Source of the DNA: Daphnia carinata
Lineage: Eukaryota
Reading direction: 5' to 3'
Assembly: GCF_022539665.2 (NCBI RefSeq)
Contig: NC_081331.1
Coordinates: 2,728,001 to 2,792,000 of the forward strand
DNA length: 64,000 nt
Shown here: positions 1 to 64,000 of the stretch, one piece after another
Layout of the letters: each line of letters starts with the position of its first letter
How positions within the stretch are numbered: position 1 is the stretch's first letter
Notes under the pieces: model-generated
What the model was told of the DNA's origin: nothing
What the model saw: only the letters and a program-made list of their open reading frames with translations
Database searches by the model: none
Translations under genes and position numbers: made by a program

Positions 1-374
1 CGACTGTTATTTTACTCTGTGTGGATTTCTATTTGGCTAAGAAAATGGGGGAGGGCAGAAGATTGTAAGTGGCTTCTTAACCTTGCCAAGGACGTCTGTG
101 TGGCCCCTCCTGCTTTTTGGTTGATAGCTTGGTGACATTGTACGGCATGGCACACACCATTGAAAGCTCATCAACAGATAACAGGGGAGAATGGTGGACA
201 GTGAACGGAAAAAAAAAACCTTCACCTTCTTCGTCATGTCCGAGCCCTTGTTGTTAATGGTCTCTGTCGTCATTAATAGCTGACGGCCACCCATGACACC
301 AGGAAACGCGAGACGCTCGTTATGGAAAGTTAATTAACAACCATTCACTTCGGCTTTACTCTTTTCATTGCACA

Positions 375-411
<37 letters not shown>

Positions 412-2727
412 AAGAAATGCAGCCCCCGGTAAACGACACAACGAAATAAGCGAAAGAAAATCAAATGTTTGGCAAAACACACGGAAACAAAATTGCAAAA
501 TTCCATTGCAACAGAGTTTGCCTTGTTGTTTGCTCTTCTTTTTCTTTAAGGGGAAGCCAAACAAGAAAGAAAAGAAAAAGATTGACATGCAAAAAGGGTG
601 GTAAACTCACCTGCGAAACAGTTCAATGGCGTCATCCAAAACTTCTTCCACTTTGTCGACTTATTTTCTAAGTGTCACGCCGAAAAAGTCAACTGTGGTC
701 TTTGTGTCTGTTGAAGCGGTCAACGGGATTGACAAAGGACACACCGACGCTCATTGGCTTTTGTTTTGGTTGTTTGTTTTTTTCAACGTTCACACCGTGT
801 AGACATTCTTCATTTCGATTTCAGTTTGAACTTGTTTGTCGTCTGATTGCTCCTTTTTCAACGTGTTCGTCAAATCGACAGACACAGCACAATAAACACC
901 AAAACAATACACAATCATAAAAAGAAAAAGAAAACTACAGCAATCAGTAAAACAAACCACAGGCACACATCAAGCACACACCACCCCACTAAGCTTCTCT
1001 CTTGTGAGCTGTCTGCTGCTGTCTGCTGGAGCCAAGGCAAAGGTTTTTCGTTTCTCATTGCTGCTCCCTAAGGCTGTGCGGGCTATGCTTACCTGAAACG
1101 TTGCCAAGTCGCTTTTAAACAAAATTCGATAGCGCGCGCTCTTGCAACAAGGTGTAGCTTGGCTAGTTTTCCCTCCCGTTTTGAAAATCGATCCCTCCTG
1201 GCGTGTTCTCTTTCCACTCCCCTTCCAATTGAACGCTCCTGTAACACTGGAACATGTATCAAATAAAAACAAGACGACCAACGCCCTTTGTATGCTTGCA
1301 TCTCGCTAAGTAACAAATGGCCGCGTGGTCTCCCCTAATGCCCTGCGCGAGCCTCTAGTTGTGACCGAGAGAAGTTCCAATACCTATGAAAAAAAGAATC
1401 CTTAGAAAGGATCATTTTTTTTTGCCCAGTAAGAATGACGTCATAGCTATACGATTACATTGGCATATCAGCTGAAAACGAAGACTATTACGCAATTAAG
1501 CGTGGGCTTCTTGTCTTTCTTACGACACACGCACAAGGTGGGAAATATGATAAAGAGTGGCAATTTTTAAAAAGAAATTCGAAAATCAACGCAAAAAAAA
1601 AAAAAAAAAATTATTCGTTTAAAACACAATGACTTCCTAGCGGCCAAATCGAATGCGAAAAATTGCTCAGCATTGTAGCATATAGTACTATTATTTTATG
1701 GGTAATGTGTTGTGTAGAGTTAGGCTGTGTATATAAGGCAAAAAAACAGAAAATGTATATAAAAAGATTGTTTCATCAGACCAGACACATTTTTTTTTGT
1801 GACAAAAAGCGCAAATCATATAATTTTTCCTTTTCACCTTGAACCCCCCAGATGAGAGAGAGAAAAAATTTACGAGAACAATGAGACACAGCTTGTTATT
1901 GGTTGTTGTTGTTGCAAAAAAAAAAAAAAATCAAATTCAAATCAAATGCTCGCAGACACAGAGAGAGATAGAGAGAGAAAGAGAATAGACACGACACATG
2001 ATTGGCATCCATTAACAAATTTTTTAAAAATAAAAATGAAGGATGTAAAAAAGGCGAAACGTAATAGAGAGGGAGAATAGTCAAAAGAATTGGTCGTCTG
2101 CTCTGCGGCGGGCTCTACAAAATGTGTGTGGCAAAACAAAACAAATTTTTAAAATATATTTTGTGGCAGTGATTTTCTTTCTTTTCTTTTTTTTTCTCTC
2201 TTTTCTTTTGAAAGTGTTGTTGCGCTGTCGTCAGACCCCCCACGCCAAAAGTATAATATGAGAAACAGAGAGAAAAGAGAGAGGAAAAAAAAAAAAATGT
2301 TGAAATCTTTTTCGCTTAGGTTGTACACATCTACATATTCCATCAAAGTAATTTCTTTTTTTTTTTGTGTTTTTTTTGTTTGAAAATATTTTTTTTTTTG
2401 TCTTTTATTTTTAGGGGATGTGTGAGTGACATTATTTTGTTTCCACTAAAATAGCCCGACCTATCTATAAATGTGTCATTTGAAATCACTCGGTTTGTGT
2501 AATGTATGTGTTGATTTTTCTTTGATAGCGAAATAACAAAAAAAAAAAAAAATAAAAACAATAAAACAAGGTGTGGTCAATCCATGAAAATCTAAAAAAG
2601 AGACAAAGTCATTCAGAGAGAAAGTGAGGGAGAAAAAAAAAAAAAAAGAGAGAACGGTGGCACATCGAATCGTCAAGGAGAGAAATGCGAAAAAATTTAA
2701 TGGAAAGAAGGTGTTGTTGTGTCCGTG

Positions 2728-2770
<43 letters not shown>

Positions 2771-3307
2771 TTTCTCTTCGTTCATGTCGTGAGAATTTCT
2801 GAAGAAAAAGAAAACCATCAAGGCCGCAGTTGATTGAGAGCGTATGTTTTGTTGGATCTACGTGTGTGTGTGTTTCTTTTCGGTCAATGAACGTCAGTCA
2901 GTCAACAGTCATCCGGAATCGGGAACCAGAAAGGATGTTTGTGTGTTTTCAAAGCGTTTTTTTTTTTTTACGAATATTTATAAAGGGGAAAAAAAAATGG
3001 AAGAAGAAAAAAAAAAGACATGAAAAAAAAAACCGGTGAGGAAAAAAACAAAAACAAAAAAAAAAGATAAAGAAACCAACCATAAATCTGAATGGTTTAT
3101 CATCTTGCGCCGGTTGATTTGTGTGTGAGAGAATAGTTTTTTGTTTTCTTCCACTGGGTGTGTGTGTATGTTTGTAAATATGTCTGTGTGTGTGTATGTG
3201 TGTCGTCGTCATTTTTTTTTTTTTTTGGCCCGTTGTTGCTTTGTCGTTTAGTGGTGATGGTTGGATTACGTTGATGGGCGTTGATTTCGCTGCACAAAAA
3301 AACTCAA

Positions 3308-12445
<9,138 letters not shown>

Positions 12446-15090
12446 TCTCCGTACCTCTCTCGGGTCGGAGGGACTTTAATGCGATTAAAGTCCTGTTGAC
12501 TCCAGTCCCCCACAAAAAGAGACTGTAGCTGTGGCACGTCAGAAACTGTGTGCTTCCGTATAATATCTAATCGAACTGGAACGGGATTCCAGCCTCCGGA
12601 CGAAATTTTTTAACCGCAGGAAAAAAAAAAAATTTGAAAAAAAAAAACGGAACAACGGAAGGTCCAACCAAACACTAACGAATCGGTCAAATTCGATCCA
12701 ATAGAGAGATAGATTGTTAGGTAGGCAGACAAGAAATGTTAGTAGAGGATAGGATTGGAGCGAGAGCGACTCCCTCGACGATATCCCGGGCTCGATAGAA
12801 GCAACACTGAAGGCGCTTAACCGCCGAAAACGACTTTTTCAAAGCTGTTTGAAAATTCACGACGCCGCGCGAACTGGTCAGCCGCCCGCCACAGACGCAA
12901 CGGACGCGACTGAGCGACTTGGACTTGATCAATGAGCGGATCGGATACAAGACCCCCGCAGCACCCCCGAATGCGACAGGACAACAACACGAGAGCAGCG
13001 AGGAAGGAGGAGCGGGGAGGAGGAGAATGAGAAGAAGAAAAGAGATGAAGACGAGGAAGAATAAGAAGAGGAAAAGACGAATGTTAGTCTGGGGTGTTCT
13101 GGTCAAGGACCAATCGGTCACACTGTAGCCGCGCGTCCACAGCAGCACTAGAAGCAGCAACAGTGGTGGCAACTTTTGTCAAGTGCCGCAGCAGCATCCA
13201 ACACTGGCACCATCGGTGAAACAACTGCCGCTCGATTCAGTCCTCTTTTCTCTAAAAAGCTGGAACTCTTTTCCCTGTTTTTTTTTGTTTTTTTTTTTTC
13301 TTTTCGTCTGTTTCTATTTTTTTCCTTTTTCATCTCCCCTCTCTTCTTTCGTGCTACGTCTCTCGTCGACTCGATATTCTCATCTTCTTGCCCTCGCCTT
13401 CTCGTACAATCGCTTTTCGGAGGTAAAATCCTCAAATAGGCCGATGGGGTCGCCTCCAGTCCCATCACCGTCAACCTATCGGGCAACAAACAAACAAAAA
13501 AAAAATCCTTTCTTAGGCCATTCAACTCGTTTTTTTTCTTCCAGGCTCTAAAGTCGGTTGCACCACCCACGATAGGTCGTTGAAATGATTACCAGAAATC
13601 CCGGTCGGCGGCTGATCTACGAGAAACAGCTTTATGGATGGTAGAAATGAATAGACATGAAATATTAGGAATATGGTCCGACGCAATGATCAACCAAGCA
13701 GCTGCCTCTGGCCTTGTCCATTAATGAGCTAAGCAGAGATTCGTCTTGAAAGAGTTCTTTTTTTTTTTTAGCGACCCTCATCATCAGGCAAATGCGGACG
13801 AACCGAAGAGACCCAGAAGAAGTTGCGGATCTTATCTCTGTACAGAAATGAATTGAATCCCGACAGCTAGCGTTTCTTTGCTGCAAGCCAGAACGCTTGG
13901 CGTTGTGCTGCTTGAACTTTGTCCATCGCGCTGCTCCTCCTACCACCATACAGCGATTCTTGATCAATTCAAGCAAAAGATGGCCGTCTAAAATCTTCTC
14001 GGCCAGGAGTCTTGATTCGGTGTGCAAGGCGCAAAATTCATGCCGTTGCTGAACGATAAAAACATAGAAGGAAACAGAAGCGGGAGGACGGACATAAATG
14101 TCTTAAATTAATGTGCCAACGATGATTTCAATCCTTGGCAAGTTGGAAACAACGATTCGATCTCATTTTTCATACTGCGTCAGATGCTTTTCTTCTTTTC
14201 CTTTTTCCTTGCAAAAGAAAAGTTGTACTTCTTTAGTTGGCGCAATGGCTGGCCTCGAAGAATGTTCAGTCTTCGATCTGGGACGGTTGAAATTTTTTTG
14301 CGGTTACCCTACATTCATGTGCTACGAAAGCTGAATCGTCATTTTGCGAGACTGTTCGTTGATTGTTTATCAAACTTCAATTAAATCAGCTCTCCGCCTT
14401 TCCTTTCGTTCTTCAATACTACACCCGAAAAACCGAGTTACTGCAGCAGCAACATCCAGACGGACTTTTCAAAAAAAAAATTTTTTTCAGGGTAACGCGA
14501 TACTTAACCACACACACACAATACTGGACGTGGACGGACCATGTGTTGATAGCGCGACGACCGACGAGAAAAAGGAGCCATTAGAATCCTAGCAGATGTT
14601 CCTCGATTGAAATCTGCGGCCAAATCGGTTGAAGAAAGTTCTTGAAAGTTCTGATAAATTGATGAAATTTTGCGCTGTCTCTTAAACAAAAAAATGTCAT
14701 TGGAAGATTTAAGTTAGAACACACTAAAAAGAAATAATAAAACGGTTACCCTGATTTGGAAATCCGGCATCATCTGGCGGGTGTTATTGCAAAACGCGGA
14801 TTTTTCATTGAGCAAGTTTTAAAAGATGCAAAGCCCAATTTATTTTTCCAAGTTGATCTCCTCCCAGCCGCGTTGCGATTTACTTGTGGAAAGTGTGTAG
14901 GGGGAAATAATCAACATTATCCGAAATCTGTTTAACAGACTAGCTATAACGCCAATGACGTCAACTAAAAAGAAAATAATAGAAGAAAAAGTCGTCAGAT
15001 TTAAACAAACAAGAGTTTTGAAAAGAAGAGTAAAAGGACAAAAACAAAACAAAAAGAAAAAAAAACGAGAAAGGAAGTATATACACATAC

Positions 15091-15132
15091 AGACACACAC
15101 ACACACATACACACACATATATATATATACAT
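15091..15132 (+). repeat. (CA)n/(TA)n compound microsatellite
   Basis: Visible dinucleotide runs. Confidence 0.7.
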
Positions 15133-16406
15133 ACTCACAGTTAAAAGTAGTGCAGGACATTGCAGACGTAACCAAAGCCAGGCCGCCGTTTTTCTTTTTT
15201 TTTTTTCTCTTTTTCTTGACGGGAGGAAAGGATAGGGGGATTTAAGGCGCGGCGGATGGGAAGAAGAGCTGATGGGGTTGGCCACAAGTAATCGTACCAG
15301 GTCGCGAAGGTTATCCTCAACCGAACGCCAGAAGATGGGGCAGCCCATACTCGCTTTGATTTCAGTTACAGCCCGCCTTTTGCCTTCCATCCGCCAACCC
15401 GCCACATTAATACTGCGCGCTATGCCGGCCAGCCATCGTTCTAGCAAGAGGTCTGCCACAGTTCATACCATCATTCGACAAACAAACACACATACACGCA
15501 CACTCGTCCTCAAGAGGCGAGCAGACAAAAAGCCATGGAGAATTTTTTCTATTTAACTGGCTGTTGGCATGAAACCTCGACTCGGCACTATGGGAAGATT
15601 GGGACGAGAAGAAGAAAAAAAAAAGACACGGCCCCGAATTCATTAAAAAAGGATCGACCGACAAGTATCTGATTTTATCATTAGATAGGGCAGCTCCTGC
15701 TTTTCATCTCGCAGACGTCCTTCAAGAGGAGTTTTCCTCTCGACACACTCACTCTCCCTTCTTTAGAACGGATAGGAGTCACAAGACGGCCAGTCATCAT
15801 CTGGAATGCCATTATTATTCAACCCAAAAAACAAGGATTATTGTTATTCAAACGGCGCAGTCATAGATTCATTCTATCTGTCTCGTTATTGCACACGACA
15901 GAGAAAGACAGAGTGAGAAAAAGGGAAATAGTGCGTGATAAAGAGATAGCATAGGGTGAGAGAGAGAAAAGCCACTTACCATTCCTTATTATTAATCCGT
16001 GTGCCGCACTTCCATGGCTCCATTTTTGAAGGCACTTTAAGATGGCCAGCCCAGGAAGTTGTGCAGACACAGGGCAAGAATTACCGACATGTCATACTCG
16101 ATTTTATAACTTGGGCACGCGATCTGTAAGGGCTTAACCATACAACCAATAACAAACGATGAATGCGACATCACATATGGTTAGCGAAAGACTGCTGCCA
16201 CTTGGGGTTGGCCTAATACGAAAAGTTACTTGATGAAAAACGAGAGTTGCTGTATAGATGAGGATAAGGCTGTACGAATGAGAGATTTTGATAGACAATT
16301 CAAATCATTGCAAGAAACTGATTCACTAATCGGGAAAACGGAAATGTTAATCCGAACGCTCCATTACCAAAGCAGTTCAGTTAAGTAGTCTAAATTAGAC
16401 ACCCAG

Positions 16407-18919
16407 TTACAACTCATCCTTTGAGCGAGGAGGATTTCGCATGAAATCGACAATATCGTCTGCTTTTCGCTTCCTCTCGTAGGCCGATAAGTTGGAGCCT
16501 TTGTAGAAATAACGGATGGTTGGGAATCCACGAATTTCGAAGCGCGTTTGAAGACCAGTTTGAGCTGTGGCGTCAACGGTGACTAGCTCACCAGCAATAT
16601 TCATCTCTTTCATCTTCTTGGCTGCCAATGCGTAGTCCGACTTCATGGACTTGCAGTGACCACACCCTGTAATCAGAAATTAAACGTAAGACGATTTGAA
16701 ATTGGCAATTTTTCATGATCTTCCTATCTCCACACTTACAAGGAGCGTAAAACATAACAAGCACGGAATCTTTCTTTTTGACAAACTCGTCAAAGTTACT
16801 ATCTGTCATGTGGTGTAAATACGATGAACCATCCAAGCCAGTCCACTCTTCCTCTGGGCTAGGAGGTGCAGGAGGCAAACCATTTTTCGGGTTGTCAGGA
16901 TCCTCCATGAAAGAAACAAAGTCGGATTCCTAAAACATAATGACATATAAGATGAATTTGTTACGCTGAAATACACATTGGGAACAATTACTGATCTCCC
17001 TCCGCTGTAGGGTCGGCTGTTCTTTAAGTAATTGAAATAAATGAAGCTGGGAAATCCTTTGACGTCGTAAACTTTGCATAACGCCTGTTGGACCGTGCAA
17101 TCAACTGCAGCCAAGACGACTTTGTAGTCGTCTTTTAAACGTGCGGCAGCTGCTGTATATTCAGGCTTGGCTCGTTTACAATGCCCGCACCCTGAGACGA
17201 ACGCAGCAGAAACCATTTATCATACAATTGCCATACAAAAGTAGCTTAGAACTTACAAGGAGCATAAAACATGACCAATGCATGTTTAGTTTTCTTAAGT
17301 GTCGATTTGAAGTTTTCATCGTTCAAATGAACAACATCTGAAGGCTCTTCACTCCAAGGCTTCTCTGGTGGAGGAGGTGGAGGTGGTTCCTTAGGATCTT
17401 TCATGAAATCGACGATTGGACCCTCTTCCCTCAGGGAAACATCGAATGCCACTTCACCGTTCTTAAAATATTTGAGCGAAGGGTATCCACGAATCCCGAA
17501 GCGGCTACCGAGGCTACTCTCTTTTTGAGCATCAACGGCAACAAGTTTGCCAGCAACTCCCATTTCCTTGAGTTTGGTGGCTGCCGCCATGTACTCGGGC
17601 TACGTTATTTCAAATAATATCATGGATATAAAAATAGATAAATAATGGCAGATATACAGATTAAAACAAAAAATGGGAATCAAATTTACGAAAATATTTT
17701 ACCTTTATCTTTTTACAGTGGCCACACCAAGGGGCATAAAACATCACAAGCGCTGATGGTTCGCTTTTTAAAAATTCATCGAAGGTAGACGTAGTCAGGT
17801 GAACGACATCACTTTCCACGTCAGACCATTCGGGTTCCTTTGGCTTTTCCGTGGGTTGCGTAGGGTTTCGCATAAAGCTAACAATCCCATCTTTATTGTT
17901 GTCACCTTCGTAGCTGAATTTCATGGCACCATTTCTACAATCGCGACAAATTTGTTGAATCTATTAGGTAAAAAACAAAAAAAAAAGATCACTAACTTGA
18001 AGTATAAAAGAGTGGGAAATCCTGTGATGTTATATTGTTTTCTAACAACAGAATTCTCTGGCCGGTTAACATCAATGGCAGCAAGAATTGCCTGGCCCTT
18101 AAGGTCTGTAGCAGCTTGAGCATAATCTGGCTTCATTTTCTTACCTAGGAATTTCAAAGTAAAATCAAATCATCGAAAATAGCTCTTAGGATTTACTCAC
18201 AGTATCCACACCAAGGTGCATAGAACATAATCATGATGCCTTTTTTCTCCTCTTTTCGTAACAGTTTTGCTAGGCTCTTTAACAGAACAAATCATTTATT
18301 ATAATTTAGCACATGAGTAAATATATTCCACATACCGATGGGTTGGCTAGATGAAAGACATCTTGTGATGAATCTTCTTCTTCCCATGGGGCATCACCTG
18401 ATGGATCTTTCATAAAGGCAACAAATGAAGTGACCATCTCTTTCCTGTCGTAATCTTTGTGATATTCCCCATCCTTGTAATGTTTCAGTATATAAGGTTC
18501 CGGTTTTATCTTTAAACTCTTACAAAGCTTTTTCCCTTCACTGTGCAAGAAAAAATTAATAAAAATGATCATAGCTAAATTCAAGGCGCTATTCTTACCC
18601 TCCACAATCAACTGTAACAATTGTCCCAGTTCCACGAACTGCCTCAGACACTTCAGTTAATTGTTTGATGACATTGGAAGACTCTTTTAGAGATTTTGTA
18701 AAGCAAACTAATACACTTGTTCGCGTTTTTAGAAGTTTTTTGAACTCTTTCAAGTCAGAAACATCATCGAGGGCGGATTTCTGGCCGGCTTTTTTCCCGC
18801 AACAGCCAAAGACCAACATGGAAAACACCTATTTACGAATTTATCAATGATTAAATTGGTCCAAGTAAACAAAAGAAACATTATGAAAAAAAGCTTACAA
18901 AAAACACCGTGAACTTCAT
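16407..18919 (-). CDS. PDIA5: Protein disulfide-isomerase A5-like
   Basis: Repeated thioredoxin domains with MFYAPWCGYC/WCGHC motifs, an N-terminal non-catalytic Trx-like domain, a signal peptide and C-terminal SKDEL. ATG at 18919. Confidence 0.9.
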
Positions 18920-20000
18920 ATTATGGCGACGTCAGATTGAACTGAAATTTTGTTTCAAAAAATCTGTTAGATGGACGTCATCCTTCAAACCCTAGGTCAC
19001 TCATCAGTCAAAGAACCCGGCTACACATGTGGAAAGATCCACCTGGCGGATGCAACTTGCATTACTCCGACAACTGGCGCCGAAATTTGGCGCAAGTCGC
19101 AAATCGCAAAACTAAAACACGGTCATCCTAAAAAAATTGCGAAAAAAGAAAAGAATAAGAAGTGTTGATGCCCGACTTCAAAATTCGCCAAAGGAAAGAT
19201 TTCTAGTTTTGAAACAAGATTACAGATTTTGTCTTTGCTTTTCTCAGTATCTGAAATAGACAGAATATTGCTGAAAATTTCTGTGCGTTACTTCTTGACG
19301 ATCGTTCGGACACAAAAGGTTAGTATAAAAACTCATAGCAAAAAGGTGCTAGAAAACTAGAGGATAAAAATAATATTATTTTTTTTTTTTGGCAAGGTAA
19401 AATTTTAATTACTTCATGGAATTGGAGAGCGCGTTCTATAAACTCAGCCAATGTACGTTCCCAGGCCAATGGCTGCATACAAAACAAATTTTAAATAAAT
19501 GTGCAAAAAATTGCGGTTATTTAGTAACGTGAAAGGGTAAATCTTGCGAAGGCGTATTAGGCAATTTTAAGGAAAAACGTCCAGAGGATAATTATGAACA
19601 ATGTTTAGTAGTATAATACGAAGGGACAATCGCAAATCAGCTACGCTTAAAGCTTGCCTTAAATTGCTTTCTTCAAGCTCTTCAAACAAATTAGGCTACT
19701 TGTCGTCTATGGAAATTTTGGAATGATGTTTCTTTTTTTAAAACCCAAAGCTTCATTTCAAGTAAGATTCCCCACTAGTCTTTAAATAGATTTTTGTCCA
19801 TACAACAGTAGGGAGTTGATGATGCAATGGCTACGAAGGGTCATCGTAAGTACAAAATTTCTTCCAGATTATAATAATTGACAAATCAAGTACGCGATTG
19901 AAAACGGAGAAGAGGTAGGCATTCCAAAATAAGCAGCTTATGTTAAGTATAGCAATTTTTTTGTACAATGAAACTAGCTTTTACAGAGGCGGATGTGTAC

Positions 20001-20008
20001 TATAAAAG
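20001..20008 (+). promoter_or_regulatory. Putative TATA box of the CHH/ITP-like gene
   Basis: TATAAAAG upstream of a likely non-coding first exon (donor at about 20088, acceptor at about 20184). Confidence 0.5.
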
Positions 20009-20215
20009 CTGCTATCGTGTTTCGTTTTACCGTAGAAGTTTCTAGCATCTTGGCGAAGAAAGATACTTTTATTTACAATTACAAAAGGTAATACGATGTG
20101 AATTTCTTAACGTAATCTGATTACTTAAAGTTCGACTTAAAAAAAGTAAAAAGGCAGCTAATATTTGTTATTTGTGAGACGCAGGTACGACGTGCCTTTG
20201 AAATCTTACATTGTG

Positions 20216-20729
20216 ATGGCTTTTAAATTATCGAATCAACTCACCGTTGTTGGACTGCTGGTCGTGGCGATGGCATCTGCTACTACTGCGGAGCGTCCGT
20301 CCGGCCTCTCCATCTTTCCGCATCCGCTTTCGAAGCACTCTTTTACCGAAATCAGCAAATGTGGTGGTGTTTACGACATGAATATTTATGCCGAATTCAC
20401 TGAAATATGCTGGGATTGTTACAATCTCTATCGTGAACCAGAAATTTATCGCGGGTGTCGGTAAGAAAACTGCAATCTTCCTATCATTAAGAGCAGAATA
20501 ATTTAAAAATTATAATAGCCAGATAAACTCATTGAAGAAATATACCAAGTTTTTTTGGTTGTTTTTTTTTATGTGATTGCTCCGGATGTACTTCGACAGT
20601 AAGGACTGCTTCACTTCCGAATATTTCGACGGGTGTTTAGATGTCCTGCAAAGAACTGACAAAAAAAGTAAAATTTTAGAGGGCTTATCCGTCATTCATC
20701 GACAGATGGAATCACGCAAGGAAAAATAA
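20216..20729 (+). CDS. CHH/ion transport peptide (ITP) family neuropeptide precursor
   Basis: Exons 20216-20460 and 20600-20729. Signal peptide, then HPLSKH-SFTEISKCGGVYD...ICWDCYNLYREPEIYRGCR|KDCFTSEYFDGCLDVL. Six cysteines with CHH-family spacing and the typical intron after C4-R. Confidence 0.88.
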
Positions 20730-21848
20730 TGTCGACAAATTTAGGGGTAAAAATTATGGTATTTCTTAATTGTAAGGGCCTTACAAGCTAAGCTGACTGA
20801 AATTACAATTGCATTTTTTATAATCGCATTCCAGGGCCCAATACAGAACACCAGAGTTACGGCCTCCTAAAAAAAGGACACAGAACACGCCACGTCTCGA
20901 AGCTTCAAATGATGCTTAGCACACACATCACTCGAACTACTATTCCCATTTTACTTGTAGTATCCTTCTGTGTACTTTACATTTTGTTTTTGAAAAAAAT
21001 GTTGGTATTATGATATTGCATGCTCAGTTTCGGACAAATCTCTATTGCGCGAATTCGCATGTTTTACACGATACTTTTTACGCAATTAAGTGCATTCCAC
21101 TTCGTACACAGCGTTAAAAATATAGAGAACAGGCTGCTTCATCATGCCACGGGCTGCTTGTTTAATTGCATCGCTTTTAAATTTTGCTTTTTAGAGTTAT
21201 TCGAGAAAAGTATATCGCTGTATGCTATTATTTTGTCAGCAAGTAAAAAAACAAACAAAACATTGGCTTTCAAATTCCTTAATTAGCGGATACTGTGCTG
21301 CGGTCATTTGTATTTTTTTCACCTCCAGTTTTGTTAACGCAATGAGGTGTTTCAGCTTATCAAAATCTATAGGTATCTATTAGACTAACAGTAATTTCAG
21401 TTTTGCTATGAACACTGGCATTAAAAAACAAGAAGCAAGACGTTGAGAAGTAATTGTAGGTTGCAGACCTGCGAAATGCGAAAGATTCTTTCAATATTTC
21501 CCGCAGCCATCACAGAATACCGTAAGTTTGTGCTTGTCAGAGTAACATAGATGCCAGATGGTAACATTTCACAATTCTTAATTTTTAAAGCTTTTCTTCA
21601 TATTAATCAGTACCGAGTGGCACAATGTTTTGAGATTCTTATTACGATAAAAAATGAACAAAGTACTTGTAAATAAAACAAAGTTTAAAACATATTTCAA
21701 CAGAAAATTGGTACATGTGGTCTACGTCTACTCTAGTTTGACTTGACTGACGGCAATTTGTTTTGTTGGAATCGGTACTGATTGTTGACGTTTACAAGTG
21801 AAGCTTTCAGTTGACAATTTACGAAAAAAGTGAAGTGTGACATCAAAC

Positions 21849-23461
21849 ATGTCATGTAATTATGCCGATGGGCTATCACCCTATGAGGATAAAGGAAAAC
21901 TTGGAATACCAGAGGTATTTCAAATTCCATACATATTGAATTTTGAATGGTTTTCATATTATGTGAGTATTTTGCCATTAATAGAAATTTGACAGCTTGG
22001 AAGAAGTTGCTGGAAAGATCTTAATTTTATCCAAATGGATAAAAGAAGCAAAGCATGTAGTCATGCATACAGGTGCTGGGATAAGTACACCAGCAGGAAT
22101 CCCAGATTTCAGGTATGCCAACAAGAAAATGATGGAAATTTTGTTATTGAAAGAAGGAAACAACAATGTATGTGTGTAAATTGTTTAACAGGGGCCCCAA
22201 AGGAGTGTGGACATTGGAGAAAAAAGGCTTGAAACCCCAAATAAATGTCTCGTTCGATGATGCAGAACCAACGTTCACACATATGGCAATTATTGCCTTA
22301 TTCCAGAAAAACTTTCTTCATTATGTAGTTAGTCAAAACATTGATGGTCTTCACCTAAAATCAGGACTGGATAGGTCAAAACTTTCTGAGCTTCATGGAA
22401 ATATGTTTATTGGCCAGTGTAGCCTTTGTTCTAGGTATGCCGAGATCAAATTCGGCCAGTCAAGAAGGATAAAAATCCTTTCAGTATGAAAATACCTTAC
22501 TTCTTTAATGAATTTTTTTTTTTACTTTCAAGACAGTACATTCGGCGAAAAGCTGTAACATCTGTGGGTCAAAGAGAATTGCCTGTTGACTGTCCTGCCC
22601 TGAAAGGAGGGAAACTGTCATGCAGAGGAAAGCTACATGACACAATACTAGATTGGGAACATGAACTACCAGTCAGGGATTTAGGATTGGCCGATATCCA
22701 TTCAAAGTTAGTAATCTGTCCTGCATTGTAATTTGATAGCATGCTAATAATTTCAATATTTTAACAAGTGTTGCGGATTTGAGTATTTGTTTGGGTACCA
22801 CATTACAAATTGTCCCCAGTGGTACATTGCCGTTAGCAACAAAGCGTAAAGGTGGCCGCCTTGTCATCATAAATTTACAACCAACAAAATGGGTATTTAC
22901 CACATACTATTACACATCTATAACAAGTGCATTGCTTTCTTTTTCTAGGATAAAAAAGCAGATCTTGTAATCAATACTTATGTCGATGACGTTATGAAAC
23001 TATTGCTCAAAGAATTAAACACTCCTTTCCTGCCTTACGATCCGAAATGCGATCCTACTCGGCAGCCACTTAGCGAAAAAGAAATGTGGCAAGAAGAATT
23101 TACTAAACGAGAATGGACGCTAGCACCGCGTGTTGTTAACACGACACGCAAACGACTCTCCCACTTGGAAACTAAAGCTCAGCCAAAACCGAAGAAGGTG
23201 AGGCAAAAACATCAAGAGGAACCGTCTCGCAGTCAATTAAATAGTCCAGGTAACTCTGGTTGTCGAGGCGAAGGCAGTAAACAAATTGATATGGCAGATC
23301 CCGTCAAAGTTGAGCCAGCTGAAGAACAGTGCAATGGATTGAAAGAGCAACAAAGAGGTGACTACATAGTTACTGAGCAGATCACAGGGAAGAAGTTAAA
23401 ACAAGAAACCATCCATTTGCAAAGCGAAAATGGGGAAGTTCAATCCACCACGAACTTATAG
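21849..23461 (+). CDS. SIRT6: NAD-dependent deacylase sirtuin-6
   Basis: [68 protein letters not shown] and NLQPT motifs across spliced exons. Confidence 0.95.
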
Positions 23462-25023
23462 CTTACGGTGGAAAAGGGCTTTATAATAAAATATCTGGGT
23501 TTTAAGATTCTGACAAAGGAAAATCGAGCGGGTTATAATGCATTTCAAACATGGTCTCATTCGATGTGGAATCCCTCTCTCCCTAACTATTTGTGTTATT
23601 TCTAGGCTACTTCGTTTGTTTTATTGTCTTTGGTTTCGTTGTAATTGTCGTATTTGTCCGCTGGTTGGCTGAAAGGCAAGACGTCAATTTCGGACTCTTC
23701 AACTTGCCTAGAACGTTGTTCTATTGATATTAGACCTGTCGTCACACATCACGCTGTTGTGATTCTCTTACGATTACGTTTTGTACCAATAAACTAAATA
23801 GAAGCAAAATTTGTCTGTTATACTTTTTTCCTTTCCTTTTTTTGGATTTTAAGCAACAGATAAATTTTACTTGAGCTTGCCAACGGCATAGTTCTTACTG
23901 CTTTAAAAACCATGCCGGAACTACTCCTCTGGTAATAGCTTTAAACTTAGACACATGTTAACTCCCTTTTCTTTGGCATACAACCTTATTTAAGAGTGAT
24001 ATCGTAACCACAGAAAATACATCCTCGATGCTTCCCCCATCGCCTTTTCATAGACGTAGCTAACCGATTATATCGAAATAGTTTAGGACATTACGACGAA
24101 TACGGTGGGACTACTAGCGGAATGGATTTCAGACGTACGCCGGCGAACAGCGTCGTGGACTTCGTCTTATTCGGTAAACATGTTTATCCAATACAGGCCT
24201 CAACTAAATGATTTGAGAGTATCCTACCTTAGTGGAACGCCAGAGTCCTCCAGGATTCTAGGGATCACGCTATCGGGAAGACCCGATGATTCACCATAGT
24301 CTTGAGTCACAGATCGGGACGTAATACCTGTAAGAATGAAATGCATTTAGTATGTATATGGCAACCGTTTTGGGTTTCAAGAGAAAATTTTGACTTTAAA
24401 CAAATAGGTTTTTAACAAACGTGAGAGCATTTGTATTGATAGCGTAGCGAATTCAATCATTTGTCTACTATATCCCCAATCTGAAGCTGTTATAAGTATC
24501 GCAGGGATTAGTGTACATGAGCCAGTCAAGGAGTTTTCAGTCAAGTTAGATGAGCATTCTCATTTTAATTTCATAAAAACTGAACAGAAATTTCCCTTAC
24601 AGCAATGGTTTTTTTTTACATCCCAGTTCACAACTTATCTTTCAGTTTTGCTTTTTATTTGTTCCCTTTGGTATCTACTCTTACGTATCAAGCTCCAGAT
24701 TAATTATCAGCAGTTAATGTTTTACATTTCCAGCTGAACATCGTCATAGCGTTTGTGTTGACTTTTGTCACGAGAACTTTACTTTTGTCTTTTGTTCGGT
24801 GTCTTACTTTGCTACTGCTAAGACGGAATACACGATTGGGTAAGATGGCACCATTTGGTAACAGTTGTATGTTGAACAGTCAACAACTTTTCCTATTTAA
24901 ATGGGCGACAGTTTCTGCTTGTGCGAGTAATCTAAGTTGTTGTCACGTTTGGTTATCTTTAAAACTTCAATCTTTAGTAGGAAGTTGACAAAGCGAACGG
25001 AACATCTATTCCTTCAAATCAAG

Positions 25024-26575
25024 ATGGGTCTGCTAGTTTTCGCTTTTCTAGCATCAATTGTGGGGCTTACTGCATCACAGAGTTTAGTATTAGTTGGCGG
25101 CGGTTTAACTGATGGCAATGCTGATGTTTGGAATAAAGTGATTGAACTAGCGGTACGAACGATCTAATCCATAAATATTCGATTTAGAATTATTTTATGT
25201 TTTTTTTAAAGGGAGGCCCAGGCGTAGCAAAGATTGGCGTTTTCACTACGGCGTCTTCGGATCCTATAGGGGCTGCGGCATATTATGTTGATATGTTCGT
25301 GAATACCTACGGAGCAGCCAGCGCAACGTACATTCCAGTAACAGAGAACAGCAATAATGCCGATGACCAATCCGTAGTCGAACTGGTCAGACAACAGACT
25401 GGCTTTTTCTTCGGTGGAGGCGATCAACTGAGGATTCTAACGGCCCTTCGACCTGGCGGCAGAGATACGCTTGTCCTTGCAGCACTGAAAGACATGTTAC
25501 AATCTGGTGCAGTGGTAGGAGGAACAAGTGCCGGAACGGCTTGTCAGGTATTCAAAAAACGAACTGGTGCTCATTTGCGATCAATTTTCACGGATTTTCA
25601 TTATGAAGAGAAAACTAAAGAAAATCTCCCTTTATTTTAGAGTGCTGCCGTTATGATTACGAGTGGATCTAGCTGGAATGCTTTGACCTACGGTGCTTTC
25701 AGTGGCGGACCTAAACCACTCAATCCAGACTATCTAACTTATGACGAAAACGGTGGTCTAGGTTTACTAACTGGTTGGGTTACAGATACCCACTTTAGTG
25801 AGCGAGGGCGGGAGGGTCGCCTCATTCGGTGGGTCTCAATACACCCTTAATCAAATTAAATCATCATACCTTATTTTTATCCAATTAGGTTACTGCAGGA
25901 TACTCGAAACCGTGACATCGGAACGACTAGAGGCTTTGGAGTGGACGAAGACATGGCTCTGGTGATAACCAATTTATACACACAACCTGTCGGAACGGTA
26001 TGTCAAAATAAAAATATTTTTAGGTTTCGTGAATATGCATAATTGATTTTATTTTAATTTAATAGGTTATTGGTACAAGTGGGGGCGTGTTTTTTGCTGA
26101 TGTCACTAGCACTGTTGTCGTTCCTTCCCCAAATACTTTCTACGCAGGAGTTTCTGCACATTATCTAACTCAAGATGATTCAATTGATCTTACAACTGGT
26201 AAGACTTTTCTTTCTCTGCCTCTCAGCTTGCTCGATTGAAATAAATGCGTAATTCATCATGCAGGAGACATCACATTTGCTCCGTGGAAATCTCCTCTAA
26301 AAGGCAACGAATATTATTTTAACGCTGAGGTATCAACAGACATTTTATCTGCAACGATGAACCGTCGATGGGCTAATGCTGCCGACCAGTTTTTTGACAA
26401 CCGAAGAGACGATTCTATTGCCCATTTGTCTTTCGAAAGAAACCCACAATATGAAGTCATCTTTGATCGTCTGGCGGGGGCCGGATATGGAGGACATTAT
26501 CCTAGCAATCCCAATAAATTTGTGGTGTCCTACAAAAACCTTCAGGTTGCAATTCATGAAAGCACAAATGCATAA
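25024..26575 (+). CDS. Secreted cyanophycinase-like serine peptidase (family S51), copy 1, about 401 aa
   Basis: Exons 25024-25152, 25212-25547, 25641-25828, 25889-25997, 26066-26198, 26265-26575 (1206 nt, open frame). Signal peptide, LVLVGGG, FFFGGGDQLR, GGTSAG, DTHFSERGREGRL, GFGVDED. Confidence 0.9.
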
Positions 26576-27236
26576 ATGTATCGAACTGTTGCATTTCCCG
26601 AACAGCGACACAATCGTTTATCGCGAGATCGGATAGGGCTTACCTTGAAATACAATTAACTGCATTAAAAATTCACATTGTAGCATCTCTTTCATAATAG
26701 TGTTTTTCGTAGGAACGCAGGCTAGTTTTGGAACGATACGCTTTCGAAATAATAAGTCTGGAAATTTCTACACAACCTTCCCTAACACATAAATAGTTTC
26801 TCACATGTCTGTTGATCTATCAGTCGTGTAAATAGAAAACCAGTTGAAATGATAGCTACGCAAACCATATAGGTCTGGACTTAACGATAACCACTGAGGC
26901 CGGAGAGTGTCACTCGGTAAATATGGACTCCGCTTTATTATTATTTTATCGTAGGCGTAAAAACAAACGTGACTGTGTGAATACATACGATTCGAGTTGG
27001 TTATCTTCCTGTACATGAACAAACATCATATTGTTTACTCCCTGTCAGATCAAAATAGGATTGAAATCTCTCAAACGTTATAAAACAAATTTAAAAATAG
27101 ACCGTTATATCTCTATTGTCAACATTACTCTCCGAAATTCTTCGACGTATAAAACATCAGAACAACACTAAGACAACGTAGAATCGTAAATTCACACGCT
27201 AAACGAGCGGTGGCGAGATATTTCTACTTGAGCAGC

Positions 27237-28795
27237 ATGGGTCTTTTATCTGTCACCTTCCTAACAACTCTTGTTGGTCTTGCTGCATCGCAGAGCGTTG
27301 TATTCGTTGGTGGAAATGAAAGCGACGCAAATGTGCCTCTTTGGGAGAGAGTGATTGAGCTTGCGGTAGGTGTAGTTAGAAAAAAAATATGCAATACCAT
27401 TTTGAATCACCCCTCCCCCTAACATTTCATCTTCTTTCAAAAAGGGAGGTAAAGGTGTAGCCAAGTTTGGTATTTTTGGAACTGCGTCATCAGATCCTGA
27501 AGGATCGGCAGCCTACTATATTGACTTGCTCGTGAATGTATACGGAGCAGCAAGCGCAACGTATATTCCAATCACGGAAACAAGTAACAATGCCGATGAT
27601 CCTGCCATGGTTGATTTAATACGACAACAAACGGCATTTTTCTTTGGCGGTGGCGATCAACTGCGAATTTTGAATGCAATTCGTCCCGCCGGTAGAGAAA
27701 CACTTGTTCTAGCTGCTATTAAGGAAATGCTAAAAGCCGGAGCAATGGTTGGCGGATCAAGTGCGGGCGCTGCTTGTTTGGTAAAGCTTTTTTGAAATAC
27801 TATAATTAAGGAAAAACGAGGTCATCTCGAAGTTAAAACCAAAATTTTCCATTTCCCACTCAGAGTGATACTGTCATGATTACGGGAGGTTCAAGCTACG
27901 ACGGGTTGATCTACGGGGCGTTTAGTGGAGGACCCAACTCGAATAATCCAGGAGATCTATCTTACGATGAACATGGCGGTTTGGGATTTTTAGCTGGCTG
28001 GGTTCCAGATACCCATTTCAGCGAGCGAGGTCGGGAAGCACGTCTTATTAGGTTGGTTCAAAAATGCTAATTCTTAATTTACACAATAATATAAAAGCTA
28101 ACTGTACCTTATAAAACAGGCTGCTCCAAGACACACGATACCGGGACATTGGGACACCTCGCGGTTTCGGCTTGGATGAAGATATGGCCCTTGTAATTAC
28201 TGATCTCTACACAAGACCTGTTGGAACAGTAATGAAATTAGCTCACATTTCACTATTTCAGTAATTAATGTTACTGTTGCGAAACAGGTAATTGGAACAA
28301 GTGGGGGAGTTTTTATAGCTGATGTCACAAATGTTATTGTTACACCTTCGGCAACTACGAACTATGAAGGAGTATCTTCCCATTACCTTACTCAAGATGA
28401 CACTATCGATCTTACCACTGGTAAAATTATTAAGTTTTACATGTAATTCCAGTTGCTTAATTTTTTATTTAACTGATGCCACAGGTAACGTTACATTTGC
28501 TAGCTGGAAAACTCCCCTGAAGGGCAACGAACAGTTTACCAATGCTGAAATCTCAACTGACATCTTGTCGTCAAAGCAAAGTCGTTCATGGGCATCTGCA
28601 GCAGCGCAGTTTTTTGACAACCAATTAGATGACACTGTTACCCATTTTACTTTCGAGAAAAAACCTCCATTTGAAGTAACTTTTAACCGCCTAAGCGGAG
28701 CTGGTTATAGGGGCCCTCTTCCAAGCGATCCTTTGACGTTCGTCGTGTCTCACGAAAATCTTCAAGTTGGAATTCGGGAAAGTATTGCGGTTTAA
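27237..28795 (+). CDS. Secreted cyanophycinase-like peptidase, copy 2
   Basis: Exons 27237-27365, 27445-27780, 27864-28051, 28120-28228, 28288-28420, 28485-28795, the same sizes as copy 1. Motifs GGGDQ, GSSAG, DTHFSERGREARL, GLDED. Confidence 0.9.
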
Positions 28796-29066
28796 AGGCG
28801 CCATAAAGATTAAAATTTCGAGTTTGTTATCTTACTGCGTACGAATAAACATAATATTGTTGACTCCCAGTCTGATAGAGTAGGACTAAAACCTTTCAAA
28901 GGTTATAAAACATTACTTCAAAAATAGACCGTTATATCTCTATTGTCAACATTACTCGCTGAAATTCTTCTACGTATAAAACAACGGCAACGCCAAAACA
29001 ACGTAGAATCGTACACTCACACGCTTTAGGAGTGGTAGCCAGATTTTTTTTACCAGAACAACCGTG

Positions 29067-30639
29067 ATGGGTCTTTTATCTCTCACCTTCCTAGCAGCTC
29101 TTGTTAGCCTTGCTGCGTCGCAAAGCGCCGTATTCATTGGCGGAAATTTAAGTGATGGAAATGCACCAATTTGGGACGCAGTGGTCGAGCTTGCGGTACG
29201 TGCAATTTCATGAAAAAGCAATTAAGCAATACCATTTCGATTTTTTCTTGTCTTAATATTTGTGCATTCCTTTAAAAGGGAGGAAAAGGTGTAGCCAAAT
29301 TCGGTATTTTCACTACTGCATCGGCAGATCCTGAAGGATCTGCAGCCTACTATATCGACATGCTCGTGAATGTATACGGCGCAGCAAGTGCAACCTATAT
29401 CCCAATCACGGAAACAAGTAATAATGCCGACGATCCTGCCATGGTTGATCTGGTAAAACAACAAACGGGATTTTTCTTTGGCGGTGGCGATCAGCTGAGA
29501 ATTTTGAATGCAATTCGACCTGCCGGAAGAGAAACGCTTGTTCTAGCTGCTTTAAGTGAAATGGTAAAAGCCGGGGCAACAGTTGGCGGAACAAGTGCTG
29601 GAGCTGCTTGTTTGGTAAAGCTTTTAAATACTATAAATTGAAGGGGAAAAAAAATTTAAACACGCAATGTCTTTAGTAATTTCAAACGAGATTTGCTCCA
29701 TCTTATTTAGAGCGATACTGTGATGATTACGGGAGGTTCAAGCTACGACGGGTTGATCTACGGGGCTTTTAGTGGAGGACCCAACTCGAATAACCCAGGA
29801 GATTTATCTTATGATGAACATGGAGGTTTGGGATTCCTAGCTCGTTGGGTTCCCGACACCCATTTCAGCGAACGGGGACGAGAAGCACGTCTTATTAGGT
29901 TGGCTCGTCAATACTAATCCCCAGTTTTAAACCAGTGATGCATAAAAATACTGTACCTTATAAAAACAGGCTGCTGCAAGACACGCGGTACCGCGACATT
30001 GGGACACCTTTGGGCTTCGGATTGGATGAAGATATGGCTCTTGTTGTTACTGATCTTTACACAAGACCTGTTGGAAAAGTAATTACATTAATATATATTT
30101 CACCATTTCTGCAATAAATGTTGCTTTTGGCTAACAGGTAATTGGTATAAGTGGGGGAGTGTTTATAGCGGATGTCACAAACATTATTGTTACACCTTCG
30201 GCAACTACGAATTACGAAGGAGTATCGGCCCATTACCTTACTCAAGATGACACTATCGATCTTACTACTGGTAAAAGATTAATTTATATTTAATTCCAGT
30301 TGTTAAATTTTTATAAATTATGCCACAGGTAACGTTACATTTGCTAGTTGGAAAACTCCCCTGAAGGGCAACGAACAGTTTACCAATGCTGAAATCTCAA
30401 ATGACATCTTGTCGTCAAAGCAAAGTCGTTCATGGGCATCTGCTGCAGCGCAATTTTTTGACAACCAATTAGATGACACTGTTACCCATTTTACTTTTGA
30501 AAAAAAACCTCCATTTGAAGTGACTTTTAACCGTCTAAGCGGAGCTGGTTATAGGGGGCCTCTTCCAAGCGATCCTTTGACCTTCGTTGTGTCTCACGAA
30601 AATCTTCAAGTTGGAATTCGAGAAAGTGGTGGGATTTAA
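29067..30639 (+). CDS. Secreted cyanophycinase-like peptidase, copy 3
   Basis: Exons 29067-29195, 29279-29614, 29711-29898, 29970-30078, 30138-30270, 30329-30639. Motifs GGGDQ, GTSAG, DTHFSERGREARL, GLDED. Confidence 0.9.
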
Positions 30640-31816
30640 AGGCGCCATAAGGATTAAACATAAAACTGCTAATGGTGGTTTGCAATGCTGTTCATGAAAT
30701 TGCATTTGATGCACAATTTTTGGTTAGAAATATAGAAATGGCATTCAAATTTCTATTGCTTGAATTGCAATCAAAATATTGTAGGTAAGGCAAACGCAGG
30801 GCTTTAAAAACGGCAAAAAAATTCAGTTATATTTCTAAAATGTAGAAACACCGTCCTTCATTTCTTATGTTTTGGAGACCTACGATATTTTCATTCGCAA
30901 TATTACGTTGAGTTCGACACAATCCACATGACTGAGACAAATAGCTTTGAAATAATCGGATCAGAAATTCCAACGTATGAGCCAGCAAAACGGATAGAAA
31001 ACAATTAGCAAATTGTTGCAACTGTTCATTGTTCAAAAGGCATGCATATGTAACCGAAAGATTTCGTTCAAACTGGGAAGTAATTTGTGACGTGGCAAAC
31101 ACCATAGATAATCCACCTAAAATTGCTACTTGTGAGATGTGTCTTTCAAGTTCAATAGTCCTACCATAAAAATTTGGGGTGCCACACCATTTTTATTAAC
31201 ACTCTATTTCCAGCTAATGTAAATTTCTGAAACTGGTTGATTCAAAGCCAAGCAACTGTCCAGTAATATGTTTTCATATAAAATTAAAACAAAGTACTAT
31301 GGCAGTCTTGCAACAATGAAATGGCTGACAATGTTACATGTTTTTGTTCGAAAAGAAAAGAAGAAGTAAGGCAAGAACGAATTACCTTTGATCGTTTAGT
31401 GAAGGTAGGTCTCGTGGGATGTATCAAAGGGGATGTTCTTCGAAGGTTCAGTTTTGTGGTTCACCAAATTGCGAAACCTCATTATGGAACTGTCGTAAAT
31501 CTGTACTTCTCGGCACGATATGCATTTCATCCCAAATAAACTATTTTGTGGTTGATCTCTACATTGTTACTTCATTGGCAATCACACAACGTGTCTTAAT
31601 TTCTACAGTGAATGTTAACAGAGTTTCATCAGCCAGCAAGTATCAGAAGTATGTGAATTCACAAAAGTCACATGGACAACTGAATTTACCCGGTTACAGG
31701 CTGAAGAAGAAACATTTTAATTTCCCCTCCCCCATCAACGCCATCTAGCGGTATTTGGAAAACATAACCGAATATTTGTTTTGACACAATACCCGAAGAT
31801 TTCCGTGTTTACCGCA

Positions 31817-34800
31817 ATGGATGCCAGCAAGGCAGAAAAGCTCGCCGCAGCGAAAAAAAAAGTATAAAAAGCACGATTTACTTACGATAAAATAACTTGT
31901 AGAAACTAAAGCTCGTATTCTTAATTCATTAATAGTTAAAACAGTTCCAACAAAAAGGAGGTTCGAAAGGTACTCCAAATGGTGGCCAGCTAAACTTGCA
32001 CCAGCAAGGTGAAGTAAATCAGTCATCAGCAGTAGAAACTAACATTCTCCATAATGAACCTGTGGAATCAAAGGCAAGCTTGGAAATCCAGCAAGAAGAG
32101 AAACATAGTTATGATAATACCAGAAATATTGAATTGCAGCAGGTCATTGAAACTTTGAGCAAAGAGAAAAATGACATTCTTTTATCCTACATGCAATCAA
32201 AAGATTTAGTTGAAGAACTTCAACTTAAATTAAACCAGGAGAGAGTATTGTTACAAGAAGAAAAAGCAAAATCCACCCAAGCATTGGAAACCATTTCAAC
32301 TCAAAGTTTACATGAAGAAGAACTGAAAAATACCGTTTCAATTTTGATAGAAGAAAAAAATGAGCTAGTTTTAGCTAATGTTCGAAGTGAAGAAAAAATA
32401 AAAAAACTAGAAGATGTCAAAGTTGACAATGAAAAAGAATTGGAAGTCGTAAAAATGTCTCTTTCATTGCTGCAATCTTCTGCTGCTAAAGAAACTGCAG
32501 AACTGCAGTCTTATTTATCTACTTTAACTAAAGATCATGAAAGAGTTAGTCAAGAACTAAATTTAAAAGATCAACTTTACAATGAAGTAAATGAGGAACT
32601 CAAAGAGCTTCAAATGCGTCAAAACAATCAAGCGGCTGAACTCAATCGCAGAGAAAACATTATCAATGAACTAAATCTTCAAATCGAGTTGCTCAACGTG
32701 AATATGCAACAGGTAAATCTATTCATTGTAAATCGCAAAAACGTCTTTTATGGACACCACCTATTTATCACGTTGCTTTTAGTTGAAAAATGCAGGGCCC
32801 CCGACGGTCGATCAAAGCCTTGAAAAAATGCAAAAAGAAAATGATAAGTTACAAGAAGAAATAGTGGATTTACGGGAGCAGTTAAAGACGCTAAATGTAG
32901 AAAAAGATGTTCTATCGCAACAGTATCAACAATACATTCTTCGACTGAACGGGCAAATTCGCACCATTAGTTCACAGGTATTTTATGATGAAAGCATATT
33001 GTTCAAAGCAAAGCATCAACAAGTATATAAAAGACTAACGTGGAAGAACGATTGTAGGCAGAGTCCTTGGCCATTGAGAAAAGGAATGTAGAGGCTACTT
33101 TGGAGACAAAGAAAGACGAATTGGCAGAGCTCGAGGCGACAATTGTGGCCCTGAAAATGGAACAAAATACTGGGCCCTTGTCTCGCACATCGAATGAATT
33201 GGCTACGCCTAGCGAAATTCTTCCCTCTCCACAATCCGCGTCCCAGCTTGATGAAGAAATTGTCGTGTTAAAAACGCAAATTGCGGAATTGGTTTGAATT
33301 CTTTCCTCTTTAATTACTTATTCAGTTTTTTAATGACCTTCTGTACAACAGAGTTTGAATAATGAAGAACTGGTCAAACTGGCATTGGAGAAGGAATCTC
33401 GGATTCAAGAGCTGGAAATCCGTATAGATCGCATGCAAAGTGAGTTGAACGTGGCAACTACCAATCAGGATCATGGCGAAAGGGAGAAACTTCTTCAAGT
33501 ACCGTGCATTCATTGCTTATGTTTATCCAGTTATTTGACGAAATTCTTGCAAATTTGAAAGGCTATGCAAAGTGACAAATCTACAGCCTCCCGTGCTATT
33601 GCCCAGAATCGTCAGCTGAAACTACAGCTAGAAGAACTGGAAAAGGCTTTTATCCAACTTGTAAAATATGCTTTGGTTATCTCTTTAGTCAAAAGGGCCA
33701 TATTCATTGATTTGTTAAACCAATTTAGAGTAATGACAAACTTGTGCTCACGGAGGAATCTCAGACAATGGCTCGACAAAATAAGGAAATGAGCGAAAAG
33801 TTACTGATTTTGGAGCCGGAGGTTGTGCAGTTAAGGTTCGGCTACTAATAGCGGTGCTGGATTGGAACGTTGTAAAGCTTGTTTTTAATTATTACAGACA
33901 GCAGGTTGACGATTTGGCTGGTCAGCGAAACGCCACAATTTACTGGAGACAAGAGTTAGAGGAAGCTCACGTATTTAGCGTCATGTTCTGGTTACTACTT
34001 CGTTCAAAGACTAATTATTTTGTTTTTCAGGAAAGAATCCAGGCACTGTCGCATCAGAATGCAGAACTGAAAAAACGTGTCATTTGGAATTTGAATCAAG
34101 CACCTGCCCGAGGCAGCCGTAAACAGCGGCGTAACAACGAAGAAATCAATGAGGACCGTTCAGATTCACCTTCCTCGTCTGAAAATGGTAAAACCCTTTC
34201 TTTAAGATACCTGGTGCTATTTTGTATTTTATGTAACAATGTCTAGAAGGAGACAGTGACTGGATTCCTGCTGAAGAACATCAGAAACTCCTCTTTCACT
34301 TCGGTCAATTAGAACAGCGACTAGAACGTTCCATAGCTACTGTATCAACTTTGACAGAAGAAAAGCAAAAACTAGAACACTTGGTTCTACAGCTTCAAAG
34401 TGAAACTGAAACCATTGGTTAGTTGTACTTGCAACAAATTATCAACAGGTTTCAGGGCGGAAAATGATTCAATATCTTATTTTTTACAATCAAATTTTCC
34501 AGGCGAATACGTTAGTCTTTACCAAGTGCAGCGTGGCCTATTGAGTAGGCGTGCCGAACAGTTATCTGCTGAGCGTCAGAAACTGAAGGAGAGAATTTTG
34601 AAGTTGACTATTCTTTTACCTTGCTTGGCACCCCAATTGAAGAATTCACCCGAATGGTTGCAATTGCAGCCCGAGCCGGAAACGATAGCCAATTCAGAAG
34701 ATGGGTTGAGTGTTACCATTCGTAACGAAACAGAAGCTTTGTCTGACGTGGACCCTACCTTGGAACACACAGTTTCCCAAATCATCGATGTTTTGTTAGA

Positions 34801-34939
34801 AATCACAAACTGCACATTACCAACCAGCGAAACTCTGACGCAGACTGATCTCTATCCCTTGGAAGACCGAATTCGTAAGCCGAACGAGAATTTTCATCCA
34901 TGTTGGCCTATGTATTCAGGAAGAATCATTAACATTTGA
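31817..34939 (+). CDS. GOLGA2: Golgin subfamily A member 2 (GM130)-like
   Basis: N-terminal KLAAAKKK|LKQFQQK, long coiled coil, MQSDKSTASRAIAQNRQLKLQLEELE, LQSETETIGEYVSLYQ and a C-terminal FHPCW...IINI tail. Confidence 0.85.
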
Positions 34940-35087
34940 AAATTTTGAATTTTCAATGTGCCTTTCCAAAGCTACTTTATAAACATTTCCATTTAAATAT
35001 ACAGATATAAATGATTTCATCATTGTTTATTCTGTTTGAACAAGTTCAAGGATGGTAATAGAAAAACAAGATGAATTGGGCAACAAA

Positions 35088-35983
<896 letters not shown>

Positions 35984-36154
35984 CTTGATACCTACACGAA
36001 TTAGATACAAAAAAAAACAGATGAATAACACAGCAAACTACCTTCGCGTACTAAAAGTAATTTTATGTCTAAGAAAATCCAATGGTGAACACGTACAAAA
36101 TATAGTTTCGTCGATGACTGCAGATAACAGGCAAAGAAATCTTACCTCGGTCTC

Positions 36155-36170
36155 GAGAAAAAAGAAAGAG
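36155..36170 (-). promoter_or_regulatory. TCT/5'-TOP initiator of RPL10
   Basis: The minus strand reads CTCTTTCTTTTTTCTC, followed by a short non-coding exon and a GTAAG donor at 36145. Confidence 0.7.
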
Positions 36171-36642
36171 CTGTGGAGAGGAATGGACTGTACAAGGTTG
36201 TCAGTTCCAACTTTTAAGCCTGAATATTTGCCAACTCATGCAACCATGGGGCTCGGCCCCGCGCAGATTAGAATCTTTTTCGTCGATTCGGTGCAGGGAT
36301 TTTTTTGTGCTAGGTGCGATGCGGTGCTAGGTGCCATGCGGTGCTCGGTGCATCCCCGATTTGAACGTTCGGTGAATGCATGATAAAAACCTGTATGATA
36401 CCGTTTCGGCCCCGTATAGCCTTAAATCTTCCCTATGCCTGCTATGATAGAAGTAATTACATATTTTTCCCCCTTTTATGTAACCTCGTCCCGGCTTGAT
36501 TTATTTACCTATGGACGATCTACGGAAACCGAACGATCTAGGAGAACCGCACTGAAAACCAAAATGAGCTGACAGATGGCCAAAATAGCTACCCGATTGA
36601 CGCGGAGCCTATTGCTATCGATGAATTATTAACACTGTAAAT

Positions 36643-38019
36643 CAACATGGTCTCAGTACATATGTACTAAGTAGTACATAGTTGCAGATGCACTTTTTCT
36701 TATGGGGTAAATGACAAACGCGCAGGGCGTTAGTCAATTGTTTTTTTTTTTTTAATATTGTCTGCTTGGAGTTTTTCCACGCGGAAGTCGCGATAAAACG
36801 TGGTTTTCTACGCGGATATGTGGAAAAAGAACCCTAAAATTGTAAATTAAATGAGAACCCATGAAATAAATTTGTTTAAATTATCTTACTTAATTTTTAA
36901 TACAAGACGGAATGTTGAAATTTTCTAGACACAAACAAAATGTAAATATGTACTTATAATTAAATATTTTTACACTTATTTACACTTTTTAAAATTTGAA
37001 CTTGGCGCGGTAAAAAAATGGCCGCCATAATGGTTTATCAAAAACAACTTTTTCAAACGTAATTTTTGGGGTTAAATATAGCAGCTTAAAAGTAAACGTT
37101 TAGAATAACTTGTTCCTGGAATCACCAGGAACAAAAATATTATAATGGTTTCCTGTTTTGACGAAGATTAAGCATCAAACAATCAATGCAAAGTTTCGTC
37201 TTTTTCACACACCCCCTCCCCTTTCTAAAATCATGAAATTCTTTAATAATTATTTATGAAGAAACTAAACAGTTAAAATTGACAAATTTTGCATCAATCG
37301 ATAGCTCTTATCAAGAGCTATCTAATTCTATGAAATTTATGTTAAATTTTCAGAAAAGGAAAGAGTTTAAGTGTAACATCTATTTTTTTATTTTTATCGG
37401 TTGCGTCCATTAGAACCTTAGATCGAAAAACAACAAAAACACATTTTGCGCTTAAAATTTTTTCGATTTGAAAATATTGATTACAATTACCTAAAAATGG
37501 ATAGCCCTTACCAAGGGCTATCGATTTATATTATATTTATATTATTTATGTATTAAATCAGCGAATATCATAATTAATTTTGCTGACAAATAATTAAAAA
37601 ATTGTTTCTCTTATATTCCTTTATTTCAATTACTATAACTATTGTACATACATATAATAGTAATATATATATTATAATTGTATGTATAAATATATAAATA
37701 TAATTGTACGTATGTATAAATATATATGTATAATTTGTAATATACTGTATATATGTGTATTTATTATATTGTAGTATTTATGTACATTATCATAATATTG
37801 TAAATATAAATTTATATAAACCTAATTCATGTTATTCGCTTCGAAAAAAATTAAGACATGCGCTACACGCATTTTTGTTTAACTAGTTTAACTTTAACGG
37901 TTTAACCATTAAAGCAACCAAATCAAAGCCCTAGAGGCGACAACACACACTTTCCCCATAAAGAAAACTGTAGGCGCGATTATGTACTAAGTAGTACATA
38001 TTGCCTCGCGACCAGCCTG
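36643..38019. mobile_element. Non-autonomous DNA transposon (MITE-like), 8-bp TSD, CA...TG termini (hAT or P superfamily-like)
   Basis: TSD ctgtaaat at 36635-36642 and 38020-38027. Imperfect TIRs contain tatgtactaagtagtacata (36661-36680 and 37981-38000) and ttttcttatgggg / ccccataaagaaaa. The interior is very AT-rich with no ORF. Confidence 0.75.
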
Positions 38020-38438
38020 CTGTAAATCCATCTTGTTCATGCACAAATTTTCTCTTTCAAGATAATCGTAAAATAAAAAAAAATATCTGGTATGCCTTCT
38101 CAAATTCATGTAATGAAGTAGAATAAAATGTCTAAAATATAATCTAATAAATAATATTTCTAAAATGTAATCTACCACCAGTGCCGTCCCATTGCCATGT
38201 TTACATTTTTATTGGACGTATACATGAGATCAGTCAAAAACGTTGTGGAAAAAATTGTCTAATGGTAAAAGTAGTAATATCTTGTTATCTCTAGCAGCAT
38301 ATAATATAAGGTACTGTTAGTAATAGCATGGCTGGCAACGACCCTCAGCCAGTTTTGGAGAAATTAATGTGATCTCGTGAACCAGTGATTCTTGTTGTAA
38401 ACAAACCCGCCCTCCCAAACCTATTGGGAAAAAACATA

Positions 38439-40838
38439 ATGTGCGAAAGTGGGAGCATGCAGTATAGAAACGAGCTAATCAAAACCATTCGTGAAAATGT
38501 TCAGAATTGTGAAAAAAAATTTGGTGGAAAAACTGTATTAGCAACAGAGGCTGAGCAGTCAGTAATAAAAGTAATAAATGGCTTTGAACTCATTCTACAA
38601 GATGGTCTGAAAGTTAAGAATGGAGTGAATCTAAAAAGTATCAACCTAAATGTGAACAGTTTCAGCCTTAGGTATTTTGAAGTAGATTGTTAGAGCTGCA
38701 TGAAAATAATACTATATTTTTCATTATGTGCAGACATGTTACAGAATTAGTATCAAATGGAATAAACATGGTTATGAACCCTGTTGGACAATCAGATCAA
38801 AATTTACCAGGTATAGGATTTGGGCTTTAATTTCTTGTTTCACCATTGTAAAATTTGTCTTTTTTTTTTCTTATATTTGCAAACACTATTTAAAAACTAG
38901 TGTTTTGGCACTTTGTGCGTAACCATCTAACAAGACATGAACAAGAAAGATACTATCATATTCAGAACATCACTACAGACTATGGAAGGGGAAGGGCATG
39001 GCTACGTTCAGCTATTAATGAACACTCACTTGATCGCTACCTCAGGATGCTTTTTTCTGATGAAAATCTCATTTCAAACTATTATGAACCTTCAGCTTTA
39101 TTGAATGATACCTGCTCAAGAGAATGCCTGCTTACTTCAGCAAAAGGTCCAAAAAATTTAAAATTTTTACTTATCCGTTAAATAACGTTTTCAAACTCTA
39201 GATCTACGCTCTGTGATATTTGCTCTAGTAGTTGACCGGAAGGAGTTGGACCTCGTCGATGAATCCAAGAAACTGATGATACAAAGTCTACGGCCAGAAC
39301 CCCAAGCAGTTAAGATGGCAATTACAGAACAAGAACAGGTTAAACCAAAAAAGAAATCGAAAGTTCGGGTTGTTGACCTAGAAAGTGATGGTGAAGTTGA
39401 AAAACCAGCAAAATCGTTTAACACTGCAGCAATTACCATTCCACAGAGCGGTAGTACACCATCCTTAGTATTTCAACATACAGGAAGCAGCCCAAGCATA
39501 AAGTCAATAGACTCACATGATGCACAGTTGACCGAAACAAAGCGTTCTACCATGAACTTATCAGAAATGAAGCAAATGCTTCTTGATCTCACCGAAAAGA
39601 AAATTCAGTTGGAGGACTCCAAATCATCTCTGCAGTTGCAACTGCATGGCGTGCAGCTTGAGAAGCAGGATCTTCAGGATCGTTTGAAAACAGCTGAACA
39701 GCAGAATGTGGAGTTGTCGAGGTAGTTTACATTTGAAATCATTATAAAACATTGCCTTAATATGAAATTGCGCCATAGGGAGAATACTATTCTTAAGGAA
39801 CAACTGAAGCACTATATGGGCGCTGTTCAGATGTTAAAGAATTCTACCAGCAACGCGGTTACCACGTCAACGTCTCTTTCTCTACCTCCCGACTACCACC
39901 AAGAAGCTAATCATTTTGAAGAAAAACTAATTCAGGTATATCGACATAAACATAAACGTATGTGCAAAGTAGTTAATAAAGAACTTATTTCGTATTCATG
40001 ATTATTTATAAATATATACTTTTTTCTTTAGGTTGCCGAAATGCATGGCGAATTAATGGAATTTAATTCTCACCTTCAGTGTAGTTTGAAAGCAGCCGAG
40101 AGATTTGCTGATCGTTTAAGAACCGAGCTAGTTCATTTACGTGGCCCTTTACCTTCCGATTATGCTGCCTGTAACGACGAAAACACCAGCATCTGTAACC
40201 TGGCATCATCTACCGAAAGTCCATGGATTCATATTTGGATACCTTCAACTTTTCTCGTTCATGGAACAGTTGATTCTCATCATGTCTACCAGGTTTTTCC
40301 GTTCAGTAGCCAATATCTCGTGTTCCTTATAAAACTGTCCTTTTCAAATTCAGGTTTACATTCGGATAGGTGATACTGAATGGACCATTTTCAAGAGATA
40401 TTCTCAAATATATAAATTTCGTAAGGAAATGCTGAAGCGATATACCTTTACTGCAGACATTCACTTTCCACCCAAAAAAAAATTTGGATATCGCGAAGAA
40501 AAAACTGTGGAAGACCGTCGGCGAAAATTGCAGGAATTTCTTCGACGATTTCTTAATCTGTGGATGAGAAATGAGACATGTATGACAACTTTAAATCAGA
40601 CCTCCTTTGTTAGTCTATTTTCTTTTTTTAGGTAAATATTACAATATTTTCAGTAAGATTAATTAACAAGTTCCCAAATTCCGAACCAAGAATGCCATTA
40701 GTGCGAATTATATCGCAAAAACTATTGAGCAAATTCTTTTTTCGGAATAGGGCTTGGTAGCATTTGCTTCTACAATAACATAAATTTTCATTTTAAATGT
40801 GCAGTGAGCAACCAAATTCAACTCCTCGACATACATAA
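38439..40838 (+). CDS. SNX29: Sorting nexin-29-like (RUN domain, coiled coil, PX domain)
   Basis: GRGRAWLRSAINEHSL (RUN), RENTILKEQLKHYMGAVQML, KLIQVAEMHGELMEFN, and PX motifs HHVYQVYIRIG...FKRYS...FPPKK. The terminal exon is uncertain (stop at 40760 or 40838). Confidence 0.85.
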
Positions 40839-41051
40839 ACAGGACTCCATTCCCATTGAGTCCATCTGATGACCATACGACATAAGTGTACGCGAGATTA
40901 TCAAAGTTATTTTAAGTCTAAACACGTTATTTTGCCCATGTTTCAACTGAAAGTGTTTGTTAATTGTCAAGTTGACAAATGTTGTCGTGATATGTAACAA
41001 TACACATTAGCGCCACTGTATCCCAACAAGCATTTGCTTTTAGAAAAAAAC

Positions 41052-42000
41052 ATGGCAAATGTTAAATTTCGTTTCTTACCATATTTGATACTGTGCTTCA
41101 TTCCTAACCCAATTAAAGCACATGAGATAACCTCGAGTGCAATTAACCAAATAGGAGAAGCTTGTCTGCAAGAATCATGTAATACAATTACTGAAATTAA
41201 CGTCACTACCGATTCCAGTAACATGGATCCGTCTGAGCAAACGACCGAAATGCCCAGCGAAGAAGATATATCAGGGGAAACTTCGAATTCTTCATCCACT
41301 GTTGGCGATTCATGTCACTTATTACCTGTTGAATTCATGCGTTGTGATTTAAATTTCACATGTATCTACGGTGGACTTGTAAATGTCTCTTGTGAAACTG
41401 ATCACCCGTGTAAGGTATTAGTTGATATAGTAGCTATGCATAAGTGTGTATGGATGGTAATCTTAAAAATTGACAGGGTTCTAAAAAATTTCATAAAGAA
41501 ATGAAATGTCAGTATTGTTACCAAACTTCAGCAGAAGATCATTCTTGCAATGCAACAGGCACCTACTGCAATTCAGCAGCCAATCCAGTTCAAAAGTATA
41601 GGTCCAACTGCACTGCAAAATCAAATGTTCTTTGTTTGGGACAAAGAATGTTTTTTAAAAATATTAGATGCAACTGGACTTCTGGATACAAGGTAATAGT
41701 TTCTTGTGTCATCAGCATCTGAATTGGAACTAATAATTCATTCTGGATACAAGTGGAGCACAACACTATTGCTGAGCATCACTTTAGGTGGATTTGGAGC
41801 AGATAGATTCTATCTTGGGCATTGGCAGGTAAGTCTGGCTAGAGAACCAGTCACATGCAAAAAAACAATGTTTCATTGTCTTTTAGGAAGGAATAGGCAA
41901 GCTGTTCAGTTTTGGAGGAGCTGGAGTATGGACCCTTATTGATGTGATATTAGTTGCTGTAGGCTACCTTAAACCTGCAGATGGATCTGTGTACATATAA
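41052..42000 (+). CDS. TM2D3: TM2 domain-containing protein 3 (almondex-like)
   Basis: Signal peptide, Cys-rich ectodomain, CNWTSGYK|WSTTLLLSITLGGFGADRFYLG, GIGKLFSFGG, PADGSVYI-stop. Confidence 0.92.
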
Positions 42001-42078
42001 TATGTGGAATTAAGGAATATACAAATTTGACATACAAACTGTGTAATTTCCCCCTACATCATACAAAAGAAGCAAAGA

Positions 42079-42669
42079 TCATTCTCCAATCAATTTGTTG
42101 ACAAATGCTCTGAGTTTGTCATCATCCAAAACTCCAACAAATGATCCTTCTACTTTCCCTCCCTTAATTGCAATGACTGATGGTACAGCTGTGACCTACA
42201 ACATATAATAGTAAGGTCGTACACAAGAATGCTTATTTAGTTACGGAAGCTACAATACATATGTATATAACAAACATGCATCCAAGTACAACTTACGTTA
42301 TATTCTTCAGCCAGCTCTGGGACGTTATCAATGTCAACCTTGGCAAGGTGAAATTTATCTAACTTTTCAACAGCCAAGGCTTCCAGCCTAGGTCCTAGTG
42401 TCTTGCATGGTCCACACCATCTGGTATTACATTAAAGCACTTAGGACGAAGTAACTACTAAAAAAGAAAACGAAAGAAAAAGTTAATGCAACATACCTGG
42501 CGTGAAAGTCAACTAGGACTGGCGTGGAAGCGTTTAAAACTCTTTTCTGGAAATCTTCTTGATCCTGCACATTGAAAGATTGGTAACTAGCTGTTCGACC
42601 GATGGATAAAGACCGCCGAAAAACAGAACTAGTTTCGTTGATTAGATTTAGTTTAATTACACGCTGCAT
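42079..42669 (-). CDS. TXN2: Mitochondrial thioredoxin 2
   Basis: Basic presequence, FNVQDQEDFQKRVLNASTPVLVDFHAR|WCGPCKTLGPRLE, VTAVPSV. Confidence 0.9.
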
Positions 42670-42836
42670 TCTGTACAACTATTCAGTGACGTTATAATTT
42701 CTGTTGTAAGAACTAAAACAACGTTGCCCCTTTTTGATTTTTCAGGAAATAAGAATAAGCAGGTTTCGGTTATCTCATCTGAAATTCTTTTTGGTTTCTA
42801 ATGAAAGCGATTAACAGAGAGGTAAGCAAGTACTTG

Positions 42837-42844
42837 TATCGATA
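42837..42844. promoter_or_regulatory. DRE element (TATCGATA) in the divergent TXN2/Chibby promoter
   Basis: Exact DRE palindrome between two head-to-head housekeeping genes. Confidence 0.5.
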
Positions 42845-43067
42845 CGGTTTCAATTACAAAAAGAGAAGGTTCACAATAGAAATCAAATGGAAATAATAAG
42901 GAGTATACGCGTACTTTACGTATGGTACTTTCAAGAATAGGGTTACGCAACCTCCGTTTTATGAGAGACATTGATAAGAAAAGCCCTTACACAATCACCT
43001 TGGAAACCAGATTTCAAACAACGCGGTGCCAATAAGATTATTAAAAAAAAACGAAAGCGAGGTTACC

Positions 43068-43541
43068 ATGCCTCTATTTCGTAGTAAATTCCAACCAAAA
43101 AAATGTCCAGCAAGAAAATCATCCACCGTTTCAAATTTAAGACGAAATATGGATGCCGTACAGTTAGAGGAGGAATTCAGCATTAACGTAGACAAAGTGA
43201 AGCTCAATCTTGGAGAAAATCTACAGTTTGAGTTCAATTCGGAAGACGGGAAATGGGTTCCAATTAGTTCTGTTTCCACAATCAAAACCAAGCAAAATAC
43301 TTTAATCCGCAAACTGGAAGGAGAAAACAATTGGCTGAAAATTCAAGCAGATTTGTTGCTTAATATGGTAAGTAAATTACATTTAAAAAAATATTTTCAC
43401 CTCATTAATCAAGAACTTACACAGCTGACGGAAACAGCGCTCGAAGCTCACCTGAACGCGGTACACTCCCAGGAAAAGGCTAGTCCTGAAGTCAAAGTTT
43501 CAAGAAAGAGCCCCTTTAAAGGACGAAAACTCTTTTCTTGA
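43068..43541 (+). CDS. CBY1: Chibby homolog
   Basis: MPLFRSKFQPKKCPARKS...LEGENNWLKIQADLLLNM|LTET. Likely intron 43368-43424. Confidence 0.8.
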   Translation: MPLFRSKFQPKKCPARKSSTVSNLRRNMDAVQLEEEFSINVDKVKLNLGENLQFEFNSEDGKWVPISSVSTIKTKQNTLIRKLEGENNWLKIQADLLLNMVSKLHLKKYFHLINQELTQLTETALEAHLNAVHSQEKASPEVKVSRKSPFKGRKLFS

Positions 43542-43708
43542 GTATTTGCCATTCGAAATTTGAAAGAAATATATTTTGTATGAACCCGTGGAAATGAAAT
43601 AGTTTCATTTAGGGGAATTCATTTCATCGGTCATTTATTCCTTTGTTATACTGCATATGTACACTGGTCCGACTAGTAAACTTTATTAAGTTCTACTTGT
43701 AAGGAGCA

Positions 43709-45128
43709 TCAGCTGTGATAAAGGGCAGGAAAAAGACCACGAATAGTTTTAAGCAGCCAGTCTTCACTGTCCTCTCTCTTTTTGTGTACGAGCATGAGGA
43801 TCATAATAATGGGCAAATGTGCCAAAGACATTCGAAAAAGTTTCCGAGAACTAGAGCTATCTGAATGGCGGTAAAAACGCCACGCTAAAATTAAAAAATA
43901 CAAGTTTACAGGCAAAGAGTCCAGAGCAAATGTCCACGTTGTTAACCCAATAAGTGGTGCAGTCGTACATATTCCTATCAAAGCAGCGGTATGTCGCAGG
44001 GTTGTTCTCCGGCAGAGATCTGCAACAATTATTTCTGGTTAAATATAGGCTGCAATGGCATCGAAACTTATCAATACCTGGATTCGTGACAGCCATCATC
44101 CTATAGCCAGCACGCGAATAATCGGATCTAAGATTCCAAGATAACGCATTGAAATGAGGAAACTGCCATGCATATAACACTCCTCCCAACACCATTGCTC
44201 CGGCATCTAGATATCCAGTGCAACCGGCATAACCCATTAGGGGTGGAAGGGCACCAACTAAGAGAGAAAAGTATTATACTTTACATGCGATTCACGGTCA
44301 TTGATTGGGACAATAAACCATACCTACAGACCCTACCCATGTATTGGCTATGCTTGACCGCTTCATTGGGGTATATACCAATGTGTACAACGCCAACGTG
44401 AGAGCACCCAACGACGCACATACTCCGTTAACACCATAGTTCAATATTATCAAACCGGTAGTACCGCTCACAGCCGCAAATGTTACAGCATGTAAAGGGC
44501 TGCGCAGACAGAATGTTACAAAAATTTCCCCCATTTCAATGGAATGTGAAACCTTACCTCAAAAGTCCTCGAACCAATACACGGTTGCTCGTTCTTGCCA
44601 TTTGCGAGTCGAAAGGTACTTCGAAAAACTGGTTAATACTGTGAAGAAATACATAGATATTAAAGAACAAATTATGTATTTGTACGTAAGCAATAAATAC
44701 GTGTTTGCAGAGGCAGACGTCAAAGCTGTACCCAGAAGACAAAGGCCCAAAGTAGTGAAGTCGGTTGGTAATGGTGCCATAGCATAACCAGTAACGGCGG
44801 AGCATACGACAAGACCGGTTAACCGAAATTTCGCTAGAGAACTGTAATGGTTTGTCAGTTTAGCTGGCGTCATCAACTGAGGTGGATCAATTTTTTTAAT
44901 GGTTTTTTCATTGGTAATTTCAAGTAGTACATCTTGATTGACTACTGGACTGGGGTTACTTTGAGTAACTGTTGTGAGAACTACTGGTTTATTCTTTGTG
45001 ATCTCTTCAATCCCAGAGACTTCAAGTTTTTTGGATGCTGCTGCTCTCATCACATGGCGATGAACAATGCTTTTCTGCAGGCGCAGGCAGCTAGGGGATG
45101 TTAATAGTAAACAACTGGCACGTATCAT
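43709..45128 (-). CDS. COX10: Protoheme IX farnesyltransferase, mitochondrial
   Basis: [62 protein letters not shown]...[10 protein letters not shown]. Confidence 0.95.
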
Positions 45129-46725
45129 TTCAAAACCTATCAATTGGCAGCTACTTCTGTTTTCATAAAAAAATGTTATCATAAGTTATTGATTTAAACT
45201 TCATTAGAAGGAAAATATTTTACTTGATCAGGCTCAAATTCGTGAGCTGTTCGTTATATACGTTTCAAGGTTATCTAAAAACCTTACAAAGCGGAGCTCT
45301 AAAGTTTTTTTTTCACGTAATAGAGTGTGGAAGAATCCTATCTACATTTGGCTTTTCCAAACGTATTTCCAGCTAAATTTTAGCTGAATATGTTCCTAGC
45401 TTTATCACTTACATAAACACAAGAGGAAAACAATGCTTGTTCGATACTGTCATTTTAATACACACCTACACAACTTTGTCGGCACTAGTTAGGTACACAG
45501 TAGGGCTACGGACGGTCATTACAATCAGCAGACACATTTCACGGCCCAAAGCAGACAGAACTTCGGGAATACGCTGTTGCCTATTTTCCTCCACGGGCAT
45601 ACAGAACTGGAGCAGAGTCAACAGTCACGTGGTTTCTGAGACTCTGCCAGAGTTATAGAGTTAGACGATAACTCTATAATTACTTTATAACTCTAAGTCT
45701 GCCAGGTGATTATGGAGAAATAGGAAAATGCTGCATCCTGAAGCAGAATGTGCTTTAATTTTTACGCTGGCTAATAGAGAAGGAATGAGAATTTTCGACG
45801 ACTTTGTCACTAGAACTTTTTAATCCGATTTCTGGGCTTTCTTTTCTGACACTACGACTAAAACTTCTCTTACTTGGTTTGTTCCTTACTGCTAGTATGG
45901 AAAAATTTTGAACAGCGTACGAGGAATTGTAGAAACTGGCAGGTAGTATCCTGAAACAAAATAAAGTATTGAGCGAAATGATCATTTAGTTAGTCGCTTA
46001 TACAAATTATGAGTAAAGGAAAAGGCTGTAATATACATCAGCAGCGTTTGTTTTAGTATTACTAGTTTTCTTTAGCCTAACTAAATTTCGATTTTAAATG
46101 TAAATTAGAGAACAATGAACCGTGGTGATCCAAATTAGTCATTCTCATGCTCTGAACGAGGTTCTTGGATTTTTCACTACGGAAGCACCAGTTAAAGCAA
46201 ACATTTACAATCGAACTGCTACATCACTTCTATGATCTTAGGTTTAAGTTTTTACTTTATTTCGAAAGGTGTGGACGAAAAATCACGTCAAAAAAGGGCG
46301 TCATTTTCTTAAAGAAGGAATAGTCGCTTCCCAATCTTGAAGGATGTAATACTAGGTAACAGGGGAAAAAAATATAACAACAAACAGTATTGGTTACCAT
46401 GCCTTTCCTGAAAGTTCGATTGGTCATTTTTTTTCCACAAGCTGAATCAGAAATTGCTATCGTGCATTTAAAATTTAGATTTTACCGACGAATACGGTAA
46501 ACAAAGTCAAGTTAAACAAATTTTTCTATTAGAAAAAATGTAGAACCAAGCCAAGCGATAAATGCGCGTGATCACGATCGAGGATTATATCAGGTAACCG
46601 TGAGCTGCTAATGGTGAACGCGTGACAAGGATTCTAAACAGAACTTGGTTGTATAACTTGCAAGGTAAGAGCTTTGTGATAAAACGAAGAAATGAGTAAT
46701 CAAGAAAGACATTCATCGAGAAACC

Positions 46726-48588
46726 ATGGCCAGCAAAGACCGACGCGCAAACAGCCTCGCGATAGTAATTTATAAGGATCAACTATTTTTAGCTTTTCAA
46801 TCCTTAAAAAATTAGTGGCTCCAAAGTAACTAGCACGTTACCTTAAATTTATCCCAGGTTGACGCGGTTACCAAGTCGAACCCTTTTTTCGAGATTTTCG
46901 GAGAATGTCGTCTAGTGAGTACTCAAGTGCTTGTTTCTTTACGCAGAAAACTAATCCTAATTTGGCCAGGTGCACAGGTGGCTGGAAAGCAAATCAGATA
47001 AGTCCGTGTGGCTGCTGCTGAAACTTCTTGATGGTGTATTCCGAGGATTCTCTCAAGTGAATCTCACACAATGACTACTTTTCTCTCAATAAAATTATTT
47101 ATTTTTAAATTTGCTGATCTAGGTAGTTTTTGCAAATAATACCTTCAGTGGGCTTTTTGTTATTATTGGCTTGGGTGTGGCAGATATTTCCGTTTGTGCA
47201 GCTGGACTATTAGCTGCTACCTTAGCAACTGTAACGGCATGGGTATAATCTTGGAAAGTAGTTTGTTTTCCATTTCTTATGCTTTCAAGGAATGGACGAC
47301 AAAAACAAAAAACAATAATTCTAAGCCGAACTATTCATACTTAGGTGTTCAACCAACCTTGGAACTTAATCAGTAATGGTTTGGTGACCTACAACGGCGT
47401 GTTAGTTGGAACTGTTACTGCCAGCATTTGTCCACCTATCGTGATAGCTACTAATGGACCTGCTTACCTTTCTTGGTGTTTAATAGGATTCGGCGGAATA
47501 ATGAGGTACTAGTGAATTTGTCCTATTTGGCAGTATTCCGAGTTAAAACAATATTATATAATGGTTAATTGCATTATCAGTGCATTAGTCACCTCTGGCA
47601 TGGCCAATTTGTGTAAGGGCGCATCACTTCCGCCGATGACAGTTCCCTTCAATCTCATAGACCTCTTGCTATTCATCTGTCTACCTTCGGCTCTGACGCA
47701 TCTTGCACCTGCTGTGACAGCGCAAAATGCTACCATGCTTCAGTTGAATGCGTCTACCAATGAAAGTGTGATAGTCCTGAATGGCACGATACCAGATATC
47801 ACGCGATTAGGGCTCGATTGGATCATGGTAAGTAACGACGCTGATTTCGACATGCAAACAATATAGAGTATTCAGCAAACAAATTTTTTATGTAATTGTA
47901 AAGGTATTACGTGGTAGTTTAGTATCAATGGGACAAGTTTACGCGGCTGAAAGTATTGCTTGTTCAATCATCATGTACCTGGGTATAACTATGTTTTCTC
48001 CAATGCTTTCGATTGCCCTGTTTGGAGGTTCCCTTTTAGCTTCAGTCTGCGGTAAGTTCAAAAGTTGCTTAATTACCAATGAATAGCAAAATAACCCAAA
48101 TTTTGGGTACGCAGCACTTGGGCTTACCGAGAATTATGGCGCAATTTATTCCGGTCTTTGGGGTTACAATTCGGCACTAACTGCAGGAGCAATTGCAGTA
48201 ACCTTTTACATTCCCACTTTGTTATCAGTTTTTAATGCGGCCATGGCAATTGTCTTCACAGCGGCTGCTCAGCGCGCATTTGGTCTGGTACTGGCACCGG
48301 TATGTAAAGAAATTTTTAGTTATCATATGAACTTTCGAAACAAAACTTACCAAGTTTATCAACTGTAGAATGCTCTAAGGGAATCCAAGTGTTAACGTGC
48401 ACTTTTGTGTTTAGGCTGGATTACCAATTTTGACAATTCCCTTCGTGGTCACCAGTTCAATGTTCCTAGCCGTCACAAGTGGAACCGGATTTGAGAGATT
48501 AGTCAAGGCACCCGACGGAAGGCCTCCAGAACATCAGCGCAGAAGACACAAAAGGTCGGCTATTCAGAGCGAAGCATGTGATGTTTAA
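46726..48588 (+). CDS. Urea transporter (SLC14/UT family), multi-exon
   Basis: Spliced by eye: RGFSQ|VVFANNTFSG, GLVTYNGVLVG, LPPMTVPFN, GQVYAAES, GLWGYNSAL, GLPILTIPF. The duplicated LPxxTxPF signature is present. The start codon is tentative. Confidence 0.85.
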
Positions 48589-49573
48589 ATTACCATCACT
48601 AGTGGCGGCAATAGGTTTAAGTCTAAACACGCGCAGCTAGTAAGGAAAACAAGGGCATAAAACTAATTGGACATAAAATTAAATTGACGACGAAATCAAC
48701 TTCATCTCCGTAAAATAAAAATACAAAAGGCGTCACTACAATTAAAATGCTAATGCTATCGATGGTACCTACTGAATTCTAATCATAAACGAGAACCGTG
48801 ATAAGTAGCATAGCACGCATTTGGAAATACCTGATGGCCAAGCTCTAACTGTTAGCCAAATTGTAAGCTCAGGTGCAATCTGCTTACCTTCGGAAAAGAA
48901 AATATCTGAAAAGGTTCGAGTTTAGAAAATAATAACTCTTCTAGATACTGTGCACATGAAAATATCCAAACCTATCACTGTTTAAAATCAAAATGTCTAC
49001 ACCGGTTTGTGAGTTTGTTTCAAAAAATAAATTGAATCAATCAAGAACGAGTTCTTTCCCTTCGGCTCATTGGACTTCTGCCGAAGGTCAACAAGTTCGC
49101 AAAACGAACGAATAAGGTCATACTTAATCACCCTAATTCGTTACCTACTGAAAAATAGCTCATGCTAAATTAGACGGTTAGCCGAATAAAACAATAACAT
49201 ACAATATACCAAACGTTGTTGTTGGTTGGCGCAACAGTTGGGTGAAAGGACTTATTTTTCATTTTGAGTGAAAAAAAAAGCTGGATCCAAGCCACAAAGA
49301 TTTTCGCTGACGATGAGTGGTACTAGTTTCTTCATATTCTAGAAAATTGCCGTATCGTGATGTGTAAGCAAAAACAGTAATAATACCATCATTTTCAACG
49401 AAGCTTTTCCCAGGTGCAAGCTAGTCTATACGCTATTAATTCTCTTGATTAAAATGCATTCTGGACTTGTACCTCTATGAGTCATTCCTTTTTTTAAATT
49501 AACGCACATGAAAATTCAATCGTTAAGTAAATATAATGTATGCGCAGGTGGACGTAAAAAAGAAAAGGAATAC

Positions 49574-52489
<2,916 letters not shown>

Positions 52490-53121
52490 ACTTCTGAAGT
52501 CGAAGAAACTTTGGCTACCAAGTTCAAGAAGTTGTACTAGTAGTGCTTGTGCAAGAACAGCAGTGGAAACTGGGCAGACAACGAAATTGTGGCGCGAAAA
52601 AAAGACTGGCAGAGCTTTTCTGTCACAGCATTGCCATGTTCTATTTTGCCAAGTTCGCTTTGGCAAAATATTAAGGATGAAGATTGTGTCAACTTTTTCT
52701 CATCACATTTTGTTACCAGAGCATAAAAAGCAGTGCATCACCTTTTGTGAAACTTCAAGAAATCCCAAGCGCTTAATAACATAATAGATTGGAACTGTAG
52801 ATACCTTGATGTATCCTTAAGTTGAAGCAGGAAGCAAACGCTAGTGGAACGCATGTCTATGAGAAACAAAAGCCAACAAAAGCTGTTGTTATTTAATTTA
52901 TGACAAAACTCTTGCGTCTCAATTAACCGAAATATGTGCGTAATTATATTATCATTTTGGAGCAATAATAAACTATTTTATTAACTACCGTAACCAATGT
53001 GTAACAAGAATTTTTTAAACTGCAAAAGTGATTGCCGATTCTAGTCGGCACCATGCATTACCATATAAGCCTTCAAGAACATATGAAAATTAATCAAGTT
53101 TTCAGAGCCCTCGCGATATAA

Positions 53122-54207
53122 ATGTACTCCAAAATGGCAGACCAAATATCCATTTTTTCTCGCGAATTCTACGACTTGATTCAAACTCCTGAATACTTAT
53201 GGGTATACAACTTATCGTACGCCACAACCACTCAAGAAATCGTCAACTATTTCGAAGAGCTGGTAGGGCCGATAGAGTTTTTCGCTATGCACTTGGACAA
53301 GGGCACCGATTTCCTATGCAAAGCTGAAATTCTTTTCCACCGCGCAGAGGACGCCCGCAGAGCCCTCTTACTCTACGACGGAACACAGTTTGATGGTCGT
53401 CAAATGGTTCTCAAACTCCTTGTGGACGGCCGTCAAATTCATCCCGAACAAATCGTGTTCCCTGGCTCAATTATCCTCTTGCCAGTTGTTCCAAGCGGAC
53501 GACTTTTACCTGATGATGTTACCCGGGATTTTTCAAGTGATACCAACTTTGACCAGTCCAGCTGTGAAGGAACATATATGTCTCTTTCAGAAGGTAGGTC
53601 AGATGTTAGTTCACTCGAAAAACCAAAGGGCGATCGTAATTTGGAGAAGACATTCCTACCATCCGATATCTCTTGTGAAATTGATGACTACTACTGCTTG
53701 CTTGTTTATAACCTGCAATATTCCGTCAAAGGAGAAGAGCTACTAGATCATTTTGAGATGATGGCAGGACCGGTAGAATCCGTTGGTATGTACCTTGATG
53801 ACAAAGGCTTCTTGTGCGGTAAAGCCAAAATAGTTTTTCGTCATCCTGAAGACGCTCAAAAAGCTCTAGTATGCTGCGATGGAACAGTTCTAAATGGTCG
53901 TCGGATTCATCTCAAACTCTACGTGAACGGCAAGCGCTTACGCGTCAATCAACTTGCTCTTCCACATTCAAGTTCCGCAGAGGATTGGATTCGTCCACAT
54001 GTACCTTTCGTTTCTTTGCCGTCGCCAAACTCCATGACTGAGTATTTTCCTGATGACCCAATCCTTGACTCATTCACTATGCCCACCATCAACGAAGGAA
54101 CGGACCAGAGACCAGTTCATCCTCAGGGGCCAGGGTATCCACCTTTCCTGCCGTTGGTATTTGTCAAGGATTGCGTCCGGCCATACGTGACACCTGTCTT
54201 TGAATAG
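53122..54207 (+). CDS. Intronless protein with two ALYREF/THOC4-like RRM domains
   Basis: A single 361-aa ORF with two repeats of L.VYNL.Y....E....F....GP.E...M.LD.....KA.I.F...EDA..AL...DGT...GR...LKL. TATA-like tatataag at about 53063. Confidence 0.75.
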   Translation: MYSKMADQISIFSREFYDLIQTPEYLWVYNLSYATTTQEIVNYFEELVGPIEFFAMHLDKGTDFLCKAEILFHRAEDARRALLLYDGTQFDGRQMVLKLLVDGRQIHPEQIVFPGSIILLPVVPSGRLLPDDVTRDFSSDTNFDQSSCEGTYMSLSEGRSDVSSLEKPKGDRNLEKTFLPSDISCEIDDYYCLLVYNLQYSVKGEELLDHFEMMAGPVESVGMYLDDKGFLCGKAKIVFRHPEDAQKALVCCDGTVLNGRRIHLKLYVNGKRLRVNQLALPHSSSAEDWIRPHVPFVSLPSPNSMTEYFPDDPILDSFTMPTINEGTDQRPVHPQGPGYPPFLPLVFVKDCVRPYVTPVFE

Positions 54208-55042
54208 ATCAAGAATGCAAAATTTGATTTCACGTAAATAAAGCATAAAACTGTGTATGCCGTACCTGAAAAGGTTTGCTAAGGTTGATTAAATAGAATC
54301 CTCTATGATTCATTTCTAGTATTGTTGGACTTATAATTTATTAATTTGAAAATAGGGATTAGAAAGAACAAATAGCTACCAATCAATGGCTATTAATTTT
54401 GTTCTTTTTAAGAATCCTTTAGTGAACTATATAAGTATTTTAAGTAAAACGAACTCTACTATGGGTATAAAGCTCGGAGTAGAATAACGTATCAGTAAAA
54501 CGTTATTCCTATTAACTGAAAAAAGATGTTCCAGTGTGTACGTAGCACTACATTCAATTGGAATATATGCTATCGTATCTAACTGACTAATTTCCACAGA
54601 TGGCCATTGGCCGAACGCCGTTCACTAACATTGTCGTTATTAGAACGGAGCTGGGACTGTGTTAAGGTTTATAGCATATTCTCGGAGGCGAACTCACGAC
54701 ATATGTGCATTTCACATAGCTAATGCACCATGCTGACACTTTAGCTGCACCGATATTTTTATACTGCTATTAGGAGGTAGTATGTTATGTAATACAAACA
54801 TTTTGTTAAAATATTGAGATCGAATGCTAATAATACCTTTGTTCGCCCTTATTTTGTCACAAATCCCATGATTCCCTTTTTTCAGGCAGTCAGAACTGGG
54901 TTATATTCACAGTAAATGAACTGTAGAAATCTACACACAATTATATGCAATTATTTCCATAACAGGTAACTGCTCGCGGCGTGTCCCACTAACTATTGTT
55001 GCGAAATGTAAATATTCAGATTTCTCTTTTTGATTAATTAGA

Positions 55043-56533
55043 TCAAGCTTCGACAGGTTTTATGGTAGCCAGCATATTACGGTAAGAAGCTACGTAGGTT
55101 TTCTTTGGATCATTTGGGATATCTGCTCCAAATCCGATAGCTTCCAACCGGTCGAAAAACACCTGGAAACGAGGAACCACAGAAGACAAAGATGTGCATG
55201 TGACGTTGACCTCTTTGCAGTCAATCAAACGTCGGTTTGTCTGACGCCACTCTGATGGGGTCTCAGCAGAAAAAATATCAGAAGATGGAATTGCATCTTC
55301 GAACCACTCTTCGCCAGCTATTGGGATTTTCCAGCTTGCATAAGTGGCCTCTCCTATTGATACAGTAGTCAGGAGTGAGCATAAATGCATCACCATTTCG
55401 AATTGTTTTAAACCTTATCTCAAAAAATATAACAGTTTACCTGAAGTAAGATCGATGGTATCATTTACAGTAAAGAAAGAAAATGGAATTTTTTCATAGG
55501 TCGCTGTAGAACTAGATTCGGCAGGCACAGTTGACACGTCAACGAAAAATACACCACTTAATGATACTTCGGCAGTAATGACCTAGCAAAAACAATAACA
55601 ATTATTAAACGAAAAATAATTTGACAAATGAGACTTCCAAATCAAATGCAACCATGATAAAGACATACTTTTCCGACTGGTTTAGACAACGGATTAGAAA
55701 TTACTAAAGCCGTATTTTCATCAACACCAAGCCCTTTCGGTGTGCCAATGTATGGCAGATCCCTTGAATCGAGTAGCGTACGAATCAATCGCATTTCCCG
55801 TCCTTGATCGCTGAAATGGCTATCCAATACGTAATTATTTAAGAAGCCCAATCCACCATGTTTGCAATAAGCGAGTGGAAACTGTTTCCCCGAGAAAGAT
55901 CTTTGATATTTGGTTCCCTGTACTAGGGCATTTATGGAATCGCCACTGTGAGTTACCACCGAATTTCCCTATTTAAAAAATGTATACACGTAAATTTTCG
56001 AAAATAAGCCTACAGAATTCTATAGTATACCATAATTGCGCTGTTTCCTGCTACCATTCCTCCGTTGCTCATGACAGATTTGATGGCTTTCAATACCAAA
56101 CTATCTACCCCGGAAGGACGGAGTACGTTAACCAAATTCGATTTCTCCGAGTCATCGACCAAAAAAATGCCTGTGTAGCTCCTTACTCGATCGGCTACCT
56201 CTTGAGATGAAGAATCAGCCTTTTCCAAGGAGATGATGGAAGCTGCTTTAGCTCCATATATCCGGACGAAGTTATCAACGGCTTTAGCGCCTTCCGCGCC
56301 ATTTTTTGGGGACGCCAAAATTACTCCAATATTAGCTATACCTGGCCCTCCCTTTCAAAACAAATTAGTATCGTCAAAAATAAGAAATTTTAAACATTTT
56401 AAGTCCCTACAGCTTTTTCAACCATTGTTGTCCAAATGCCAGCATTGTCGTCCTTTAGATTTCCACCTATGAGTACCAAACTTTGCGCAATAGCAACACC
56501 TGGTAGGATGAGAAGAAACGCAACAAAATACAT
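55043..56533 (-). CDS. Secreted cyanophycinase-like protein, divergent copy 4, about 398 aa
   Basis: Exons 56533-56411, 56351-56031, 55968-55669, 55582-55441, 55353-55043. Signal peptide, QSLVLIGGNL, GNSA, LDSHFSDQGREMRL, GLGVDENTAL. Four intron positions are shared with copies 1-3. Confidence 0.85.
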
Positions 56534-57120
56534 GTTCTGCTTCACCAAATAGTTCGCGAATACTGCAAATGCTCAAATGTTTTCAGTAAATGTTGTACAA
56601 CACGCGGGCGTGGTGTTCACGTGCCTTAGGCTATATTCTCACCTCACCAATCAAAAGCTGAGTAAGAAAAAAAGGGCGAATTGAAATCATGCCAACGGCC
56701 ACAGTTATGTAAAGGAAAATATGTCGACCTGCCAAGAGAAAGTATAAGGACGACCGAGAACCGTTGCTTAGATGCGTAAGAAGTATCTGGTTATGTAAAT
56801 TCGACCTGTGGATATTAAGTCAAATTCTTCTTTTTTACCAATTGTTTTTCTACTTCAACTATGGATTTAGGTTGGGAGGAGAACCGTGTACCCTAGTTTT
56901 ACTGAACTTCCAGTAAACTGTTTTGGTCTTCATCCTATTTCCTGACTTGAGTGAATGTAAAAAAAAAATGGATAAAATTGCATAAGTGTATAATGAAAAT
57001 ACCATCTGTTTTCCATTTCTTAACAGCCACTTAGGTCATAAATGTTGTATGATCAATAACAGATAGGCCACAATCTCCTACTGAGGCGGTGTAAAGATTG
57101 ATAATTTTTTATAGTTCACC

Positions 57121-60100
57121 TTAATTTGAAACAGTTTTCTTGACGATGTGATGGATTGTATCATGGGCTGATATGAAGTGGCTCGAGACTATCAGTACTT
57201 TATGGGAAGGCGATTTTTGGCGAAATAGATCACGTATAAGCTTCACTTCGTCAGGGCGTATGCCACCACATACATATAATATCACAATAGGATTGTCCAC
57301 CGGTTTTGGCTTACGTACATTGACGAACAAACTAGAAACGTAATCAGCGTATTAGAGGCAGATTCATTAGCTGTTTTTTTTTTCCAAGCGAAGAAATCCA
57401 TACCTGAAACCTGTTTTCAGTAAATCTTTTAAGCCTCCCGATTTGTGTTCTAAATCTGGATTGTCGCCCAAAGAAGGATCAAAAAGATCTTCTACCAATT
57501 GCTGTAGAAAGCTGGTACACACTACGGGCATTGCAGAGTTTTTCCGTTGATAAAGGTTTCTATTGGATTACAAAAACAATTAGTACATAACAATTTCTTT
57601 TAAACGTCATGTATCAATACTTGTATCTTTTCATATGACTGCGGTATCCACTTATGGAATGAAGTTGCTCAACGATCTTTTGAGCGGCACGGTGTGCTCG
57701 AACTTCATCTACAGGTACACCCACTAAAAGAAATGGTAGTTGATATGAGAGTTTTCTTTTAAGTTGAAAGCGATATCCTTTTTACCAAAGTCTTGTAGCG
57801 TATTTGAGAGGCTATCACATTCGTTTACGAAAATTTCTGCCACTATACTCTTTAAACGATCTTCCAAATCCAACGGAAAGAGGTTTTCACGTTTTTCACC
57901 TGCTAAAGAGTATACGTGAACTAACAAAACTAGGATGTCGTCCAAAGACAAATTCGAGTCCTTTCTAGTTTTTAACAGCTGCAAGACCTATTTTCAAATC
58001 ACACAGTTTCACCGTACTTAAATCCACAGAAAGTAAATTTTAACAAAAACCTGTATAAGAGGAGAAGGAGATTCGCCATCAAATGCCTCAATCAGCGACT
58101 TTCGGATTCCCTCTAAAATGTTCATTTGTGCTGCTTTGTGACTCTTCTGTGTTCGCCACAATGCGTATCCTATCTGACAGTTGCGGACATTTGAATCACA
58201 CTACTAATGGGATTAAAACAAACGATGTAATTTACCTGGTATAAATGAGTAAACCTTTCTATGTAATCCCAGTTCTTGTTGCAATGGCTAATCAAATCGC
58301 TCAGTTTATCAAAATCATTGGTATCTTCCAAACTATCGTTTAGCATTGCCGTAAACCATTCCGTAGCTTGTTCTTGAGTATCGTGGAACAAATGATCCAT
58401 CATTTCCAATCCGTCATTCCAATCCATTTGGGGTGCTAAACAGCCAGGCGCTGTAGTCAGATCTCCTTGCGGTTCTGTCGTCATATTAACTGCCACATCA
58501 CTCGAGTATTCATGAAGCCGGCCGAGAGTATGTAGTAGTCTATCATACAAATTTTCACTGGAGCACTTGGTAGCTGAAGCTAGATCTAGAAGCCGATCAA
58601 CTAAGATAACAGACAGTTTATTGGTCGCCGTCTGTCAAAACGAAAATGTGTTATTTTAAGAATAATATATAAATTCAATTGCCGTACTTTTCGTCGAGTT
58701 TTTGCGGCAGTTAAAGCATCAAGCTCAGTGCCAAGAATTCTACTGAAAGGACCCACTGTGAAGATATCCTCTTTTCCGTTTATGTGCTGTATCAATTGAT
58801 TAAGGTTGTTAACTAGCTGCCTGACTTGAACTTGGGATTCCAATGGCAAATTTGCATAAGTGAGCTCGTTTATTGACCGAACTGTTGGGGCATCCACCTG
58901 CTGCCAAACAGAGATTATTACACTGACAATACCTTAATTATAGGCAAAAAAGGATAGATTATCTACATGCTCAGCATAGTTTCGCTAACTCGGGCTCGAT
59001 TTTTCAACAGGGCACTCAAGGCATACGGAGCCGAATCGCTTCAGATTTGGCTTGCTTACATCACTTGCATCTCAACACAGACTACGAAAAAGCTTTTTTG
59101 TACACTTGTTGACGTTTTCGCAAGAACACCACAGCCCGTAAAAGAACGAAAACAGTACTATCTTTCAAGAGAAACTTTTCTAAGTAATAATTATGTCTTT
59201 TAGAAGAAAAAGGCAAATGATAAAATCACAAACAAAGACATTAATGCCACTGAACACATTAGATTTCTCTTCCTTTCTTTTACGTGGAGCTTGCAATAGA
59301 TGTTTTTGTCAACAAATGTACAACCAACACAGCTTAAACCACTATTACCTTGCTAAAAAGCAGAAGCTGTTCATTGAGATATCCTAAGTCACTGGTAAGA
59401 AACGGTTCTGCTAATCTGGCTGAGGGAATCAAGATTGTCTCACTTGTAGGATGTAGGGTACTCAAAGGGTAACTGAAAACTTCCACTGTATAGTTCTTAC
59501 AAACAAGAAAGAAAATTACGTAAAAACCAATTGTGAATTTTTTTATGTAAATGCATTTACCAAATTCCCCATCCATTCTAAAACATCTTCTTCTATTTTT
59601 TGCAACACTTCAGATTCATTACCTTCCCTGCTGCCCCACAAAAAGAGGTGATGCACAGATAGGTGTGCTGATGTTATGATCACACAATATTCCAAATTGC
59701 TGTTTTGAATTAGAGTTTCTAAAATTGTGTAATTTGTGCCGTGCCAGGCAGTACTGGAAATAAAGACTCCCTTCTTTATGTTTTTTGGAACAACCTGTTA
59801 AAAAAATTTTTAGATCTAAGAAAACTATATCACAGGTTTTTGGCTATAGTTTGCAATAAACTACCTCAAAGGCTGACAGTTCCTTGATACAGGTAGCTCC
59901 TGCCTCCAGAATAGATGGTGCACCTCCATTCCAATGAAGACATTCACTTTATCAATGGTTTATGTAAAATGCATACACAAATATATTAGTCTTGCTTCAA
60001 ATGGAAAAAATTACAATTACGTAGGTATACCATGCTAATGGATCCAAAAAGACAGCGGCATTTTTCATTTTTTTTCTGGCCTCAGCCCACCAAGCTTGGC

Positions 60101-60122
60101 CAAACTCCTGCCATCTTAACAT
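57121..60122 (-). CDS. SCFD2: Sec1 family domain-containing protein 2
   Basis: N-terminal WWAEARKKMKNAAVFLD...ECLHWNGG, EDIFTVGPFSR, VDRLLDLAS, LEHKSGGLKDLLKTGFSLFVNVRKPKP...ILYVCGGI. Confidence 0.8.
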
Positions 60123-63100
60123 TTCAAATTGTTAACTTTAATCCTACAACAGCTTCTTAACACTATAGACGAAGACCACTAAACAAATTTCTTATTTTTC
60201 TTGAGACAAATCTGCAGAGAAATGCCAACCGGATAAGGAATTTCCACGCGCGAACGTATACACGTGAACGGTGAAAGTCTAAACAACATCCCTAGTTTGG
60301 TAGCATGTAGGCAGTAGGCGATCTAGTCTAACGATCTAGGGTCTTACTTTCTCTTTCTCTTTATCTATAGAGTCATGACTCTAGAAGTATATGTCCTGAT
60401 AGAGTCTGTACTTCTACAATTTTGTATTCTGCAGTCTTTAAGTCTTTAGCCGCTAGGACTTAAAGAGAGACAAGACCAGCTACCAGCGAGCAGGAAATGA
60501 ACAACTCATGGTCATGGTCACGAATCGTAAATTTATGTAGAGAAATAAGCACTTTGTCACTGAATTAATATGCCCATATAACCTATCGATTTGAATCTAT
60601 TGTAAAAGTTTGCATGAAAAATTTTACTCTTAGTTTTCGTTTACACGAATCCGTGGAGATGACTGGTTTTAGTCTAACGTCAAAAGACTAAAACGAAATT
60701 GTCGAAGGCTAAATTATTATGACTCCGTTTGGCCCAAAAACATATATGAGAGAGAGTTGGCCTTCGTTCACATCTGTTTTTGTTCGTCCTCTAAATTTCA
60801 AAGCTGTACGACGCCATCTTCGGCAAAATGCCAGAATACTCATCGAGAACGAAGGCGGACGTGCCTTTAATTTAATGACAAAAAATCCACAGCAATCCAA
60901 TGCAAACGTAATACATCTAAGATTTTCTGCCCCACCTGATCACCATGGGTAGGACTCCTCCTGTTGGTTCTTTCGAAACATGATTATGAAATCCGGATGA
61001 CGAATCTCAAAATTAAAGCTGACGAAACAAACAAAAAAACACATCTTTAAATGCCCTTCCAGAAATCGTAAACGTGACGGCAGACCTCTTTCAGGTCTAT
61101 CTCCTTCTTTCTCTTTCAAATGCTGCATATCATTCTCATCGCATGAGTCATCACGATTTCGATGATGAATATTTTTTATTTTCAGATAATTTTTCAAAAC
61201 AAATTTATTTATTTCATTTTTTATGATGCTAACAATTACTATTCTATACATATATATTTTGCTTGAGGTAACAGGGTACCCTGTGAATTGTTTATCTGTT
61301 TACAAAAGTAATTTTTTCTAGGATGACTCTAGAGTCTAGACAGTTCGACAGTTGAATTGTCTCGTCATTGCTAAGTCCTTGATCAGAAACGAAACAAAAC
61401 GAAAATGATAAGATAAAAATGTGCAAATGCACTTCAGCCAGAACATATTTTTGACGTAAAAGAAAAACGGCAGAGAAGCGATAAAGTGATTACACAATTC
61501 CTCATGTTTCATCGACGTTCGAAAAAAAAAATGAGCAGTTAGTCATAATTTGACAACTTATAGAGTAACAATTTGTTTTAAATAGGTAGATTCTCCTATT
61601 GTTTATCCTTAAAGTAACAAAAAAGCAAGTTAAATGGAGTTGCTGCTTAACATTTATTGAAACTACTCTACAATGAGGGAATGGAGGTCACTAATATAAA
61701 CTTTAGGCCTTGTGACGTCAGCGACTTAGTTACAATATATGGCCTAGGTTACCTTGAAAATTAAACGTGTCTTTCTTTTCAATTTCTATTTGCTGATTGC
61801 GGACATTTCCTCTTTTTACTGACGGCCGAAGCACACTGCGTTTCCTTCTTCGCGAATCATAGTCTCGTTGTCTATGTTTCGTTTGGAGGTCGAACCTGTT
61901 CACACAATCAGGGCTATGACAAAAATTCATGATATATTGTTTTCCTTCCTGACTTCCGTCTGTCTACAACTAGACATACGTCAGGTGGGGTTTTGCCAGA
62001 GAAACACTAAGAAAATATACTGGAATTATCACCATGGAATTGGAACGCTGTTGTCTTGAAAATTCGACATGTCAGCAGCGAACCTGGCGGGAAAATCATA
62101 ACGAATAAGCCAGTCCTCTACGAAGATCGAGTTTTCCGATAAACTCCTATTGCCGAACACGATTTTTTTTACTTAGCATAAAAAGATGCCTCCCGCTAAA
62201 ATCAAAGTTGTCTCCCGCAAGTTTTTTACTTGAACTTTTGAACACGGTGTCCCAAAGGCGGTAGGTGGCGTTGGCAGATCCTCTAACGTTTCGTAAAAGT
62301 TGCCAAGTCACGTATGGCCTCGTTGGGCCTGTCTAGTGACATAGAATTGAAGGAGTTGAAATGACGTAAGGCAGACACAACCCCACCAGCTGTATGCTTC
62401 GCCACTCGAAAGCTATCAGGTCCTCTTCGTTGACCTCCCTCCTTCTCGCACATTTGGGTGGATACGGAAGAGGAGCTCCGCCTCCCCCGTTTATACCGCC
62501 ACGAGCCGCAATTTATGGCCCAGGACCATTGGTGCTGTTTCTTTTGCTTTAAGCTTTTATTTAAAAAAATCGTACATATTGGGAAATCTCCCCTTGCCAC
62601 ACAACGCAGGAGCTAGCTCTCCATTGCGTCTTTTTATTTTTGTCAGTCATTTCGTCCAGTCAGTTGCGAATCGTTCATCTTACGTGTTCTGCCGTGGATA
62701 AGTTCTCTCTTGCGTGGTAGGCTTTACTTGTTCACCAATCTGCGTAGTTGTGTTATTGTTTGAGTGAAATCGTGTTCAGTGCTTGTAGCTATTCTTGGAT
62801 TAGACCACGTAGTCTGTCACAGTCGAAAGAAGGATTTGATTAACAACTTAGTTTTTCTTCTCTCTTTTTTTCTCTGGTATTACAGCATAGATTACCCACA
62901 GTGAGAAACTTCTCAACGACTTCTACTTTGGCACGGATTTGTAGACTTCTGTTTGTGTTTATGCGAGCGCGTGGGGAATCAGAAAAGAAATCGAACCAAA
63001 AGAAAGGCAGAGAAAGGCGATCAGCTGTTGTGACGTCATCAAACAGTTTTCTCTCTTTTTGAACTAGAAAACCAAATAACAGCAAGGAAGACGGATTCAG

Positions 63101-63808
63101 CCCGTGATCTGCCATCAGAAACATTAAAAATACATTTTGCAGCTTATTGAGAGAAAAATAATTGGTAAAAATACGCAAGATTTGTTTGGTTAGTGGCTTC
63201 TCTCAAATTAAAAGCAAAAGGCAACGTCGCCGACGCGAGAAAAGGAAGGGAAAAAACTTTTTCCTTTTTTCCCAGCTGGTTCATCACATCCCCATCTCAA
63301 GCGCCCTCACTCTTTCTGTTCACTAAACTACGTGCACTACGCCTTTTCTCCTCCTCTTTGCAAGCTCTGGTTTTTCTTTGTTCCATTTTCGTCATTTCTA
63401 CAGCTTACAGGTGAATCATCTTTTATGCAATCGGTTGATATTGTATTTCAGCTTAACCAGTGACCATTGAGTGCGGGAATATCGTGTTCTTTTTTTGTTA
63501 AAATGGGTTGTGATACGTGTGTGTGAAGAATTACGGAAGGATAAGAGAACCAAGGGAGGTCGTCAAGGCCAAGTCAAGGCTCATCTTATTAGGGCCTGTG
63601 TTTTTTTATTTCCACTTCAGTCACATCGTCGACGATTTATTTTATTTATTTTACGTCTTGAAAGTATAGTTAATGCTGACGACTTTTTTTTTTCCGTTTT
63701 GGTTTAACCAGGTTAGACAGCTTTCTCATCTTCAGCTGAGTGGCTCTGCAGTTTTGTAATCTGCAAAGAGTTGGAACAGACAACCTCAGAACCTCTCATC
63801 CTAAAAAT

Positions 63809-63916
63809 ATGGAACAGGAATCCAACATGCAAGCTCCTCCGGCCCTCTGCAGATCAGGCTGTGGCTTCTATGGAAATCCTGCCACCGATGGGATGTGTTC
63901 TGTCTGTTTTAAAGAG
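63809..63916 (+). CDS. First coding exon of an A20/AN1 zinc-finger protein (ZFAND5/6-like); continues beyond the window
   Basis: [36 protein letters not shown] (A20 zinc finger) followed by a GT donor. Confidence 0.9.
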
Positions 63917-64000
63917 GTATGTCTATATTTTTTTAAAGGCTATTCTTTCTGGACATTCTTGAAGTATTGAAAGTAATTGTTTAATGTATCCATCTCTAGG

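Follow-up and report, generated by a model that had tools for sequence, protein, structure and literature searches.

The window (the whole 64-kb stretch of Daphnia carinata DNA that was analysed) holds three adjacent cyanophycinase-like genes on the forward strand, lying between a SIRT6 gene and a gene for a long coiled coil, and a fourth, degenerate paralogue on the reverse strand:

21985-23461 (approximate extent), forward strand: SIRT6 gene, upstream flank, seen as exon open reading frames
25024-26575, forward strand: gene 1, cyanophycinase-like, CphE type, 401 aa; exons 25024-25152, 25212-25547, 25641-25828, 25889-25997, 26066-26198 and 26265-26575
27237-28795, forward strand: gene 2, cyanophycinase-like, 401 aa; exons 27237-27365, 27445-27780, 27864-28051, 28120-28228, 28288-28420 and 28485-28795
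29067-30639, forward strand: gene 3, cyanophycinase-like, 401 aa; exons 29067-29195, 29279-29614, 29711-29898, 29970-30078, 30138-30270 and 30329-30639
26991-30658, forward strand: youngest tandem duplication, made of units 26991-28814 and 28817-30658
31815-34939 (approximate extent), forward strand: golgin-like long coiled-coil gene, downstream flank
55043-56533, reverse strand: gene 4, degenerate paralogue, 398 aa; exons 56533-56411, 56351-56031, 55968-55669, 55582-55441 and 55353-55043

A tandem array of animal genes

The gene structure proposed in the original prediction was rebuilt without change: each of the three array genes is intact, with six exons of 129, 336, 188, 109, 133 and 311 nt and an open reading frame throughout, and all 15 introns (58-96 nt) run from GT to AG. 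Because the spliced proteins are letter-identical to RefSeq entries named 'cyanophycinase-like [Daphnia carinata]' (gene 1, P0219; gene 2, P0005; gene 3, P0327), the exon models match an independent annotation, and the automated annotation suspected from the outset does exist; our literature search found no paper on animal cyanophycinases, and the single 7.7-kb supplementary file of one Daphnia N/P-diet paper gave no match. The amplification is equally plain, with the two youngest duplicated units 84% identical over 1863 columns, introns and upstream DNA included. Gene 2 shares 69% identity with gene 1 and 91% with gene 3 (dS for genes 2 and 3, 0.34), and dN/dS is 0.13-0.14 in all three pairs; the array genes are under purifying selection. 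D. magna has the array as well, seen there as a run of consecutive locus tags, and Logan contigs of 1.3-1.7 kb carry unbroken 401-aa orthologues, which points to spliced transcripts. Gene copy number beyond the window was taken from database proteins.

As to the flanking genes, the upstream one was correctly named (best PDB matches, human SIRT6, E = 1e-27, and SIRT7, 1e-22), and the downstream one, which from its termini we take to be GOLGA2, could be followed only as far as a golgin-like coiled coil, with a Pfam golgin match in none of the three exon open reading frames tried. The introns, the adjoining SIRT6 gene and orthologues in other Daphnia species rule out bacterial contamination and establish the array as genuinely animal.

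Gene 4 was overlooked by the original prediction. It lacks the third intron of the array genes and shares 40% identity with gene 1 and 74% with D. pulex P0271; its Ser-His-Glu triad is retained, and GGGDQ and the first pocket Arg are lost, leaving the β-Asp-Arg pocket incomplete.

Active site, fold and closest enzyme type

All of the cyanophycinase motifs claimed for the array (GGGDQ, G(T/S)SAG, DTHFSERGRExR and G(V/L)DED) are present in each of the three genes. The nine residues that the available text of PMC3235067 lists for CphEal (Q136, S171, D222, T223, H224, R228, R230, R233 and E251) all align to the array proteins, where they are Q115, S149, D204, T205, H206, R210, R212, R215 and E238; by the site positions in that source, S149, H206 and E238 form the catalytic Ser-His-Glu triad. 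The substrate pocket of CphB (Gln101, Asp172, Arg178, Arg180 and Arg183) is likewise complete, as Q115, D204, R210, R212 and R215, so that the predicted triad and β-Asp-Arg-binding residues are intact by alignment to both enzymes; the same source, in its available part, calls the Gln and three-Arg pocket critical for cyanophycinase activity (PMC3235067). Ahead of Q19-S20, each protein has a hydrophobic N-terminus (Kyte-Doolittle 11-mer maximum 2.1-3.0) that aligns with the CphEal leader, and a C-terminal anchor or retention signal is absent; residues 1-18 are likely to be a signal peptide, as originally proposed. N-glycosylation sequons occur in genes 2 and 3 and not in gene 1.

Profile searches, recommended in the original prediction, placed all three proteins above the gathering cut-off (23.9 bits) of the peptidase S51 family PF03575 (35.8, 31.9 and 29.7 bits). 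With the cyanophycinase equivalog TIGR02069 (curated cut-off, 126.6 bits), gene 3 passed at 128.1 bits and genes 1 and 2 fell just short (117.9 and 115.8 bits); the characterised CphE of Pseudomonas anguilliseptica scored 128.0 bits and the P. alcaligenes CphE P0051 116.8 bits, also under the cut-off. The AlphaFold model (pLDDT 94.6) superposes on the cyanophycinase 3EN0 with Z = 31.4 and rmsd 2.1 over 258 aligned residues (Foldseek E = 2e-17). The C-terminal domain, folded separately, gave a pLDDT of 63 (Atlas 0.84), with a best structural match of Z = 5.2 and weak PAS-like matches; PDB searches for a CphE-type structure found none.

That these are instead PepE-like α-aspartyl dipeptidases, the S51 type already known from animals, would accord with the shared Pfam family, the MEROPS S51 fold, the Ser-His-Glu chemistry of Salmonella PepE and Xenopus PepE (7FFP), and the match of the Xenopus structure. 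We consider this barely credible: Z values against PepE structures are 14.9-19.1 (Xenopus PepE, 19.1, versus 31.4 to CphB), identity is 14-20%, PepE is shorter and acts on another substrate, and the array proteins have the three-Arg motif and the length of CphE. Full-length proteins gave no match at E 0.01 to the PepE model NF003642 (cut-off, 156 bits), and single exons scored about 15 bits.

Within the cyanophycinases, the assignment to the CphE rather than the CphB type is supported by alignment. The bacterial CphE enzymes (P. anguilliseptica BI CPHE_PSEAG, P0195; P. alcaligenes DIP1 CphEal) share with the array proteins a length of ~400-420 aa, an N-terminal signal (a likely one in the array proteins), the triad, the Gln/Asp/Arg/Arg/Arg pocket, a Thr preceding the catalytic His and a C-terminal extension of roughly 100 aa, and the Pseudomonas enzymes are 38-39% identical to them over about 365 aa. 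They differ in that the Daphnia genes, known here from sequence, carry introns and are tandemly expanded, with degenerate paralogues. CphB (Synechocystis PCC 6803; 3EN0, 7UQW) matches in fold over residues 16-304 and in its catalytic and pocket residues, but is a cytosolic protein of about 270 aa and about 25% identity, with Gln173 in place of T205 and without the C-terminal stretch of roughly 95 aa.

Distribution and ancestry of the family

Homologues were found in crustaceans, molluscs, an annelid, an echinoderm, hemichordates, amphioxus and lampreys, which together represent six animal phyla, and in the protists Pelomyxa, Willaertia and Pedospumella; of the prokaryote genome and metagenome collections, 6/64 and 7/64 parts, respectively, were scanned. 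Among the matches listed, insects, nematodes, jawed vertebrates, cnidarians and fungi were not named. Two metagenome loci, one chrysophyte-like (L087) and one copepod-like (L092), each have one GT-AG intron at a position unlike those of Daphnia, which supports a eukaryotic source for their clades and carries no information on a common origin.

Phylogenetic analyses recovered the animal proteins as one clade (support 81/98; SH-aLRT 97 under C20), containing Mollusca (100/100) and Branchiopoda plus Malacostraca (100/99), and bacterial CphE as a clade of its own (88/94). The bootstrap of the animal clade is only 81%, its deep branching order did not resolve, and deuterostomes and copepods are off their species-tree positions. 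When three short CphB-type sequences served as outgroup, bacterial CphE was placed among the protist rows (90/97), and broader bacterial sampling made the eukaryote-side rows cluster (FastTree 95). In AU tests on 39 rows under LG+G4 with sampled bacterial CphE, grouping branchiopods with bacterial CphE was rejected (delta lnL 130, P = 0.00015), as was grouping animals with bacterial CphE (delta lnL 35, P = 0.0077), and a single eukaryote clade was not (P = 0.46).

The original prediction had proposed horizontal acquisition, to be recognised by a patchy animal distribution and nesting within bacterial CphE, and this part of it is not supported: the animal proteins stand apart from the bacterial clade and are spread broadly over Metazoa, the outcome that the prediction itself had named as refuting. 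A transfer from bacterial CphE into Daphnia, the branchiopods or the animal stem, with introns gained later, could draw on the 38-40% full-length similarity to bacterial CphE, on the animal groups missing among the matches listed and on a reported bacteria-to-fungus cyanophycinase transfer (available part of PMC3612039). We nevertheless judge it very improbable, given the AU tests, the separate bacterial clade and the identity of lamprey, oyster and crab proteins to gene 1 (44-45%), higher than that of bacterial ones. The putative cyanophycinases of Pyrenophora and Trichoderma, as described in the available text of that paper, resemble the array proteins in being eukaryotic and predicted to be secreted, but are reported there as transferred, with Spirosoma as top hit (PMC3612039). 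Recent transfer is largely refuted; a transfer older than animals, in either direction, may have occurred.

Probable function and significance

With moderate confidence, we favour the interpretation that the products of the array are serine peptidases of the CphE type, likely to be secreted and likely to break down the cyanophycin of ingested bacteria and cyanobacteria. On this interpretation they belong to one animal clade, likely inherited vertically since at least the bilaterian last common ancestor. By analogy with CphB and CphE, the likely 18-residue signal peptide would be removed first, Q115, D204, R210, R212 and R215 would grip the terminal β-Asp-Arg unit, and S149, activated by H206 and E238, would cut the α-amide backbone bond, freeing β-Asp-Arg dipeptides; an isoaspartyl dipeptidase, from the host or a gut microbe, would be needed next to yield Arg and Asp. 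Microcystin also contains an iso-linked MeAsp-Arg, and its detoxification was considered as a function and set aside, as this MeAsp is D-configured and the α-amide is absent at that Asp. In mice, released β-Asp-Arg is absorbed and its Arg is not bioavailable, as far as the available text of PMC5399006 goes, so the second step is not to be assumed. The TIGR02069 scores of genes 1 and 2 and the modest bootstrap of the animal clade also count against the favoured interpretation.

The conserved pocket could also serve another β-aspartyl substrate. Here the CphE chemistry would be kept, the main substrate would be another β-aspartyl or isopeptide bond (in host proteins that have been damaged, in a structural protein or in some other polymer of microbial origin), and cyanophycin would be a side substrate at most. 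Retention over six phyla of differing diets fits such a shift, as do the Lys that replaces the first pocket Arg in amphioxus proteins and the altered pockets of several cladoceran paralogues, and substrate shifts are known within S51 (PepE and MccG; available part of PMC9239234). We regard it as unlikely, considering that the Gln and three-Arg pocket is whole in 32 of the 43 named animal proteins, which keep Q, S, D, H, R, R, R and E throughout (the triad is kept in 38). We know of no alternative substrate for the animal family.

Cyanophycin might instead be cleaved in lysosomes, phagocytes, haemolymph or mucus while engulfed bacteria are cleared, making the enzymes part of intracellular digestion or defence rather than of gut-lumen nutrition. 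Lysosomal targeting also starts from a signal peptide, so the leader is compatible with that route; Pelomyxa, Willaertia and Pedospumella feed by engulfing prey, and their homologues suggest a food-vacuole origin; and genes 2 and 3 have N-glycosylation sequons. Gene 1 has none, and the tandem array resembles those in which this filter feeder carries its digestive-enzyme genes; we hold this reading to be quite improbable.

In favour of a dietary role, the named carriers are mostly aquatic animals that filter water or feed on deposits or films. Babylonia and Solemya, whose diets are not obviously cyanobacterial, carry the family too, which counts against a cyanobacterial-diet reading.

Returning to dietary cyanophycin digestion, we put forward a broader scenario only tentatively: a secreted CphE-type enzyme may already have existed in protists that ate bacteria before animals arose, and may have persisted in aquatic animals that filter water or feed on deposits and films (Daphnia, oysters, amphioxus and lampreys) and been lost in, for example, insects and jawed vertebrates, letting grazers tap a nitrogen store regarded as reserved for bacteria. 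Cladocerans would have expanded the family to at least five genes, some of them non-catalytic and perhaps polymer-binding. Cyanophycin resists common proteases and CphE is secreted by prokaryotes (available parts of PMC7318851 and PMC3235067), and mice digest the polymer only when enzyme is added (PMC5399006, as far as available). Should invertebrates and lampreys produce such an enzyme themselves, the nitrogen stored in cyanobacterial blooms would be directly open to grazers, with consequences for the food quality of cyanobacteria for Daphnia, for the nutrition of bivalves and for cyanophycin as an ingredient of aquaculture feed.

A tandem array of cyanophycinase-like genes

Three intact cyanophycinase-like genes (g1, g2 and g3) are arranged head to tail on the forward strand of the window, and a fourth paralogue was recovered by tblastn of the window:

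25024-26575, + strand: g1, cyanophycinase-like, open six-exon model from a coordinate search, 401 aa
27237-28795, + strand: g2, cyanophycinase-like, open six-exon model from a coordinate search, 401 aa
29067-30639, + strand: g3, cyanophycinase-like, open six-exon model from a coordinate search, 401 aa
56533-55043, - strand: fourth cyanophycinase-like paralogue, five exons, 398 aa

As originally predicted, all three array genes were rebuilt with common exon sizes (129/336/188/109/133/311 nt) and GT-AG introns (58-96 nt). Because their spliced products are identical to database proteins P0219, P0005 and P0327, named 'cyanophycinase-like [Daphnia carinata]' in RefSeq, an automatic annotation was already present; the feature is real, and its enzyme family already known. 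At the protein level, g2 matches g3 at 91% identity and g1 matches either of them at 69%. The tandem duplication behind the g2/g3 pair spans 1.86 kb (nucleotide identity 84%), and dN/dS values are 0.13-0.14 in all three pairs (Nei-Gojobori). D. magna also has an array, judged from consecutive locus tags.

The predicted flanks were borne out upstream, where the neighbour is SIRT6, and in part downstream, where the gene is golgin-like; its tentative name GOLGA2 found no support in Pfam. Directly behind it lies ribosomal protein L10e (35088-36000, - strand). Elsewhere in the window, a gene at ~3600-8700 (- strand), whose exons include Gly-X-Y ones and one resembling a C-terminal propeptide, is presumably a fibrillar collagen, and one at ~16500-18700 (- strand) with CGHC/CGYC-type exons we take to be a multi-thioredoxin protein disulfide isomerase-like gene. 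A single long ORF of 361 aa (53122-54207, + strand), situated between a presumed MCM helicase-like gene and the fourth paralogue, has two repeated segments that we take to be RRM-like; being intronless amid an intron-rich region, it is possibly a retrocopy.

Enzyme assignment and divergent paralogues

The assignment to cyanophycinase proved well supported. All three proteins passed Pfam Peptidase_S51, and their TIGR02069 scores (117.9, 115.8 and 128.1 bits for g1, g2 and g3; cut-off 126.6) can be set beside those of the characterised P. anguilliseptica CphE (128.0) and one P. alcaligenes CphE (116.8). The CphB residues listed in PMC3235067 (Gln101, Ser132, Asp172, Gln173, Arg178, Arg180 and Arg183), with Thr replacing Gln173 in CphEal, map to Q115, S149, D204, T205, H206, R210, R212, R215 and E238 in g1-g3 (numbering of database protein P0051 is shifted by one relative to that source). 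The AlphaFold model of g1 (pLDDT 94.6) matched cyanophycinase 3EN0 with Z 31.4 (rmsd 2.1, 258 residues) versus Z 14.9-19.1 for structures of the alpha-aspartyl dipeptidase PepE, which makes a PepE-like activity extremely improbable. CphB has nothing that corresponds to the last ~95 residues, which do align with bacterial CphE; alone, they gave weak matches in a fold search. The first 18 residues form a hydrophobic N-terminus, the C-termini of g1-g3 show neither a retention signal nor a membrane anchor, and we infer that the proteins are probably secreted. The profile matches also included two bacterial proteins (P0340 and P0344; 844-1001 aa) with two tandem CphE-type domains.

Of the five intron positions of the array genes, the fourth paralogue has four; its identity is 40% to g1 and 74% to D. 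pulex P0271. Ser, His and Glu are all retained, the GGGDQ motif and the first Arg of the pocket are gone, and the protein may be a changed-specificity enzyme or a pseudo-enzyme; its conservation extends to D. pulex and D. pulicaria. A fifth, more distant Daphnia paralogue lies outside the window (P0368 in D. magna; P0475 and P0476 in D. carinata, encoded on a contig equal in length to that of the array). It no longer has the catalytic Ser or Glu and groups with malacostracan sequences (99/85; IQ-TREE, 73 rows). It is present on many short Logan contigs.

Distribution and origin of the animal family

Homologues were gathered in three word-indexed searches (best 120 of 303, 1152 and 373 matches) plus cluster look-ups. 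Among the matches listed, named homologues occur in at least six phyla: Arthropoda (five Daphnia species, Artemia, Petrolisthes, Eriocheir, Hyalella and a EukProt 'Tk' gene, interpreted as copepod), Mollusca (at least 12 genera of bivalves, gastropods and one chiton), Annelida (Capitella), Echinodermata (Amphiura), Hemichordata (Glandiceps and Ptychodera) and Chordata (three Branchiostoma species and two lampreys). The matches listed (best 120 per search) contained no names of insects, nematodes, jawed vertebrates, cnidarians or fungi. The full Q-S-D-H-R-R-R-E set is present in 32 of 43 named animal proteins, and the triad in 38. Three amphioxus proteins (P0126, P0134 and P0136) have Lys in place of the first pocket Arg, and the B. 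floridae member has a hydrophobic C-terminal tail, a possible membrane or GPI anchor. Homologues in protists include those of Pelomyxa schiedti, Willaertia magna and Pedospumella encystans, besides two MMETSP transcripts.

One animal clade was recovered by FastTree (support 90; 236 rows, from 302 chosen by length or label and reduced at 80% identity), by IQ-TREE under LG+G4 (81/98; 73 rows, where 7 of 31 'animal' and 13 of 18 'protist' rows are unnamed and were assigned after the FastTree result was seen) and by a quick C20 tree (SH-aLRT 97; 39 rows, with 1 of 16 animal rows unnamed). Within the 73-row tree, Mollusca (100/100), Branchiopoda (100/99) and Branchiopoda plus Malacostraca (100/99) were recovered, copepod-like rows fell apart from other crustaceans, deuterostomes were not united, deeper nodes stayed open, and bacterial CphE formed a separate clade (88/94). 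AU tests (39-row set, LG+G4), run after the trees had been inspected, rejected the two groupings that followed from the original prediction of horizontal transfer from bacteria, namely bacterial CphE with branchiopods (p = 0.00015) or with animals (p = 0.0077), and were compatible with all eukaryote-side rows as a single clade (p = 0.46). Because the animal sequences form one clade and both groupings were rejected, the family is old in animals, with protists, as judged from these sequences, its nearest sampled relatives. Together with the six-phylum spread, these results replace the account of horizontal transfer with that of an old clade spanning the animals, probably inherited by vertical descent, which has relatives in protists and includes degenerate paralogues in cladocerans; the AU rejections leave recent transfer highly unlikely. 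Judged by title and abstract start, the one relevant case among the papers retrieved on horizontal transfer of eukaryotic cyanophycinases was fungal.

A possible role in digestion

By analogy with CphB and CphE, as described in PMC10206079 and PMC9974463, g1-g3 likely work in the same way: the Gln/Asp/three-Arg pocket of the secreted enzyme would hold the beta-Asp-Arg unit at the end of cyanophycin, Ser149 would cleave the backbone alpha-amide, freeing dipeptides, and an isoaspartyl dipeptidase would then complete their breakdown. Homologues of one such candidate, IaaA, exist in animals (PMC10206079), and in mice the Arg of absorbed dipeptides went unused (PMC5399006). In abalone whole soft tissue, a 'Cyanophycinase' transcript was among size-related candidates, with RPKM values of 1.77, 1.23 and 12.55 whose sample order is not specified in the available part of PMC4661900.

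Short Logan contigs contain uninterrupted orthologue ORFs, which points to transcription in relatives. A digestive role fits the amplification in Daphnia and the feeding habits of most homologue carriers, which we presume to be compatible with it. Digestion of dietary cyanophycin by the g1-g3 enzymes is, on this analogy, somewhat favoured; that the animal enzymes act on another substrate is unlikely, and a lysosomal or defensive site of action slightly more so.

We found no paper on Daphnia cyanophycinase, and none on an animal-encoded enzyme among the 40 listed of 144 papers on cyanophycinase, in a search that covered few subscription journals and missed the main reviews and structural papers; an earlier mention of homologues in animals is possible. 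The animal cyanophycinase-like family appears uncharacterised, and its role is directly testable.
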